Shown: in pieces, positions 1-64,000 of the stretch | Numbering within the stretch: the first letter of the stretch is position 1 | Layout of the letters: each line of letters opens with the position of its first letter | Assembly (NCBI GenBank): GCA_022705945.1 | Contig: JAKJDL010000005.1 | Coordinates: 15,825-79,824, forward strand | DNA from: Candidatus Omnitrophota bacterium | GTDB taxonomy: Bacteria > Omnitrophota > Omnitrophia > Omnitrophales > Aquincolibacteriaceae | Reading direction: 5' to 3' | DNA: 64,000 nucleotides | Made by a program: the position numbers and the translations under genes | The notes under the pieces: generated by a model | The model's input: the letters and a program-made list of their open reading frames with translations, nothing else | The model's database searches: none | Told to the model about the DNA's origin: nothing

Positions 1-768
1 GATGCTTTTCTCAAGAAATTCGTGAATGACGAAGGGGATGTGGATTATGCCGCGGCGCAAAGGGATGCTTCTTTGTTGAACGACTACCTCAAGAGTCTTG
101 CGGCTCAAAACCCCCTTGAAATCTCCTCGGAATGGCCCCGCGAAGAGGCTATGGCGTTCTGGATGAATGCTTACAATGCGGGAGTGATCAAAATTATTCT
201 CGATCACTATCCGGTACGTAGCATCGACCAGATCCCAAGTGCCTGGGATATGACGGTCATTCATGTCGGGCTTGAGCAGTATAGTCTCAACCAGATTCGC
301 GCGTCAAAACTGATTCAAAACTACCGCGATGAAAAGATCCATTTGGCTCTTTCATGCGGGGCCCGAAGTTGTCCCCGGCTTCACAGGGAGGCGTTCACGG
401 GAAGTAATGCGGAGGGGCGGATTTTTCTTGCCGCCCGTGAATTCTTGAACAATCCAGGTAACGTTCAGATTGTTCCGGGGAAAAGGAAGCTTTATCTTTC
501 GAGATTGTTTAAATGGTATGGCCGTGATTTCAACTTAGACTTCGGAACGCCCGAGCAGATAGGCAAATTTACAAGGGACGAGATGTCAATATTATCGTTC
601 CTCATCTACTACCTTGAGGATCTTGATAAAATTGAATATCTGGAGGGGGGGAAATATAAGATTGCTTATTTTCCGTTTGATTCCGCGCTGAATGATTGGA
701 AAGGGTCAGCTTCAACGAATCCGGGGTTGCCTGCGGGGGGTATCTCGCGCCCCTTGGAGACATCTTAG
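1..768 (+). CDS. DUF547 domain protein, 5'-truncated by the window edge (reading frame open from nt 1)
   Basis: Frame 1 is open from the first base. The conserved DUF547 core 'LALSCGARSCPRL' and family-like N-terminal region are present. Stop at 766-768. Confidence 0.6.
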   Translation, partial: DAFLKKFVNDEGDVDYAAAQRDASLLNDYLKSLAAQNPLEISSEWPREEAMAFWMNAYNAGVIKIILDHYPVRSIDQIPSAWDMTVIHVGLEQYSLNQIRASKLIQNYRDEKIHLALSCGARSCPRLHREAFTGSNAEGRIFLAAREFLNNPGNVQIVPGKRKLYLSRLFKWYGRDFNLDFGTPEQIGKFTRDEMSILSFLIYYLEDLDKIEYLEGGKYKIAYFPFDSALNDWKGSASTNPGLPAGGISRPLETS

Positions 769-858
769 ACTCCCCACAGACCCCCGCGCTATCTTGTTGT
801 CCTGATCTGTTATCCTAACCTATTTAAAATCAAACAGTTAGGATTTCCTCAAAAAGCA

Positions 859-887
859 TTGACAGGGCGGGTAGATTCCCATAAAAT
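859..887 (+). promoter_or_regulatory. Sigma70-like promoter upstream of rplU (TTGACA-17-TAAAAT)
   Basis: TTGACA at 859-864, 17-nt spacer, TAAAAT at 882-887, about 34 nt upstream of the rplU start. An inverted repeat TCCTAAC...GTTAGGA at about 806-845 may be an L21-leader-type structure. Confidence 0.5.
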
Positions 888-920
888 ACCGCCTTCTCTC
901 AGGGAAAAAAGGAGTAATTT

Positions 921-1241
921 ATGTCTATTTACGCAATTGTAGAAACAGGCTCCAAGCAGTATTGGGTTGAGCCTAAGTCCGTGCTGGACGTGGAGTTATT
1001 GGAAGGGGCGGAAGGCCAAAAAGAGGTTGTTTTGGACAGGGTTCTTTTCTTTACGGATGGAGCGAAAACCAGCGTCGGGACTCCGGTTGTTAAGGGGGCC
1101 CGGGTTGTCTGCGAAAACCTGGGTGCTGTGCGGGCTCCCAAAGTGATTCATTATCGTATGCGGCGCCGTAAGGCCTCTCGCCGCAAACACGGGCATCGGC
1201 AGGAACTCCTCCGGTTGCTCGTCAAAGAGATCAAGGCCTGA
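921..1241 (+). CDS. rplU: 50S ribosomal protein L21
   Basis: N-terminus '[25 protein letters not shown]' is the canonical L21 start. Size 106 aa, RBS AAAAAGGAG. Tandem TGA-TAA stop. Confidence 0.95.
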
Positions 1242-1266
1242 TAATCATTCGGTAGGTGAGGGGAAA

Positions 1267-1509
1267 ATGGCACATACAAAGAGTCAAGGTAGCAGTACTA
1301 ACGGGCGCGATTCAAACGCTCAAAGATTAGGCGTCAAGGTCTTTGGCGGTCAGAAGATTCGCGCGGGAGGCATTATTGTGCGCCAGCGGGGGACGCGTTA
1401 TCGTCCCGGGCAGCATGTTGGGATCGGCAATGATCATACTCTTTTTGCTAAAAAGGACGGGGTTGTCGAATTCAAGGCGAACAGATTCGTGCACGTTATT
1501 CCGGGTTAA
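1267..1509 (+). CDS. rpmA: 50S ribosomal protein L27
   Basis: '[29 protein letters not shown]' is the canonical L27 signature. 80 aa, immediately downstream of rplU. Confidence 0.95.
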
Positions 1510-1529
1510 TCTCCATTGTTAAGATGAAA

Positions 1530-1572
1530 AAGGCTAAAAAGCGAAACAGGCGCTTTTTAGCCTTTTTCTTTT
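1530..1572 (+). terminator. Rho-independent terminator after rpmA
   Basis: Inverted repeat AAGGCTAAAAAGCG ... CGCTTTTTAGCCTT followed by a T-rich run (TTTTCTTTTT). Confidence 0.6.
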
Positions 1573-1584
1573 TGGAGGCACTAA

Positions 1585-2556
1585 GTGCTGGTCGATAAAA
1601 TCCATTTGCTTGTTCAAGGGGGGCGCGGAGGTAACGGTTGCGAAAGTTACTTTCATCGGATTGACAGAAAAATTGTGCCGAATGGCGGCGATGGCGGCGA
1701 TGGCGGGAGCGTGATTTTTCGGGCGTCACGAAACGCACCCGGTCTGGATCGTCTTAAACTGAAGCAACACATTATTGCTCCAGCCGGTGCGCATGGGGGA
1801 GCCAACCATAAACGAGGGGCCTGCGGTGACGATCTTGTGGTCCTGGTTCCTGTCGGGACCTCGATCTATAACCGCATGAATCATCTTGCTATCCGTGATC
1901 TGAACCAGGATCAGGCAGAAGTGGTTGTGGCCCGCGGCGGCAAAGGCGGCGTCGGTAATATCGGTGACAAAAAGGCGACGGCCGGTGAGGACGGTGAGCA
2001 GATTGAGCTTGAGCTTGAATGCCTGCTTTCGGCGGATGTTTTCCTCGTTGGTTTACCCAACGCGGGAAAATCGGCTTTCCTTCACCGTTTGACCAAGGCC
2101 CATGTTGAAGGCAAGGAGTATCCGTTCTCGACTACCAGACCGGTACTCGGTGTTTATGAATACGATGATTATAAACAGGTCAATTTTTGTGAGCTTCCTT
2201 CGATTTTCGAAGGATCGACCAGGGGGAGGGGGCTCGGAACCGATTATCTGAAACACCTTGCGCATGCCAGGGTGATCCTCTATATGCTGGATGCGGTGCC
2301 GCAATTTGCCGAGTCGTTGCCGGACGGCTATCATACCTTGCGAAAGATTGTTCAGGAATACAATTCGGCGTTCCTGCAGATTCCCAGCGCGATAGTTGTT
2401 AACAAGATCGATTTGGCAGCAGATCCCGGGAAGATCCAGGAGGAGATGGAAAAACTTGGGCAGCTTTATTTTTTGATTTCCGTGCAAACGGGCGAAGGGA
2501 TAGAATCTCTTATGGAATTTATCAAGGAGCAGGTTGAAAGTGATCGGAATGCCTAG
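1585..2556 (+). CDS. obg: GTPase Obg/CgtA
   Basis: Obg N-terminal glycine-rich fold 'KIHLLVQGGRGGNGCESYFHR...PNGGDGGDGGSV'. G-domain 'VGLPNAGKSAFL'. Conserved rplU-rpmA-obg synteny. GTG start. Confidence 0.9.
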   Translation: MLVDKIHLLVQGGRGGNGCESYFHRIDRKIVPNGGDGGDGGSVIFRASRNAPGLDRLKLKQHIIAPAGAHGGANHKRGACGDDLVVLVPVGTSIYNRMNHLAIRDLNQDQAEVVVARGGKGGVGNIGDKKATAGEDGEQIELELECLLSADVFLVGLPNAGKSAFLHRLTKAHVEGKEYPFSTTRPVLGVYEYDDYKQVNFCELPSIFEGSTRGRGLGTDYLKHLAHARVILYMLDAVPQFAESLPDGYHTLRKIVQEYNSAFLQIPSAIVVNKIDLAADPGKIQEEMEKLGQLYFLISVQTGEGIESLMEFIKEQVESDRNA

Positions 2557-3667
2557 TCATATCAAGAATGCCAAACGGATCGTTGTCAAAATCGGGACCA
2601 GTATTCTGAGGACCCCCTCTGAAAGTTTTTCTCACAAGGAACATTTAAGGATTTGTGACGAGATTTATTCTCTGTTGAGGATGAAGAAGCAGCCTGTTGT
2701 TGTGAGTTCGGGAGCGATCGCTCTCGGCATGAAGTCTACCGGTATTAAAAAGCGCCCCAAAGAAATGCCGGCGCTTCAGGCTTGCGCCGCGATCGGTCAG
2801 GGGAAATTGATCGGCGCTTATGAGAGTTATTTTTTAAAAAAAGGGATTCATACGGCCCAGGTGCTGTTGACGCGGGATGGATTGGAAAACCGCAAGAGGT
2901 TTCTTTGCTCCCGGGACGCCATGCAGAAGCTGCTTGAAATGAACGTTCTGCCGATCGTCAACGAAAACGATACCGTGGCCGTCGAAGAGATCGCTTTCGG
3001 GGACAATGATATCCTTTCCGTCCATGTGGCCCACTTGGTGGGGGCAGATCTTCTCATTAATCTTTCGGATGCAGAGGGTTTTCTTCTCAAAGACGGCACG
3101 AGAGTCCGCGAAGTAACATCAGAAGATGAAATCGATACCAAGCTTCTGATGCATCTTTCGGATACCAGGCGTGAGGAAACGGTCGGCGGGATGCGTGCGA
3201 AGCTTGTTGCCGCCCGTGTCGCCATGCGCCTCGGGATTCCTTTTATGATCGTCAATGGCCACAGGCCGAATATCCTGAAGGAGATTCTTGACGGGAGTGA
3301 TGTAGGCACTTTTTTTATACCTTCCAAAGAAAAGAAAGACCAGCGGCGTAAATGGATTGCCTTTTCGGCGGTGCGCAAAGGGATTCTGACCGTGGATGAG
3401 GGGGCATTTGATGCCTTGGCAAACCGGCATAAAAGTCTTTTGCCCGGCGGGATTTCCAAAGTTCAGGGGAATTTTGAAGAAGGAGAAGTCGTTGAATTGC
3501 AGACCGCGGGGGGAAGAGTTTTCGGGCGAGGGGTCGTAAAGTACAACAGCAAGGATCTCGCGCGTATCATGGGGAAACGCACTGACCGGATCCGGGAGCT
3601 TTTGGGCCGTGAATCCTCTTGTGAAATTATTCATCGAAATGATCTTGTGCTATGGAGCGCACGATAA
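2534..3667 (+). CDS. proB: Glutamate 5-kinase with C-terminal PUA domain
   Basis: 'RIVVKIGTSIL' amino-acid kinase N-terminus and a PUA domain at the C-terminus. proA lies immediately downstream. The true start may be the ATG at 2549 (MPSHIKNAKRIVVKIG). Confidence 0.9.
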   Translation: MKVIGMPSHIKNAKRIVVKIGTSILRTPSESFSHKEHLRICDEIYSLLRMKKQPVVVSSGAIALGMKSTGIKKRPKEMPALQACAAIGQGKLIGAYESYFLKKGIHTAQVLLTRDGLENRKRFLCSRDAMQKLLEMNVLPIVNENDTVAVEEIAFGDNDILSVHVAHLVGADLLINLSDAEGFLLKDGTRVREVTSEDEIDTKLLMHLSDTRREETVGGMRAKLVAARVAMRLGIPFMIVNGHRPNILKEILDGSDVGTFFIPSKEKKDQRRKWIAFSAVRKGILTVDEGAFDALANRHKSLLPGGISKVQGNFEEGEVVELQTAGGRVFGRGVVKYNSKDLARIMGKRTDRIRELLGRESSCEIIHRNDLVLWSAR

Positions 3668-4938
3668 TGCGGGTTTTAAAGAAGAAATGGTGTGAGCTGC
3701 TTGATCGGAACCTTGTAAAAACGGGCACTGCTTCAAAAGCGGCCCAGCAGTGGACTCCCAGTTTTAAAAAGAAGCTTCTCCTCGATATGGCGCGCCGTAT
3801 CGAGTTACGCATCGCCCGGATTTTGAAAGAGAATGAAAAAGACGTCGCAAAAGCCAGAGCGGCGGGTTTGTCCGCAAGCATGATTGACCGACTTGTTTTG
3901 AATGAGCAAAGGATCCGGGCCATGGCAAGGGGAGTGCGGATGGTTGCGGATCTTGAGGATCCTATCGGGAGGACGATTAGTGCCTGGACGAGACCCAACG
4001 GCCTTAAGCTGACAAAGGTTTCTGTCCCCCTTGGAGTCATTTTTATCATTTATGAGTCGCGGCCGAACGTAACGGTTGAGTGCGCCTCGCTTTGTTTGAA
4101 AAGCTCGAATGCCGTCATTTTGCGAGGCGGACGGGAAGCCATGGCATCCAACCATGCGTTTGTCAGCCTTTTTCACGAGTCCCTGGAAAAATTTAAAGTA
4201 TCTCCCTATATCGTGAACCTTATCGGAATGACCGACTATGAGGCTGTCGATTATTTGCTTGAACAGGAAGGCCGAATTGACCTTGTGATTCCGCGAGGAG
4301 GCGAAAAGCTGATCCGCCGTGTTGTGGAGCGCTCCCGGATTCCGGTGGTCAAGCATTACCAGGGGATTTGTCATATTTATATCGATAAAAAAGCTAATTT
4401 GAAAAAGGCGTCGCGCATCGTTTTGAATGCAAAAGTTCAAAGACCGGGTGTTTGTAATGCAATGGAGACGCTTCTGGTGCACAGGACGATAGCCCGCAAA
4501 TTCCTGCCGGGGGTCGGTATCGCTCTGAAAAAGGTTGGCTGCGAGATCCGCGGTGATAAAACGACATGCAAGCTTCTGCCGTATGCGATCCCGGCAGCGA
4601 AAAAAGATTATGGCTGCGAGTTTCTCGATAAGATACTTGCGGTTAAAGTGGTTCGTGATATCGAAGAGGCGATCACACATATTGAAACTTACGGTTCCCG
4701 GCATACGGATGCGATCGTAACGGAGGACTCTAGAGCGGCAGAGATGTTTAAGCTGCGGGTCGATTCTTCATCGGTGATGATTAACGCCTCCACCCGGTTT
4801 GCAGATGGTTTTGAATATGGATTTGGAGCCGAGATCGGTATTTCCACCGATAAGATACATGCCCGCGGTCCGATGGGCCTTGAGGGCCTTACGTCTTATA
4901 AATATATTGTGGAAGGGCAGGGGCAGGTCAGGAATTAA
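3652..4938 (+). CDS. proA: Gamma-glutamyl phosphate reductase
   Basis: Aldehyde dehydrogenase-like ProA motifs ('VILRGGREA', 'IPRGGEKLI'). About 420 aa. Overlaps the proB stop. Confidence 0.9.
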   Translation: MERTIMRVLKKKWCELLDRNLVKTGTASKAAQQWTPSFKKKLLLDMARRIELRIARILKENEKDVAKARAAGLSASMIDRLVLNEQRIRAMARGVRMVADLEDPIGRTISAWTRPNGLKLTKVSVPLGVIFIIYESRPNVTVECASLCLKSSNAVILRGGREAMASNHAFVSLFHESLEKFKVSPYIVNLIGMTDYEAVDYLLEQEGRIDLVIPRGGEKLIRRVVERSRIPVVKHYQGICHIYIDKKANLKKASRIVLNAKVQRPGVCNAMETLLVHRTIARKFLPGVGIALKKVGCEIRGDKTTCKLLPYAIPAAKKDYGCEFLDKILAVKVVRDIEEAITHIETYGSRHTDAIVTEDSRAAEMFKLRVDSSSVMINASTRFADGFEYGFGAEIGISTDKIHARGPMGLEGLTSYKYIVEGQGQVRN

Positions 4939-4950
4939 AGTGGCAGACGC

Positions 4951-5535
4951 ATGAAAATAGGTATTCTTGGTGGGACGTTTGATCCGGTACATGTAGGCCA
5001 TCTTGCGCTTGCAACTTACGCGATCAAACAGTTCAAGCTTGATAAGGTTTTTTTTGTTCTTTCCGCGCGCCCTCCCCACAAACAAGCTGCCCGCCCGATG
5101 AGTTCGGTCCGTCACCGTTTAGCCATGCTCAAACTTGCGGTCGGGGATTCAAAAAAAATGATAGTGTCAAATCTGGAAGTGAGACGGCCCGGTCCCTCGT
5201 ATATGGTTCGGACGCTGAAAAAATTGAGGAAGATGTTCCCTCGGGAGAAACTTTATCTTGTCCTCGGCCAGGACTCGTATGGAAGTCTCAACCGGTGGCA
5301 CCGGCCGGACGAGATCAAGAAAATGGTCCGGTTTCTTGTTGCTAGGCGGCCCGGTTGTGTGGTTCCCAAACATGCCGGGACCCGGACTGCGTGGATCAGG
5401 ATGCCGCCCCTGGATATAGCATCTTCGAAGATTCGAAAGAACTTTGTCGTTAAGACGAAAGAAATGGAGATGCAACTGTCCCCGAAAGTTGCGGATTATG
5501 TGCGCCGACACCGTTTATACAGAAAGGGAATATGA
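4951..5535 (+). CDS. nadD: Nicotinate-nucleotide adenylyltransferase
   Basis: 'MKIGILGGTFDPVHVGHL' (the HxGH nucleotidyltransferase motif). About 190 aa. Confidence 0.9.
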   Translation: MKIGILGGTFDPVHVGHLALATYAIKQFKLDKVFFVLSARPPHKQAARPMSSVRHRLAMLKLAVGDSKKMIVSNLEVRRPGPSYMVRTLKKLRKMFPREKLYLVLGQDSYGSLNRWHRPDEIKKMVRFLVARRPGCVVPKHAGTRTAWIRMPPLDIASSKIRKNFVVKTKEMEMQLSPKVADYVRRHRLYRKGI

Positions 5536-6767
5536 ACGCTTCGTTTGAGTTTGTCCTTGTAGCGATTCTTTTCGTGTTTTCGGGATTTTTTTCTTCATCT
5601 GAAACCGCTCTTTTTTCACTTTCGAAACTTGATAAAAGAAAACTCAAAGAACAATATCCGCGTTTCTCAAAATGGGTTCTGGATCTTTTGGAGCAGCCGC
5701 GCAAAACTCTTGGGACCATTCTGATCGGCAACTTGATCGTGAACACACTCGCGACTACCGTCGCGACTTTTTTTGTGGTCGCAAACTGGGGAGAGAAACA
5801 TCTCGGCTTTGCGATGGCGGTTTTTACGGTGCTTTTGATCGTTTTTTGCGAAACGATGCCGAAGATTCTTGCGGTACGGAATAAAGTAAAGCTTTCGATT
5901 CTGGTCGCTTTACCGCTTAGAATTTTTGTTTTTCTTTTCACTCCCCTCCGCCTTTTGATGCGGTACGCAACCGAGAAAATTCTTTCGGTGATTGTTCGCG
6001 AGAAGATAGAGCAATCCGATATGATTTCAGAAAACGAGCTCAAGGTGCTGGTCAAGATCGGAGAGGAGGAGGGGGTTCTGGGGGGGCAGGAACGCCACAT
6101 GATCCAGAAGCTTCTGGATCTCGGTGAGCGGCCGGTCAAAGACATCATGGTACCCCGGACGGATATGGTTGCCCTCGACGTTGAAGACGGTCCGGAAAAA
6201 CACGATGAACTGATCAGAAAAGCGCACCACGAGCATATGCCGGTTTATGAGGGTTCGCTGGATAATGTTGTGGGTGTGGTGATGTCTCTTGACTATCTTT
6301 TGCACGAGCCGAGGCCGGCCGTGAAGGGGATTATGAAAAAACCTCTTTTTATACCGGAAAGTAAAAAGATCGATGATCTCCTGGAAACTTTTAAGGCGAA
6401 CAAGGAGTGGTTTGCGGTTTGCGTGGATGAATACGGGGGGACTGCCGGGATTGTTACCCAGGAGGATGTCCTGGAGGAGATTTTCGGGGAATTCTACGAC
6501 GAATATGAAAAGGTGGAAAATCCGATCCGGCGGCTTGGGGTGGATCTCTATATCGTGGAAGGGAAAGTTCCGCTCCAGGATTTTAATGACTATTTTTTGG
6601 CAAAACTTGAAGCTGAGGAAGCGTCGACGCTTGGCGGATATCTTTTGGAAAAAATGGGAGTTGTGCCCGTTAAAGAGGCGAAGTATGAGACCGAAGATTT
6701 TGAATTTGTGATCCAGTCAATGATCCGGCAGAGGATCCAGCACGTTCTCGTGAGAAAAAAAATATGA
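5532..6767 (+). CDS. CNNM/DUF21-CBS-CorC_HlyC family membrane protein (hemolysin/Mg-Co efflux-like)
   Basis: N-terminal four-TM DUF21 region, tandem CBS domains, and a C-terminal CorC/HlyC transporter-associated domain. Confidence 0.8.
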   Translation: MNASFEFVLVAILFVFSGFFSSSETALFSLSKLDKRKLKEQYPRFSKWVLDLLEQPRKTLGTILIGNLIVNTLATTVATFFVVANWGEKHLGFAMAVFTVLLIVFCETMPKILAVRNKVKLSILVALPLRIFVFLFTPLRLLMRYATEKILSVIVREKIEQSDMISENELKVLVKIGEEEGVLGGQERHMIQKLLDLGERPVKDIMVPRTDMVALDVEDGPEKHDELIRKAHHEHMPVYEGSLDNVVGVVMSLDYLLHEPRPAVKGIMKKPLFIPESKKIDDLLETFKANKEWFAVCVDEYGGTAGIVTQEDVLEEIFGEFYDEYEKVENPIRRLGVDLYIVEGKVPLQDFNDYFLAKLEAEEASTLGGYLLEKMGVVPVKEAKYETEDFEFVIQSMIRQRIQHVLVRKKI

Positions 6768-7717
6768 TCAGCCTGATGATAGTTTTTTTGTTGTCGCTTG
6801 CGCTCTCGGCGTTTTTCTCGAGCGCTGAGATGGCGTTTGTGTCTTCCAATAAGCTTCAGATCAGAGATATGGCCGAGAAAGGAGACCGTTCGGCTCGCGC
6901 CGTGATGGATCTTTACCGACAAAATCAGGATTTTCTCGCCGCGGTTTTGATCGGACATAATATTGTCAACATTACCGCTACCACGAACGCCGCTTATTTT
7001 TTTGATCATTATCTCGGGGTGAGCAATGAATGGCTTGTCCTTTCGGTGATGGCGCCGGTCCTGATCGTTCTGGGCGAGATGGTGCCGAAAGATTACGGCA
7101 GAATGCGCGCGGTTCCCTTTTTGCTGCGCCATGTTTTTGGGCTGCGGATGCTTCTTAAGGTCTGCTATCTCCCGGGCGTTGTTTTTTTTGGTGCGTTTCG
7201 ATTTTTATGGCCTTCTCTTAAAAAGCGCGAAAAAGAGGATCTTTTTGTCAGCGAGGGGGAGTTCCGGTCTCTGATCGAAGAAAGCACGCACCAGGGTATT
7301 GTCGGCGAGCAGGAAGAGAAGCTCATCCATACGATCCTGGATTTTGAAAGGATCCAGGTTGGCTCCGTTATGATCCCGGTGGATCAAATTTCCATGGTTA
7401 ATATTCAAAGCAACGTTAAGGATGTCAAGGTGTTGGCGCGGGAGCGTCGTTCGCGCATGATGCTTGTTTATGAGGAAATCCCGTCGATCGTTGTCGGTAT
7501 GATTTATGTTTTTGATCTTATATGGAAAGGGGATGAAGCGCAGGGGCTGCATGATTTTTTAAGAGCGCCGATTTTTATTTCCGAGGAGACTTCGATCGAA
7601 AAAGCATTTTTGACCCTCCAGCAAAAACGTCAATCCTACGCTGTCATCACCGCCCGCGGAGGAGATGTCAAGGGTGTGGTTCCTATCGAACGTTTACTTA
7701 TGTTCGAAAGGCATTGA
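6764..7717 (+). CDS. Second CNNM/DUF21-CBS membrane protein (paralog lacking the CorC_HlyC tail)
   Basis: Same DUF21 N-terminus pattern ('FFSSAEMAFVSSNK') plus a CBS pair. Overlaps the previous gene by 4 nt. Confidence 0.75.
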   Translation: MISLMIVFLLSLALSAFFSSAEMAFVSSNKLQIRDMAEKGDRSARAVMDLYRQNQDFLAAVLIGHNIVNITATTNAAYFFDHYLGVSNEWLVLSVMAPVLIVLGEMVPKDYGRMRAVPFLLRHVFGLRMLLKVCYLPGVVFFGAFRFLWPSLKKREKEDLFVSEGEFRSLIEESTHQGIVGEQEEKLIHTILDFERIQVGSVMIPVDQISMVNIQSNVKDVKVLARERRSRMMLVYEEIPSIVVGMIYVFDLIWKGDEAQGLHDFLRAPIFISEETSIEKAFLTLQQKRQSYAVITARGGDVKGVVPIERLLMFERH

Positions 7718-7923
7718 GCCGCTTGCCGGGTTCTATAACACATCAGTTTTTTTAAACTCGCCCAATTTCTTCAAATTTAAAATTTTCTGTTTTTCGGATT
7801 GTTTTCCCGGATTCCTCAATCTGGTGGCGTCTCTTTCCCGGCACGGTTCAAAACTATAAAGCTTTAGAAAGTCCGGTCGTTACATAAGTGTGATCTTATA
7901 CTGATACGAAGGAGACTCCGCCC

Positions 7924-9024
7924 TTGCGAGTTATCGCGATAACGAATCAAAAAGGGGGATGTGGTAAAACCACTACGAGCATTAATTTCTCCGCATGTCT
8001 GCATTTTTTGCAGAAGAGAGTTTTGCTGGTAGACCTTGACCCGCAGGGGCATTCGACTTGCGGCCTCGGGATCAAGACTCCCAAAGGGACCCCGACAATT
8101 TATGAGTTGTTGAGTCCGATCCAGGCCGTCCCACCGTCCATGACGCAGGTCATAAGATCCCTGTATCCCGACTTCGATCTGCTCCCGTCGAATGCTGCCT
8201 TAAATGCTCTCGAAGAAGAATGTAATTTCATGCCGAACAATCAGTTGCTCCTGAGAGAGCTACTGGCAAGGATCAAGGCACAGCATGCGCGGTATGATTT
8301 TGTTGTGCTGGATTGTCCGCCCAATCTCGGGATTTTGACTTGGAACGCTCTGAATGCGGCAGATGAGATTATTATTCCCGTTGAGCCATCTTTCTTTTCC
8401 CTGCACGGACTCGGGAAAATATCTGAAACGATCCAGGTGGTCAACCGGTCACGTTCGGTCCCCATTGAAGTTCATGCGTTGCTTACCATTTTCAACTCAC
8501 TGACCAGTTTCTCGCAAGAAGTTCACGATGAGGTCCGGGCTCATTTCAAAACGCAGCTTTTCCGGACCATCATCCATGAAAATGTAAGCTTGCGCGAAGC
8601 TGCAGCGGCGGGGCAAAGCATCGTTCAGTATGCTCCCGGATCGTCCGCATTTCAGGATTATCTGAATCTGGCGGTCGAATATCTTGAACGTGATTGGGAT
8701 CGGAAGCTTCCGTCGCAGGAGCTTGGGTGGCATAAAGTTTTTCAGAATCATTTTGCCCCCCGTTCAATGCCGGACGGTATTCTGTTTCAGTTCAGCAACA
8801 AGACCGCCGCAACGGTTGAAATAGCCGGGGATTTTAACCACTGGGTCCCGGAACCTTTGGTGCGGCGGAGCGATGACGGGCTTTGGCAGAAGATCATCCG
8901 TGTTGATATGAAAACCTTCCGTTATAAATTTATCGTGGACGGAGAGTGGCAGGTGGATCCGAGCCATCCGCTTCAAAAAGAAAACGCTTACGGCGGGCTG
9001 GATTCTTACGTGGAGCTGTCGTGA
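7924..9024 (+). CDS. ParA/MinD-family ATPase fused to a C-terminal AMPK-beta/CBM48-like glycogen-binding-type domain
   Basis: Deviant Walker A 'NQKGGCGKTT' and ParA fold through about aa 250. The C-terminus 'TVEIAGDFNHWVPEPLVRRSDDGLWQKIIRVDMKTFRYKFIVDGEWQVDPSHP' matches the AMPK1_CBM/CBM48 pattern. Confidence 0.75.
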   Translation: MRVIAITNQKGGCGKTTTSINFSACLHFLQKRVLLVDLDPQGHSTCGLGIKTPKGTPTIYELLSPIQAVPPSMTQVIRSLYPDFDLLPSNAALNALEEECNFMPNNQLLLRELLARIKAQHARYDFVVLDCPPNLGILTWNALNAADEIIIPVEPSFFSLHGLGKISETIQVVNRSRSVPIEVHALLTIFNSLTSFSQEVHDEVRAHFKTQLFRTIIHENVSLREAAAAGQSIVQYAPGSSAFQDYLNLAVEYLERDWDRKLPSQELGWHKVFQNHFAPRSMPDGILFQFSNKTAATVEIAGDFNHWVPEPLVRRSDDGLWQKIIRVDMKTFRYKFIVDGEWQVDPSHPLQKENAYGGLDSYVELS

Positions 9025-9833
9025 CGGGGGGAGCGAAAAAACTTATCCGGGGACTCAAGGATGTCTCCGCGCTCTTTGAATCCCCACAGCAGCCGGTGGT
9101 CAGAAAACTTTCGGACATTCAAATCCTCGGTGTGTCGAGCCCGGATGAGGATGATGATTCTTTGTTGCTTAATACCTATTTTGCTTCCCGAATGGCATCG
9201 GAATCAAAACCTTGTTCCTTGGTTTCACTTTTATCCCGATCTGCGGCCTCCTGTTCATGGCGCGGGGGAATGCAAAAAATAGAACCCTTCGGCCGGAATA
9301 TTAAAAGACATACTTTTTTCTGGGACGAGTTCCGGGAGGTGGTTGAGGCGGGAACGGGGCAGCCGTGGGTTTCCTGTGTTAGCCGGAGTATTTTTATGGA
9401 TTTCCAGTACCAGCATCTGGTCCATTATCCTCGCCTCCTGGAGATTTTGGACAAATGGATTCTTTTTTTGAAGCCCTCGGCGGAGTCGCTGACGGGAGGC
9501 TATAAAATGATTAAGGCTGGCTTGGCCCTGAATCCCCACCTGGAATGCTTTGTCCTGTTTCAAACCAAGGCGGATCCGCCGGCCGACAGCACGATCTTTG
9601 AAAAGTTTGCTGCGCTCGCTTCAAAATATTTAAAAATCCATTTGGGCTGGCTTGGGTGGCTCAATTTGAGTAACAGGGACCGTTTTTTTGAAGCGGAGTT
9701 AAATGTCGATCAGCTCCATTTTTGTCCGGCTCAAACGAGGTCGTCCCCGGAGCAGCTGGCTTTGGCTCATTGGATTGCCCGCGCGGAAGGTACAGGTGAA
9801 TTTTCGAGTTCGGAACGAAAGGTGTTTTCATGA
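9021..9833 (+). CDS. ParA-like paralog with degenerate P-loop (putative pseudo-ATPase); hypothetical
   Basis: GTG at 9021 overlaps the upstream stop. 'IQILGVSSPDEDDDSLLLNTYFA' aligns to the ParA 'VIAVASGKGGVGKTTTAANLA' with PDEDDDS in place of KGGVGKT. The remainder has no recognisable motif. Start uncertain (ORF open from 8946). Confidence 0.4.
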   Translation: MTGGAKKLIRGLKDVSALFESPQQPVVRKLSDIQILGVSSPDEDDDSLLLNTYFASRMASESKPCSLVSLLSRSAASCSWRGGMQKIEPFGRNIKRHTFFWDEFREVVEAGTGQPWVSCVSRSIFMDFQYQHLVHYPRLLEILDKWILFLKPSAESLTGGYKMIKAGLALNPHLECFVLFQTKADPPADSTIFEKFAALASKYLKIHLGWLGWLNLSNRDRFFEAELNVDQLHFCPAQTRSSPEQLALAHWIARAEGTGEFSSSERKVFS

Positions 9834-10366
9834 TTCTCGCGCGAGAACCAATGTCCCAGTGTAAGGTTTTTGATGCGGTAAGGACAACAGTGCAGGGTTT
9901 GCATCCCGGGCAGGAGTTTGACAGGGATGCGGCGAGTTATCCTCTTCTTTTCAAGAGTAATGATGAAAAAATCTGGGTGAGAGTCTTTTATCAGCCCATG
10001 CCGGATTATGATATCCGGGAGCTCAAGTACGAGATTGAGAAGTTAAAAAAAATGATAGCGAAAGATTCCCGGTTATATTTTTTCTATCCGAAGCTCGATG
10101 TCAACTTTATGCTGGCTCTCCGTGCAGCATATCACAATCTTGCTTTTTTTGAGTACGGCGGTATTTCCGAGATCGGAAAGGGCAAAGACGGTATCCGGGT
10201 TTGCAGGTGGGTGTCGGCATCTGAAATACCTCATAATGCTTCAATCGAAATTCGACTGCCTGCGGCGATAAAAACCAATCCCGGAGTTTTCCTCAGTTAC
10301 TCCCGGTTGTCTCAAGATGAAGTTACCGGACTGAACGATATTAGCCTGGAACTTGCAAGGTCGTAG
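9830..10366 (+). CDS. Hypothetical protein (third gene of ParA-like operon)
   Basis: 178-aa ORF with an overlapping start and no recognisable motif. Confidence 0.4.
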   Translation: MILAREPMSQCKVFDAVRTTVQGLHPGQEFDRDAASYPLLFKSNDEKIWVRVFYQPMPDYDIRELKYEIEKLKKMIAKDSRLYFFYPKLDVNFMLALRAAYHNLAFFEYGGISEIGKGKDGIRVCRWVSASEIPHNASIEIRLPAAIKTNPGVFLSYSRLSQDEVTGLNDISLELARS

Positions 10367-10425
10367 TTCCGGTCACAGATTTCTTCCTTGAAGGGGATTC
10401 GTATCTCTCTTATAATCACCGACCT

Positions 10426-11142
10426 ATGACCAATCCCGTAATTCAGAACCTTGAGAGCTTGAAAAGAGCGCAATCCCTTGATAGTGAGATCCATCAGACG
10501 CATGTGCTCCAGGGGGAGATTCCTGAAACCCGCGCCAGGTTGAATCAGGAACTTGAGCACAAGAAAACACGCCTGACTGATCTGGAAAAGACATGTAAAG
10601 AGCTTCAGCTGAAATTAAAAGAAAAGGAGTTGGAGCTGTCCCAGAAGGAAGGTCAGGTTAAGAAGCTTGACGGCCAGCTTTCCCAGGTTAAAACCAATAA
10701 GGAATATAGTGCGCTTCAGCAGGAGATTGCGTCTTTGAAGGCGGATAATTCGTTGCTTGAGGAAGAAATCATTAAAAAGATGGATGAGGTCGATGCCATC
10801 AAAGAAGAAGTGCTGAAAGAGAAAGAGCGGTTTGCCGAGGTTTCTAAATCTTATCAATCCCGGGATCAAGACCTCTCGATTCAGGAAAAAAATCTCCAAA
10901 ACCGTCTTCAGGAAATTATTAAGCAACGTGAAGAAATTGTCGCCCGGCTGCCGCCCGAAATAGGTGACCTTTATAACAGGATCGCCATGAAAAAAGAAGG
11001 TTTTGCCTTGGCCCCTGTCAATGGGGATGTTTGTAGCGCCTGCCAGATGCAACTTCGTCCCCAGGTTGTGAATGAACTGCAGTTAGGGGAGCAGATTATC
11101 ACTTGCGAAAACTGCTCCCGCATTCTTTTCTACGACGTGTGA
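10426..11142 (+). CDS. COG1579-type coiled-coil zinc-ribbon protein
   Basis: Long coiled-coil region followed by C4 zinc ribbon 'CSACQMQLRP...CENCSRILF'. TATAAT at 10405-10410 lies only 15 nt upstream of the ATG (possible leaderless transcript). Confidence 0.65.
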   Translation: MTNPVIQNLESLKRAQSLDSEIHQTHVLQGEIPETRARLNQELEHKKTRLTDLEKTCKELQLKLKEKELELSQKEGQVKKLDGQLSQVKTNKEYSALQQEIASLKADNSLLEEEIIKKMDEVDAIKEEVLKEKERFAEVSKSYQSRDQDLSIQEKNLQNRLQEIIKQREEIVARLPPEIGDLYNRIAMKKEGFALAPVNGDVCSACQMQLRPQVVNELQLGEQIITCENCSRILFYDV

Positions 11143-11296
11143 TCTTTTAGCCCCACCCCAGCTTTTCCCCTCTGTTGTCGGAGTTAGCTTACCCAAGCGT
11201 CAAGCTGAAACCCGATAGCTATTTCAATAGGCCCCTCAGGCGGTTTTTTAAAAATTGGTCCATTTCCCAAAATAATATCTGATCCCAAAAATAATA

Positions 11297-11367
11297 TTGA
11301 CACCCTATTAAGGGAGGACTATACTTGCGCCGATAATAAAGTGGGTGAAAGTGGGGGAAAGTGGTAA
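11297..11367 (+). promoter_or_regulatory. mra promoter (TTGACA-17-TATACT) followed by three MraZ-box direct repeats
   Basis: TTGACA at 11297-11302, 17-nt spacer, TATACT at 11320-11325. AAAGTGGGTG, AAAGTGGGGG and AAAGTGGTAA at 11338-11367 form three GTGG(G) repeats with 10-bp periodicity, the classic MraZ operator architecture. Confidence 0.6.
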
Positions 11368-11388
11368 GCGGGAAGGCAAACCAAAACA

Positions 11389-11826
11389 ATGTTCTACGGC
11401 GAATACGAACATATCGTTGACAGCAAAGGCCGCGTAATGATTCCTGCGAAGTTTCGTGAGATCTTCAAGGAACGTTACGTGGAAAAATTTTTCCTGACCC
11501 GCGGCCTGGACCAGTGTTTGTTTGTTTTCACGGAAGAACAGTGGAAGTCTGAAGAAAAGAAATTTCGCGAAATGCCTTATATCAAATCAGAAGCTAGAAC
11601 ATTTAACCGGCTTCTTTTTTCGAGCGCGTGTGAAGTAGTTTGTGATAAACAGGGGAGGATTCTTATTCCCGATTATCTTAAAGGTTATGCCGATGTGCAT
11701 TCCAATGTGGTCATCATCGGTGTTTCCAACCGCATAGAGATCTGGGCGAAAGAAAAGTGGTCTCAGTTTTTTGATAATAATAAAAACCGTTACGAGGAGT
11801 TGGCTGAAAAGCTGATCTCGGAGTAA
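11389..11826 (+). CDS. mraZ: Transcriptional regulator MraZ
   Basis: 'MFYGEYEHIVDSKGRVMIPAKFRE' and the duplicated MraZ fold. 145 aa. First gene of the dcw cluster. Confidence 0.9.
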   Translation: MFYGEYEHIVDSKGRVMIPAKFREIFKERYVEKFFLTRGLDQCLFVFTEEQWKSEEKKFREMPYIKSEARTFNRLLFSSACEVVCDKQGRILIPDYLKGYADVHSNVVIIGVSNRIEIWAKEKWSQFFDNNKNRYEELAEKLISE

Positions 11827-11839
11827 GAAAGGAGTTCTT

Positions 11840-12178
11840 ATGGTTTATCAAGCCAAGGTGCGATCAAGAGTCGAAGTGTTGCGGTTTGACGGTGACCTGA
11901 GTGTTCCGAGTATGATCAAGATGAAGGGACGCATGAAGCGCTTGCTGAACCGGAACCATAAAAGGCTTTTGCTGGACTTGAGTGAAACAAAGCGTGTGGA
12001 GTTGGCGGGTGTCGGTCTTTTGGTAGATCGTCTGCGCAAGGTTCGTGAACAAAAAGGCGATATCAAGCTTTGTAATCTCCGACCGGAAGTGGAAAGGACT
12101 TTCCGTTTGATAGGAGTGAACGGATTGATGGAGTCCTATCCCACTCAAGAAGAAGCGATCCAGAGTTTTGCATCATAA
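11840..12178 (+). CDS. STAS-domain protein (anti-sigma-factor antagonist-like)
   Basis: STAS/SpoIIAA-like pattern 'VLRFDGDLSV...KRLLLDLSETKRVELAGVGLLVDRL...LCNLRPEVERTFRLIGV'. Inserted between mraZ and rsmH. Confidence 0.6.
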   Translation: MVYQAKVRSRVEVLRFDGDLSVPSMIKMKGRMKRLLNRNHKRLLLDLSETKRVELAGVGLLVDRLRKVREQKGDIKLCNLRPEVERTFRLIGVNGLMESYPTQEEAIQSFAS

Positions 12179-13076
12179 GCCCGTTCTTTTAAACGAAATT
12201 ATTGAGTTGCTGGACCCAAAACCTGGCGCGATCGTTTTAGACGGCACGATCGGCAGCGGGGGACATGCGAAAGCTTTCCTTGAAAGGATCGGTCCGGAAG
12301 GGCGACTGATAGGTTTGGATCAGGATCCCGAGGCCATCTGTCGCTGTCGAAAGCTGTTGGGTGATGATCCTCGGGTGACGCTGGTGCAAAGGAATTTCAG
12401 GGATCTCGAGTTGGTATTGAACGATTTGAATATGACAAAGGTTGATCGGATATTGTTTGACATCGGGTTGTCGTCCGATCAACTCGCGGACTGCAAGCGC
12501 GGTTTCAGTTTCCAAACGGAAGGGGACTTGGACATGCGGATGAACCCGGCGGTAGGCAGTAAAGCTTCGGAGTATTTGATGACTCTCTCCGAAAAGGAAC
12601 TTGCCCGCGTTTTCTACGAATATGCCGATGAGCATCGATCCCGCCGTTTTGCGTCGGCCATCGTCCGTGAACGAAAAAAATCTCCAATCGTTACAACTTC
12701 GAGGCTTTGCCAAATCATCGAAAATTCCTTGCCCGCTTCCCATCGTTTTGAAAAAGGCAAGAGGCCGGTCGGAAACCGCCGGAATCAGTCGACAAAGGTT
12801 TTTCAGGCCTTGCGGATTTTGGTCAATGATGAATTCGGCGCGCTTCACGACGGCATGATTGCGGCCTGGAACCGTTTGCGTCCCGGGGGACGACTTGGAG
12901 TCATCAGTTTTCACTCGGGTGAAGACCGTATCGTTAAAGAAAAATTCCGTGATTATGTAAAAAATAGCGGCGGAGAACTTGTCACTCGGAAGCCGGTGAT
13001 TGCAAAACGTTCAGAGATCGTTGATAATCCACGAGCGCGCAGCGCAAAACTAAGGGTGATCGGGGTGCGGCCATGA
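12168..13076 (+). CDS. rsmH: 16S rRNA (cytosine1402-N4)-methyltransferase
   Basis: 'HKPVLLNEIIELL...DGTIGSGGHA' is the canonical RsmH/MraW N-terminus. About 300 aa. Canonical dcw position. Confidence 0.9.
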   Translation: MHHKPVLLNEIIELLDPKPGAIVLDGTIGSGGHAKAFLERIGPEGRLIGLDQDPEAICRCRKLLGDDPRVTLVQRNFRDLELVLNDLNMTKVDRILFDIGLSSDQLADCKRGFSFQTEGDLDMRMNPAVGSKASEYLMTLSEKELARVFYEYADEHRSRRFASAIVRERKKSPIVTTSRLCQIIENSLPASHRFEKGKRPVGNRRNQSTKVFQALRILVNDEFGALHDGMIAAWNRLRPGGRLGVISFHSGEDRIVKEKFRDYVKNSGGELVTRKPVIAKRSEIVDNPRARSAKLRVIGVRP

Positions 13077-13465
13077 AAGGGAGCGGAAAAATACTTAGCG
13101 GAATAGCCTGTCTTACCGTTCTGCTGCTTTTTTACGTGCATTTGCAGATATCGTCCGTTATTGTTTCGTTTGATCTGCATCGATCCTCTCAGGCTCTGGA
13201 AGAAAAACAAGAAGTGTTGCGCCGGCTTCAGTTTAATGTCGGCCAGTTGAAGGCTCCGCAGCTCCTGGAAGAAAAGATGAAAAAACATGATCTTGCTCTG
13301 GGCCTCCCGAACAAAGTCCAAGTGCTGGACGTTCCTTCCGTTCCTGATTTTTCGCGTATCGCAACTCAGGATGCGGCGGTGGATTCCTCTGTTGGGTCAT
13401 CCTTTTCGAGTATTTTCGGGCGTTTGATTCAGACCGCTCAGGCTAAAACCGACCTCCCGTCCTGA
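13073..13465 (+). CDS. ftsL: Cell division protein FtsL-like (small bitopic membrane coiled-coil protein)
   Basis: Single TM helix near the N-terminus, a coiled-coil segment, and the canonical position between rsmH and ftsI. ATGA overlap with rsmH. Confidence 0.55.
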   Translation: MKGSGKILSGIACLTVLLLFYVHLQISSVIVSFDLHRSSQALEEKQEVLRRLQFNVGQLKAPQLLEEKMKKHDLALGLPNKVQVLDVPSVPDFSRIATQDAAVDSSVGSSFSSIFGRLIQTAQAKTDLPS

Positions 13466-13468
13466 CGC

Positions 13469-15211
13469 ATGCGTGCGCAGTTCTCCAACAAGCGCTTTTG
13501 GTTCCTTTATACAACCTTATTTATCCTGTTCGGTCTTGTCATCTACCAGGTCATCCAGCTGACCTATTTTCATCAGTCCTCTCTTCTTGAGCTTGCCCAT
13601 CGGCAACATTACATTACCATCGACGTCCCGCCGGTTCGCGGATCTGTCACGGACCGGATCGGCAGGGAATTTGTCACAAATCTGAAGGTTCCTTCAATCT
13701 ATGCCATTCCCCGGATCATGAGCGCCGGGGAGAAAACAAGGTTTGCGGGTGATCTCGCAAAAATATTAAAACTTGATAAAACTTTCGTTTTGCGGCGTCT
13801 TGAGCGCGATAAAGCTTTTGTCTGGATTAAAAGACGTGTAAGTTTTGAAGAAGCTGAGGAGGTAAAAAAAATCGGCAATCCCGCTATCGGAATCACCGAA
13901 GAATATAAACGCTTCTATCCGCAAGGCACGACTCTCGCCAATGTTCTGGGGTTCTCAAATGTTGATAACCAGGGCCTTGAGGGAATCGAAATGGTGATGG
14001 ATGCTTATCTTCATGGCAAACCCGGCAAGCGGGTGACGAAGCGTGATGCCATGGGTCGCGAGATCAGGGCATTCGAGATCAAAACACTGCCCGCCGTGGA
14101 TGGGGATACCGTGATGCTGACGATAGATCAGCATATCCAGTATTTAACTGAAAAAGCGATGGACGCGGCCATGAAGCAATGGAAACCGCAATCGGCCTGG
14201 GCGATTGTTATGGATCCCAAAACGGGCGAGATAATTGCGATGGTCAATCGCCCTACTTTTGATCCCAATCAGTATGATAAATCAGTGACAGATTCAAGAA
14301 GGAACCGTGTGATCACGGATATGTATGAGCCCGGGTCTGTTTTCAAGATTGTGGCGGCAAGTGCGGCCTTGAATGAGGGGGTGGTGACCCCCGAAACCAC
14401 CTTTTTCTGCGAGAACGGAAAATGGAACTACGGGGTTAAATCCCTTCGGGATGTCCGATCCTACGGCACGTTGACCATGGAGCAGATCATTGTCAAATCG
14501 AGCAATATCGGAACGGTCAAAATTGCCTTAAAGCTTCATCGGGACAAATTTCAGGAATACATACGTAATTTTGGTTTCGGGTCCCTGACGGGGATCGATT
14601 TGAAAGGAGAGGCGCCGGGTTATACTCGCCCCCCGTCCCAATGGTCAAAAACCTCCCCCTACAACATTCCCATGGGACAGGAAGTGATGGTGACAGCCAT
14701 CCAGATGGCGACCGCGATGTCGGTGATTGCCAATGGGGGTTACCTGATCCGGCCTTATATTGTCTCCAAAATACAAGATCCTGCGGGCGTGACAATCAAG
14801 GAGAATGTTCCTGAAATCAGAAAGGTTGTGATTAAACCGGAGACAGCTGCGCTGATGCGAAAAATATTAACGAAGGTAGTGGAGGAAGGGACGGGCACCA
14901 AAGCCAAGATACCGGGTATCTCGGCCGGCGGGAAGACGGGAACCGCTCAAAAGGTGCTCCCGGGAGGAAAGGGATATTCTCATAGCGCTTATATATCATC
15001 TTTTATCGGTTTTGCACCGAGTGATAACCCGAGATATGTCATGTGTGTGGTGTTGGACGAGGCACGCCCCATGTATTACGGCGGAACAGTCGCTGCGCCG
15101 GTGTTTAAAGAGGTCATGGAAGCAGCCTTTCTGACGGAAGGGATCCGCCCCTCCAAAAAGACCGAAGCGCCCAAACCTCCGGAATCCACCGATCTTTCGA
15201 TGACCGATTAG
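13469..15211 (+). CDS. ftsI: Penicillin-binding protein 2/3-type transpeptidase (FtsI)
   Basis: N-terminal TM helix and PBP dimerisation domain. Transpeptidase motifs SVFK (SXXK), SSN and KTGT. Confidence 0.9.
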   Translation: MRAQFSNKRFWFLYTTLFILFGLVIYQVIQLTYFHQSSLLELAHRQHYITIDVPPVRGSVTDRIGREFVTNLKVPSIYAIPRIMSAGEKTRFAGDLAKILKLDKTFVLRRLERDKAFVWIKRRVSFEEAEEVKKIGNPAIGITEEYKRFYPQGTTLANVLGFSNVDNQGLEGIEMVMDAYLHGKPGKRVTKRDAMGREIRAFEIKTLPAVDGDTVMLTIDQHIQYLTEKAMDAAMKQWKPQSAWAIVMDPKTGEIIAMVNRPTFDPNQYDKSVTDSRRNRVITDMYEPGSVFKIVAASAALNEGVVTPETTFFCENGKWNYGVKSLRDVRSYGTLTMEQIIVKSSNIGTVKIALKLHRDKFQEYIRNFGFGSLTGIDLKGEAPGYTRPPSQWSKTSPYNIPMGQEVMVTAIQMATAMSVIANGGYLIRPYIVSKIQDPAGVTIKENVPEIRKVVIKPETAALMRKILTKVVEEGTGTKAKIPGISAGGKTGTAQKVLPGGKGYSHSAYISSFIGFAPSDNPRYVMCVVLDEARPMYYGGTVAAPVFKEVMEAAFLTEGIRPSKKTEAPKPPESTDLSMTD

Positions 15212-15250
15212 CTCACATCCGGGGATATTTCTTGTTTTTGTTTGCATTCG

Positions 15251-15279
15251 TTGAATCCCTCCCGGCAGGATGCTATAAT
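15251..15279 (+). promoter_or_regulatory. Promoter for tRNA-Pro (TTGAAT-17-TATAAT, with TGc extended -10)
   Basis: TTGAAT at 15251-15256, 17-nt spacer, gaTGcTATAAT at 15269-15279, about 100 nt upstream of the tRNA. Confidence 0.55.
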
Positions 15280-15378
15280 GCGCTCCCTTAATTTAAGAGA
15301 TGCTGAGATTCAGGAAGGACAGCCGATACTTCGCCATCATCCCGAAAATTTTGGCGGTTCTTTTAGTGGAAATTAGAT

Positions 15379-15727
<349 letters not shown>

Positions 15728-15930
15728 TTTCAGATTCAAGCACACAAAGCTCTAACCCTCGATCTACGGTTGTTGCTATAATTTCTGAATCCATAAGCCC
15801 TCCCGCTGATTAGTTTCATCGTGTTGTGAAATCCTTCGGTATCCCGTGGATTTTGTGAAGTGCCGCATTCTGACGATCTCTTGATCGAAGGATTCCGGGA
15901 TCCATCCCCGTGGGTTAAGAACTGCGAAAG

Positions 15931-15966
15931 GGGCTCCGGTCCCCAAAATGTCCGGAGCCTTTTTAT
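15931..15966 (+). terminator. Rho-independent terminator (GGCTCCGG-loop-CCGGAGCC-TTTTTAT)
   Basis: Perfect 8-bp GC-rich stem with a 12-nt loop, followed by TTTTTAT. First strong terminator downstream of the tRNA-Pro/repeat array. Confidence 0.65.
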
Positions 15967-16021
15967 GGTCCAAAATCGGTTAAAATATCGAAATTGTTGC
16001 GGCCAGGTTTTGATTGTGTCT

Positions 16022-16049
16022 TTGTGAGCCTGGGCGGATGTGCTATAAT
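16022..16049 (+). promoter_or_regulatory. Promoter upstream of rsfS (TTGTGA-16-TATAAT with TGc extended -10)
   Basis: 'tTTGTGAgcctgggcggatgTGcTATAATc'. -10 at 16044-16049. Confidence 0.45.
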
Positions 16050-16084
16050 CCCACAACTTTTTCATAGAAAGGTGAGCCAATACT

Positions 16085-16417
16085 TTGCAACCCAAACGAA
16101 TGGCTGCTTTGATTCGCGCGTTCGCGGATGATAAAAAAGCCGAAGACATCGTTGTTCTCGATATCTCGAAACTTTCAAGTGTTGCCCATTATTTCATCAT
16201 CACCCACGGCAACAACGACCGTCATGTCCGCGCGGTTGCCGATCATGTGATGGATGAAATGAAGAAAAGAAAGATGCCGGTTCTTCACGTCGAGGGGATG
16301 AAGGACGGCAAATGGGTGCTCTTGGACTTCGGGGCTGTGATCCTCCATGTCTTCTACAAGGAAACCCGCGAATTTTACGCCCTCGAGCGCCTGTGGGGCG
16401 AAGCGAAATGTATTTAA
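16085..16417 (+). CDS. rsfS: Ribosomal silencing factor RsfS (Iojap family)
   Basis: 'AEDIVVLDISKLSSVAHYFIITHGNNDRHVRAVADHV...WVLLDFGAVILHVF' is the Iojap/RsfS signature. TTG start with RBS AAAGGTGAG (alternative ATG at 16100). Confidence 0.85.
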   Translation: MQPKRMAALIRAFADDKKAEDIVVLDISKLSSVAHYFIITHGNNDRHVRAVADHVMDEMKKRKMPVLHVEGMKDGKWVLLDFGAVILHVFYKETREFYALERLWGEAKCI

Positions 16418-16490
16418 CCGGGGGGCTTGTATCTCGCGACTTCTCCCTCGTTTTGACGAGTTTCCGGTCCCTGGTTCCGGTTGTTAAAAC

Positions 16491-18149
16491 ATGAAATCAA
16501 AGGTCGAAGAAGTTCTCCGCGCCGCAGTCGAGTCATTGTGCAAGTCCCGGGGGGCCGAGAAGCCCGGTGGACTGACCTATGATCTCCAGCCGCCCAAGGA
16601 TTCCCGGCACGGGGACCTTTCCACGAATATTTCATTCAGGCTTTCAAAGATCCTTCGCCTTAAACCCGCCGAGATCGCCCAAACGATTGTTGCTTACATT
16701 GAAGACCTGGGTGAAGATTCGCCGGTTGAAGAATCCCGGATTGCGGGCGGAGGGTTCATCAATTTCAGGCTCCGGACCACCGATCTCGGGGCGCTTTTGC
16801 AAAATATCCACAAGGCGGGCCCTGCCTACGGCTGCTCGGATTACGGCAAAGGGAAGAAGGTTGTGGTCGAGTTCGTCAGCGCGAATCCGACAGGGCCTCT
16901 CACGATCGCACACGGACGCCAGGCCGCGGTGGGGGACGCGCTTTGTCGTATACTAAAGGCCACGGGACACGAGGTTTATCCGGAGTATTATCTGAACGAT
17001 GCGGGACGGCAGATGAGCCTGCTCGCACGTAGCGTCTGGGCGCGTTACAACGAGCTTCTCGGTATCGCCGTGCCCTTTCCCGAAGACGGCTATAAAGGCG
17101 ACTACATCCGCGAGATCGCGCGGACCATCATTGAAAAGGAAAAGAAGGACTCGCTCCTGAAGGATCCTGAAGACAAAGCGGTCGAATACTGCGGCCAATA
17201 TGCGGTAAAAGCGATGATGGCGTGGATCGAATCGGATCTCGCGAAAATGCGCGTCCGGTTTGACAATTATTTCAGCGAAAAGACGCTTTACGCGAAGGGG
17301 GCCGTAGAGCACGCGCTTGATGTGCTCAGGCAAAAGGGCTATCTTTTTGAAAGCGAAGGGGCCCTTTGGTTCCGTTCGACCGATTTCGGAGATGACAAGG
17401 ATCGCGTCGTAAAAAAGTCGACAGGGGAGTACACCTACCTCGCGCCGGATATCGCCTATCATCTTTCCAAATATGAGCGGGGATACAACATGATGGTGAA
17501 TTTTTGGGGCCCCGACCACCACGGTTATATTCCGCGTCTGAAGGCGGCTTGCCAGGCACTCGGTTATCCGCCGGAGGCGATCCATATCGGGATTGTCCAG
17601 CTGACGACGCTTTACCGGGAGGGGCAGCCGGTTAGAATGTCGACGCGGGCGGGAGAGTTTGTGACGCTTCGTGAACTTTATGAGGAAGCAGGCGTGGACG
17701 CGACGCGTTTTTTCTTTACGATGCGCCGCCAGGAAAGCCCCCTCGACTTCGACCTTGATCTGGCGAAAGAACAGTCCCAGGAGAATCCCGTTTACTATCT
17801 CCAATATGCGCACGCCCGCATCGCGAGCCTGCTGAAATTCGCGGATGAAAAAGTCACGCCCGAAGCCGATCTTGCGCTCCTGTCCTCGCAAGAGGAAATA
17901 GAGCTTATCCGCTGCCTTTCCCAGTTCCCGGATATGCTCATTGCTGCCAGCCGTTTGCTTGAGCCTTACCGTCTTGCGGATTATCTCCGGCAGGTCGCCG
18001 CATGTTTCCATAAGTTTTACTCGTTCCACCGGATCGTGAATGAGGATAAGGAACTGACGAAGGCGCGCCTTTTGCTTTCGGAAGCGACACGCATTGTGCT
18101 GCGCAACGGCCTGGAATTACTCGGCATTTCACAACCCGAGTCGATGTGA
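16491..18149 (+). CDS. argS: Arginine--tRNA ligase
   Basis: Class I aaRS with 'ANPTGPLTIAHGRQAAVGDAL' (HIGH region variant). ArgRS N-domain and C-terminal DALR anticodon-binding domain. About 550 aa. Confidence 0.9.
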   Translation: MKSKVEEVLRAAVESLCKSRGAEKPGGLTYDLQPPKDSRHGDLSTNISFRLSKILRLKPAEIAQTIVAYIEDLGEDSPVEESRIAGGGFINFRLRTTDLGALLQNIHKAGPAYGCSDYGKGKKVVVEFVSANPTGPLTIAHGRQAAVGDALCRILKATGHEVYPEYYLNDAGRQMSLLARSVWARYNELLGIAVPFPEDGYKGDYIREIARTIIEKEKKDSLLKDPEDKAVEYCGQYAVKAMMAWIESDLAKMRVRFDNYFSEKTLYAKGAVEHALDVLRQKGYLFESEGALWFRSTDFGDDKDRVVKKSTGEYTYLAPDIAYHLSKYERGYNMMVNFWGPDHHGYIPRLKAACQALGYPPEAIHIGIVQLTTLYREGQPVRMSTRAGEFVTLRELYEEAGVDATRFFFTMRRQESPLDFDLDLAKEQSQENPVYYLQYAHARIASLLKFADEKVTPEADLALLSSQEEIELIRCLSQFPDMLIAASRLLEPYRLADYLRQVAACFHKFYSFHRIVNEDKELTKARLLLSEATRIVLRNGLELLGISQPESM

Positions 18150-19087
18150 GCAGACCCGCCGTTCTTTTTATTGTCGGTCCTACGGCGTCCGGAAAGACGT
18201 CCCTTGCGTTTGGGCTGGCCAAACGGCTTGATGGGGAAATCCTTTCCGCGGATTCCATGTTGATTTACAAAGGGATGGATATCGGAACCGCGAAACCCTC
18301 ACCCGCCGAGTTAAAAAAAATTCCGCATCATGGCATCAACCTTGTTCCGCCATCCAAAAACTTTTCTGTTTTTGAATACAGGGAATATGCCCTTAAGGCG
18401 ATTCGTGATATTGTCTCCCGGGGGAAATTACCGATCGTTGCGGGCGGGACAGGATTTTATGTTCGTGCCCTTTTGGAAGGGCTGACGCCGCACCCCGGAC
18501 AGGATCCGGAAATACGAAGAAAACTGTCGCGGGAGGCCGTGTTGCGCGGCCCCGAAGTTCTCTACAGACGGCTTTTGAAGATTGATCCTAAAAGGGCAAA
18601 AGCCATCGGACCGCATAATGTCCGGCGGATTGTAAGAGCGCTTGAGATCTACCTGGTGTCAAAACGAAAACCGTCGGCACCCGTTCCCAAAAGCCCCGGG
18701 CTCCGGGCTCTGGGATTCCGGCCCAAGGTGATCGGACTCAATCGTGATCGGGCGGCGCTCTATGACGCGATTGCCCGGCGGGTTGACTCAATGTTTCGAA
18801 AGGGGCTCGTGGCTGAAGTGAAGCGGCTTTCGAGAAAAAAGATCTCATCAACGGCGCGACAGGGTGTTGGTTACAAGGAGGTTATGGAAGCGCTTCGTCG
18901 CAGTAAAAACGGCCGCGTGCCGCGCGAAGTGAAAGAAAATATCAAAAAAGCGACACGGCATTTTGCCAAGCGGCAGTGGACATGGTTTAAACGGGAGAAG
19001 GGGATCCGGTGGGTATGGTGGCCTGAAACCGCTTCGCTCCGAACGGTCCGGGACTTCATCCTGAACATGGTAAAAAATGAGATTTAA
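18146..19087 (+). CDS. miaA: tRNA dimethylallyltransferase
   Basis: P-loop 'FIVGPTASGKTSLA' and the MiaA family pattern. About 310 aa. Overlaps the argS stop. Confidence 0.9.
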   Translation: MSRPAVLFIVGPTASGKTSLAFGLAKRLDGEILSADSMLIYKGMDIGTAKPSPAELKKIPHHGINLVPPSKNFSVFEYREYALKAIRDIVSRGKLPIVAGGTGFYVRALLEGLTPHPGQDPEIRRKLSREAVLRGPEVLYRRLLKIDPKRAKAIGPHNVRRIVRALEIYLVSKRKPSAPVPKSPGLRALGFRPKVIGLNRDRAALYDAIARRVDSMFRKGLVAEVKRLSRKKISSTARQGVGYKEVMEALRRSKNGRVPREVKENIKKATRHFAKRQWTWFKREKGIRWVWWPETASLRTVRDFILNMVKNEI

Positions 19088-19155
19088 GATCTCTTTGATT
19101 CGCAATACCGCTTCAAACCGAAGCGGCGGAGCCGGTCCCTCGTATTGCACTGTGG

Positions 19156-20304
19156 ATGCGCAAAATGTCTGACCGTGTTTTTCTCGTGATCGTCAAAGGG
19201 CCGAAGATGAATGTCTCTGACGCGGATGCGGTTTTAACGGAGATGAAGGAGCTGACGGGATCCGCGAACGGTGTTTTGGTGGGCGAGACGCGCGCGAATA
19301 TTCCGGTTCCGAGCCCGAGCCATTACATTCGAGGAGGCAAGATCGAGGAGCTCCGGATTGCGACGCAAGAAACGAAAGCGAATGTCCTTATTTTCAGTGT
19401 GGACCTTTCGCCGGTTCAGGCCCGGAATATTGAAAATGAGATTCCTTGGGTTCGCGTGGTTGACCGAACCGGGCTCATTCTCGATATTTTCGCGCGAAGG
19501 GCTGTATCCAAAGACGGAAAGCTCCAGGTTGAACTCGCCCAGCTCCAATATCTTCTGCCGAGACTGGCCGGCAAGGGTGTGATCATGTCCCGGCTGGGGG
19601 GCGGCATCGGGACCCGGGGACCCGGAGAACAAAAGCTTGAAGTGGATCGCCGCAAGATCCGGAACCGGATCGAGCATATTAAAGGGCAGATCGAAAAACT
19701 TTCGAGACATCGGGCCCTTGTGCGAGAGGGGCGAAAACAAAAGCGTTTGCGGCAGATTGCGATCGTCGGCTATACGAATGCCGGCAAGTCAACGCTTCTC
19801 AATGCGCTGACCGGGGCGGATGCTTATGTCGAAGACCGTCTTTTCGCGACGCTTGATCCCAAAACAAGGGTCCGGGAGGAAAAAAACGAGAGCCCGATCC
19901 TCTTCACGGATACGGTCGGATTTATCCGTGACCTGCCGCATGGTCTCGTGAAAGCGTTTCATGCCACGCTTGAAGAAGCGGTCGAAGCGGACCTGGTTCT
20001 TATCGTGGTGGACGCTGCGGATGAGTTGGCACTCGAACACAAACATGTTGTGGACGGGGTTTTGAAGGAGCTTGGAGCGGAGTCCAGACCGAAACTAATC
20101 GCTCTCAACAAGCTGGATCTTCTTAATGACCAGCAAAAGGCGCGTGTCATGGACTTGTTCCCGGGAGCCTGCCCGATTTCGGCTGTTCAAAAACAGGGAC
20201 TCAGGGAGCTTGTCCGCGAGGCAAGAAAGCTTATTGAACTGGGTGAGGAGCTCAAGCTGTCCGGTCATCAAAATGGTGACGAAAACAATTCCGGCAATCG
20301 TTAA
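19156..20304 (+). CDS. hflX: GTPase HflX
   Basis: HflX N-terminal domain followed by G-domain 'GYTNAGKSTLLNALTG', DTVGF and NKLD. Confidence 0.9.
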   Translation: MRKMSDRVFLVIVKGPKMNVSDADAVLTEMKELTGSANGVLVGETRANIPVPSPSHYIRGGKIEELRIATQETKANVLIFSVDLSPVQARNIENEIPWVRVVDRTGLILDIFARRAVSKDGKLQVELAQLQYLLPRLAGKGVIMSRLGGGIGTRGPGEQKLEVDRRKIRNRIEHIKGQIEKLSRHRALVREGRKQKRLRQIAIVGYTNAGKSTLLNALTGADAYVEDRLFATLDPKTRVREEKNESPILFTDTVGFIRDLPHGLVKAFHATLEEAVEADLVLIVVDAADELALEHKHVVDGVLKELGAESRPKLIALNKLDLLNDQQKARVMDLFPGACPISAVQKQGLRELVREARKLIELGEELKLSGHQNGDENNSGNR

Positions 20305-20423
20305 ATTTTCCGAACGCCTGGTATGGAAATCAGAAAATGCCCATGATATACTTCACCGTCTTTTGCCCTCCTGAATTGATAGGAAAATCGGAGAATATCC
20401 TGAAATATTAACGAGAGAAAATT

Positions 20424-23297
20424 ATGGAGACCGCCATGACGAATTTGCCGAGCGTGGAACTTTATAAAGCGGGACAAGGGCCGTGGCTTGATACGATCAG
20501 CCGGCGACTGCTTCGTTCCGGCCAGCTCAAGAAATGGATTGAGGAGGACGGCCTGCTCGGGGTGACCTCCAACCCTTCGATTTTCCAGCAGGCGATCACT
20601 CAAGGGGACGGTTATGAGAAGGATATCCGGCGCATGCTTAAAAAAGGAGCCGCAACCCTTGAGATCTATGATGCCCTGACGGTTGCCGATATCCGGGAAA
20701 CCTGCGATCTTTTTCTTCCTGTTTTTGAAAGAACAAAAGGGGAACATGGTTTTGTGAGCCTCGAAGTTCTGCCGTGCCTTGCGGCGAATCCCGACGCGAC
20801 GATCCGCGAAGCGAAGAGGCTTTTCGCGGAGATCGGGCGTCCGAATCTTATGATCAAGGTTCCCGCGACCCCGGAAGGCGTCATTGCGGTCGAGTCGCTT
20901 ATTGCCGAAGGGATCAATGTCAATGTGACTCTGATTTTTTCACAGGCGAATTACCGTGCGGTTGCGGAAGCCTATCTTGCGGGACTTTCAAGGCTCGCCG
21001 CCCGGGGCGGCAAGCTCGCCGAGGTTCACTCGGTCGCGAGCGTTTTTGTGAGCCGGATCGACACGGATATTGATAAACAGCTTGATTTGAAGCTCGCGGA
21101 AGAGCACGACAGTTCACGCAGGGCCGGGCTTCAGGACCTAAAAGGGAAAGCGGCTCTCGCGAACACAAAGCTGATCTACCAGGAATTTAAAAAGATTTTT
21201 AGCACTGCGGCGTTTCTTTCGCTGAAGGAGCGGGGAGCAACGGTTCAAAAGGTCCTTTGGGGTTCGACAAGCACGAAGAATCCGGCCTATCCTGATCTGC
21301 TCTATGTCGAGAATCTTGTCGGGCGTGACAGCATAAATACGCTCCCGCAGGCTACCTGGGAAGCGTTGCTTGATCACGGGCAGATCCGCCCCGCGGCGGT
21401 CGAGGAAAATATAGAGGCTGCCCGGCAGGTTATTGCGGATCTTAAATCGAACGGAATCGACATCCATGCGGTTTGCGAAAGGCTCCAGAGGGAAGGGGTG
21501 AGGGCTTTTGTCCGGGCTTTTGAATCGCTGATGGCAGTCCTTGAAAAAAAGAACATTGGATTGATCCGTTCCGAGGGGGCGGTCAAGACATCCTACGTGC
21601 TTCCCGAAAGGACCCAAAAGGCTGTCCGGAACGCGGTAAAAGACTTTATGAAAAAAGATATACATGGCCGCTGGCTGGCAAAGGATCCGACGATCTGGAC
21701 GAATGATCCGGATCACCATAAAGTAATTCTGAACCGCCTCGGCTGGGTCGAGATCGTGGAAAAGCTTTCCGGACGGCTATATGAGATTGACCTTCTCCGT
21801 GAAAAAATCTTCCGCGAGAAAGTCCGTGATGTCGTGTTGCTTGGGATGGGCGGATCCAGCCTTGCGGCTGAAGTGATGTCGCTTATCCTGAAGAAGCCGC
21901 ACCATAAGACCGTTGGAGCGCCCAGGATGCGGTTCCATTTGCTTGATACGACGGATCCGCTCAGTATCGCGAAAGTTGATCGCGCGGTCAATTATGCCAA
22001 AACAGTGTTCGTGGTGGGGAGTAAATCCGGCTCCACGATCGAAACGCGCTCGCAGTATCAGTATTTTTTCAATGCCGTGAAAAAGTCATTCAGGGGCGAC
22101 GAAGATAAGACCGCCGGCAGGTTCGTGTTTGTGACCGACGAGGGTTCGCCTTTTGCCGAGATGGGAAAGTTGATGAATCTCGCAGGGCTTTTTCTGAACC
22201 CGTCCGACATCGGCGGACGTTATTCGGCCCTCTCGTTCTTCGGATATGTTCCCGCCGCGCTTCTTGGGATTGACATCCGGAAGATCACGAAGGATGCCCA
22301 TATCGCTCTCATGAATATGCGGAAGGAAAAAAACCTTACGAAGAACGAGGGAATCTATCTCGGTATCGTGCTCGGCGTGCTCGCGCTTCAAAGAAAGGAT
22401 AAGCTGACATTCTGGACTTCTCCCTCGCTTTCCTCTTTTGCGGATTGGGCCGAACAGCTGATCGCGGAGAGCACGGGCAAGGAAGGAAAGGGCATTGTGC
22501 CGGTCGTCGGGGAACCGCCGCTTGCTCTTGAACAGTATTCCGAAAACCGCGTTTTCGCGATTCTCCGTCAAAAAGGTGAAGATACGGCTCTTTGGTCCTC
22601 CCGGATCCGGGCACTCAAAGCCAGAGGATTTGCCGTTATTGACTGTGTTTGGGCGGACGGCGTGAACGTTGGCGGGGAATTCCTGAAATGGGAAATTGCT
22701 ACCAGTATTGCGAGCGCGCTTCTCGGGATTAACCCGTTCGATGAACCCAATGTGAAGGAATCGAAGGATATTACAGGCAGGATTCTCAAGGATATGAAAA
22801 AGAAAAAAAAGCTTCCCAGGCCCCAGTTGCTGCTCTCCGCGGGAAGTCCCAGGCTTTCTCCGGCCGAAAGGAAGGTCTTCGATAAGTTCTTCGGGAAACT
22901 GAAACCGGAGGGTTATGTGTCGCTATTGGCCTATATTGACCGGACAGCGGTATCCAGAAAATGTCTCCAGGCCCTTCAGAAAAAAATAGCGGCGAAGATT
23001 CGCGTGCCGGCCCTTTCCGGTTTCGGGCCCCGGTACCTTCATTCCATAGGACAGCTTTACAAGGGCGGACCGAAGAATGGGGCTTTTATAGAATTTTATG
23101 TCCGGGACACGATGGACCTGAAAGTTCCGGGGGAATTTTACGGGTTCAAACAGCTCAAGACCGCTCAGGCAATGGGGGATTATCTGGCGACTTCCAACAA
23201 GGGTTTGCCTGTGCTTGTGGTTGATCTTGGAAAAGATTCTGTCAAAGGCCTCAGGGCTTTTGGCTCGAAGCTCGGTGCGTTCTTTTTATTAAAATGA
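20424..23297 (+). CDS. Bifunctional transaldolase / glucose-6-phosphate isomerase fusion
   Basis: N-terminal roughly 370 aa transaldolase ('GVTSNPSIF', 'MIKVPATPEG'). C-terminal roughly 580 aa phosphoglucose isomerase (SIS domains 'VLLGMGGSSL'). One continuous 957-aa ORF. Confidence 0.85.
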   Translation: METAMTNLPSVELYKAGQGPWLDTISRRLLRSGQLKKWIEEDGLLGVTSNPSIFQQAITQGDGYEKDIRRMLKKGAATLEIYDALTVADIRETCDLFLPVFERTKGEHGFVSLEVLPCLAANPDATIREAKRLFAEIGRPNLMIKVPATPEGVIAVESLIAEGINVNVTLIFSQANYRAVAEAYLAGLSRLAARGGKLAEVHSVASVFVSRIDTDIDKQLDLKLAEEHDSSRRAGLQDLKGKAALANTKLIYQEFKKIFSTAAFLSLKERGATVQKVLWGSTSTKNPAYPDLLYVENLVGRDSINTLPQATWEALLDHGQIRPAAVEENIEAARQVIADLKSNGIDIHAVCERLQREGVRAFVRAFESLMAVLEKKNIGLIRSEGAVKTSYVLPERTQKAVRNAVKDFMKKDIHGRWLAKDPTIWTNDPDHHKVILNRLGWVEIVEKLSGRLYEIDLLREKIFREKVRDVVLLGMGGSSLAAEVMSLILKKPHHKTVGAPRMRFHLLDTTDPLSIAKVDRAVNYAKTVFVVGSKSGSTIETRSQYQYFFNAVKKSFRGDEDKTAGRFVFVTDEGSPFAEMGKLMNLAGLFLNPSDIGGRYSALSFFGYVPAALLGIDIRKITKDAHIALMNMRKEKNLTKNEGIYLGIVLGVLALQRKDKLTFWTSPSLSSFADWAEQLIAESTGKEGKGIVPVVGEPPLALEQYSENRVFAILRQKGEDTALWSSRIRALKARGFAVIDCVWADGVNVGGEFLKWEIATSIASALLGINPFDEPNVKESKDITGRILKDMKKKKKLPRPQLLLSAGSPRLSPAERKVFDKFFGKLKPEGYVSLLAYIDRTAVSRKCLQALQKKIAAKIRVPALSGFGPRYLHSIGQLYKGGPKNGAFIEFYVRDTMDLKVPGEFYGFKQLKTAQAMGDYLATSNKGLPVLVVDLGKDSVKGLRAFGSKLGAFFLLK

Positions 23298-23388
23298 CCG
23301 ATCGGGACTTGGCGGTGAAAGGTCAGAGAATCTGTTAAAGCAAACGGGATATTGGGCGAAAATACTATCTAAAAGGATTTGTCAGCCT

Positions 23389-24207
23389 ATGACCCATACG
23401 ACCCATTTTTTTTGTGCTGTTGCTTCTGCGCGCGGTGTTTTTCTTTCCATGATTGTGAGCGCCGGAATGTTTGTTTCGGGCTGTGCGTCGACTCCTTCGC
23501 AGCAAGCCAATATCATGCCCAATTTCAGGCCGGCCACGGCGTTGACAGTTAATCTTCCGGCGCCGACAACGGGAGGGATGCGTGATATTTACCATGTTGT
23601 CGGGCCCTATGAATCGTTGTGGCGGATTTCGACGGTCTATGGCAAGGATATGGAATCCATCATGAGGGACAATAATATTACGGACCCCTCAAAGCTCCAG
23701 AAGGGGCAAAGACTTTTGATTCGGAACACCTACGGACCGCGAGCGAACATCCCTCTTTTCCCGACGACGAGGTGGACGCATATCGTGATCCATCACACCG
23801 CAACCGATGTCGGAAATGCCTTTACGATCGATTCGCTGCATCTTAAACGAGGTTGGGAGCGGGGGATGGGGTATGACTTTCTGATCGATAACGGAACTCA
23901 CGGTAAGTCCATGGGACAGATTGAGGTCGGTCCGCGATGGCTGAAACAGCTCGACGGAGCCCACACAAAACAGGGAGATTGGAACAAAAAGGCCATCGGG
24001 ATAGCGGTGGTCGGTAATTACAGCCAGGAAAGTTTCCCCGCGGCCATGATGGACAATCTGGTTTTTCTTGTGGCCACTCTCAAGAATTTTTATCGCATTC
24101 CGGAACAAAACATCGTAGGTCACCGCGATGTCCCCGGTGCCGCGACCGAATGCCCCGGGAAAGTTTTCCCTTGGAACGAATTTAAACAGCGAGTGAGGAT
24201 GTACTAA
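23389..24207 (+). CDS. LysM-domain N-acetylmuramoyl-L-alanine amidase (Amidase_2/PGRP fold) lipoprotein
   Basis: Lipoprotein signal ('...VSGCAS'). LysM ('YHVVGPYESLWRISTVYG...LQKGQRLLI'). Amidase_2 core ('WTHIVIHHTATD...GYDFLID...GAHT'). Confidence 0.75.
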   Translation: MTHTTHFFCAVASARGVFLSMIVSAGMFVSGCASTPSQQANIMPNFRPATALTVNLPAPTTGGMRDIYHVVGPYESLWRISTVYGKDMESIMRDNNITDPSKLQKGQRLLIRNTYGPRANIPLFPTTRWTHIVIHHTATDVGNAFTIDSLHLKRGWERGMGYDFLIDNGTHGKSMGQIEVGPRWLKQLDGAHTKQGDWNKKAIGIAVVGNYSQESFPAAMMDNLVFLVATLKNFYRIPEQNIVGHRDVPGAATECPGKVFPWNEFKQRVRMY

Positions 24208-24654
24208 GGCATCCGTTTTTTTGTCACCCAAGCCCATAATCGATAAAACGGTTATGGGCTTTTCTTTTTTGCGGCCAAATCAGACGGCCGAAGAACGCCC
24301 CCCCGGATATATGCGGGATGTGCAGCGGGAATAATGTCTCCGGCGCTTTGGGGGGGGCCGGGATCAAGGCGATCCTCGCGGATCTGCGTCATCGTTCCGC
24401 CTCCTGATCGGGAACGGATCGTATTAAAACGTGTTGACGGGGGATTCATCTGCCGGCTTTTATCGGAAAGGGAACGAGAGATGTGTCGGTGTGTCAAAAA
24501 AACCGAAAAAAATTCAAGATTCCCCGAAATCATCCGTTAATTACATTGTCAAAAGCTTGTCTCAGCGCGTACTTGTTGGCTGAGCGGGTTGGCTTGCATG
24601 TCGGTGATGTGTTGGCTTTTAATGCCTGATCTTTAACGGAGCGCGGAGGATGTT

Positions 24655-24867
24655 ATGATCAATAACATGGTGTTATCGACCGAGATTGAGTGGATTGGCT
24701 ACGAACACAAACGGAACATGCTCCAGGTGGAGTTTATTGCCGGTCCCGTCTACCAGTATGACAATGTCCCCGAAAAGATATACGAGGATTTCCTGACGGC
24801 GCCTTCCCACGGCAGGTTCTTTGAGTCCAACATTAAGGGGAAATTCCTGAGCCGCAAGATTCGCTGA
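24655..24867 (+). CDS. KTSC-domain small protein
   Basis: 'IEWIGYEHKRNMLQVEFIAGPVYQYDNVPEKIYEDFLTAPSHGRFFESNIKGKF' matches the KTSC domain pattern. 70 aa. Confidence 0.6.
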   Translation: MINNMVLSTEIEWIGYEHKRNMLQVEFIAGPVYQYDNVPEKIYEDFLTAPSHGRFFESNIKGKFLSRKIR

Positions 24868-25047
24868 TCTTTTTCCGGCAGATTCCCCGATGTTCCCCGT
24901 TTTTTTCCTCTTTGTCCATCCCGGGAATATCGTTCAGTCCTGCGATCCGGTTTTCCAGCTTCAAAATGATGCCGATACGGAATCCGGCCTTTCACCCCAA
25001 GGATAAGAGTTTTTCTCTCAGCGCAGCTGATGATTTTTCGGTAGTTT

Positions 25048-26673
25048 TTGGCGTGGATTTTATTAAACTATGAGCTCATGACGCACGCTAATCATCATCC
25101 CCATCATTCCAAACCCAAACCGCGTGAACAGTGGGGAACCCGGATGGGTTTGATCTTTGCCATGGCTGCCAATGCAGTAGGGCTCGGTAACTTCCTCCGT
25201 TTCCCGGTCCAGTGTGCCGCAAACGGCGGCGGGGCGTTCATGATCCCGTATTTTATCGCCTTCATCCTTCTCGGAATTCCGCTTCTCTGGATTGAATGGG
25301 GGATAGGCCGTTTCGGCGGCAAATACGGTCACGGGACGACGCCGGGAATGTTCCATTACCTTTGGCGGCACCCTCTCGCCAAATATATCGGAGCGATCGG
25401 GATCGCGGTGCCGTTTTTGCTTGTGATTTATTACAACTATATTGTCTCCTGGACGCTCGCCTATAGCGTATTTTCGTTCACGGGAAAATATGCCGGAATT
25501 ACGACTTTCCAGGGTATGGCGGATTTTTTGGCGGCCTACCTGGGGAAGGTTTCCAACTCCCATTTCCCGACGATCGCTACCGCTTTTCTTTTTTTTCTGA
25601 TCTCTCACGGCTGTATGCTTTGGGTCATCGCGATGGGAGTGAATAAGGGGATAGAACGGCTTGTGCGAATCGCGATACCCATGATCATCGTTTTGGGTAT
25701 TATCCTTGTGATCAGGGTCCTTTTCGTCGGTACACCGGACCCTTCCATGCCGGGAAATAGCGTGGCGAACGGATTTGGTTACATCTGGAATCCGGACTTT
25801 TCGACTTTGAAAGACAGCAGGGTGTGGCTGGCGGCAACGGGGCAGATTTTTTTCACGTTGAGCGTGGGATTTGGCGCGATACAGACCTATGCGAGCTATC
25901 TCAAACCCAAGGATGACGTGGTGCTTTCGGGGCTTGCGACCTGTTCCATAAACGAGTTTTGCGAAGTGATCCTCGGCGGATCCATCGCAATCCCCGTTAC
26001 GTTCGCGTTTTTCGGTTTGGCCCAGACGCAGGCGGTAGCGGCCGGAGGGGCATTTGATCTCGGTTTTTTCGCGTTACCGATTATTTTCCAAAAGATGATG
26101 TTCGGTCAAATTTTCGGTGCCGTATGGTTTTTCCTTCTTTTTCTTGCCGGGATAACTTCCTCAATCGCGATGGCTCAGCCGATCATGGCTTTTTTCCAGG
26201 AGGAATTCCGCATGACGCGCCGGACGGCGGCGACTATCGTGGGGATTATGACGTTTTTCTTTACTCTGCCCGTGATTTTTTTCTTGAAGCACGGATTTCT
26301 CAACGAACTGGATTTCTGGATCGGGACTTTCGCGCTGGTCGTTTTCGCCATTATCGAAATCGTCCTTTTTATCTGGGTCTTCGGAGAGGAGAGAGCTTGG
26401 AAAGAGATCAATTCCGGCGCGGATCTGCGCCTGCCGCGCGCCGTGATCCGGATTATGAAATATGTGACCCTGACCTACTTGTCCGTGTTGCTGGTTTTCT
26501 GGCTTGTTCAGGACGGGGCTTCAATTTTTTTGATGAAGAATGTTTCCGCGGCCGATTATCCCTATATCTGGTTTGCCCGTTTCATGATCGTTGGAGTTGC
26601 CGCATTGATGGTTTTTCTTGTTCATATTGCCTGGCAGAGAAAACACCATATTCAGCGGCGGGTCCCGGGCTAG
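25048..26673 (+). CDS. Sodium-dependent transporter, neurotransmitter:sodium symporter (SNF) family
   Basis: NSS signature 'REQWGTRMGLIFAMAANAVGLGNFLRFP' and about 12 TM helices. 541 aa. The start may be a later Met. Confidence 0.85.
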   Translation: MAWILLNYELMTHANHHPHHSKPKPREQWGTRMGLIFAMAANAVGLGNFLRFPVQCAANGGGAFMIPYFIAFILLGIPLLWIEWGIGRFGGKYGHGTTPGMFHYLWRHPLAKYIGAIGIAVPFLLVIYYNYIVSWTLAYSVFSFTGKYAGITTFQGMADFLAAYLGKVSNSHFPTIATAFLFFLISHGCMLWVIAMGVNKGIERLVRIAIPMIIVLGIILVIRVLFVGTPDPSMPGNSVANGFGYIWNPDFSTLKDSRVWLAATGQIFFTLSVGFGAIQTYASYLKPKDDVVLSGLATCSINEFCEVILGGSIAIPVTFAFFGLAQTQAVAAGGAFDLGFFALPIIFQKMMFGQIFGAVWFFLLFLAGITSSIAMAQPIMAFFQEEFRMTRRTAATIVGIMTFFFTLPVIFFLKHGFLNELDFWIGTFALVVFAIIEIVLFIWVFGEERAWKEINSGADLRLPRAVIRIMKYVTLTYLSVLLVFWLVQDGASIFLMKNVSAADYPYIWFARFMIVGVAALMVFLVHIAWQRKHHIQRRVPG

Positions 26674-27029
26674 GTTTTATCCGGCCTCTATTGTTTTAAT
26701 CGATTCTCCTGCCGAAGTTTTTTCCCGTTGATTCTGCATCGCAGATGCTGCAATGAGGACATATTTGACTTTCCTTGTACTCTTCGCTGTTAGTGTATCA
26801 ATACAAATAATAACAGTTAATATAGCAAAAAATATCTTTATATAGCATTACCATATCAAAACAACTAAAATATACTTAATTATGACTTGCGCATTCAATT
26901 ATTTCATGGCATGTTTTAAGTAGAAGAAAACAAAGAAGATATGACAAAAATGGCAATTTTGTTAAAAAAATTGTGCTGAGGGTGTTTATTGTATAGGAGT
27001 TTCGTATCTTTAAAAAGGCCACATTTTTT

Positions 27030-30000
27030 ATGAAAAAAATAACCTGTCAAAAAAAAGGAATGGGAATGCGAGTTATTGCATTGACGGTCGCGCTGACTTT
27101 TACGATGTCGGGCGTGGCGATGCCGTCGCCTGCCGGGTCTCCGGTTGCCGCAGACTCCGTTCATCTGCCGTTTTCAATCGCCGATCTGACTATTCCCGCG
27201 GAATACGGCACCGTTCGATTGGGCCCTGAAGCGGATGGCGATCGCGGCAAATCAGGTTCCCCGTCCTCTTCCATTCCCTATTCTTCATCCCGCAGCATTA
27301 TTTTGATCCAGGATGCGCACGCGGTCAATGATGCTCAGGAAAATATCCGAAGGATCATTGATCACCTGCAGTCACGGCAAATGGCGGATCTGGTTTTGCT
27401 CGAAGGAGCGAAAGGAAAGCTCGATCCCGTTCTCTTAAGGACTTATCCCGACGCGCGGAGGCGGACGAAGGTGGCCTCGGAATATCTTGAGCGCGCTGAA
27501 CTTACCGGAGCCGAAGCCGCTGCCGTGCTGAATAATGCAGAAGGTTCTTTCGAGGGATTGGAGGATTGGCCGCTTTATTCCGAGAACTTTTTTGCCTATC
27601 AGGCCGCGCAAGATGAAAAATCGGATATCCATAGAAAACTCGCAGTTTTTCGAACCGAACTTGACCGGAAAAGCAGTTTGAAAATATCAGCCTCCCTCCG
27701 GGAATTCCTTAAGTATTGGAGCGATTTCCGTTCCGAACGTATCTCGCTCATGGATCTGCTTTTTTACCTTCAGAGATTCGCAACGCTTGGTAAAAAGGAT
27801 GCGGGTTATGACGAGCTTTCGAGACTTCTTGATTCTCTCGGTTATGAGAAATCCGGAGCGGGGCAGGCTCTTGAGCCGGCGGTCCGGCGCATTGCGGAAG
27901 AGTTTAAAAGTAAATTCACACGGGGGCTCAATGCCCGGGATCAAACGAATTTTATTATGAATTATCAGAGATTCATGACGGGGCAGATGTCGGCGGGAGA
28001 GATGCTGAGTTACCTCGTCCGGTTCGGTGCCGAGAGGGGGCATCAGCTGAAGATGACTCCGGAGATCAGGAGACTTCTCGGACACAGCCAGACACTCTCG
28101 GAGATCAAAGGGAGCCGTCTTTTCAACGAGCTAAACAGGTTTTTGCCCGAGGCCGCGGAAAGTCTTGTCCGGTCTCATGAGGAGCTCGGAATATTGCGGT
28201 CTTATGAAAAGCTCTTCATCCTTGAAAGCCTTGCTTCCCTCGAGCTTACCCACGAGATGCTTTTGCAGTATCAAAGAGAGCCTGAGGCTTATCTGGGGCT
28301 CACCGGAGATCCGGAGCTTGGGAAAAGTCTTGTTCCCGCGATCGAATTCTATCAGGCGGCTCTGCGCCGCGATTTGTCCTTTTATGAAAAAGTTCGCCGA
28401 ATCCCGGCGGAGGTGCGCACTGTGGTGCTTGTCGCGGGCGGATTCCATACGAACGGTCTTGAACGGCTCCTTCGGGAGAACGGCGAATCCTATGCCGTTA
28501 TCACGCCGAAGATCGCGTCACTCGCGGGCGCCGAGAATTATTTCAAAGTGATGGCGGGCGATCTCTCTTACAAGAAATATCTTAAAACGACCTATTACGA
28601 CGCGCTTATGAACCATGCCGTCCGGAAGCTTACCGAATCACTAAGCGAGCCGGAATTCCGGCAGACGGTCAAGCTTTGGCGTGACAACCTGATCCGCGAT
28701 CTTTCGGCGAAGGGACGTATCACGGACATTGGGAAATACACCCGCTACCTCGATGAACTGAACATTGTCTATGCCGAGCGCTTTGCCGGAGAACTGAAAC
28801 CGCGTTCAAGAGAGGACATTCTTGACTTCGTGAAAGTGCAGCTTGAGAAATTCAAAACGGAGGCGCTGCGGGCCGCAAGGAAACGGTTTGAAGATCAGCT
28901 TGCCGGGGTCGCTCCCGGGCTTCGGCAAATGACTGGCGAAAAAGAGTTCGGCGGAGCGGCCGCTACTGATCGGGCGACCTTTGGAACTCCGCTTGGTCTT
29001 GCTCCCGGGAATGCGGTGTTGAGGGCTGAGGCTCGCGGCGCAAATGTTCCGGAGCCGGTCGTGCCGGCCGCCGTGCCGGGACTCCGGACCCCACGTACCG
29101 GGAGAGAACTCACGATGCTTTCTGCGGTGGATGATTTGATGGCGAAATGGCAAAAAGAGCTGGCAAACGACGAAAAAAACAGGCTTGGACGAGCCGGCTT
29201 GATCCGCAAACGTTTGACGGAACTCGAGCGCCTGAAACGGATCGTGAATGATAAGGAAAAACTTACGGCCTATTTATGTAAATTCGACAGCCCGAGTGAT
29301 CTTCAGGTGCGCGTGCGGGAAGGGGTGATCAGCCGCCCGCTTCCCGCGGACGTTCGTTTTATCTACCTTGATCCTGAAAAATGGGAACATCAGATACTCT
29401 GGGAGCTGACGGGGCATGAGCGATCGGTGCCGGAAGGAATCGCCTGGCCGTTGATATGGCCTGACGGAAGTTCGACGCGTTTTGTTATCGTGAATAATCG
29501 CGAGAAGCCCGCTTTTAGCGAGATCCTCATTATGGCGCATGAACTTTCGCACTGCCGGAGCAATCTCCCGACAGCCGAGATGCCGTATTTTTTCAATCGT
29601 CTGCTGGAAGGTTATCAGCAGCAGAACGAATTTGAGACGCTTGTGGAATGGGCCGAGCTTGACAGTGATTTTGGGCGGTTCGTGAAAAAAGTATTGATCG
29701 GAGAATTGCCGGTGGGTTGGGGTGTTTGGGAGTGGGCGGTCAGGACCTTCAGTCCCGGAACTTCCAAAGAGGTTCGTTACGGGGCACTGCGCGATGTGCT
29801 GCAAAATGTTAACGGTTACAGTGCCGAAGCGGCCATGGCGGACGATGTGGCCCGTCAGTTTTCCGGAGGAGCGGCGCTTGGGAAATTCTTCATCGAAAAA
29901 GATATGTCTGCGATCCGTAACGCGCTTGGGAATGAGCGGGCGCGGCTGCTGGAGAGGCTCTTTGAGGGAGTGAAACAAACAGGACTTCGCGGAACTTCTC

Positions 30001-33000
30001 TTGAATCCGTCACAGGACTGCTGATCGCGATCGCACGCGAGCTTATCTTGATCCCCGATAGGGTCTTCCCGGCCGGACATGTGGTTTCGGACGAAATTCT
30101 GGAGCGCGTCATTTTGCTCCTGAAGGTCAGCGGGGAGGCGGCAAGTTCTTATCCTGCCCGTCCCGTCACGCTTGATGAGGCAAGCCTGAAACTTTTCGAG
30201 AGGATGCTCTTTGAAGGCGAAATACCGTCGCAGGATAAGCAGATCGAAGTTTCAGATCGAATGTCGCAAGCGCTGGTTGCGGCGTCCCGTTCCGAGTCCC
30301 GTGCGGGAGAGGACGGTGTTGTGCCGGCACAGACGCGAGGGATTCAGCCCGGGACTGCCCGCGTGAGAGTATGGCGGAAGATCGCGAATGTGTTTGGGAA
30401 AATTCGCGGCGTCCGCGTGTTCAGCAGCGCGGATCCGGCCGCTATCGTGGAAAGTGTCGCGGCTCACCTTCGCAACTGGAACCCTGAAAGGAGCGGCAAG
30501 GTTCTCTTTGTCGCGCGGATGCAAGGTTCAGTGATTCAATTTGCGCTGGCTCCCGAAAGGCCCCGGTTCGGCATTTTAAAGTTAAACATGGATCACGGGT
30601 CGTTAGCCTTGAGTTTACCCAGAAATGAAGATGATCCTGAAGATCATCTTGAGGCTTGGCGATACGGCTACGCGAGCGGCTTTCTGGACTTCACCGACAA
30701 CACATTCGTAATCGTTCCGGACATGCATCTTAAAAATTTGGCGGCGACTAATACGGAAAAGGCAACGGAACTCGAAAAACTTATGTACGTTGTTAACAAG
30801 ATCGTCAGCGGCTCGCTGAAAAGCGCCGGTAAAAATCCGGAAGAATGGAATCTGCCGGGAGAGTATCCTCTGATACGGAGCGAATTGAGGGGGGCTTTGC
30901 CTGCGGTAAAGCCTTTGATCTACGATAAGGAAAAAGAAGAGGAGTTTTATGAGCTGTGGGGCAATCAATTAAAACAGAGCGGAAATCGCGATGCGGATGC
31001 GCTGATTGAAATTGCCCGGAAGCTTCGCCGGGCGCGTCAGGTTATTCCTTATGAGGAGTTTTCACGCGAGATGCGGGAGGTGGGACCGAAGCTCCGGGAT
31101 GCGCTTGAGGGGCGAGGGCAATACGCCGTGATTTGGGGAGAACCTCATACGTCCCGCCGGTGGGCATGGTTTCACATCAAGGAAGGGCTCCGGGAACCGG
31201 CCGCGACAGTTTATGAGAATCAGATTGCCGAGGCTCGCAGCGTCTCGACTTTTGTGATCGTGGATGACGCGAGTTATAGCGGCACCCAAATCAGGGAAAC
31301 GATTGAGAAAATAGCAAAACATAATTCTCGAGCAAATATTATTGTCGCGGTCCCCTACATGACGAAACGGGCGCATTCGGTGATTCGTTCGAGGAAGGGA
31401 CTGCCCGAGGGTGTTTCGATCACGGTTTTGGATCATAAAAATATGCCGACGCTTTCTGAGCTTCTCACGGAAGAAGAGAATAAGCTGGTTGACATGAAGC
31501 GCAAGCCTCAAGAAGAAGAGGATCGGGCGAGTGCGAACAGGCGTTTTTTGGGAAGGGTGTTCATGGGGGGGGGAAGTGGAAAAGAATATGATATCTTCAA
31601 GTATGCCACGGTTACGCTCTTTGAACATAAAATAGCCGATTCCTGGTCGGTTTATCAACGCATCGCACATTTCTTTGATCCTGTGCGGCCGCCCTACAGG
31701 GACAAAGAAAGCGCCTATTATCAGGAAGAATCAAAACAGCTTGCTGACGGAAATGACGGTTCCGCCCGCAGTTCACCTGCGGCAAAACCTCCGAAAGAGT
31801 TTGGGGATGCTGAAAAACCCCGCTCGGAAATCAGGTCGGGAGGTGATAAGGGAGAAAATCCCCTGGAGGATTCCGTTGCGCCGCCCGTTTTTAAAGAGCC
31901 CACCAGTAGACGCACTCCTCAGTTGGCGCGTACAGAGCTCCGCACAGCCGGGCAACTCGAGCTGTTCGGCCCTGCCGAATTGTTACCGCACGGGACGGCT
32001 CGGGTGCGGGTCGATCCGCAAACGGTCATTGAACTGGCCGCGTCGCAGATTCGCGAAGGGGTTGAGCGAAATATTGTAAAATGGGATCCGGAGGCCGGGG
32101 AATACCGCGTGACCGGCCAGAATGCCCGGGACGGCCTTGCTGCCGTTAGGGCCGCCGCGAACCGGCGGGATTTTTCCGTCGGGGGTCAGGATGTAAGCCG
32201 TGAGGCCCTGATTGCGGGAATCCTGACCGGGAATTACATTTATCGGGAGGACCGCGAAGATATCGCTTCCGGAGGCGGTTCCGTCCGTTATTTCACAGCC
32301 CGTCCGGAATCGCGTAATGTGCGGCGCTCGGAAATGCGGCAAAAAAATATTGCGGAGGCACAGAGGCAGAAACTTCTGGATCAAGCCCTGAAGACTGTGG
32401 TCGATCGGGGATTGATGACGAAGGTTCAGGTTGAGCAGGCGCTGAAAGTTTCCGGGATTAAGTGGGTCGGTAAAAAGGAGGGTATGGAGCGTATCGGTCA
32501 GCTTCGCAAAACGGATCACGGCTATCTTGTCGAATTAAGCATGGAATGGGCCCAATTGCCGTACCAAAAAGAGTTCCGGACCGCAGCAAAAAAGGCCCGT
32601 CTCTCGGAGGCGGAACTCCTGGATCTGTTTGAAAATAAACTCGCTTATTCGTTGACGCGGTGTCTGACACAAGTAAGCGTTGAGGAATTCATTCATGCGT
32701 TCCATTTGCCCAAGATCTTTACCCGTGATGGGTCCCTGCCGTCGCGTACGGTCATTTTCCTGAAGGAAACGAGTTTGTTGCGCTCCAGACCCGAAGATGC
32801 CCAAAAGATCTTCCGGTTCGAGAAAGTGGTGGAACTTCTTCTTGCCCAAAGGGAAGGTTCCCCTCTCCGGGAGCTTGTCGAGCGAGGAAATTTTCACAAG
32901 AAACATGTCCGTTACATCGAAATGTTGCGGGAGATTACCGAAGAAGATTTCTATGGCAAGACCTTCCTGGGGGAACCGCTCTGGCTCGGACGCATTGGAA

Positions 33001-36000
33001 AGTTTCTGGATGACATCAAGGGAATCTACCTCACTTTATCCGAGAAACCCCAGGATTCGAGACCTTCAGGGTTGCCCCGCCGGGGTTTGCGTGACATGGG
33101 CGATTTTCTGGAGGTTTTGAGGATCCAACGTTGGCATCGCAACTTTGTTACCCATTGGCTCCCCGTCGAAAGTAGTCCTCACAAAGACTGGACCGTAAAT
33201 GGCACGGCCGACCTGGCAGGCCGGAAAGTTCCCGTGATTGCAAAAAGAAAATTCTCTGATTACTACAGCGCCGGCAATGTGGGAGCAATTCTTTCATCCC
33301 GTTTGCCGGGGAAGAAGACCTTGTTTCTAATGGAAACCCTCCGGAAGATTCATGGGGAATCTTTCGAGCCGAAGGACATTGAGCGCATTTATGTCCGTGC
33401 GCTTGGAGCGGGGACTCTAAAAGCCGGTTTTTATGTTATGGTCGGCACAAGCCGCGGTATTTTTGATTTTGCCCTCCTCTTGCCGCAATCCGAGGACGAT
33501 GATGATCATGTCCCCATCGGGTTTCTTTTGAAGGGGGAACTGGAGGTGCTGGAAAAATCTGCCCAACGTGATCCCGAATTGGGGATCCGGTCCGGAGCTT
33601 ATTTGCCTCCCAAAGGGACGAATCCGGGCGCATTAAGCGTTTCGTACGGGGGACGGGATCTTGAAAAAATGCTCCAGAACAACGATGAGCAGATCCTTCA
33701 AAGCGCTCGCCTCGCATTCCTTGAAAATGCGATCTCCCGTTACATCCGCAACATGTTCCGAATGGGCGGGTACCACATGGTTTCGGATTTTAAGCCGGCT
33801 AATACCGCGCATCTTGATCTCACCGTGCGCATCATTGATTACGGTATCCACTTCTACAGTGAAAAGATCGCCCAAGTTACGTTCATGATCAATACGCTTG
33901 TCGAGGGGAAGAGCGTTCTAGGTAAGGAATGGAGTTACCCGCCGGAAACAGATGACCGACAATATATTTTTAGCGGTATCTTGAAAACCTTTACGGGCAG
34001 TCATAAGCCCAGCGATGCCGACTATGCGTATTATCTCGGGCAAGGACTGGATTTTTTGCGCCAGATATATTCGGATCCGGATGGGGCGCTTACTCCCGCT
34101 TCAAAAAAAGAGTTGGAGAAATTTTTCCGTAACGTCGGGAAGATCGAAGTGACGGATATGTTTACTCCCTTGGCGACGACAGTTTCGGAAGGGGATTTTG
34201 AGGCGGTTGCCCGGGAGGCTGCGGCCTCAAACGCGAAAGAAAAGAGGCCCATTCGTTTTCCGGATGTCCGGAATCTTTCCCTGAAAGGGCAGGATTTGAG
34301 TTATGCACGCCTGGCACAGCGCTCCGGAGTATCAGTCCCCTCGGATTCGGAGAAAATGCCCGTAGGGGATGTGATCCGTGTCCTGGATTATATTTCACAG
34401 GATTATGCCATTCTTCCGGATGAGATCGTTCTGGACGTGCTTGCCGCTTGGGCTCGCCGCTTTCGGGTTAAGATGCCGGAACTTAAAAGCCGGGATCATT
34501 ACCGTGCCTTGATACGGACTTTGCGGGAATCTGCGGAAGCGGTGTCCGCGTCCGGGCGCACTTCGGTCGAGCGTTCAGTTACAGTTAAAGACGAAGATCG
34601 CGATTTCTATCATGAGTTGAGCTCCTTCCAGATCCAAAAGATCTTCGAACGATTCTCCGGCCAGGATGAGGACAAGATCTCGTCCGCCGAATTAGCCATG
34701 ATGCCCTATAGCCTCGAATTTGTACTGCTGGATGTATTGAAAAGCCGGCAAAAAGAGTTCAATCCGGCCCTTTCTGCCGCCTATAAAGCAGCACTCAAAA
34801 AGCAGCAGGCCATTTCTTTGCTGGTTCCCGACGGGACATCGAGTTCTCCCGATTCCCCAATCGCCTCATCCCGCAAAAAAGCTCGCTCGGAAATGCGAGA
34901 AGAAGATATAGCGGAGGCGCAAAGGGAAATTTCTGATCGCGCGGAGGTAACGGACCGAGCGGCCAACGCGAACGCCGGAGAGTATGATCTTCCAGGTCAG
35001 TACGCGGTCTCGGAGAATTTGAAAATGTTTGTAGCGGGTTTAAAGGAACATTATTCAGGACATCTATCCTCTCTTAAAGCGCTAGATCTCGCAACGGGTA
35101 CGGGATCGGTCGCTTTCGCGATGGCCTCTGCCGGTGTTGGCACGATCACCGCTCTGGACATCAACGAAGGTATGCTTAAGAGGGCCCAAAGGTCGTCGTC
35201 GGCTTCACCCAAAGTAGTGTTTCTTCAGGGCGATATCTTTAATGCGCGACAGGTCCTTGAACGTGCGGGTAGGGATACGATCTTCGACCTCATAACGATC
35301 GGATATACGCTTCACGCCTATAAGCCTGAGGACATTACGGAGCTTCTAGCAACGGCTCGCACGATGCTTTCGGAAGGTGGGCGGCTTGCGATTCTTGGCC
35401 GTGGTTTGGATGAGATCTACAACCGGCGAACGATGAGCGATTACCGGAGAATCCTCCAAAAAGCCGGATTCGATTTGATGACGGTCGAAGGCAGCAATCA
35501 CTTTACTCTTTGGGCATCGAGTCGGAGCGAGGAGCCTATTTCGGGCGAGTTAAAGCTTGGGCGTGAATCTCGGAGGAGAACAAACAAACTGCCGGTTCAC
35601 GCGCGGGCGGAGGTGCGGGCGGAGCGTGCTTCAATTAAAGAGGAGTTGAGCGATTTCAGGAGGCGTTTGAAAGCAATCGGAGATCTTCCCGAGGGAGTCC
35701 TTTATCCGAATTCGGACGCGTCTTACCAGATGGTGCGGAACGGGATCGTTCCGGTGATAACCGCGGGGAGCCGGGTTCTGGAAATCGGAACGGGAAGCGG
35801 TGTCGTGCTTGATCTGCTCGCGGATGCCGGGCGAAATCTCGCCGGACTTCATTTTGTAGGGACGGACAAGAACCCCGCCGCTGTGCGAACTGCCCGGCGG
35901 ATGTTACAGAGGTTCGGCAATGTGGAAATTCGGGAGGGGAGTCTGTTTGATCCCGTCATAGGTGAAAAATTCGACGTGATCTTCTGGAATCCTCCCTGGT

Positions 36001-37184
36001 TTGACGGCCAGTGGAAGGACGAAGAAGCCGGTGCGGATATGGTGGACGAGGACTACCGCACCGTCCGCCGTTTTCTTGAAGAGGCTCCGGCCCATTTGAC
36101 GGCGAACGGGAGGATTTTCATTTTGTTTCCGGTGAAATATTTTCCAAAATTAAAATCGCCCTATCCTTTTACTTTGCGCGACAGTTATACGAACGGCAAG
36201 AACCTTAAAATCGGTCTCTTCGAATACGATCCGATGGCGTCCCGGCGGTCGGGCTTCAGCGAATTGCCCAAAACAAAGCGGACCACGTTCGACGCAGGAC
36301 ATGAGCGGCGCTCGGAGGTGAGGCTGAAGGAAGTTAGTGACGGGTTAGAAGGGAAAATTGGAGCGCTGATGTCGGATTTCGGGAACCGGGAGGATCTGCG
36401 AGGGTATATCCTGAGCGATGATTTCCCGAAGGTGCTGCAATCGATGTTCGGGGAATTTGCGGACACGGCTGTTCTTTTGAGGAATATCCGGTTGTTCGTG
36501 AGCGGAATTGAATTGCCGGCCGAGGCCGAGACGAATCCGGAGATTGTCCGCATTCTGCCGTCAGCGATGGCGAAACTGATCCAGTCGCTTTCTGTAATCA
36601 AGGATCACTCTTACACGATCGGGGTGGAAGCCCCGTCATCGGGAGAGAAGACGGTGTTTATGGAACAGCTTCTCTCTGTCCTCTCGCAGCGCGCGGGACT
36701 CGTTAATGAAATCGCCGTGGCGGGACGTCTTGACGGGGAAGGACAAAGCAGTCTCAGGAAGTTGGAGATTGTCGTGCGGCCCGTGATCCCTAACCGTCCG
36801 TTTATCGCGAGGAACAACCAGACCGCTGTGCCGATGGTCGTCAGTTCGGCGGAAGCAGAGATTTCTTCGTTCAACGCGATCTTTCATCCGATCATGTCGG
36901 AGGCTGACGGTATGACTGATCCGTTTGTCCGGGAATATACCGATCTGCTGAAAGTGGTTGCGGCGATCCATCTGGCGGAGCTGACGACGCGAAATTCGAA
37001 ACTGCTAAACCAACCCCAATTGCTCAGAGCCGAACTTTTCAAGAGTCTTAATATCGCGGAGCGCGCGGAACTCCAGAACCTTATTCAAATGAACACCTCG
37101 GGCCGCGGCTTTACGATCTCGAGTGTGGCGGTGAAGATTTTCCTCGAAATGCAGGCCCGCGAGGCGATCCTGCGGGCGGCGTAA
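27030..37184 (+). CDS. Giant (3384 aa) signal-peptide-bearing multi-domain protein: zincin HExxH motif, PRTase-like motif, eukaryotic-like protein-kinase motif set, two class I SAM methyltransferase domains
   Basis: Single uninterrupted ORF. The likely real start is the ATG at 27066 (RBS AAAGGAA; signal peptide MRVIALTVALTFTMSGVAMP). Motifs read directly: 'IMAHELSHC' (HExxH), 'FVIVDDASYSGTQ' (PRPP-binding-like), 'LGAGTLKAG...HMVSDFKPANTAHL...RIIDYG...SYPPE' (kinase), 'LDLATGTGSV...VVFLQGDIF' (MTase motifs I/II), 'VLEIGTGSGVV...FDVIFWNPPWFDG' (NPPW amino-MTase). Confidence 0.7.
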   Translation: MKKITCQKKGMGMRVIALTVALTFTMSGVAMPSPAGSPVAADSVHLPFSIADLTIPAEYGTVRLGPEADGDRGKSGSPSSSIPYSSSRSIILIQDAHAVNDAQENIRRIIDHLQSRQMADLVLLEGAKGKLDPVLLRTYPDARRRTKVASEYLERAELTGAEAAAVLNNAEGSFEGLEDWPLYSENFFAYQAAQDEKSDIHRKLAVFRTELDRKSSLKISASLREFLKYWSDFRSERISLMDLLFYLQRFATLGKKDAGYDELSRLLDSLGYEKSGAGQALEPAVRRIAEEFKSKFTRGLNARDQTNFIMNYQRFMTGQMSAGEMLSYLVRFGAERGHQLKMTPEIRRLLGHSQTLSEIKGSRLFNELNRFLPEAAESLVRSHEELGILRSYEKLFILESLASLELTHEMLLQYQREPEAYLGLTGDPELGKSLVPAIEFYQAALRRDLSFYEKVRRIPAEVRTVVLVAGGFHTNGLERLLRENGESYAVITPKIASLAGAENYFKVMAGDLSYKKYLKTTYYDALMNHAVRKLTESLSEPEFRQTVKLWRDNLIRDLSAKGRITDIGKYTRYLDELNIVYAERFAGELKPRSREDILDFVKVQLEKFKTEALRAARKRFEDQLAGVAPGLRQMTGEKEFGGAAATDRATFGTPLGLAPGNAVLRAEARGANVPEPVVPAAVPGLRTPRTGRELTMLSAVDDLMAKWQKELANDEKNRLGRAGLIRKRLTELERLKRIVNDKEKLTAYLCKFDSPSDLQVRVREGVISRPLPADVRFIYLDPEKWEHQILWELTGHERSVPEGIAWPLIWPDGSSTRFVIVNNREKPAFSEILIMAHELSHCRSNLPTAEMPYFFNRLLEGYQQQNEFETLVEWAELDSDFGRFVKKVLIGELPVGWGVWEWAVRTFSPGTSKEVRYGALRDVLQNVNGYSAEAAMADDVARQFSGGAALGKFFIEKDMSAIRNALGNERARLLERLFEGVKQTGLRGTSLESVTGLLIAIARELILIPDRVFPAGHVVSDEILERVILLLKVSGEAASSYPARPVTLDEASLKLFERMLFEGEIPSQDKQIEVSDRMSQALVAASRSESRAGEDGVVPAQTRGIQPGTARVRVWRKIANVFGKIRGVRVFSSADPAAIVESVAAHLRNWNPERSGKVLFVARMQGSVIQFALAPERPRFGILKLNMDHGSLALSLPRNEDDPEDHLEAWRYGYASGFLDFTDNTFVIVPDMHLKNLAATNTEKATELEKLMYVVNKIVSGSLKSAGKNPEEWNLPGEYPLIRSELRGALPAVKPLIYDKEKEEEFYELWGNQLKQSGNRDADALIEIARKLRRARQVIPYEEFSREMREVGPKLRDALEGRGQYAVIWGEPHTSRRWAWFHIKEGLREPAATVYENQIAEARSVSTFVIVDDASYSGTQIRETIEKIAKHNSRANIIVAVPYMTKRAHSVIRSRKGLPEGVSITVLDHKNMPTLSELLTEEENKLVDMKRKPQEEEDRASANRRFLGRVFMGGGSGKEYDIFKYATVTLFEHKIADSWSVYQRIAHFFDPVRPPYRDKESAYYQEESKQLADGNDGSARSSPAAKPPKEFGDAEKPRSEIRSGGDKGENPLEDSVAPPVFKEPTSRRTPQLARTELRTAGQLELFGPAELLPHGTARVRVDPQTVIELAASQIREGVERNIVKWDPEAGEYRVTGQNARDGLAAVRAAANRRDFSVGGQDVSREALIAGILTGNYIYREDREDIASGGGSVRYFTARPESRNVRRSEMRQKNIAEAQRQKLLDQALKTVVDRGLMTKVQVEQALKVSGIKWVGKKEGMERIGQLRKTDHGYLVELSMEWAQLPYQKEFRTAAKKARLSEAELLDLFENKLAYSLTRCLTQVSVEEFIHAFHLPKIFTRDGSLPSRTVIFLKETSLLRSRPEDAQKIFRFEKVVELLLAQREGSPLRELVERGNFHKKHVRYIEMLREITEEDFYGKTFLGEPLWLGRIGKFLDDIKGIYLTLSEKPQDSRPSGLPRRGLRDMGDFLEVLRIQRWHRNFVTHWLPVESSPHKDWTVNGTADLAGRKVPVIAKRKFSDYYSAGNVGAILSSRLPGKKTLFLMETLRKIHGESFEPKDIERIYVRALGAGTLKAGFYVMVGTSRGIFDFALLLPQSEDDDDHVPIGFLLKGELEVLEKSAQRDPELGIRSGAYLPPKGTNPGALSVSYGGRDLEKMLQNNDEQILQSARLAFLENAISRYIRNMFRMGGYHMVSDFKPANTAHLDLTVRIIDYGIHFYSEKIAQVTFMINTLVEGKSVLGKEWSYPPETDDRQYIFSGILKTFTGSHKPSDADYAYYLGQGLDFLRQIYSDPDGALTPASKKELEKFFRNVGKIEVTDMFTPLATTVSEGDFEAVAREAAASNAKEKRPIRFPDVRNLSLKGQDLSYARLAQRSGVSVPSDSEKMPVGDVIRVLDYISQDYAILPDEIVLDVLAAWARRFRVKMPELKSRDHYRALIRTLRESAEAVSASGRTSVERSVTVKDEDRDFYHELSSFQIQKIFERFSGQDEDKISSAELAMMPYSLEFVLLDVLKSRQKEFNPALSAAYKAALKKQQAISLLVPDGTSSSPDSPIASSRKKARSEMREEDIAEAQREISDRAEVTDRAANANAGEYDLPGQYAVSENLKMFVAGLKEHYSGHLSSLKALDLATGTGSVAFAMASAGVGTITALDINEGMLKRAQRSSSASPKVVFLQGDIFNARQVLERAGRDTIFDLITIGYTLHAYKPEDITELLATARTMLSEGGRLAILGRGLDEIYNRRTMSDYRRILQKAGFDLMTVEGSNHFTLWASSRSEEPISGELKLGRESRRRTNKLPVHARAEVRAERASIKEELSDFRRRLKAIGDLPEGVLYPNSDASYQMVRNGIVPVITAGSRVLEIGTGSGVVLDLLADAGRNLAGLHFVGTDKNPAAVRTARRMLQRFGNVEIREGSLFDPVIGEKFDVIFWNPPWFDGQWKDEEAGADMVDEDYRTVRRFLEEAPAHLTANGRIFILFPVKYFPKLKSPYPFTLRDSYTNGKNLKIGLFEYDPMASRRSGFSELPKTKRTTFDAGHERRSEVRLKEVSDGLEGKIGALMSDFGNREDLRGYILSDDFPKVLQSMFGEFADTAVLLRNIRLFVSGIELPAEAETNPEIVRILPSAMAKLIQSLSVIKDHSYTIGVEAPSSGEKTVFMEQLLSVLSQRAGLVNEIAVAGRLDGEGQSSLRKLEIVVRPVIPNRPFIARNNQTAVPMVVSSAEAEISSFNAIFHPIMSEADGMTDPFVREYTDLLKVVAAIHLAELTTRNSKLLNQPQLLRAELFKSLNIAERAELQNLIQMNTSGRGFTISSVAVKIFLEMQAREAILRAA

Positions 37185-37301
37185 CGTACGTAACGTAATA
37201 GACACGAGGCACACGACGCACGTCTTATGGGCGCAGAGCCGCAGGGGAAAAGAAATTCCATGCGGTGTGCGATGTGCGGCATGTGTGTGGCCGTTTCAGT
37301 G

Positions 37302-37700
37302 TTACGCGGCACCGCCTTTTTCGATCATGATGTAGGTCTCCCAGTGCGGTTTCCAGTCCAGGATAACGCGGATGTGGAGCAGGGAATTCTCTTTCACGAC
37401 GAGACTTGGCGGGAACGCGTGCTTGTGCCAGCGGAAAAGGACGCTGTTCGTGACCGGTTCGATATCCATCGGCGAGGTCTTCACGAGTTGACCGTCCGGC
37501 AGTTCGTATTCCAGCACTTCTTTATGGAATTTCCTGTCCTTGCGCCAACACGTTACGGCATAGATCCGGTCGAAGTGGTGAGGGAACGAAGGAACATGAA
37601 TGTTGCTCAGAAGGCCGTCGGCTTTGTAGGTGTCCTGCGGGCCGGAATCAAAGCTCCGGCATATCATGAATTGTAAGAGGCGGATCGAATCGGTTTCCAT
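37302..37700 (-). CDS. Hypothetical protein (132 aa), convergent with the giant gene
   Basis: Minus-strand ORF with protein-like composition. The overlapping + strand ORF 37227..37676 is less protein-like. No motif recognised. Confidence 0.35.
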   Translation of the reverse strand: METDSIRLLQFMICRSFDSGPQDTYKADGLLSNIHVPSFPHHFDRIYAVTCWRKDRKFHKEVLEYELPDGQLVKTSPMDIEPVTNSVLFRWHKHAFPPSLVVKENSLLHIRVILDWKPHWETYIMIEKGGAA

Positions 37701-38373
37701 GGGTGTGCATACTAATGAAAACAGGGGCCGTTTTCAAGAAGAGTGAAGGGAGAATCGGCTGCCGCCGGCCGATTATGCTTGTTGAAGCGCCTCTTATAAA
37801 TGGCAGGAGCCAAATTTAATTCGCGAAATGCGGCACAGTCTTTCGGCCGGGGAGGTCCACAAACTTCTTGAGGCGGATCCCGGCAAGAGGTTGTCTGCGT
37901 CCTTCTTGCGGCAGTGCTGATCACGCCCGCGCTCAAGGAATTTATCGGGAACGGGATGATTTTCACCGTTATCCCGATCAATCCCGGCGTCGGATTCATT
38001 CAAGAGGCCAAGTTGCCGGCGCCGTTCCGGAATCTTTCGGAGATTTGTAACGGATTTTGACCGTTTTTTGCCCCTTTTCTCTTGAAAAATCTTTGTTCCC
38101 GTCATAGAATACGCTTCCGTTTGTACAACCTGATGTTCTTGCCCGAAGTTGTTCTCAACGACCTTGGTAGTCGAGGATTGCCCTGTCAGCGGATTGTCCG
38201 GCAGGTTTACCGGACCCCGCAATTGCGAGATCGTTTTGACCGTATGGAAAACACCGCGGGCGAGGCGTGTAGCTTCCGTTTCTGAACATGAAATGCAATA
38301 ACGCATTCAATCTTGTAGAAAGGCACCCATGACACCTCAAACGTTGGAAAAAGATCAATCCGGAGCCAAAAAA

Positions 38374-41300
38374 ATGAATAAAAGTTTTGCAACGATGGAT
38401 GCCAATGAAGCCGTCGCTTACGTCGCCTACCGCATTAATGAATGTATCGCGATCTATCCCATCACGCCGTCCTCGCCGATGGGTGAATGGGCGGACCAGT
38501 GGGCTTCGGAAGGAAAGAAGAACCTTTGGGGCACGATCCCTTCCGTCTCCGAGCTTCAGAGTGAAGGCGGCGCGGCGGGTGCCGTGCACGGCGCCCTTCA
38601 GCGCGGAGCTCTCACGACGACATTCACGGCGTCGCAGGGCCTTCTATTGATGATCCCGAACATGTATAAGATCGCCGGGGAGTTGACCCCCATGGCGATG
38701 CACGTGACGGCCCGTTCGCTGGCCGCGCACGCGCTCTCGATCTTCGGGGACCACGCTGACGTGATGGCGGTCCGCCAGACCGGTTTCGCGATGCTCGCCT
38801 CGGATTCGGTCCAGGAAGCCATGGACATGGCCCTGATCGCCCAGGCCGCGAGCCTTGAATCCCGCATTCCTTTTCTGCATTTCTTTGACGGGTTCCGTAC
38901 TTCCCATGAGGTCCAGAAGATCAGCGTTCTTTCCGAAGACCAGATCCGCGCGATGATTGACATGACAAAGGTGATGGAACACCGCGCCCGCGCGCTTTCC
39001 CCGGAAAACCCGGTCATTCGCGGCACGGCCCAGAACCCGGACGTCTATTTTCAGGCTCGGGAGACCGTCAATAAATTTTACAAAGCCTGCCCCGACATCG
39101 TTCAGAAGGTTATGGACAAGTTCGCGCAAGTGTCCGGCCGTCAGTACAGCCTGTTCGAATACAGCGGGCCGAAGGACGCCGAGCAGGTTATCGTGATCAT
39201 GGCTTCCGGCGTTGAAGTGGTCGAAGAGACCGTCAAGGCCCTTAGTTCGAAAGGCGCGAAGGTCGGCTGTCTCAAGGTATCGCTTTACCGCCCCTTTGAC
39301 GTCAAACGCTTCGTTAGTCTTCTTCCCGAAACCACCCAAAACCTCATCGTTCTTGACCGCACTAAAGAACCCGGCGCCGTCGGCGAGCCGCTTTATCTGG
39401 ATGTCGTCAGCGCGCTCCAGGAAGCGTCTCAGAACGGCTGGTCAGGGTTCAAGCAGACGCCGAAAATCTACGGCGGACGCTACGGGCTTTCGTCCAAGGA
39501 GTTCACGCCGGCCATGGTAAAGGGAATCTTTGATTGCTTTTCTTCCGGCAAGGGAAGGCACGGCTTCACGATCGGCATCAACGACGACGTGACGAACACG
39601 AGCCTTCCGTATGACCCCGCTTATTCGATCGAATCCGACAAGATTGTCCGGGCGATGTTCTACGGGCTCGGTGCCGACGGGACGGTCGGGGCGAACAAGA
39701 ACTCCATCAAGATTATCGGCGAGAACACGGACAATTTCGCCCAGGGATTTTTTGTGTATGACTCCAAAAAGTCCGGCGCGATTACGGTGTCGCACCTGCG
39801 GTTTGGTCCCGACCCGATCAACCTGCCGTATCTGATCAGCACGGCGGATTTCCTGGCGTGCCATCAGACCGTGTTCCTTGAAAAATATGACATGCTTCGC
39901 AACTTAAGGGCGGGCGGGACGTTCCTGCTGAACGTGCCGTGGGAGGCCGACAAGGTCTGGGAGAATATCCCGGTCGAAGTGCAGAAAGAGATCCTCGAAA
40001 AGAAGCTCAAGTTTTACGTGATCGACGCCTACAAGGTCGCTTCCGAAAGCGGCATGGGCATGAGGATCAACACGATTATGCAGGTTTGCTTTTTCGCGAT
40101 CTCGGGCGTGCTCCCGCGTGAGCAGGCGATAGCCGAGATCAAGAAGTCGATCCAGAAAACCTACGGTAAAAAAGGCGAGGAGGTGGTCAGGAAGAACCTC
40201 CAGGCTGTGGACATGACGCTTGCGCACTTGCACGAGATCAAGGTCCCGGCGGTTGCCGACAGCAAGGTCAGAAAGCGCCCGCCGGTTACCGGGGACGCGC
40301 CGAAATTCGTGAAAGATGTTCTCGGGGTCATTGTGGAAGGGCGCGGCGACGACCTGCCGGTTAGCGCGTTCCCGGTGGACGGCACGTTCCCGACCGCGAC
40401 GACGCAGTATGAGAAGCGTAATATCGCTCTCGAGATTCCCGTGTGGGAGCCCGAGCTTTGCATTCAGTGCGGGAAGTGCAACTTTGTGTGCCCGCACGCG
40501 GTGATCCGGATGAAGGCCTACGATCCGAAATATCTCGCGGATGCTCCCGAGGGTTTCAAATCTTCCGATGCGAAGATGCCGGTTTTTAAGGGCCAGAAGT
40601 TCACGATTCAGGTCGCGCCGGAAGATTGCACCGGCTGCGGCCTCTGCGTGGAAACGTGTCCTGCCAAGAGCAAGACTGATCCCGAGAAAAAAGCCATCAA
40701 CATGGCCTCCCAGCAGCCGCTCCGCGAACCGGAGAAGGTGAATTGGGCGTATTTCCAGAGCATTCCCGATTTTGATCGCACGAAGCTGAATACCGGGATG
40801 ATCAACCAGCAGCAGGCCATGCGACCCTTGTTTGAATTTTCGGGCGCCTGCGGCGGTTGCGGCGAGACGCCGTATGTGAAACTGATCTCGCAGCTTTTCG
40901 GTGACCGCGCCGTCATTGCCAACGCAACCGGCTGCTCCTCGATCTACGGCGGGAACCTTCCGACCACACCGTGGGCCAAGGATGCCAACGGCCGCGGGCC
41001 GGCTTGGGCCAATTCGCTGTTTGAGGATTGCGCGGAGTTCGGCTACGGGTTCCGTATGGCGATCGACAAACAGAAAGAATTTGCCTGTGAACTTTTGTTA
41101 AGACTTGGCGACAAGGTCGGAGCCGACCTCGCGAAGGCACTGATCGAAGCCCCGCAGAAGACCGAGGCGGACATCCAGGCCCAGCGCGGGCGTGTCGCGG
41201 AGCTCAAGAAAAAACTTGCTTCCGTTAGCCCGGATCCCGATGCCGCCCAGCTGCTTTCGCTGGCGGATGTGCTCGTCAAAAGGAGCGTCTGGAGTTTCGG

Positions 41301-41955
41301 CGGCGACGGTTGGGCCTATGATATCGGGTTCGGCGGTCTGGACCACGTGCTCGCTTCCGGAAAGAACGTGAATGTCCTCGTGCTGGATACGGAAGTTTAT
41401 TCCAATACGGGCGGCCAGGCATCGAAGTCCACGCCGCGTTCCGCGGTTGCGAAGTTCGCGATGGGCGGAAAGGCGTCCGGGAAGAAGAATCTTGGCTTGA
41501 TCGCCATGACCTACGGGAACGTTTATGTCGCGTCGATCGCGATGGGTGCCAACGACCAGCAGGCGCTCAAGGCGATCCTCGAGGCCGAAGCGTATGACGG
41601 GCCTTCCCTCGTGATTGCCTACAGCCATTGCATCGCGCACGGGATCAACATGACGACGGGGATGCAGGGCCAGAAGGCCGCCGTGGCTTCCGGCCAGTGG
41701 CTGCTCTATCGCTTTGATCCGACCAAGCTTGAGAGAGGGGAAAACCCGCTCACGCTCGATTCGAAGGCGCCGTCGGCACCGGTCGAACAGTTTATGATGA
41801 TGGAAAACCGCTTCAAGATGCTGATGAAAAGCAGGCCGGAACACGCGAAGGAGCTTTTCAAGCTCGCCCAAAAGGACGCGGATTACCGGTGGAAGCTTTT
41901 CGAGTATCTCGCGCAGGGGAAACCCCAGCCGGAGGCGCCCAAGGTTACCGCGTAA
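38374..41955 (+). CDS. nifJ: Pyruvate:ferredoxin (flavodoxin) oxidoreductase, single-chain PFOR
   Basis: Roughly 1190 aa. Two 4Fe-4S ferredoxin motifs ('CIQCGKCNFVCPHA', 'CTGCGLCVETCPA') and TPP-binding 'GGDGWAYDIGF'. Start taken at ATG 38374 (RBS GGAG). The ORF is open from 38329. Confidence 0.9.
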   Translation: MNKSFATMDANEAVAYVAYRINECIAIYPITPSSPMGEWADQWASEGKKNLWGTIPSVSELQSEGGAAGAVHGALQRGALTTTFTASQGLLLMIPNMYKIAGELTPMAMHVTARSLAAHALSIFGDHADVMAVRQTGFAMLASDSVQEAMDMALIAQAASLESRIPFLHFFDGFRTSHEVQKISVLSEDQIRAMIDMTKVMEHRARALSPENPVIRGTAQNPDVYFQARETVNKFYKACPDIVQKVMDKFAQVSGRQYSLFEYSGPKDAEQVIVIMASGVEVVEETVKALSSKGAKVGCLKVSLYRPFDVKRFVSLLPETTQNLIVLDRTKEPGAVGEPLYLDVVSALQEASQNGWSGFKQTPKIYGGRYGLSSKEFTPAMVKGIFDCFSSGKGRHGFTIGINDDVTNTSLPYDPAYSIESDKIVRAMFYGLGADGTVGANKNSIKIIGENTDNFAQGFFVYDSKKSGAITVSHLRFGPDPINLPYLISTADFLACHQTVFLEKYDMLRNLRAGGTFLLNVPWEADKVWENIPVEVQKEILEKKLKFYVIDAYKVASESGMGMRINTIMQVCFFAISGVLPREQAIAEIKKSIQKTYGKKGEEVVRKNLQAVDMTLAHLHEIKVPAVADSKVRKRPPVTGDAPKFVKDVLGVIVEGRGDDLPVSAFPVDGTFPTATTQYEKRNIALEIPVWEPELCIQCGKCNFVCPHAVIRMKAYDPKYLADAPEGFKSSDAKMPVFKGQKFTIQVAPEDCTGCGLCVETCPAKSKTDPEKKAINMASQQPLREPEKVNWAYFQSIPDFDRTKLNTGMINQQQAMRPLFEFSGACGGCGETPYVKLISQLFGDRAVIANATGCSSIYGGNLPTTPWAKDANGRGPAWANSLFEDCAEFGYGFRMAIDKQKEFACELLLRLGDKVGADLAKALIEAPQKTEADIQAQRGRVAELKKKLASVSPDPDAAQLLSLADVLVKRSVWSFGGDGWAYDIGFGGLDHVLASGKNVNVLVLDTEVYSNTGGQASKSTPRSAVAKFAMGGKASGKKNLGLIAMTYGNVYVASIAMGANDQQALKAILEAEAYDGPSLVIAYSHCIAHGINMTTGMQGQKAAVASGQWLLYRFDPTKLERGENPLTLDSKAPSAPVEQFMMMENRFKMLMKSRPEHAKELFKLAQKDADYRWKLFEYLAQGKPQPEAPKVTA

Positions 41956-41984
41956 TCACATATTAACCGAGTCCGAAAAAAACC

Positions 41985-44141
41985 GTGAGGAATGATGCAA
42001 TGAGCCCAAAGCCTGCCGCAGCCGCGTCCAGAAAAAAAGATCTTAAAGCACTGTTCGAGCCCCAGACGATTGCTGTGGTCGGCGCCTCGAGGCGAACGGA
42101 AGCGGTTGGTCACGCGATCTTGCGGAATCTCCTGAATACCGGTTACAAGGGGAAGATCTATCCCGTCAATCCCAAGGCGGACGAGATCCTTGGTGCCAGG
42201 TGTTTTCCGTCCGTGGGGGATGTCCCGGGAGTGATCGATCTGGCGATCTTCATCATTCCGAGTACCGGTGTTCCCGCAGAATTGGAGGCGTGCGCCAAAA
42301 AGGGCGCCAAAGCGGCAATCGTGATTTCGGCGGGTTTCCGTGAAGTCGGCGCCGAGGGATTAAAGCTTGAAGAGGAGGTCAGAAGGATCGCCGATCAATA
42401 CGGCATCGCGGTCCTGGGACCGAACTGCCTCGGCCTTATCAACAATGACCCGGCGCTCAGTATGAACGCGAGTTTCGCCGGTACGATTCCGAATCCCGGC
42501 AAAGTCGCGTTCGTGTCGCAGAGCGGCGCTCTGGGAACGGCACTGCTTGATTACGCGCGCGGCCAAAATATCGGTTTTTCGAAATTCGTGAGCCTCGGCA
42601 ACAAGGTCGGGGTGACCGAACTGGAAGTGCTTGAATACCTGAAGGATGATCCGAAGACGAGCGTCATTATCATGTATCTGGAAGATATCGTGCACGGCCA
42701 TGATTTTATCGAGATGGCGCACGAGATTACCGGCGATACCGCGACGACGAAACCGATCCTCGTGATCAAGTCCGGACGTACGAGCGAGGGCGCCAAGGCG
42801 GCGAGCTCGCACACGGGTTCCATGATGGGGGCCGATGAAGTTTACGACGCCGTGTTCGCGCAGTCGGGCGTGATGCGGATGAGTTCCGCGCTGGAGATGT
42901 TCGGTCTTGCCAATGTTTTCGCGAATCAGCCGTTAATGAGGGGGAATCGGGTCGCTATTGTCACGAACGCCGGCGGCCCCGGGATCATGGCCACGGATGC
43001 GTGCGTAAAAGCCGGCCTCAAGATGGCGGAAATGTCTCCGCAGACCGTTGCCAGGCTCAAGGAAAAACTTCCCCCTACCGCGAATTTTTCGAACCCGATC
43101 GACGTGATCGGTGATGCCCGGCACGACCGCTATGAACACGCGCTGCGCGCCGTGATCGCGGAGCCGAACGTGGACGGAGTGCTTGTTCTGCTCACGCCGC
43201 AGGCGATGACGGAGGCGGAAGCGACCGCGAAGGTCATCGTGGATCTGGACAAGAGTTCGGATAAAACGATTGTGACGTGCTTTATGGGGCATGCGGATGT
43301 CGAGGCGGGGGTGAAAGTCCTTAAAGAGAATAACATCCCTCATTATCATTTCCCGGAAGAAGCTGCCGGGGCGCTTGCCGCCGTAGACCGCTACCAGCAG
43401 TGGCTTAACCGCCGCCGCACCGGCGTAAAACATTATGACGCTGATCGGAACCGCGCCCAAAACGCCATCCGGATCGCTTCAAAAGCGGGCCGGAAGTTTT
43501 TGCCCATCCACGAGTCGATGGAGGTTTTCACCGCATACGGTTTTCCCGTCATTCCCTGGGCGTTTGTGAAGACCCAGGAGGATGCCTGGGAATCGGCCGT
43601 GAAGATCGGTTTCCCGGTGGTCATGAAAGTCGTCTCCCAGCAGATCATCCACAAGGTTGATGTGGGAGGCGTCCGGCTGAATCTGAATTCCGCCGAAGAC
43701 GTTCAGGCCGCGTTCCGTGACATTATGGCGGTCGGCGACAAGCTCAAGGCGAAGATTGACGGCGTATTCATGCAGCGCATGGCGCCGAAGGGCCGCGAGG
43801 TTATCCTCGGTATGAAGCGGGACCCGCACTTCGGGCCGATCCTGATGTTCGGTCTCGGCGGCATTTATGTCGAGGCTTTGAAGGACGTGACGTTCCGTGT
43901 CGCTCCGATCCGCGAGTTGAGCGCATACGGTATGGTCCGCGGTATTCGCGCGATCAAGTTGCTCGAAGGCGTCCGCGGAGAGCCCCGCGCCGATTTCCTC
44001 GCGGTTGAAGACTGCCTCAAACGGCTTTCACAGCTTGCCTGCGATCATCCCGAGATTGACGAAATTGACATCAATCCGCTTATGGTCTATGCTGAGGGCA
44101 AAGGCGCGGGCGTGATCGACGCCCGGATTATTCTTAAATAA
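41985..44141 (+). CDS. Acetyl-CoA synthetase (ADP-forming), fused alpha/beta (NDP-forming acyl-CoA synthetase)
   Basis: CoA-binding N-domain ('IAVVGASRR'), succinyl-CoA-synthetase-like ligase domain and a C-terminal ATP-grasp domain. About 710 aa. Alternative ATG at 42000. Confidence 0.85.
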   Translation: MRNDAMSPKPAAAASRKKDLKALFEPQTIAVVGASRRTEAVGHAILRNLLNTGYKGKIYPVNPKADEILGARCFPSVGDVPGVIDLAIFIIPSTGVPAELEACAKKGAKAAIVISAGFREVGAEGLKLEEEVRRIADQYGIAVLGPNCLGLINNDPALSMNASFAGTIPNPGKVAFVSQSGALGTALLDYARGQNIGFSKFVSLGNKVGVTELEVLEYLKDDPKTSVIIMYLEDIVHGHDFIEMAHEITGDTATTKPILVIKSGRTSEGAKAASSHTGSMMGADEVYDAVFAQSGVMRMSSALEMFGLANVFANQPLMRGNRVAIVTNAGGPGIMATDACVKAGLKMAEMSPQTVARLKEKLPPTANFSNPIDVIGDARHDRYEHALRAVIAEPNVDGVLVLLTPQAMTEAEATAKVIVDLDKSSDKTIVTCFMGHADVEAGVKVLKENNIPHYHFPEEAAGALAAVDRYQQWLNRRRTGVKHYDADRNRAQNAIRIASKAGRKFLPIHESMEVFTAYGFPVIPWAFVKTQEDAWESAVKIGFPVVMKVVSQQIIHKVDVGGVRLNLNSAEDVQAAFRDIMAVGDKLKAKIDGVFMQRMAPKGREVILGMKRDPHFGPILMFGLGGIYVEALKDVTFRVAPIRELSAYGMVRGIRAIKLLEGVRGEPRADFLAVEDCLKRLSQLACDHPEIDEIDINPLMVYAEGKGAGVIDARIILK

Positions 44142-44164
44142 TTCCGGAACCCTTCGGGTTTTTT

Positions 44165-44878
44165 ATGGGCGAGATCGAAAAGCTGAAATCGTTTGTCGAT
44201 AGCTTCCAGTATCGCGAAAAATATCTTGCCGCGATCGATCCGAAAAACGGCCGCTATCCTTTCATAACCATCTCCCGTGATACAGGCGCCGGAGGGCATA
44301 ATCTTGCCGACGCGGTTATGGCGCTGATCGATCAGGAAAAGAAAGATCCTCTTTTTCAGGACTGGCAGATTTGCGACCAGGAGATTTGTTCCAGACTCGC
44401 CCGGGATTCCAGGCTCAAGGTTTCGAGGGAGTCCCTCATCGTGACCGAGTATCGTTCGGCCACGGAAGATGTGCTGAGCCAGCTTTTGACGGGGGAGGCC
44501 TCGCAGGAAAAAATCGCTCGTAGAATGTTTGCGATGATGCGCGATCTTGCCGTTTACGGGAAATCAATCATCATCGGCCGGGGGGCCACGTGTCTTACCC
44601 GCAATCTGTCGTATGGTATTCATATCCGGCTTGTTGCCTCGCTTCCCTCCCGTATTTCGCTTATGATGAAGGCTCACGGGAAGGATGAGAAGTGGGCCCG
44701 CGAAAAGATCCGCGAACAGGATCGCGCCAAAGCGGCGTTCGTGAAAAACTTTTTTCATAAGGATATCCACGATCCGCTTTTGTATGACGCGATCTGGAAT
44801 ACGGACAGGATCGGGATTGACGAGATTGCTCGCATTCTTGTGAGCTGGATCAAGAACAAGGCGGCTCTCCCGAAGTAG
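44165..44878 (+). CDS. Cytidylate-kinase-like family protein (P-loop NTPase fold, degenerate Walker A)
   Basis: 'FITISRDTGAGGHNLADAV' resembles the cytidylate kinase-like family N-terminus. 237 aa. Confidence 0.5.
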   Translation: MGEIEKLKSFVDSFQYREKYLAAIDPKNGRYPFITISRDTGAGGHNLADAVMALIDQEKKDPLFQDWQICDQEICSRLARDSRLKVSRESLIVTEYRSATEDVLSQLLTGEASQEKIARRMFAMMRDLAVYGKSIIIGRGATCLTRNLSYGIHIRLVASLPSRISLMMKAHGKDEKWAREKIREQDRAKAAFVKNFFHKDIHDPLLYDAIWNTDRIGIDEIARILVSWIKNKAALPK

Positions 44879-45027
44879 CAGATTCTTTCACGTGTTTTTA
44901 TTTACGAATCCGTTCCTGATCCCCGTAAGGCCCGGGCCGCGCGATAAAAATAAATCCAAAATCACGATTGACACAAGGTAAATGTCTGATAGTTTATCCA
45001 CCACCTGTTGTGGGACGGCAAATCTCA

Positions 45028-45043
45028 ACTACAATATATTGGC
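45028..45043 (+). promoter_or_regulatory. Candidate NrdR box upstream of nrdD
   Basis: ACTACAATATATTGGC contains the perfect palindrome CAATATATTG, resembling the NrdR operator consensus (acaCwAtATaTwGtgt). About 35 nt upstream of the nrdD start. Confidence 0.35.
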
Positions 45044-45079
45044 TTTTTGCCGATATGAAAGGATAAAGGGGGAGTGAAC

Positions 45080-47113
45080 ATGTCTGAGCGGTTCCAGTCC
45101 AGAAAGATCACCAATATTCGAAAGCGCGACGGTTCCGTGATGCCCTTTGACGGGGTAAAGATCTATAACGCCATCGTTAAAGCGGGGCAGGCAACCGGCG
45201 ATTATGACGGCAGCGAGGCACAGCTCCTGACGCTGGCCGTGATCAAGGTTATCGATAACCGTTACGACCGTGGATTCCTGGATATCGAAGCAATCCAGGA
45301 TATCGTCGAACAGGTCCTGATTACTTCCAACTATCTTAAGACCGCCCGCGCGTATATCGTCTACCGCGAACAGCATAAAAAACTGCGCAGTGACAAAAAA
45401 ACGGTCGTTGACGTTGTCTCCTCGGTCAATGAATACCTCTACAAACAGGACTGGCGGGTGAACGCGAACGCCAATCAGGGATATTCGCTTGGCGGCATGA
45501 TTCTCAATATTTCGGGCAAGGTCATCGCGAATTACTGGCTCTCTCATGTTTATCCCGAAGAGGTCGCGAACGCGCACCGGCACGGCGACATTCATATTCA
45601 CGATCTCGATATGCTCTCGGGATACTGCGCCGGATGGTCCCTGAGGACATTGCTTCGCGAAGGTTTTAACGGTGTTCCCGACAAGGTCGAATCAGCCCCG
45701 CCGAAGCACCTGAGTTCCGCGGTCGGGCAGATGGTTAACTTCCTCGGCACCCTCCAGAACGAATGGGCGGGAGCGCAGGCGTTCTCGTCGTTTGACACTT
45801 ACCTCGCGCCTTATATCCGCAAGGACAAGCTTCCTTACGAAAAGGTGAAGCAGAGCATTCAGGAATTTATTTACAACCTGAACGTTCCGTCGCGCTGGGG
45901 CACCCAGACGCCGTTCACGAACGTGACCTTTGATTGGATTTGCCCGGAGGATTTGCGCGCGGAACATCCGATAGTAGGCGGTCAGGAGATGGAGTTCACC
46001 TATGGCGATCTTGGCGAAGAAATGGCCATGATCAACAAGGCTTATATCGAGGTGATGATGAAAGGCGACGCGAAGGGGAGGGTTTTCACGTTCCCGATCC
46101 CGACCTACAACATTACCCCGGATTTTGACTGGGATCATCCGAACTGCGAACCTCTTTTCGAGATGACCGCGAAATACGGGCTTCCGTATTTCCAGAACTT
46201 CCTCAATTCCGATCTCAAACCGAACCAGATCCGCTCGATGTGTTGCCGGCTGCAACTTGATCTCCGAGAGCTCCTCAAGCGCGGTAACGGCCTCTTTGGC
46301 TCGGCCGAACAGACGGGATCACTTGGGGTCGTAACTCTCAATTGCGCGCGTATCGGTTATCTCGCGAAAGGGGATGAGAGCGCTTTTTATAACCGGGTTG
46401 ACCATCTTCTTCATCTCGCGAAGACGAGCCTTGAGCTGAAGAGGAAGATCATCCAGAGACATATTGATCAGGGGCTTTTCCCTTACACGAGGCGTTATCT
46501 TGGAACGCTTCGGAACCATTTTTCAACGATCGGCGTGAACGGGATCAATGAATGTATCCGGAACTTCACAAACGACAAAGAGAACATCACGACCGAGGAA
46601 GGGTTTAAATTCGCGCTCAAGCTCCTTGATCATATCCGGATGAGAATGACCGAGTTCCAAACGGAGACCGGTCATCTTTATAATCTTGAAGCGACGCCTG
46701 CCGAGGGTGCGACCTACCGTTTTGCCAAGGAGGACATCAGGCGGTTCCCGGACGTTCTTCACGCGGGAACGGATGAGCGCCCGTATTACACGAACTCCTC
46801 CCAGCTCCCGGTGACCTTCACGGATGATCCTTTTGAGGCCCTGGAACGCCAGGAAGAGCTCCAGCGCCGTTACACCGGCGGGACCGTGCTGCATCTCTAT
46901 ATGGGAGAACGTGTTTCGTCGTCCGCGGCGTGCAAGGAGCTTGTGAGACGCGCTTTGGCCGGCTACAGGATTCCTTATATCACGGTCACTCCGACATTTT
47001 CGATCTGTCCGAAGCACGCGTATCTTCCCGGAGAACACGAGTTCTGTCCAAAGTGCGATGAAGAGCTTATTCGTGAAAAAATGCTCGCGTCGCAGACCCC
47101 GGCAGAATCCTGA
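45080..47113 (+). CDS. nrdD: Anaerobic ribonucleoside-triphosphate reductase (class III), large polypeptide ending after the Zn-ribbon and lacking the glycyl-radical loop
   Basis: N-terminal ATP cone ('KRDGSVMPFDGVKIYNAIVKAG') and NrdD core. C-terminal Zn-ribbon 'CPKH...CPKCDE', then a TGA stop. Start taken at ATG 45080 (RBS GGGGGAG). Confidence 0.85.
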   Translation: MSERFQSRKITNIRKRDGSVMPFDGVKIYNAIVKAGQATGDYDGSEAQLLTLAVIKVIDNRYDRGFLDIEAIQDIVEQVLITSNYLKTARAYIVYREQHKKLRSDKKTVVDVVSSVNEYLYKQDWRVNANANQGYSLGGMILNISGKVIANYWLSHVYPEEVANAHRHGDIHIHDLDMLSGYCAGWSLRTLLREGFNGVPDKVESAPPKHLSSAVGQMVNFLGTLQNEWAGAQAFSSFDTYLAPYIRKDKLPYEKVKQSIQEFIYNLNVPSRWGTQTPFTNVTFDWICPEDLRAEHPIVGGQEMEFTYGDLGEEMAMINKAYIEVMMKGDAKGRVFTFPIPTYNITPDFDWDHPNCEPLFEMTAKYGLPYFQNFLNSDLKPNQIRSMCCRLQLDLRELLKRGNGLFGSAEQTGSLGVVTLNCARIGYLAKGDESAFYNRVDHLLHLAKTSLELKRKIIQRHIDQGLFPYTRRYLGTLRNHFSTIGVNGINECIRNFTNDKENITTEEGFKFALKLLDHIRMRMTEFQTETGHLYNLEATPAEGATYRFAKEDIRRFPDVLHAGTDERPYYTNSSQLPVTFTDDPFEALERQEELQRRYTGGTVLHLYMGERVSSSAACKELVRRALAGYRIPYITVTPTFSICPKHAYLPGEHEFCPKCDEELIREKMLASQTPAES

Positions 47114-47239
47114 ACCGGTTTATTCGGGAGGACAGTTTGACATACAAGAAATATCAGGTGAACAAAGCCCGTCGAGCCGTTTGAAGCTCTCACGGAAAGG
47201 TGAACGTCGAAAAACCCGGACCGGGAAGGAGGAAGTATC

Positions 47240-47434
47240 ATGACGTTAGCGGAAGCGAAAGCGAAAGCGAAAGAAAAGATTATTCTCAAGGATGAAGAGA
47301 GGACCCGTTGCGAAGTCTGGACGCGCGTGATGGGTTATCATCGTCCCGTCGCGGGATTCAATGTGGGGAAAAAAGGCGAGTTTTATGAAAGGAAATACTT
47401 CAAGGAAGCCGCGTGCGACTGCGGAGCCAGGTGA
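47240..47434 (+). CDS. Stand-alone 64-aa NrdD C-terminal glycyl-radical domain protein
   Basis: 'TRVMGYHRPVAGFNVGKKGEFYERKYF' matches the NrdD glycyl radical motif (RVCGY...FNxGKxxE...R). Strong own RBS GGAAGGAGG 6 nt upstream. Separated from nrdD by 126 nt that contain several stops in all continuing frames. Confidence 0.7.
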   Translation: MTLAEAKAKAKEKIILKDEERTRCEVWTRVMGYHRPVAGFNVGKKGEFYERKYFKEAACDCGAR

Positions 47435-48158
47435 TCATCCGGAGCTTTGTGCCGTCCTTTCTGAAATACCTGTCGGTGGAATAACGCCGTTTACGACGAT
47501 AGACTTCCCCGGCCGTCTGGCCGGGGTTTTCTATCTCCAGGGCTGTGAGTGGCGGTGCCGCTACTGTTATAACTCCGAGTTCTGGAAGTTTGTCCCTGAT
47601 GCGACTTGTGTCTCTCCCGAAAAGATCCCGCATTTCCTCGAGTCCCGCCGCGGGAAACTGGACGGGATCGTTTTCTCCGGAGGAGAGCCGACCGCTCACC
47701 CCTCTCTCAAGAAATGGATCCGGGCGGTGCGTTCGCTCGGCTATCAGGTCGCGCTTCATACGAATGGCATGTATCCCGATCGTCTGGGAGAGGTTTTGCC
47801 TCTCTGTGACTGGGTCGGAATCGATATCAAGGCCCCGTTTGATCAATATGCCGATGTGACGATGCGTGAGGGGAGCGGGGCAGCAGCGAAGGCCGGTCTG
47901 CGGCGGATTCTTTCAAGTCATGTTCCTTATGAATGCCGCACGACCGTGCATCCGGATTTGTTGAAAAATGAAAGCCTGCTTCAGCTTGCCGGCGAGCTTC
48001 ATGATCTCGGGGTCAGAGAGTTTCACGTCCAGAGATTTCGACGGGAGGGATGTCCCGATCCGGAGCTTTGCGAAAGCAGTCGGCTCGGAGCCGTCATTTC
48101 GCCGGACCTGCAAGACCGGCTTAGAGCCATTTTCCCGAAATTGCAGGTACGCGGATAG
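47385..48158 (+). CDS. nrdG: Anaerobic ribonucleotide reductase activating protein (radical SAM)
   Basis: 'ITPFTTIDFPGRLAGVFYLQGCEWRCRYCYN' (CxxxCxxC). ORF open from 47361 (alternative ATG). Overlaps the glycyl-radical mini-gene in another frame. Confidence 0.85.
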   Translation: MKGNTSRKPRATAEPGDHPELCAVLSEIPVGGITPFTTIDFPGRLAGVFYLQGCEWRCRYCYNSEFWKFVPDATCVSPEKIPHFLESRRGKLDGIVFSGGEPTAHPSLKKWIRAVRSLGYQVALHTNGMYPDRLGEVLPLCDWVGIDIKAPFDQYADVTMREGSGAAAKAGLRRILSSHVPYECRTTVHPDLLKNESLLQLAGELHDLGVREFHVQRFRREGCPDPELCESSRLGAVISPDLQDRLRAIFPKLQVRG

Positions 48159-48407
48159 CCCTGGTGTGATACGCGAAGTTTTGAAGAATATATCCTCTTG
48201 TCGTGACGGTTTTTGCTTGCCGCTCGCCCACGCCTGCGATCCTCGCGCAGAATCTTGAGAAGTGAAATTCCGGTCATTCGGGAATGCGCATCGTTCGGGA
48301 TGACCGTGTTTTTGGCATCCCGCCAGAAAATCGGCAAGGCAAGAGTCGGGGTTCTGCCGTTTTTTTTGGGAACATGAGAAAGAATGTTTTAACAAGTTGA
48401 GGATTGG

Positions 48408-49742
48408 ATGTCGCGTTTAGTCAGGGATAAAGTGTTTTTGACGGTTTTTCGTATGGCGGTTCCGATGCTCGCCGGGACCTTCGCCATGAATATGTATAAC
48501 ATGGTCGATACGTGGTTTGTTTCCCGGTTGGGGACCCAGGCGCTGGCGGCGATGTCGTTTACTTTCCCGGTGGTGATGTTCGTCAGTTTTGTGATGCGGG
48601 GAGTGGGGACCGGCGCGATGACGGTGGTCGCCCACGCGCTGGGAAGACAGAAACATCAAGCCGCGGCGAGGATTACGACGCACGCCATTTTTCTGGCGTC
48701 GGGGATTTCGCTCATCCTGACGGGGGCCGGCCTGTTGACCTTTGAACCGCTGTTTCTCCGGCTGGGCGCTTCCGGGGAGGTGCTTGACCTGGCCCGGCAA
48801 TACATGACGATTTGGTATTGGGGGCTCATTTTCCGAGTTCTGCACATCATGCTGGCGGACATTATTATCGGGACAGGGGACAGCAGGACGGTGAGTTTTT
48901 TGATGGTCGGAGGGACGCTTCTGAATTGCGTGCTCGACCCGGTGATGATTTTTGGCTGGGGGTTTTTCCCGAGGATGGGGATCCGGGGAGCCGCGCTGGC
49001 GACGGTGATCGCCGAATTGTTTGTGATGGCGGCGGCGTATTATTTTGTCCACCGGAAATATCATTTAATCTCTTTCGCGGCTTACTCCCGGCGGCGAATG
49101 ATGGCATCCTGGTACAGGATTCTACAGATCGGATCGTCGGCGATGGTAAGCTCCGTCCTGACCCCGGTATCGGCCGCGATTGTAATCAGGATCGTCGCCG
49201 GTTTCGGACGGTCGGCCGTGGCCGCGGTCGGGGTCGCGGCCCGGATTGAAATGTTCGCATTTATGATTCCGATGACGGTCGGGATGTCCCTCGTCCCGTT
49301 TGTCGCGCAAAATTACGGGGCGAAACGTTTTGACCGGATCCGGACGGTGCGGAGGGGAGCGTTCATTTTCGCGCTCGCGTTCGGATTTGTGAGCGCCGGG
49401 ATTCTTCTGCTTATCGCGCGGCCCCTCGGACGGCTGTTTTCTTCGGATCCCGCCGTGGTGGATGTCCTGGTGCGTTATATTTACATCACCTGCTTCGGAT
49501 ACGGCTTCCTGGAAGTACACCGGTACGCGACGTTTTGCATGACCGGCATTCACCGGCCGATGATGGCCACCACCCTGAATGCCATTCGCGTTTTGGTCCT
49601 GATGATTCCGATGGCGTTTTTGGGGGCGAAATGGTTCGGCCTCTACGGAGTTTTCTGGGGGCGGTTGTTGACCGATCTCCTTGCGGCCGGAATCGGGATC
49701 ATCTGGTCGGGAAAAATTCTCAAAAAAATGATCCCCGAGTGA
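48408..49742 (+). CDS. MATE family efflux transporter
   Basis: 12-TM protein with MATE/NorM-DinF family periodicity. 444 aa. Confidence 0.8.
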   Translation: MSRLVRDKVFLTVFRMAVPMLAGTFAMNMYNMVDTWFVSRLGTQALAAMSFTFPVVMFVSFVMRGVGTGAMTVVAHALGRQKHQAAARITTHAIFLASGISLILTGAGLLTFEPLFLRLGASGEVLDLARQYMTIWYWGLIFRVLHIMLADIIIGTGDSRTVSFLMVGGTLLNCVLDPVMIFGWGFFPRMGIRGAALATVIAELFVMAAAYYFVHRKYHLISFAAYSRRRMMASWYRILQIGSSAMVSSVLTPVSAAIVIRIVAGFGRSAVAAVGVAARIEMFAFMIPMTVGMSLVPFVAQNYGAKRFDRIRTVRRGAFIFALAFGFVSAGILLLIARPLGRLFSSDPAVVDVLVRYIYITCFGYGFLEVHRYATFCMTGIHRPMMATTLNAIRVLVLMIPMAFLGAKWFGLYGVFWGRLLTDLLAAGIGIIWSGKILKKMIPE

Positions 49743-49801
49743 CCTTCCGACGCTGTGTTTCGTCAGAACAGGCCTTTTTCAAATTTAAAAAGCCGGGCGC
49801 T

Positions 49802-49940
49802 ATCCTTCCGCTAATTATGTAATGTGTCTCCGGTGTTCTGGGGTATAATTCCGCTTATGTCGAACGATCAGATCATGCCTTCCGGCTATCGAAAGCTTCT
49901 TGCGGAGATTGTCGGTCTCTATGATAGCGCGCGGCGGACG
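49802..49940 (+). repeat. Left 139-bp direct repeat (attL-like) carrying the promoter and first 41 codons of the DUF1016-nuclease gene
   Basis: Identical to 60429-60567 by direct comparison. Contains TGGGGTATAAT and an ATG at 49857. The downstream reading frame diverges after the repeat and terminates at 49988. Confidence 0.9.
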
Positions 49941-49977
49941 ACGCCGGACCTTCCGGATGACCCGTATTTCTTTTTAA

Positions 49978-50532
49978 AGGTCGTATGAGCATAGCGTTTC
50001 ACAGTTAAAATGCCCCGATCTTTACGCGGTGGCTTGTCTGGTGCTCGATTTTTTGAGTGTCCATCCCTTTAGAGACGGTAATGGCAAGGTGGGCAGGCTC
50101 TTGACGCTTCTTGCGCTCTGCCAGCACGGCTATATGGTCGGCAAACATATCAGCCTTGAACGCGTTATTGAGCAGTCAAAAGAAACATACTACGAAACGC
50201 TCAACAAGAGCTCGCAGAAATGACATGAGGCCAAGCATGATGTCATGCCGTGGTTCAATTATTTCCTCGGGACAGTGCTTGCGGCTTATAAGGAATTTGA
50301 AGAACGGGCAGAACAAATAAAACCCGGAAGGGGCGCCAAGACACAAATAGTAACACAGGTCATTGAGCGACAATCCGGCGAGTTTGCTATTTCTGAGATA
50401 CAACGCGAGTGTCCGGGCGTTAGTCGTCCAATGATTCGAGTGATTCTCGAAGAACTTCGAGCCAAGGGGAAGGTTGAGGTGCTCGGAACCGGTAGAAGTG
50501 CCCGATGGCGTAAACGTGATAATAAGTCGTGA
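49978..50532 (+). pseudogene. Fic/DOC family gene remnant: N-terminally truncated at the repeat boundary, with an in-frame TGA at 50221
   Basis: Fic motif 'HPFRDGNGKVGR' (HPFx[DE]GNG[RK]xxR). Two same-frame ORFs (50029-50223, 50245-50532) separated only by TGA. The upstream frame is open back to 49978, but no N-terminal Fic region is present. Confidence 0.7.
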
Positions 50533-50944
50533 AACGTGATAATAAACGTGATAACAACTGAAATGGCTCAATCGGCTCAGTGAGGGATAATAAATTGCTC
50601 AAGTTCCCCGGGAGCGGAAAGGGTTTAAGGGGGTAGGCGGGGCCAAGATTGCTCATATTCAGGCCGCGCTTGAAATCGGGCGGCGCTATCGACAAGGACG
50701 ATGTGTCCACCGGGAAGCAAAAGATCGCCTCTGCCAAGGATGTTGTTGATATATCATGCCACACCTCCGCGACCTCAAAACCGAGATGTTCAAGGTCATC
50801 TGTCTCCATTCAAACAATCGGATTATAGAAATCACAGATGCGATGTCCGGGAAGGTCCAAAAAGGCGTTTTGACGGACATGGATGGACATGATTTTACTG
50901 ACCTGCAATAGATATTCTTCTTGACTCTCAAGCGCACCACACTA

Positions 50945-51010
50945 AAATGTCCACTAATCGGAAATATCCACTAAATAGTGGACATTTAGGGAAAGTAGAC
51001 ATTTAGTAAT
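50945..51010 (+). promoter_or_regulatory. Palindromic operator-like repeats upstream of the wHTH gene
   Basis: 'TGTCCACTAA', 'ATCCACTAAATAGTGGACATTTAG' (perfect palindrome TCCACTA-AAT-TAGTGGA) and 'GTAGACATTTAG'. Repeated half-sites 35-95 nt upstream of the start. Confidence 0.55.
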
Positions 51011-51060
51011 ATCTTGGTTTACAGAGGGCCAAGTAAGGATTGAGTGAAGGAGTTGCTACG

Positions 51061-51735
51061 ATGAAAATACTTTTAGGGGATAAGGCGAACATAATTATAC
51101 GCGCCATGCTATCTCAACCCGATAGGAAATGGGTTGCCAGAGATTTTGAGAAAGAATTTGGCGTGGGGCGCGCGCATGCGGCAAAAGTATTATCAGAATT
51201 GCGCGCCAAGGGGTTTGTCGGAGGAGTCCGGTCTGGCAGGCTCGCGTACAGTATATTACAAAATAAAGAAGAACTTCTCGAGGAATGGCTTAAAGTCTAT
51301 AAGTTTGAGCTTAACGAAGCCCATCTTTATTATTCAACCCGAGAGGATATTCTTTCCCGGCTAAAGGAATATTTTGCGGGAAAGAAAGAGCCCAATCAAT
51401 ACGCACTGACGCTTCATACCGGAGCTAATCTCATTACCAGCTACGTGAATACGCAGACGATATATTGTTACTTGCCGGTAGCGGATTTCAAACGCGCCTC
51501 GCTAGACTTGCGGCAGGTGCTTGATTTGAAGGAATTAAAAACGGGCGGTAATTTCTATTTAATAAACCCATATTATCGAAGCGCCACATTTTTCAATGCC
51601 CAGGCGATCAAAGGCTACAACGTTGTTTCGAATCTCCAGCTTTATTTGGACCTCTACCATTATCCGCAGAGAGGCAGGGATCATGCCGAGTATTTACTCA
51701 AAACATTAAAAGGGGAAGGAAAGCCAATTGCTTAA
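51061..51735 (+). CDS. wHTH-domain protein, AbiEi-like putative antitoxin/transcriptional regulator
   Basis: N-terminal MarR/wHTH-like segment 'DFEKEFGVGRAHAAKVLSELRAKGFVGGVRSGRLAYSIL'. Start taken at ATG 51061 (RBS GAAGGAG); ORF open from 51040. Overlaps the downstream nucleotidyltransferase gene by 8 nt. Confidence 0.5.
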   Translation: MKILLGDKANIIIRAMLSQPDRKWVARDFEKEFGVGRAHAAKVLSELRAKGFVGGVRSGRLAYSILQNKEELLEEWLKVYKFELNEAHLYYSTREDILSRLKEYFAGKKEPNQYALTLHTGANLITSYVNTQTIYCYLPVADFKRASLDLRQVLDLKELKTGGNFYLINPYYRSATFFNAQAIKGYNVVSNLQLYLDLYHYPQRGRDHAEYLLKTLKGEGKPIA

Positions 51736-52519
51736 AGAATTCCCGGGAGAAAAACTTCTCATTAAAGTTATAGACGATCTGGCTGATTTTTTGCCGTACC
51801 TTGTTCTGGTCGGCGGTTGGGTGCCGTACATTTATGCCAAACACATGTGGAAAGACATCCCCAATATGGCAGTGACTACCGGAGATATTGATTTCGGTGT
51901 CGGAGATCATGATTTTAAAGGGAAGGATACCGTTGCTTCTCGGGTGCAACGATTGGGATATGGCGAGCGTCACGTTTCAATGGACAGATTGATTCCCTTT
52001 GTGCCTATTGTGAAAGATTCATCGGGAGATGCTAAAGCAGAGGTCGAATTTATTACCGATCCCAAGGTTTCCCGGAAAGTCATCAATAAGATCGTTGGTC
52101 AAGAGATCAAGATTAATGAAATCCGGCATTTCAGCCTGTTGCTTGGCTCTGTCATGCCGGTAAAAATGAACGGTAAGAGTATTCAGATACCGACAGAATC
52201 GATGTTTGTTTTCCATAAACTGCTGACGTTTGTGGATCGGGAAAATAAGGCTAAACTCAAGAAGGATCTTTATTACGTTTATTATATGATCAGATTCAGT
52301 CCGACAAAGGCGCAGCTTTGTGACGACGTGGTCGGCCTTATCAAAAAACTTAAAGAAGGCAGACAGGTCAAAGAGAATCTCAAAGAGTATTTTGCCAGCG
52401 TTGATTCGAAGGGGCCATTATTTGTTGAGCAGGAAAACGGCCCGGACGCTTATGTTGCGAACGTAAGAGAAGACGCGTTTGAAAAGTTCGGAGATATTCG
52501 GCGAAGGGTTGAGGAATGA
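51728..52519 (+). CDS. Nucleotidyltransferase-fold protein, AbiEii/DUF1814-like putative toxin
   Basis: 'LVLVGGWVPYIY...TGDIDFGV' fits the minimal nucleotidyltransferase GS/GG...DxD pattern. 263 aa. Translationally coupled to the wHTH gene. Confidence 0.5.
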   Translation: MLKEFPGEKLLIKVIDDLADFLPYLVLVGGWVPYIYAKHMWKDIPNMAVTTGDIDFGVGDHDFKGKDTVASRVQRLGYGERHVSMDRLIPFVPIVKDSSGDAKAEVEFITDPKVSRKVINKIVGQEIKINEIRHFSLLLGSVMPVKMNGKSIQIPTESMFVFHKLLTFVDRENKAKLKKDLYYVYYMIRFSPTKAQLCDDVVGLIKKLKEGRQVKENLKEYFASVDSKGPLFVEQENGPDAYVANVREDAFEKFGDIRRRVEE

Positions 52520-53120
52520 GAGCCTTCGCCATCGGTGACGTCCACGGCGCCTACAAGGCGATGATGCGGTGCTTTGAGCGTTCAAAGTTCGATTATAAGA
52601 AAGACCGCCCGATCGTGATGGGCGATGTTTGCGACGGGTATCCGGATGTCAGACAGCGCATTGATGAGTTATTAAAGATCAAGCATTGTGATCTGATCAT
52701 TGGAAATCATGATATGTGGGCGCTGGACTGGGCCTTGTGAGGCGACACCCCGGAGATATGGAGAAGCCAAGGCGGCGACCGGACAATGGCGTCGTATAAC
52801 GGCGGACCTATGCCGCAGGCGCACATCGACTTCCCAAAAACGGACATCTTTGGTTGGAACTTGGGAATAAACTTTTTGTCCATGCCGGTTTTGTGCCGGA
52901 TTTGCCATTGGAGCAAGATAGCGTTCAGGTACTTGTGTGGGACAGGTATTTACTCAAAGACGCGTGGGAAGCGGATAATTATAGACGGGAAGCGCAGATC
53001 ATAAAATATGACGACATTTTATCGGACACACGACAACAGAGCTTTATAGGACGCTTGAGCCGCTTCATGTTTGCAACGTGTGGGATTTGGACACCGGCGC
53101 CGGTTGGTCAGGCAAGCTGA
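52516..53120 (+). pseudogene. Fragmented calcineurin-like metallophosphoesterase (Ser/Thr phosphatase/ApaH-like)
   Basis: 'AIGDVHG...GDVCDGYP...GNHDMW' (motifs GDxHG, GDxxDRG-like, GNHD/E) in 52516-52740. The C-terminal 'LFVHAGF' piece is in another frame (52854-53120). At least two frameshifts or stops. Confidence 0.6.
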
Positions 53121-53353
53121 CGATTATGATGGATATTGATACAAAGGAATACTGGCAATCGGAGTTATCAAAAGATTTATACGGCGGGACACCGGGCAAT
53201 TTAGCTGGGACGAAATAATATGAACTACTGGTGGACATCGGGTGCGTTCACGAGAAATATAAGATCAAGCGAGAGGCCGGATGATACTTGTTCTTGAGTG
53301 AACGCCGGACACCGTCCGGCAACAGAAACCATAAGTCATGAAAGAGGTTTTAT

Positions 53354-54976
53354 ATGCAATGGATAGCGCCTGCAGAAAAGAATGAAGCGAACGATCTTCT
53401 GGAAAAACGGCTGTGGGACGCCGCCGATCAGCTCCGGGCTAACTCCGGCCTGACTTCAGCCCAATACTCCCAGCCCGTCCTTGGGCTTATTTTCCTACGG
53501 TTTACCGACAGCCGGTTCAAGGTCCAGCAGGCCAAGATAAAAAAAGCAGGTAAGACCTCCCGGCGCGGATCCCGCGTCGAAGATTCTGCCGCCTATCACG
53601 CCGAAGGCATCCTGTATCTGGCGCCCGGAGCCAGGTTCGACGAGCTCCTTTCATACCCTGAAGGCGGTAAAGGCGGAAAGTCGCTCGGCCAGGCGATCAA
53701 CGAAGCCATGAGGAATATCGAGCGTGATAACCCTCAACTCGCCGGTGTCCTTCCCAAGACCTACGAAACCTTCGAGGCTCGGATCCTTGCGGAGCTTCTT
53801 AAAGTTATTTCCACGATTCCGTCTGACCTTGAAGGCGACTCCTTCGGAAAGATCTACGAATACTTTCTGGGTGAATTTGCCATGACCGAAGGACAAGCCG
53901 GAGGAGAGTTCTACACGCCGACGGCTATTGTCCGGTTGATCGTCGAGATTCTCGAACCGTTCCATGGGCTTATCCTTGATCCTGCCTGCGGATCGGGCGG
54001 TATGTTCGTCCAAAGCGCTCGGTTTGTGTCAGAACACCGGAAGAATCCTTCGAGCGAAATCAGCATCCACGGACAGGAGAAAGTAGACGCCACAGTCCGC
54101 CTCTGCAAGATGAACCTCGCGGCGCACGGTCTTGAAGGAGACATCAAGCAGGCCATTACCTATTACGATGACCTCCACAAGAGCACAGGCCGGTTCGACT
54201 TCGTTCTCGCCAATCCTCCGTTTAACGTCAATGCCGTGGACAAGGAACGTCTCAAAAGTGACGTCGGCCCGGGCAAACGCTTCCCGTTCGGGTTGCCACG
54301 CACAGACAACGCGAACTATCTCTGGATCCAGCTGTTTTATTCGGCGCTGAACAGTAAGGGCCGCGCCGGTTTTGTGATGGCTAACTCCGCGTCTGATGCG
54401 CGCTCTTCCGAACAGGAGCTTCGCAAAAAGCTCATCGAAGACCGTGCTGTTGATGTGGTGATCGCTGTCGGGCCGAATATGTTCTACACCGTGACGCTCC
54501 CGTGCACGCTCTGGTTTTTGGATAAAGGGAAGAAGAAAACACCGCGAGCGGATACGGTTTTGTTCGTTGATGCGCGGCAAATTTATCGACAAATATCAAA
54601 GGCTCAAAGAGACTGGACTCCGGCGCAGATCAGTTTTATCTCCAATATTGTGCGGCTCTATCGTGAAGAAGAACCCGACTTTACCCTTGGCAGGGATGAA
54701 GCGGCCAAGCGGGTTTCCGAAGCCTTCGGAAAGAAACCCCAATACAAGGACATCCCAGGTCTTTGCAAGGTTGTGACGATCAAGCAAATTGAAAAACAGG
54801 GCTGGTCGCTCAATCCCGGCCGCTACGTTGGTGTTGCGCCCGGTGGAACCCTCAGCAACGAGGACTTCAAGGAGCAGTTTGAAACTCTGAACGAAGAACT
54901 TGAAACCTTGAATGTTCAGGCCCGCAAACTTGAGCAAACCATCGCTCGCAACGTGACGGAGATTCTAGAGGCATGA
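53354..54976 (+). CDS. hsdM: Type I restriction-modification system, DNA methyltransferase subunit
   Basis: HsdM N-terminal '[13 protein letters not shown]...VLGLIFLRF'. SAM motif '[11 protein letters not shown]'. Catalytic 'NPPF'. 540 aa. Confidence 0.9.
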
Positions 54977-56175
54977 CGAAGGTCGAGCTCCGCACAGTTC
55001 GAATTGGTGACTTGGGCCGCGTCATCACCGGCAAGACACCACCGAGCGCCTACCCAGAACTGTTCGGGGAGGAATTTCCGTTTCTTACCCCTACAGACAT
55101 TGACGGTGTTGCGCGTTACATCGAACCAGAACGCTTCCTATCGCTAAAGGGATACGATCACCAGCAACAACTGCTTCTTCCGCCGCGCTCTGTCTGTGTT
55201 GTTTGTATTGGCGCTACGATCGGCAAAGTCTGCATGACCAACAAGCCATCGTTTACAAACCAGCAAATCAACTCCGTCGTTGTGAACGAAAGGGAACATG
55301 ACCCCATTTTTGTTTACCACCTTCTTACGACCTTGCGCGATGAGTTGAAATTAAATGCTGGTGGCGCTGCGACGCCGATCATTAACAAGACAGCTTTTTC
55401 AGAGATCGAAATCAATGTCCCGACATTGCTGGAGCAGCAGCGGATTGCGAACATTTTGTCGGCTTACGACGAACTGATCGAGAACAGTCAGCGGCGCATC
55501 CGGATATTGGAGACGATGGCCCGTGCTCTTTACCGTGAATGGTTCGTCGATTTTCGTTTTCCCGGCCACGAAAAGCATCCCCTTGTTGCCTCATCCATTG
55601 GCAATATCCCCAAAGGCTGGGAGGTCAAAAAACTCAAGGATGTCGGTCGCCTCACAATGGGTCAGTCGCCCAAGTCAGAGTTCTATAACGAGACGGGAGA
55701 AGGTCAGCCATTCCATCAGGGGGTGACCGATTTTGGTGATCGCTTTCCAACCGACCGCTTGTTTTGCGCCATCGAGGGGCGCGTTGCTGAAGCTGGCGAC
55801 ATTCTGTTTAGTGTTCGTGCTCCCGTCGGACGCATGAACATTGCTGATAAGAAAATCATCATTGGTCGTGGCTTGTCCGCTATCCGAGATAACAACGGCC
55901 ATCAATCCTTTCTCTGGGAGCAGTTGCGCAACCGTTTTGCTAAAGAAGACATGATGGGTAACGGTGCAATCTTTGCAGCAGTAACAAAAGATGATATGCA
56001 AGGCATCGAGTTGCTTTGTCCGCCGCAATCACTCGTTGTGGATGCCGAGAAGCACCTTGTTTCGATTCACGAAAAAGTTAGCATTCTCACTCGCCAAATT
56101 CAAAACCTCCGCCGCACCCGCGATTTTCTTTTGCCGCGATTAATGTCGGGACAATGTAATCTTCAGGAGGTTTAA
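54973..56175 (+). CDS. hsdS: Type I restriction-modification system, specificity subunit (two TRDs)
   Basis: Overlaps the hsdM stop. Duplicated TRD architecture with conserved central and C-terminal coiled-coil repeats ('[29 protein letters not shown]', '[22 protein letters not shown]'). Confidence 0.85.
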
Positions 56176-56315
56176 GTCGTGGCTCTTCCGCACAGATTCA
56201 TTTTGATGGCGAGTTTTATTAACGAGGGAGCTTTTGAGGAATCGATTGAACAAAGTCTGACCCCCAATCGCGGGGGTGAAAGGAATACCAGGGGAAATTG
56301 AAAAGAGGAAATGAA

Positions 56316-56951
56316 ATGGCTTATATTTTTCTTGATGAATCGGGCGACCTAGGTTTTGATTTTACGAAAAAAGGAACTACCCAGTATTTTGTAATCACAC
56401 TGCTCTTTGCGGATCACAAACGACCTATCGAAAAATGTGTCCGCACGGTTCACGCGCACTTGCGCAAGAGATTCAGGCGAATAGGAGGCGTTCTCCACGC
56501 GTGCAAGGAGGAAGACGTTACACGGCAGAGATTGCTACGATGCCTGTCGCAAAAGAATTGTGCCGTTATGACAATTTATCTCAACAAGAAGAGAGTTTAC
56601 ACGCGCCTACAGGATGAGAAAGCGGTCCTTTACAATTATGTGACGAACATATTGCTTGACCGGATTTTTACGAAGAAATTGGTTTCCTCCGACGACATTC
56701 ATCTGATTGCCTCCAAACGGGAAACCAACAAATTCCTTAACGAAAATTTCAGGTCCTATTTGAGACGGCAAATGATTGTAAATCATACTCGCAAAATTGC
56801 GGTTGAAATTCGGACACCGGCTGAAGAAAAAGCCTTGCAAGCGGTGGATTTTGTGAGTTGGGCAATATTCCGAAAACCGGAATGGCGGGATGATGTTTAT
56901 TACAACACGATCAGGGGAAAGATTGTGGAGGAGAATCCGTTATTCCCCTGA
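56316..56951 (+). CDS. DUF3800-family protein inserted between hsdS and hsdR
   Basis: 'MAYIFLDESGDLGFDF' is the DUF3800 hallmark. RBS AAGAGGAAA. ORF open from 56298. Confidence 0.65.
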   Translation: MAYIFLDESGDLGFDFTKKGTTQYFVITLLFADHKRPIEKCVRTVHAHLRKRFRRIGGVLHACKEEDVTRQRLLRCLSQKNCAVMTIYLNKKRVYTRLQDEKAVLYNYVTNILLDRIFTKKLVSSDDIHLIASKRETNKFLNENFRSYLRRQMIVNHTRKIAVEIRTPAEEKALQAVDFVSWAIFRKPEWRDDVYYNTIRGKIVEENPLFP

Positions 56952-57160
56952 AAATGGTAAAGCCTCATTCGCTGTTTACGAGGAACCCTGCGGAACCCCA
57001 CGAATGAGGACTTACTTACCGCACAAACTATAGCATTTTATTCATGATGATGCAATGCGCTATTTGATTAAAAATTACAATGTAAACCTAAAAAAGCTCA
57101 AAAAAAGCAAAAAAAAGCTTTAACTAATTTAGACTCAATGAGTTACTATTTGACGGTTAT

Positions 57161-60100
57161 TTGATTGCTGGGAGACAACGAATGCCCCATGATTATTCCG
57201 AAGACCAACTTGTAGAGCAGCCGGCGATACGGCTCTTTAAGGAGCTTGACTGGGACACGACTTCAGCTCTTGAGGAAGTCCTTGGTCCAGGTGGGACGCT
57301 GGATCGTGAAACGAAGTCAGAAGTTGTTCTCATCTCCCGGTTGCGCGCAGTACTTGTCCGACTGAATCCCGCGTTACCACCTGAAGCCATCACAAGCGCC
57401 ATTGATGAACTGATTCGCAACCGTTCGGCGACGAGTCTTGCCGGCGCTAACCGCGAAGTCTCTGAGCTTCTCCGGGAAGGTGTAAAGGTTTCGGTTTCTG
57501 ACCGTGAGCACGGCGGGCAGAAGACGGAGAGAGTTCGGATCATTGATTGGGATAATCCCGCGTCCAACGACTTCCTTCTTGTCAGTCAGTTCACTGTAAC
57601 CGGGCCGTTATATACCTGCCGGCCGGATCTGGTGGGATTTGTGAACGGGATTCCGTTTGTGGTGATCGAACTGAAGAAGCCCGGCGTTCCTGTCCAGCAG
57701 GGGTTTGACGATAATCTGACCAGCTATAAACATCCGCAAAACGGTATTCCGCAACTCTTCTGGTATAACGCGCTCCTTATCGTCTCAAACGGCACGGACA
57801 GCCGTGTCGGGTCTGTTACGGCCGGATGGGATCATTTCGGGGAATGGAAACGCGTGAAAAGCGAGGCCGAACCACGCACGGTATCGCTTGAAAAGATGAT
57901 ACGCGGGACCTGCGCCAAAGAACGGCTGTTGGATCTAGCTGAAAACTTCACCGTCTTTTCGGAACAAAGAGCCGGGCTTTTGAAAATCTTGGCGCGAAAC
58001 CATCAGTATCTTGGTGTTAATAATGTGTTGTCGGCTCTTCAGGATGTCAAACGAAAGCACAGTCAGCTTGGTGTGTTCTGGCACACGCAAGGTTCGGGCA
58101 AGAGTTTTTCCATGGTCTATTTTTCTCAGAAGGTTCTGCGGAAGATACAGGGGAACTGGACTTTTGTCATAGTGACTGACCGGACGGAACTGGACGATCA
58201 GATCTACCGGACTTTCAAGGCGTGCGGTGCTACGAGCGAACATTGTCAGGCCGAAAGCTCCGCACATTTAAGACAGCTTCTTGGCGAGAATCACCGGTAT
58301 GTTTTTACTCTCATCCACAAATTCCGAACCGAGAACGGGACTCCTCATCCGATATTGAGCGATCGCAATGACATCATCGTGTTGACCGACGAAGCCCACA
58401 GGAGTCAATACGACACGCTGGCGCTCAACATGCGGACGGCTTTGCCCAACGCTTTGTTTCTTGCCTTTACCGGCACGCCGCTCATTAAGGGCGAAGAAGA
58501 ACGGACCCGTGAAGTCTTTGGTGATTATATTTCGGTCTATGACTTCCAGCAGTCGGTTGAGGACGGTGCGACTGTTCCTCTGTTCTATGAAAACAGGACG
58601 CCCGAATTAAGACTGAAGAACCCGGATCTGAATGACCAGATTTATGATCTGATCGATGAAGCGGGGCTGGATCCGGCTCACGAAGAACGGTTGGAGCAAG
58701 AGCTGGGACGGCAGTATCACATTATTACCCGCGATGACCGTCTGGATACGATTGCCCAGGACATTGTCCGAAACTTTCTGGGGCGGGGGTTTATCGGTAA
58801 GGCGATGGTCGTATCGATCGATAAGGCAACGGCGCTCCGGATGCATGACAAGGTCCGGAAGTATTGGGCGGAAGATCTCAAGAGAACACAGAAGGAATGG
58901 GATGAGATCACATCTTCCGGAGACAAGTATGATTCGGAAAAGAGGCGTGTCCTTGAAGAACGGTTGAAGCTGCTTAAAGAGACCGACATGGCCGTTGTGG
59001 TCTCGCCGGGGCAGAATGAGATCGAACAAATGAGAGCTCTCGGGCTTGATATCGTTCCGCACCGGGAGCGGATGAACAGAGAGCCTCTGGATGAGAAATT
59101 TAAGGACCCGAAAGATCCATTCCGGATCGTGTTCCTTTGCGCGATGTGGCTCACCGGTTTTGATGCGGAGTGTTGCTCGACTATTTATCTGGACAAGCCG
59201 ATGCGGAACCACACTTTGATGCAGACCATCGCCCGGGCGAACCGTGTTTTTCCCGGTAAATACAACGGTTTGGTCGTGGACTATGCGAATGTTTTTGCGT
59301 CCCTGGAGCGGGCGCTTGCGATTTACGGTAAGAGGAAAGGTGGAGAAAGGCCGGTCCGAGACAAGAAAAAGCTCGTTGAAAATCTCCGGAAGGCGGTTGA
59401 GGATGCGGTGAAGTTCTGTGATAAACACGGGGTCAGTATCAAGTCGATCGAAAAGATACCGGCCGGAACGATGGACAGGCTTACCGCTATTGCTGAAGCG
59501 GTTAACCCGCTCATTTCGCCGGATAAGGTGCGAAAGGACTTTTTCGCCGCAGAGAAGCTGGCAATGACACTTTATAACGCGGTTAAACCGGATCCGGTGG
59601 TCCTGGAATTTTCTTCCAGAATTAGCTGTCTTGCGACCATTGCGAATGTTATCCGGGAACGGACCGGCGGAAATGTTCCTGTCGATATCACGGCCATTAT
59701 GGGGGATATTAACCGCCTGCTTGATGAGTCGATTGAAGCTGAGGGCTTCAGGATCAGGGAAAAGACAGGTAGCGGGATCGAAGGCGTTATTGATCTCAGC
59801 CGGATTGATTTCGAGGCCCTGGCCAGGCAGTTCAAGAAATCCAAGTGCAAGAATCTGGGGCTGGAGTCGCTAAAGGCGGCGATCCGCGCCCAGCTGGAAC
59901 GTCTGATCCGGCTTAACAGGAACCGTGCTGATTATCTGGCTAAGTTCGAGGAGCTGATCGAGTCTTACAATGCGGGGAGCCGGAATATCGAGGAGTTGTT
60001 CAGGGAACTTCTGGTTTTCAGCCGGTCGTTGAATGAGGAAGAGAAGAGGCATGTTCGGGAAAACCTGAGCGAAGAAGAACTGACGATTTTTGATGTTCTG

Positions 60101-60379
60101 GTCCGCCCCGGTCCGGATCTTTCATCCGACGAGCGGGAGCAGGTCAAGAAGGTAGCCAGGGAGCTCCTTCAAAGGCTTCGGTCTTTATTTGTGATCAACT
60201 GGCGGGAAAGGGTTCAAACCCGAGCGCGGGTGGTGGAAGCCATCAAGGATGAACTGGATCGACTCCCGGGTGGATACACGCAAGACCTTTACCAGCTAAA
60301 ATGTTCAGCCGTGTTTGAGCATGTCTACGAGAGTTACTTTGGCGAGGGTAATAGCGTTTTTGTATCTTCGCAATCCTGA
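57161..60379 (+). CDS. hsdR: Type I restriction enzyme, R (endonuclease/translocase) subunit
   Basis: HsdR N-terminal nuclease region. SF2 helicase motifs ('HTQGSGKS', 'VLTDEAHRSQY', 'FTGTPL'). 1072 aa. Alternative ATG at 57182. Confidence 0.9.
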   Translation: MIAGRQRMPHDYSEDQLVEQPAIRLFKELDWDTTSALEEVLGPGGTLDRETKSEVVLISRLRAVLVRLNPALPPEAITSAIDELIRNRSATSLAGANREVSELLREGVKVSVSDREHGGQKTERVRIIDWDNPASNDFLLVSQFTVTGPLYTCRPDLVGFVNGIPFVVIELKKPGVPVQQGFDDNLTSYKHPQNGIPQLFWYNALLIVSNGTDSRVGSVTAGWDHFGEWKRVKSEAEPRTVSLEKMIRGTCAKERLLDLAENFTVFSEQRAGLLKILARNHQYLGVNNVLSALQDVKRKHSQLGVFWHTQGSGKSFSMVYFSQKVLRKIQGNWTFVIVTDRTELDDQIYRTFKACGATSEHCQAESSAHLRQLLGENHRYVFTLIHKFRTENGTPHPILSDRNDIIVLTDEAHRSQYDTLALNMRTALPNALFLAFTGTPLIKGEEERTREVFGDYISVYDFQQSVEDGATVPLFYENRTPELRLKNPDLNDQIYDLIDEAGLDPAHEERLEQELGRQYHIITRDDRLDTIAQDIVRNFLGRGFIGKAMVVSIDKATALRMHDKVRKYWAEDLKRTQKEWDEITSSGDKYDSEKRRVLEERLKLLKETDMAVVVSPGQNEIEQMRALGLDIVPHRERMNREPLDEKFKDPKDPFRIVFLCAMWLTGFDAECCSTIYLDKPMRNHTLMQTIARANRVFPGKYNGLVVDYANVFASLERALAIYGKRKGGERPVRDKKKLVENLRKAVEDAVKFCDKHGVSIKSIEKIPAGTMDRLTAIAEAVNPLISPDKVRKDFFAAEKLAMTLYNAVKPDPVVLEFSSRISCLATIANVIRERTGGNVPVDITAIMGDINRLLDESIEAEGFRIREKTGSGIEGVIDLSRIDFEALARQFKKSKCKNLGLESLKAAIRAQLERLIRLNRNRADYLAKFEELIESYNAGSRNIEELFRELLVFSRSLNEEEKRHVRENLSEEELTIFDVLVRPGPDLSSDEREQVKKVARELLQRLRSLFVINWRERVQTRARVVEAIKDELDRLPGGYTQDLYQLKCSAVFEHVYESYFGEGNSVFVSSQS

Positions 60380-60428
60380 GTGTACCGGGATCTATTCTCA
60401 AAGCCGCAAATTTCAAAAGCAAGATACC

Positions 60429-60567
60429 ATCCTTCCGCTAATTATGTAATGTGTCTCCGGTGTTCTGGGGTATAATTCCGCTTATGTCGAACGATCAGAT
60501 CATGCCTTCCGGCTATCGAAAGCTTCTTGCGGAGATTGTCGGTCTCTATGATAGCGCGCGGCGGACG
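60429..60567 (+). repeat. Right 139-bp direct repeat (attR-like), forming the 5' end of the intact DUF1016-nuclease gene
   Basis: Identical to 49802-49940. Confidence 0.9.
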
Positions 60568-61482
60568 CTGGTTCACGCGCACTGGGAGATCGGAAAGCGG
60601 ATTGTCCGGATTGAGCAGGACGGCGCCGCCCGCGCGGCTTACGGGGCGGGACTGCTTGTGAGGCTCTCTGAGGACCTGACCCGGGAAAGAGGAGTCGGGT
60701 TTTCGCCGAGCAGTATCAAGCGGTTCCGGCAGTTTTATCTGTTGCACCCAAAAGGTGCGCCGGCGCACCTTTTGACCTGGGCGCATCACGCGGAGCTTCT
60801 CACGGTCCGTGACCGAAAGACCCGGTTACTGCTCGAAAAACGCGCGGATGAGCAGGGGATGACCCGTGATGAACTGCGAAAGTTGATCCGCGAAAGGCGC
60901 GGAATTGGAAAAGGCGATCGGGGTGAGGTCGCTGACGGGACGCCCCTTGTCCCGAAAAAGGGACCGCTCGGCCTTTATCAGATCAGAAGCGGAGCTGACA
61001 TCGGGTGGCCGCGGTCCGGCGTGCTTGTTTTTGACCACGGGTTTCGTTTTTATGATGCGCTGGACGACACGCAGGCGCAAGGTCTCGCGGCGGGTGATTT
61101 TGTGGAGGAGCGGGACGGTAAGCTCGTGAAGGCGGATCAAGCGAAGCGGCCCGGTTATACCTACACGGCTTATTTGCAGGAGGTGATCGACGGGGACACG
61201 CTCCGGGTCGCGCTGGATGCGGGGCTTGGAGGAATTGCCCGTCAAAAGCTGCGCTTGCGCGGGATCGACTGTCCCGAGATCGATACGCCGGAAGGGAAGG
61301 CCGCGAAAGTGTTTGTCGAGACTGTCCTGGAGGAAATTTCCTCGATGACCGTTTACACCTCAAGGAATGCCACTCACGACCGCTATGAGGCGGATGTGTT
61401 TTTTAATGACCAAGACGGCCGGGAAGTTTTCCTGAACGGTCTTTTGCTGGACACGCGACACGCCGTCCGGATGAAGAGGTAA
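60484..61482 (+). CDS. DUF1016 (YhcG-like) N-terminal domain fused to staphylococcal-nuclease (SNase/thermonuclease) domain
   Basis: N-terminus 'YRKLLAEIVGLYDSARRTLVHAHWEIGKRIV...SIKRFRQFY' matches the DUF1016 N-terminal pattern. C-terminus 'VIDGDTLRV...RLRGIDCPE...GKAAKVFVE' matches SNase. The TATAAT lies only about 8 nt upstream of the ATG (possible leaderless transcript). ORF open from 60451 (GTG). Confidence 0.7.
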   Translation: MSNDQIMPSGYRKLLAEIVGLYDSARRTLVHAHWEIGKRIVRIEQDGAARAAYGAGLLVRLSEDLTRERGVGFSPSSIKRFRQFYLLHPKGAPAHLLTWAHHAELLTVRDRKTRLLLEKRADEQGMTRDELRKLIRERRGIGKGDRGEVADGTPLVPKKGPLGLYQIRSGADIGWPRSGVLVFDHGFRFYDALDDTQAQGLAAGDFVEERDGKLVKADQAKRPGYTYTAYLQEVIDGDTLRVALDAGLGGIARQKLRLRGIDCPEIDTPEGKAAKVFVETVLEEISSMTVYTSRNATHDRYEADVFFNDQDGREVFLNGLLLDTRHAVRMKR

Positions 61483-61483
61483 G

Positions 61484-61600
61484 ATGAAAGTGCTGTCAAA
61501 GACTTTCAGCTGCCCTGATTCCTGTTTATCTCAAGGGAGATCAGGACTGCAAAAGTCCCGGTAAATGAATGAAAGTATTATTGAAGACTTTCGGCTGGCC
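61484..61600 (+). promoter_or_regulatory. Two copies of an imperfect palindromic about 33-bp motif (TGAAAGT-N10-ACTTTCA) upstream of the DUF4062 gene
   Basis: ATGAAAGTGCTGTCAAAGACTTTCAGCTGCCC (61484-61516) and ATGAAAGTATTATTGAAGACTTTCGGCTGGCC (61566-61598). Confidence 0.5.
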
Positions 61601-61718
61601 ATTGGCCCCGCGTTTACACCCGCCTTTGCGCCATACTTTTTAAGCTCTACCCGTGAGCAGTTTGGTATAATCCGCAAAGGTTCGTGGCGTTTTTAATCGT
61701 GTGGCAGGGGAAGGCAAA

Positions 61719-63272
61719 ATGACCAAGCGCAAGATATTCATCAGCAGCGTTCAGAAGGAGTTCAAGGATGAGCGGGCCGCCTTGAGGGATTTTATCTCCG
61801 GCGATCCCTTGTGCAGGCGCTACTTTGACTGTTTTCTTTTCGAAGATATTCCCGCCCAGGACCGCAGGCCGGACGCCGTCTATATCGATGAAGTCAGGGA
61901 TTGCGATATCTATGTGTGTCTTCTCGGCAATGAATACGGAGCTGAAGATGCCCGCGGATCTTCGGCTACGGAGCGGGAATTCAGGGAGGCGACGGAGCGC
62001 GGAAAGACGCGGCTTCTTTTTGTCAAAAACACGACTGAAAAAGACCGTCACCCTAAAACAGCTAAATTGATCAACAGAGCCGGCAACGAGGTTATTCGCC
62101 GGAGGTTTTCCAACGCCCCGGAATTGATCTCGCAACTGTATGCAGCCCTTGTGCAGTATTTGGAGGAGCAGTGTCTTTTGCAGACCGTTCCGTTCGATGC
62201 TGCTTCCTGCCGCAATGCTGTTTTGGGCGACATTGACGAATCTGCCGTTGGGAATTTTCTTGAGGCTGCCCGGGCCGAACGCAAGTTCCCCTTGCCGCCA
62301 CGCACTTCGGCGAAAAAGCTTTTCACTCATTTGAACCTATTCAATAACGGCAAGCTGACGCATGCCGCGGTCCTGTTGTTCTGCAGGAATCCCCAGAAGT
62401 TCCGCGCCCTGTTATGTGCCGAGGTTAAATGTATGCATTTTCACGGGACCGAGGTGCAAAAGCCGATCCCTTCGTACCAAACCTACCGGGGAACATTGTT
62501 CGAACAGGTTGATGAAGCTGTTGATTTCGTGCTCGGTAAACTGGATCGCACGGTCACGCCCAGCAAAACCGCTGTTGCGAGCGATGTATCGTATGAGATA
62601 CCCAAAATGGTGATCCGCGAAGCAATCGTTAACGCGGTCGCGCATCGGGATTACACATCCAACGCAGGCGTTCAGGTCATGCTGTTTGCGGATCGACTTG
62701 AGATCTGGAACCCAGGGGCACTTCCTGAAGGGATGACGCCGGCGACCCTACGGAAAGCCCATGCCTCTGTGCCGAGAAACCCGCTGATCAGCGATCCGCT
62801 TTTCTGGGCGAGATACATTGAACGGGCGGGAACCGGAACGATCGACATGATCGCTCTGTGCAAGAAAATGAAGATCCCGGAGCCTTCGTTTCAGCAGCGG
62901 GGAGGTCAGTTCGTCCTGATAATCCGTCGCAAGAAGAAGGCCCCTCCGAAAGCCCGGCCCATCACCCACGAGGTTCAGGGACCAAGTCGGCACCAAGTCG
63001 GCACCAAGTTGGCACTAAGTCAGCACCAAGTTGAGATATTGCATAAGTGTCAGGCTGAGAGCAGGATAGCCGATCTCATGAAGATCACTGGGCGGACAGA
63101 TCGCACCAAGTTCAGGCATCAGGTGCTTAGTCCTCTCGCAGATGCGGGATTGATCGAAATGACGGTTCCTGACAAACCCCAAAGCAGTAATCAGAAGTAC
63201 CGGTTGACGGAAAAAGGGGTTGCGTATTTACAAGGGCGCAAAAGGGCTGCGTGCTTCACGGCAAAGTTGTGA
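61719..63272 (+). CDS. DUF4062 - AlbA_2 (Schlafen-like) - HATPase_c_4 - wHTH protein
   Basis: N-terminus 'KIFISSVQKEFKDERAALRDFI...CDIYVCLLGNEYG' (DUF4062 pattern). Central AlbA_2-like region. 'IREAIVNAVAHRDY' (HATPase_c_4). C-terminal wHTH. RBS GGGGAAGG. ORF open from 61701. Confidence 0.65.
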   Translation: MTKRKIFISSVQKEFKDERAALRDFISGDPLCRRYFDCFLFEDIPAQDRRPDAVYIDEVRDCDIYVCLLGNEYGAEDARGSSATEREFREATERGKTRLLFVKNTTEKDRHPKTAKLINRAGNEVIRRRFSNAPELISQLYAALVQYLEEQCLLQTVPFDAASCRNAVLGDIDESAVGNFLEAARAERKFPLPPRTSAKKLFTHLNLFNNGKLTHAAVLLFCRNPQKFRALLCAEVKCMHFHGTEVQKPIPSYQTYRGTLFEQVDEAVDFVLGKLDRTVTPSKTAVASDVSYEIPKMVIREAIVNAVAHRDYTSNAGVQVMLFADRLEIWNPGALPEGMTPATLRKAHASVPRNPLISDPLFWARYIERAGTGTIDMIALCKKMKIPEPSFQQRGGQFVLIIRRKKKAPPKARPITHEVQGPSRHQVGTKLALSQHQVEILHKCQAESRIADLMKITGRTDRTKFRHQVLSPLADAGLIEMTVPDKPQSSNQKYRLTEKGVAYLQGRKRAACFTAKL

Positions 63273-63559
63273 TTCATGAAGGCCGTATGGATTCTGACCG
63301 GGGGATGAAAGGCCTCAAGAGCTGTGTCTCCTTGGAAAAAGGGAAACGGAAGCACGGGGAAATGATATGATATGAAACTGAGAGCGAGCGGAATGCCGTG
63401 AATTTTCGAATTCGATGTGAAAATGATTGGCTGTGCAATCTTGGGAAATGGTTTTTAGCCTATCGACAGAAAGAAGAAGGGAATTAATATTGAGAAGAAC
63501 TTTAAAACAAAGACCTGAATAAAAGTGGTAAAAGATTTATTTCTAAAAAGGGGGGTGTT

Positions 63560-64000
63560 ATGGGAATGTTTTGTTTTCAATGTCAGGAAACTGCAAAAAA
63601 TATCGGTTGCGCGATAAAAGGAGTCTGTGGGAAGCCCGAAGAAACCGCTGGTTTGCAAGATTTGCTTATTGAAGTGTGTAAGGGGATTTCGTTTTTCGGC
63701 AGGCGCCTTAAGGAAATTGAATCGGTGGATAAAAAGTTTGGAAAATTCATTTGCCAGTCACTGTTTGTTACTATAACTAATGCCGCTTGGGATGATGACG
63801 CGATAATTGTTAGAATTAAGGAAGGCATTGCGGTCAGGAATGAGATAAAGAAGACTTTCTTGGATGCGCACAAAAAGAAATATGGGCAAGATTTTTCAGA
63901 AGTTTTTCCTGGTTGCGCGGTATGGAGCTTCGATAAAAAAGATGAGATCCTTGCAAAAGCCCAATCCGACGACCTCAGGATTAATGTCAACGACAATGAG
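63560..64000 (+). CDS. hcp: Hydroxylamine reductase / hybrid cluster protein, 3'-truncated by the window edge
   Basis: 'MGMFCFQCQETAKNIGC...GVCGK' is the canonical Hcp N-terminal cysteine cluster. RBS AAAAAGGGGGG. Open to the window end. Not in the ORF track because no stop lies within the window. Confidence 0.8.
   Translation, partial: MGMFCFQCQETAKNIGCAIKGVCGKPEETAGLQDLLIEVCKGISFFGRRLKEIESVDKKFGKFICQSLFVTITNAAWDDDAIIVRIKEGIAVRNEIKKTFLDAHKKKYGQDFSEVFPGCAVWSFDKKDEILAKAQSDDLRINVNDNE

Follow-up and report, generated by a model that had tools for sequence, protein, structure and literature searches.

A candidate DUF4062 NADase gene and a YhcG-like nuclease gene in an Omnitrophota defence island: probably independent modules that meet at putative att-like palindromes

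Two genes with defence-type domain architectures lie next to each other on the forward strand of a Candidatus Omnitrophota contig (JAKJDL010000005.1), separated by 236 nt that contain a duplicated palindromic motif. An earlier note, made from the sequence alone, read them as a two-gene nuclease/sensor system, with the palindromes as operators for the winged helix of the second protein. The question is whether these genes form a functional pair, or whether they were brought together by the exchange of unrelated segments. Coordinates below refer to the window, the 64,000-nt stretch of DNA that was analysed. The location is a hypervariable island hotspot between a MATE transporter gene and hcp; the defence island around the two genes also contains AbiEi_2/NTP_transf_8, type I restriction-modification (R-M) and DUF3800 genes. 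On balance we favour a reading in which gene 1 (YhcG-like) and gene 2 (a predicted NADase) are independent, separately exchangeable defence-type modules, and the palindromes are att-like.

Gene 1 (60484..61482, + strand; 332 aa) has a DUF1016_N domain (nt ~60553–60894; 80.3 bits with Pfam), in agreement with the YhcG/DUF1016-type N-terminus proposed in the earlier note, followed by a small β domain (aa ~160–222) and a staphylococcal nuclease (SNase) domain (aa ~225–332; nt ~61156–61479). Pfam gave no match in gene 1 to the PD-(D/E)XK nuclease YhcG_C (PF06250). The SNase profile PF00565 scores 12.7 bits on gene 1 itself against a gathering score of 21, and is present in the precomputed annotation of most members of the family. 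The C-terminus has an OB-like SNase fold, and D238, R257, D262 and E265 align with D21, R35, D40 and E43 of SNase and are (near-)invariant in the family, with Cys263 at the position of SNase T41; the SNase assignment of the earlier note is therefore sound for fold and catalytic set, whilst the profile score falls below threshold. An invariant arginine, R300, may correspond to R87, an equivalence obtained only in the family-consensus register (DKYDRYLADV versus DKYGRGLAYI). Gene 1 resembles YhcG/DUF1016 proteins (COG4804; PDC-S02) in having an N-terminal helical DUF1016_N domain followed by a C-terminal nuclease, in its paralogue expansion and in its association with type I R-M; it differs in that the β domain and SNase fold replace the usual PD-(D/E)XK nuclease. 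DUF1016_N would act as a helical targeting domain and SNase as the nuclease part of a protein whose role is uncertain. Members of the DUF1016–SNase sub-family come mainly from Omnitrophota, Planctomycetales and Leptospiraceae.

The 5′ end of gene 1 lies in a 161-nt direct repeat (left copy, 49780..49940; right copy, 60407..60567; both + strand), the last 139 nt of which are identical between the copies. The right copy supplies the promoter region and first 28 codons of the intact gene, as the earlier note had claimed in describing gene 1 as reconstituted at the right repeat; the left copy is followed by a core-like sequence, ACCTTCCGGATGACC (49948–49962), and then by a Fic remnant. A TATAAT −10-like box (60471..60476, + strand) can be read in the sequence of the right copy, though it was not called by a consensus promoter scan; since it lies only 7 nt upstream of the ATG, the gene 1 mRNA may be leaderless or have a very short leader.

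Gene 1 is probably antiviral. An alternative, which we regard as somewhat doubtful, is that it has no part in defence and encodes a nuclease that is selfish, tied to a mobile or other element (perhaps through the junctions described below), or of a housekeeping kind. The gene is multi-copy (at least 11 genomes have 2–5 copies among the top 80 loci), its homologues have heterogeneous, mostly housekeeping neighbours, junctions hold fragments of it (the 161-nt 5′ repeat in the window; a 60-nt 3′ fragment in locus L082), and YhcG paralogue expansions are known in Rickettsia. Against this, 24 models of the PADLOC candidate PDC-S02 match gene 1 across the N-terminal domain, the SNase catalytic set is invariant and DUF1016 genes are enriched beside R-M genes. 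Moreover, relative to locus L165, a block comprising hsdM, hsdS, DUF3800, hsdR and gene 1 (53187–61572) has been swapped as a unit; in this strain gene 1 goes with the type I R-M segment rather than with gene 2.

Palindrome 1 (61485..61508, + strand; TGAAAGT GCTGTCAAAG ACTTTCA) begins 2 nt past the gene 1 stop codon. Palindrome 2 (61570..61593, + strand; TGAAAGT ATTATTGAAG ACTTTCG) starts 85 nt after the start of the first, from which it is separated by a 61-nt spacer (61509..61569, + strand) with an internal imperfect hairpin (CCCTGAT...ATCAGG). The duplication of TGAAAGT-N10-ACTTTCA noted earlier is real and non-random (3 occurrences at ≤2 mismatches versus 0.25 expected, with 0 of 100 shuffles reaching 3); the second copy is inexact, with one mismatch. 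The last 60 nt of gene 1, both palindromes and the spacer recur as a unit between MATE and Fic in sister strains, and 61422–61605 aligns with positions 6237–6420 of L082 at 92% identity (blastn).

Comparison with the closest strains places the breakpoints at these palindromes: homology on the gene 1 side stops at palindrome 1, and on the gene 2 side it begins at palindrome 2. Gene 1 keeps palindrome 1 with it, including in strains that lack gene 2; of palindrome 2, gene 2 takes along the right arm alone, the left arm and spacer being part of the gene 1 side. Homology among five gene 2 contexts begins at 61572–61596, and in all five the upstream DNA meets gene 2 at AC(T/C)TTCGG. In locus L001, miaB is intact and carries a natural copy of the site (AAAGT-N10-ACTTTCGG / AAAGT-N10-ACTTTCGGATG); in L082, identity to miaB runs up to the core and then gives way to an island with HTH_17, a DUF4062–HATPase_c_4 paralogue and type I R-M. 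This empty-versus-occupied comparison covers miaB only, with one end of the island seen. The site pattern occurs in 9 of 189 loci, all of this lineage and always in the same orientation; it was found in none of the 180 loci from outside the lineage. The junctions in L081 and L167 lack the left palindrome arm. Because the breakpoints sit there, and because a sister-strain island is inserted exactly at the miaB site, the palindromes look like att-like junctions of the form AAAGT-N10-ACTTT(Y)GG, as read from a small number of junctions within a single lineage.

The right arm of palindrome 2 abuts a relic of the 3′ end of a large serine recombinase gene (61591..61656, + strand; tblastn with the L167 recombinase), which encodes SAGHWPRVYTRLCAILFKLYP and a stop, some 20 codons. 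The same tail ends the recombinase ORFs of L167 and L168 and the recombinase remnant of L081; upstream of this common tail the L168 recombinase is only 31% identical. Serine recombinase genes adjoin the junction in L167 and L168, and none is present in this part of the window. The modules would have been joined by site-specific recombination at the palindromes, with serine recombinases as the likely agents because the 3′ end of their gene overlaps the site.

Islands that accrete in tandem at att sites, cassette arrays of the integron kind and SSV1-type integrases with the att site inside their own gene are all known. The Omnitrophota junctions resemble such systems in the directly oriented short palindromic sites at every module border, in insertion at a natural site copy in miaB and in a recombinase ORF that receives its last ~20 codons from the target side. 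They differ in that this segment of the window holds no recombinase and the site-flanked module of L081 only recombinase remnants; the site is also unlike attC or dif, and no excision products were observed, recombination being the proposed mechanism.

An alternative, which we consider unlikely, is that the palindromes act in cis at the RNA or DNA level, as 3′ stem-loops, as weak terminators or as sites for a host or Fic-associated regulator, and coincide with module borders only because such borders fall in intergenic DNA. The position of palindrome 1 directly after a stop codon would suit this explanation, as would the conservation of the palindrome 1–hairpin–palindrome 2 block in two contexts and the arrangement in L081 and L082, where a promoter follows the element, preceded by a clear terminator hairpin that ends in a T-run. 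The stems, however, are AU-rich and of only 7 bp, with 10-nt loops and no U-tract following; the predicted RNA fold of the palindrome/spacer region is not significant (z = −1.34), and no Rfam family matches that region. Nor does it readily account for breakpoints that fall inside the site, at the right arm, in five independent contexts, for a site within the miaB coding sequence that is the exact point of island insertion, or for the adjoining recombinase-gene relic. We retain the reading of the palindromes as att-like junctions.

Gene 2 (61719..63272, + strand; 517 aa) lies in an ORF that opens at a GTG (61701), although its start is likely the ATG at 61719, behind GGGGAAGG. A putative extended −10-like box, TGGTATAAT (61663..61671, + strand), lies in its own promoter region, and the ~145 nt that precede the ATG are conserved across all gene 2 contexts aligned. 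The protein comprises an N-terminal DUF4062/NIR TIR-like domain (aa ~1–150; PF13271, 79.1 bits against a Pfam cutoff of 24.7), a middle domain (aa ~155–310), HATPase_c_4 (aa 317–402, nt 62667–62924; 72.2 bits) and, beyond a linker, a Fic-like_C winged helix (aa 438–497, nt 63030–63209; 53.5 bits), the latter two also above their Pfam cutoffs. Within the linker lie ~5 tandem copies of an 11-nt unit, GGCACCAAGTY (62978..63032, + strand), read in all three frames as PSRHQVGTKLALSQHQVE. The DUF4062, HATPase_c_4 and winged-helix assignments of the earlier note are borne out; its AlbA_2 domain is not, the middle region giving no match at E ≤ 10 and SLFN_AlbA_2 (PF04326) being found in 0 of 120 homologues of gene 2.

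The AlphaFold2 model of gene 2 (pLDDT 80) matches DIP2311 (PDB 3lmm; Foldseek E = 1e-13) and the TIR domain of AbTir (7uxu; TMt 0.73); the N-terminal domain has a TIR/NDT-like α/β fold, with BcmB and NDT enzymes also among its Foldseek matches. An N-box-like pair (E301/N305) and two glycines (G371/G373) are invariant in the family alignment. The middle domain, HATPase_c_4 and winged helix are homologous to those of COG2865/DIP2311 (phmmer, 4.5e-5), whose Schlafen AlbA_2 N-terminus is absent from gene 2, with DUF4062 present instead. Relatives of the gene 2 body (aa ~157–494; 25–35% identical) in loci L171–L176 have N-terminal SLFN_AlbA_2; that in L171 even has the Fic-like_C tail of the gene 2 type (AlbA_2–HATPase_c_4–Fic-like_C). 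In these alignments, DUF4062 occupies the slot of SLFN_AlbA_2 and is a replacement, not an addition.

DUF4062/NIR was recognised as an immune NADase domain only in 2026, with few auxiliary (sensor) types tested; experiments have demonstrated anti-phage NADase defence by KpSwz (Swarozyc), PsAvs2, Vulcan, Vesta and Eva01 (Evangelion), with catalytic glutamates at KpSwz E97, Eva01 E87 and PsAvs2 E108 (10.64898/2026.05.01.722283, 10.64898/2026.06.25.731849, 10.64898/2026.09.04.749371). E87 of gene 2 (nt 61977–61979) aligns with the E97A position of KpSwz (the Ala of TEKAF in structure 10wc) and is invariant in 30 aligned family sequences from bacteria and archaea; F7 and Q12 are likewise invariant and match motifs of Eva01. 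By analogy, gene 2 is best read as a candidate abortive-infection system of the single-gene DUF4062/NIR NADase type, in which the sensor body is of the Schlafen family. We infer its NADase activity and defence role from these features: on sensing infection, the C-terminal body (middle domain, GHKL-like HATPase_c_4 and winged helix, the same as in Schlafen-like AlbA_2 proteins) would set the N-terminal NADase free, and NAD+ depletion would then abort the infection, as in Swarozyc, Evangelion and Vulcan.

With those three systems gene 2 shares the N-terminal DUF4062 TIR-like domain and its equivalent glutamate, together with the Phe and Gln motifs conserved near the N-terminus. As in those systems, one polypeptide also carries a C-terminal auxiliary region, there is no fixed partner gene, and the gene occurs in defence islands and on plasmids. 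The auxiliary region itself differs, consisting in gene 2 of ~365 aa made up of the middle domain, GHKL-like HATPase_c_4 and Fic-like_C. Gene 2 lacks the AUX portal sensor of KpSwz (the 10wc profile match covers only positions 3–160, the rest matching DIP2311 and Fic-like_C) and has no counterpart to the HEAT repeats of Vulcan; the AUX of Eva01 is short by the preprint's description, whereas the gene 2 body spans 365 aa, although Evangelion is similarly a single gene without a conserved partner. The text of the three 2026 preprints makes no mention of a DUF4062–HATPase_c_4 architecture. Proteins of the type DUF4062–HATPase_c_4–wHTH form at least 5,596 clusters at 90% identity in bacteria and archaea, including on Legionella conjugative plasmids; gene 2 represents a very widespread predicted sensor type, distinct from the auxiliary types tested.

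That gene 2 instead acts chiefly in transcriptional regulation or as a nucleoid-associated ATP-binding protein (COG2865-like), with a non-immune DUF4062, seems improbable. Source annotations of its homologues often read ‘predicted HTH transcriptional regulator’, or else ‘ATP-binding protein’, the protein ends in a winged helix, and Pfam PF22168 labels DIP2311, the nearest homologue with a solved structure, as a transcriptional regulator. Weighing against this are the invariance of the catalytic Glu and TIR-like pocket motifs across bacteria and archaea, the occurrence of homologues in R-M/defence loci and on plasmids, their ~55% identity across phyla, which points to horizontal spread, and the finding that all DUF4062 proteins tested to date are NADases.

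Genes 1 and 2 show no conserved co-occurrence across the loci compared, an outcome that the earlier note had itself named as refuting the pair. Relatives of gene 2 were found within 8 kb of 0 of 80 gene 1 loci in GTDB genomes (74 of the 80 with callable neighbours on each side), and a DUF1016–SNase gene at 0 of 80 gene 2 metagenome loci, although in one of these a canonical YhcG lies at a distance of 1.3 kb; since many of the metagenome loci are short, the effective denominators are below 80. The neighbours of gene 2 homologues are heterogeneous and R-M-rich (ResIII 8, HsdS 5, N6_N4_Mtase 4, HSDR_N 3), and a 49%-identical homologue stands alone beside rep/par genes on a conjugative Legionella plasmid. 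Identical gene 2 copies are found on 14 contigs, always with hcp downstream; upstream lies Fic, a 591-aa serine recombinase, a divergent recombinase, or gene 1. Conversely, where gene 1 is 94–95% identical at the nucleotide level in other strains, a lipoprotein gene and miaB take the downstream position. In L168 (CAZDVO01), a recombinase precedes a gene 2 that is 99.8% identical, and the gene 1 paralogues elsewhere in that MAG are only 39–59% identical.

The two-gene nuclease/sensor system, with the palindromes as operators bound by the gene 2 winged helix, is accordingly largely refuted and very improbable: in its favour are adjacency on one strand, the defence-type architecture of both genes (itself upheld by the island context, the PDC-S02 match and the anti-phage NADase record of DUF4062), the non-random motif, and a gene 1 orthologue ~1.5 kb from a DUF4062–HATPase_c_4 paralogue (31% identical to gene 2) in L082/L083, whereas the nearest strains split the genes exactly at the palindromes, which belong to different modules, no palindrome lies upstream of the gene 2 orthologues in L167, L168 and L081, palindrome 1 stays beside gene 1 in strains without gene 2, and each gene has its own −10-like box, the region upstream of gene 2 being kept whatever precedes it. 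A false two-gene system is thereby removed from consideration, and the rereading of an operator-like palindrome as a recombination seam advises caution when mining defence islands of uncultured phyla.

With the genes regarded as independent modules, a broader picture can be sketched, which we put forward tentatively and rate as a little short of an even prospect. DUF4062–HATPase_c_4–wHTH proteins would constitute a large single-gene NADase abortive-infection family, built on one sensor chassis, the prokaryotic Schlafen-family body, whose N-terminal effector slot could be filled by a Schlafen AlbA_2 nuclease or by a TIR-like NADase. In the Omnitrophota lineage, genes of this family would move between AAAGT-N10-ACTTT sites as cassettes, mostly without an intact recombinase of their own, carried by serine recombinases that have the crossover site in their own 3′ end; the conserved 11-nt-phased linker repeat would be a joint for swapping the C-terminal winged helix. 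Through its homology to Schlafen-like AlbA_2 proteins, gene 2 connects two classes of effector with a single sensor chassis, and this could help explain what the HATPase_c_4–wHTH body of prokaryotic Schlafen relatives senses. The plasmid homologues in Legionella pneumophila, a cultured organism, make the proposal for gene 2 testable.

As a separate observation, the recurrence of a gene 1 orthologue near a DUF4062–HATPase_c_4 paralogue in L082/L083 could hint at a functional link, though it stems from a separate insertion into miaB.

The DUF1016_N–SNase gene (gene 1; 60484–61482) and the DUF4062 gene downstream (gene 2; ATG at 61719, ending at 63272; 517 aa) lie on the same strand, 236 nt apart, and were proposed in the earlier note as a possible two-gene defence pair. 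Co-occurrence across genomes does not bear this out. When GTDB was scanned with the gene 1 family, each species being represented by a single genome, nothing resembling gene 2 was present within 8 kb in the best 80 of 326 gene 1 loci; a metagenome scan with gene 2 returned at least 590 relatives, and among the best 80 of these loci none has a DUF1016–SNase gene, with a canonical YhcG (DUF1016-type) gene located 1.3 kb away in one. The immediate neighbours of gene 2 homologues are varied and rich in restriction–modification (R–M) genes; those of gene 1 homologues are also varied, and often housekeeping.

We regard the closest strains, as judged from sequence comparison, as decisive against the pair, since they part the two genes at the palindromes lying between them. 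In three comparison loci with gene 1 at ~95% nucleotide identity (L001, L082 and L083) the match to the window ends at 61506, inside palindrome 1, beyond which they run into a lipoprotein gene and then miaB. In contigs encoding a protein-identical gene 2 the match begins at 61572–61596, at palindrome 2; hcp is always downstream, whilst what lies upstream varies between Fic and two distinct recombinases, one of them a serine recombinase of 591 aa. Relative to another locus (L165), the hsdM–hsdS–DUF3800–hsdR–gene 1 block (53187–61572) has been exchanged as one unit, so gene 1 in this strain goes with the type I R–M system rather than with gene 2. The sole observation favouring a functional link is a 31%-identical DUF4062–HATPase_c_4 paralogue ~1.5 kb from gene 1 in L082 and L083, but this paralogue came by a separate insertion into miaB, and the pair interpretation is not supported.

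The intergenic motif TGAAAGT-N10-ACTTTCA, previously noted as two copies, is exact at 61485–61508 (palindrome 1), but its second copy at 61570–61593 (palindrome 2) carries one mismatch; its occurrence is well above chance. Five distinct upstream contexts meet the gene 2 module at the same AC(T/C)TTCGG core. The segment immediately downstream (61591–61656) encodes SAGHWPRVYTRLCAILFKLYP and a stop codon; serine-recombinase ORFs in L167, L168 and a remnant in L081 end in this same C-terminal tail, while sharing just 31% identity elsewhere. In the intact miaB of L001, codons 9–17 naturally read AAAGT-N10-ACTTTCGGATG; in L082 the identity extends to the core of this site, after which the sequence switches to an island which begins with a conserved element and carries HTH_17, the DUF4062–HATPase_c_4 paralogue and a type I R–M system. 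The same island end is present at another locus in L081. The site AAAGT-N10-ACTTTYGG occurs in nine of the 189 fetched loci, all from this lineage and all in one orientation. From the shared core, recombinase tail, miaB insertion and lineage-bound pattern we infer that the palindromes are att-like junction sites, a reading built on a small number of junctions and with no recombinase gene in this region. The seams are a curiosity confined to this lineage; relaxed AAAGT-N8-12-ACTTT matches outside the lineage are unrelated, several lying within coding sequence. Alignment identifies the L082 site at 9950 as the insertion junction rather than a chance occurrence within remnant miaB sequence. The 13-nt core GACYTTYGGMTGR was rejected as a window-wide repeat, its only exact match being at palindrome 2 and its count not above chance.

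The other role proposed for the palindromes, an operator bound by the winged helix of gene 2, is not supported, because they are split between modules: palindrome 1 remains with gene 1 in loci without gene 2, of palindrome 2 just the right arm accompanies gene 2 across contexts, and in three gene 2 contexts the palindrome is absent altogether. A structured RNA, hairpin or terminator spanning both palindromes is not favoured (fold z=-1.34, not significant; no U-tract; no Rfam family). A scan for consensus sigma-70 promoters and terminators made no call at the two gene starts or the palindromes, the -10 boxes of both genes being read by eye only.

A direct repeat (49780–49940 and 60407–60567; last 139 nt identical) brackets a 10.6-kb island containing a Fic remnant, AbiEi_2/NTP_transf_8, a Metallophos fragment, hsdM, hsdS, DUF3800 and hsdR, and no integrase. 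The left repeat copy retains only the 5′ end of gene 1, as a dead stub, and is followed immediately on its inner side (49948–49962) by ACCTTCCGGATGACC, which resembles the junction core. In the sister strains, a unit between MATE and Fic (6237–6420 in L082/L083; 1061–1162 in L001) joins the final 60 nt of gene 1 to both palindromes and the spacer between them; a complete gene 1 is also present downstream. Gene 1 stubs thus recur directly after the MATE gene, as a 5′ stub in the window and a 3′ stub in the sister strains. The island's left edge carries what looks like a decayed Fic gene: a Fic-motif remnant lacking the N-terminal half (HPFRDGNGK; 50062–50085), followed by a 95-aa ORF (50245–50532) that matches the DIP2311-like_C winged helix (PF22168) just below cutoff. 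The calcineurin-like phosphoesterase gene (52516–53120) is split into short ORFs of 74, 72 and 88 aa and is therefore probably a pseudogene; the 74-aa fragment is also present in L165. Within the type I R–M operon, the DUF3800 gene (56298–56951) separates hsdS from hsdR.

The domain list earlier given for gene 2 stands for DUF4062 and HATPase_c_4, which together with a Fic-like_C winged helix score above the Pfam cutoffs; AlbA_2 drops out, being found neither in the middle region by a permissive Pfam scan nor in any of 120 homologues. Experiments reported in 2026 established DUF4062 as a TIR-like NADase through which Swarozyc, Evangelion, Avs2, Vulcan and Vesta abort infection, with a catalytic Glu essential in each (2026 preprints 10.64898/2026.05.01.722283, 10.64898/2026.06.25.731849, 10.64898/2026.09.04.749371). 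E87 of gene 2 is invariant across 30 aligned sequences and aligns with the E97A position of the Swarozyc protein structure (KpSwz); the N-terminal Phe and Gln motifs are also kept, and the structure model matches TIR and NDT folds. The body (the remaining 365 residues) matches DIP2311 (3lmm) and GHKL ATPases. In proteins with a related body the N-terminal domain is SLFN_AlbA_2, and one of them also has the Fic-like_C tail; in gene 2, therefore, DUF4062 has taken the place of AlbA_2 as the effector on a common sensor chassis. The body would probably sense an infection cue, which may be a nucleic acid bound by the winged helix together with ATP bound by the GHKL-like domain, and then switch on NAD+ hydrolysis. 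Gene 2 is of the same kind as the DUF4062 defence proteins first described in 2026, but a different variant; its architecture is unmentioned in the supplements of those preprints, and literature searches for HATPase_c_4, COG2865 and PNTD domains found nothing mechanistic. On conjugative plasmids of Legionella, full-length homologues occur as solitary genes, among them WP_106315017.1. A phage origin was rejected, 2.9 M viral contigs holding just one full-length relative of gene 2 and none of gene 1.

Residues 162–387 of gene 2 match PADLOC Argonaute-associated 'Aga_SIR2-PNTD1-PNTD2' models (E 1.5e-15) and a pAgo model (3.6e-12), so pAgo systems may contain this same body joined to a SIR2 NADase; no Argonaute gene lies near gene 2. 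The linker contains, at 62978–63032, about five tandem 11-nt units (GGCACCAAGTY) encoding PSRHQVGTKLALSQHQVE across all three frames, with a period-11 self-identity of 37/44 compared with 18–20 at other periods. Period-11 identity is also raised (28–40/44) at the same position in homologues (L081, L086–L096 and L148) of only ~50–58% protein identity, so conservation extends to the DNA periodicity itself. Six proteins with 64–69% overall identity (P0125, P0127–P0129, P0132 and P0134) differ completely in their C-terminal winged helix, which follows a repetitive QVEAQVEA-type linker; the divergence spans gene 2 residues ~405–517 (alignment columns ~400–500) and suggests that C-terminal domains are swapped at the repeat linker. 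DUF4062–HATPase_c_4 paralogues in L081 (5294–9530) and L082 (10309–12020) lack the Fic-like_C winged helix, and a small HTH_17 gene lies directly before each; in L081 two DUF4062–HATPase_c_4 genes stand in tandem with serine-recombinase remnants between.

The N-terminal domain of gene 1 matches the PADLOC candidate PDC-S02. The protein resembles YhcG but has SNase where YhcG has its PD-(D/E)XK nuclease, making it a member of a known candidate family with an exchanged nuclease. The enrichment of DUF1016 next to R–M genes makes a defence role plausible, but it is not secure given the multi-copy distribution and housekeeping neighbours. Many MAGs have several DUF1016_N–SNase genes; at least 11 genomes contribute two to five copies each to the best 80 loci (L001–L080), including Leptospiraceae UBA2033 with five and binchicken_co117_427 with three. 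Leptospira plasmids also carry full-length relatives.
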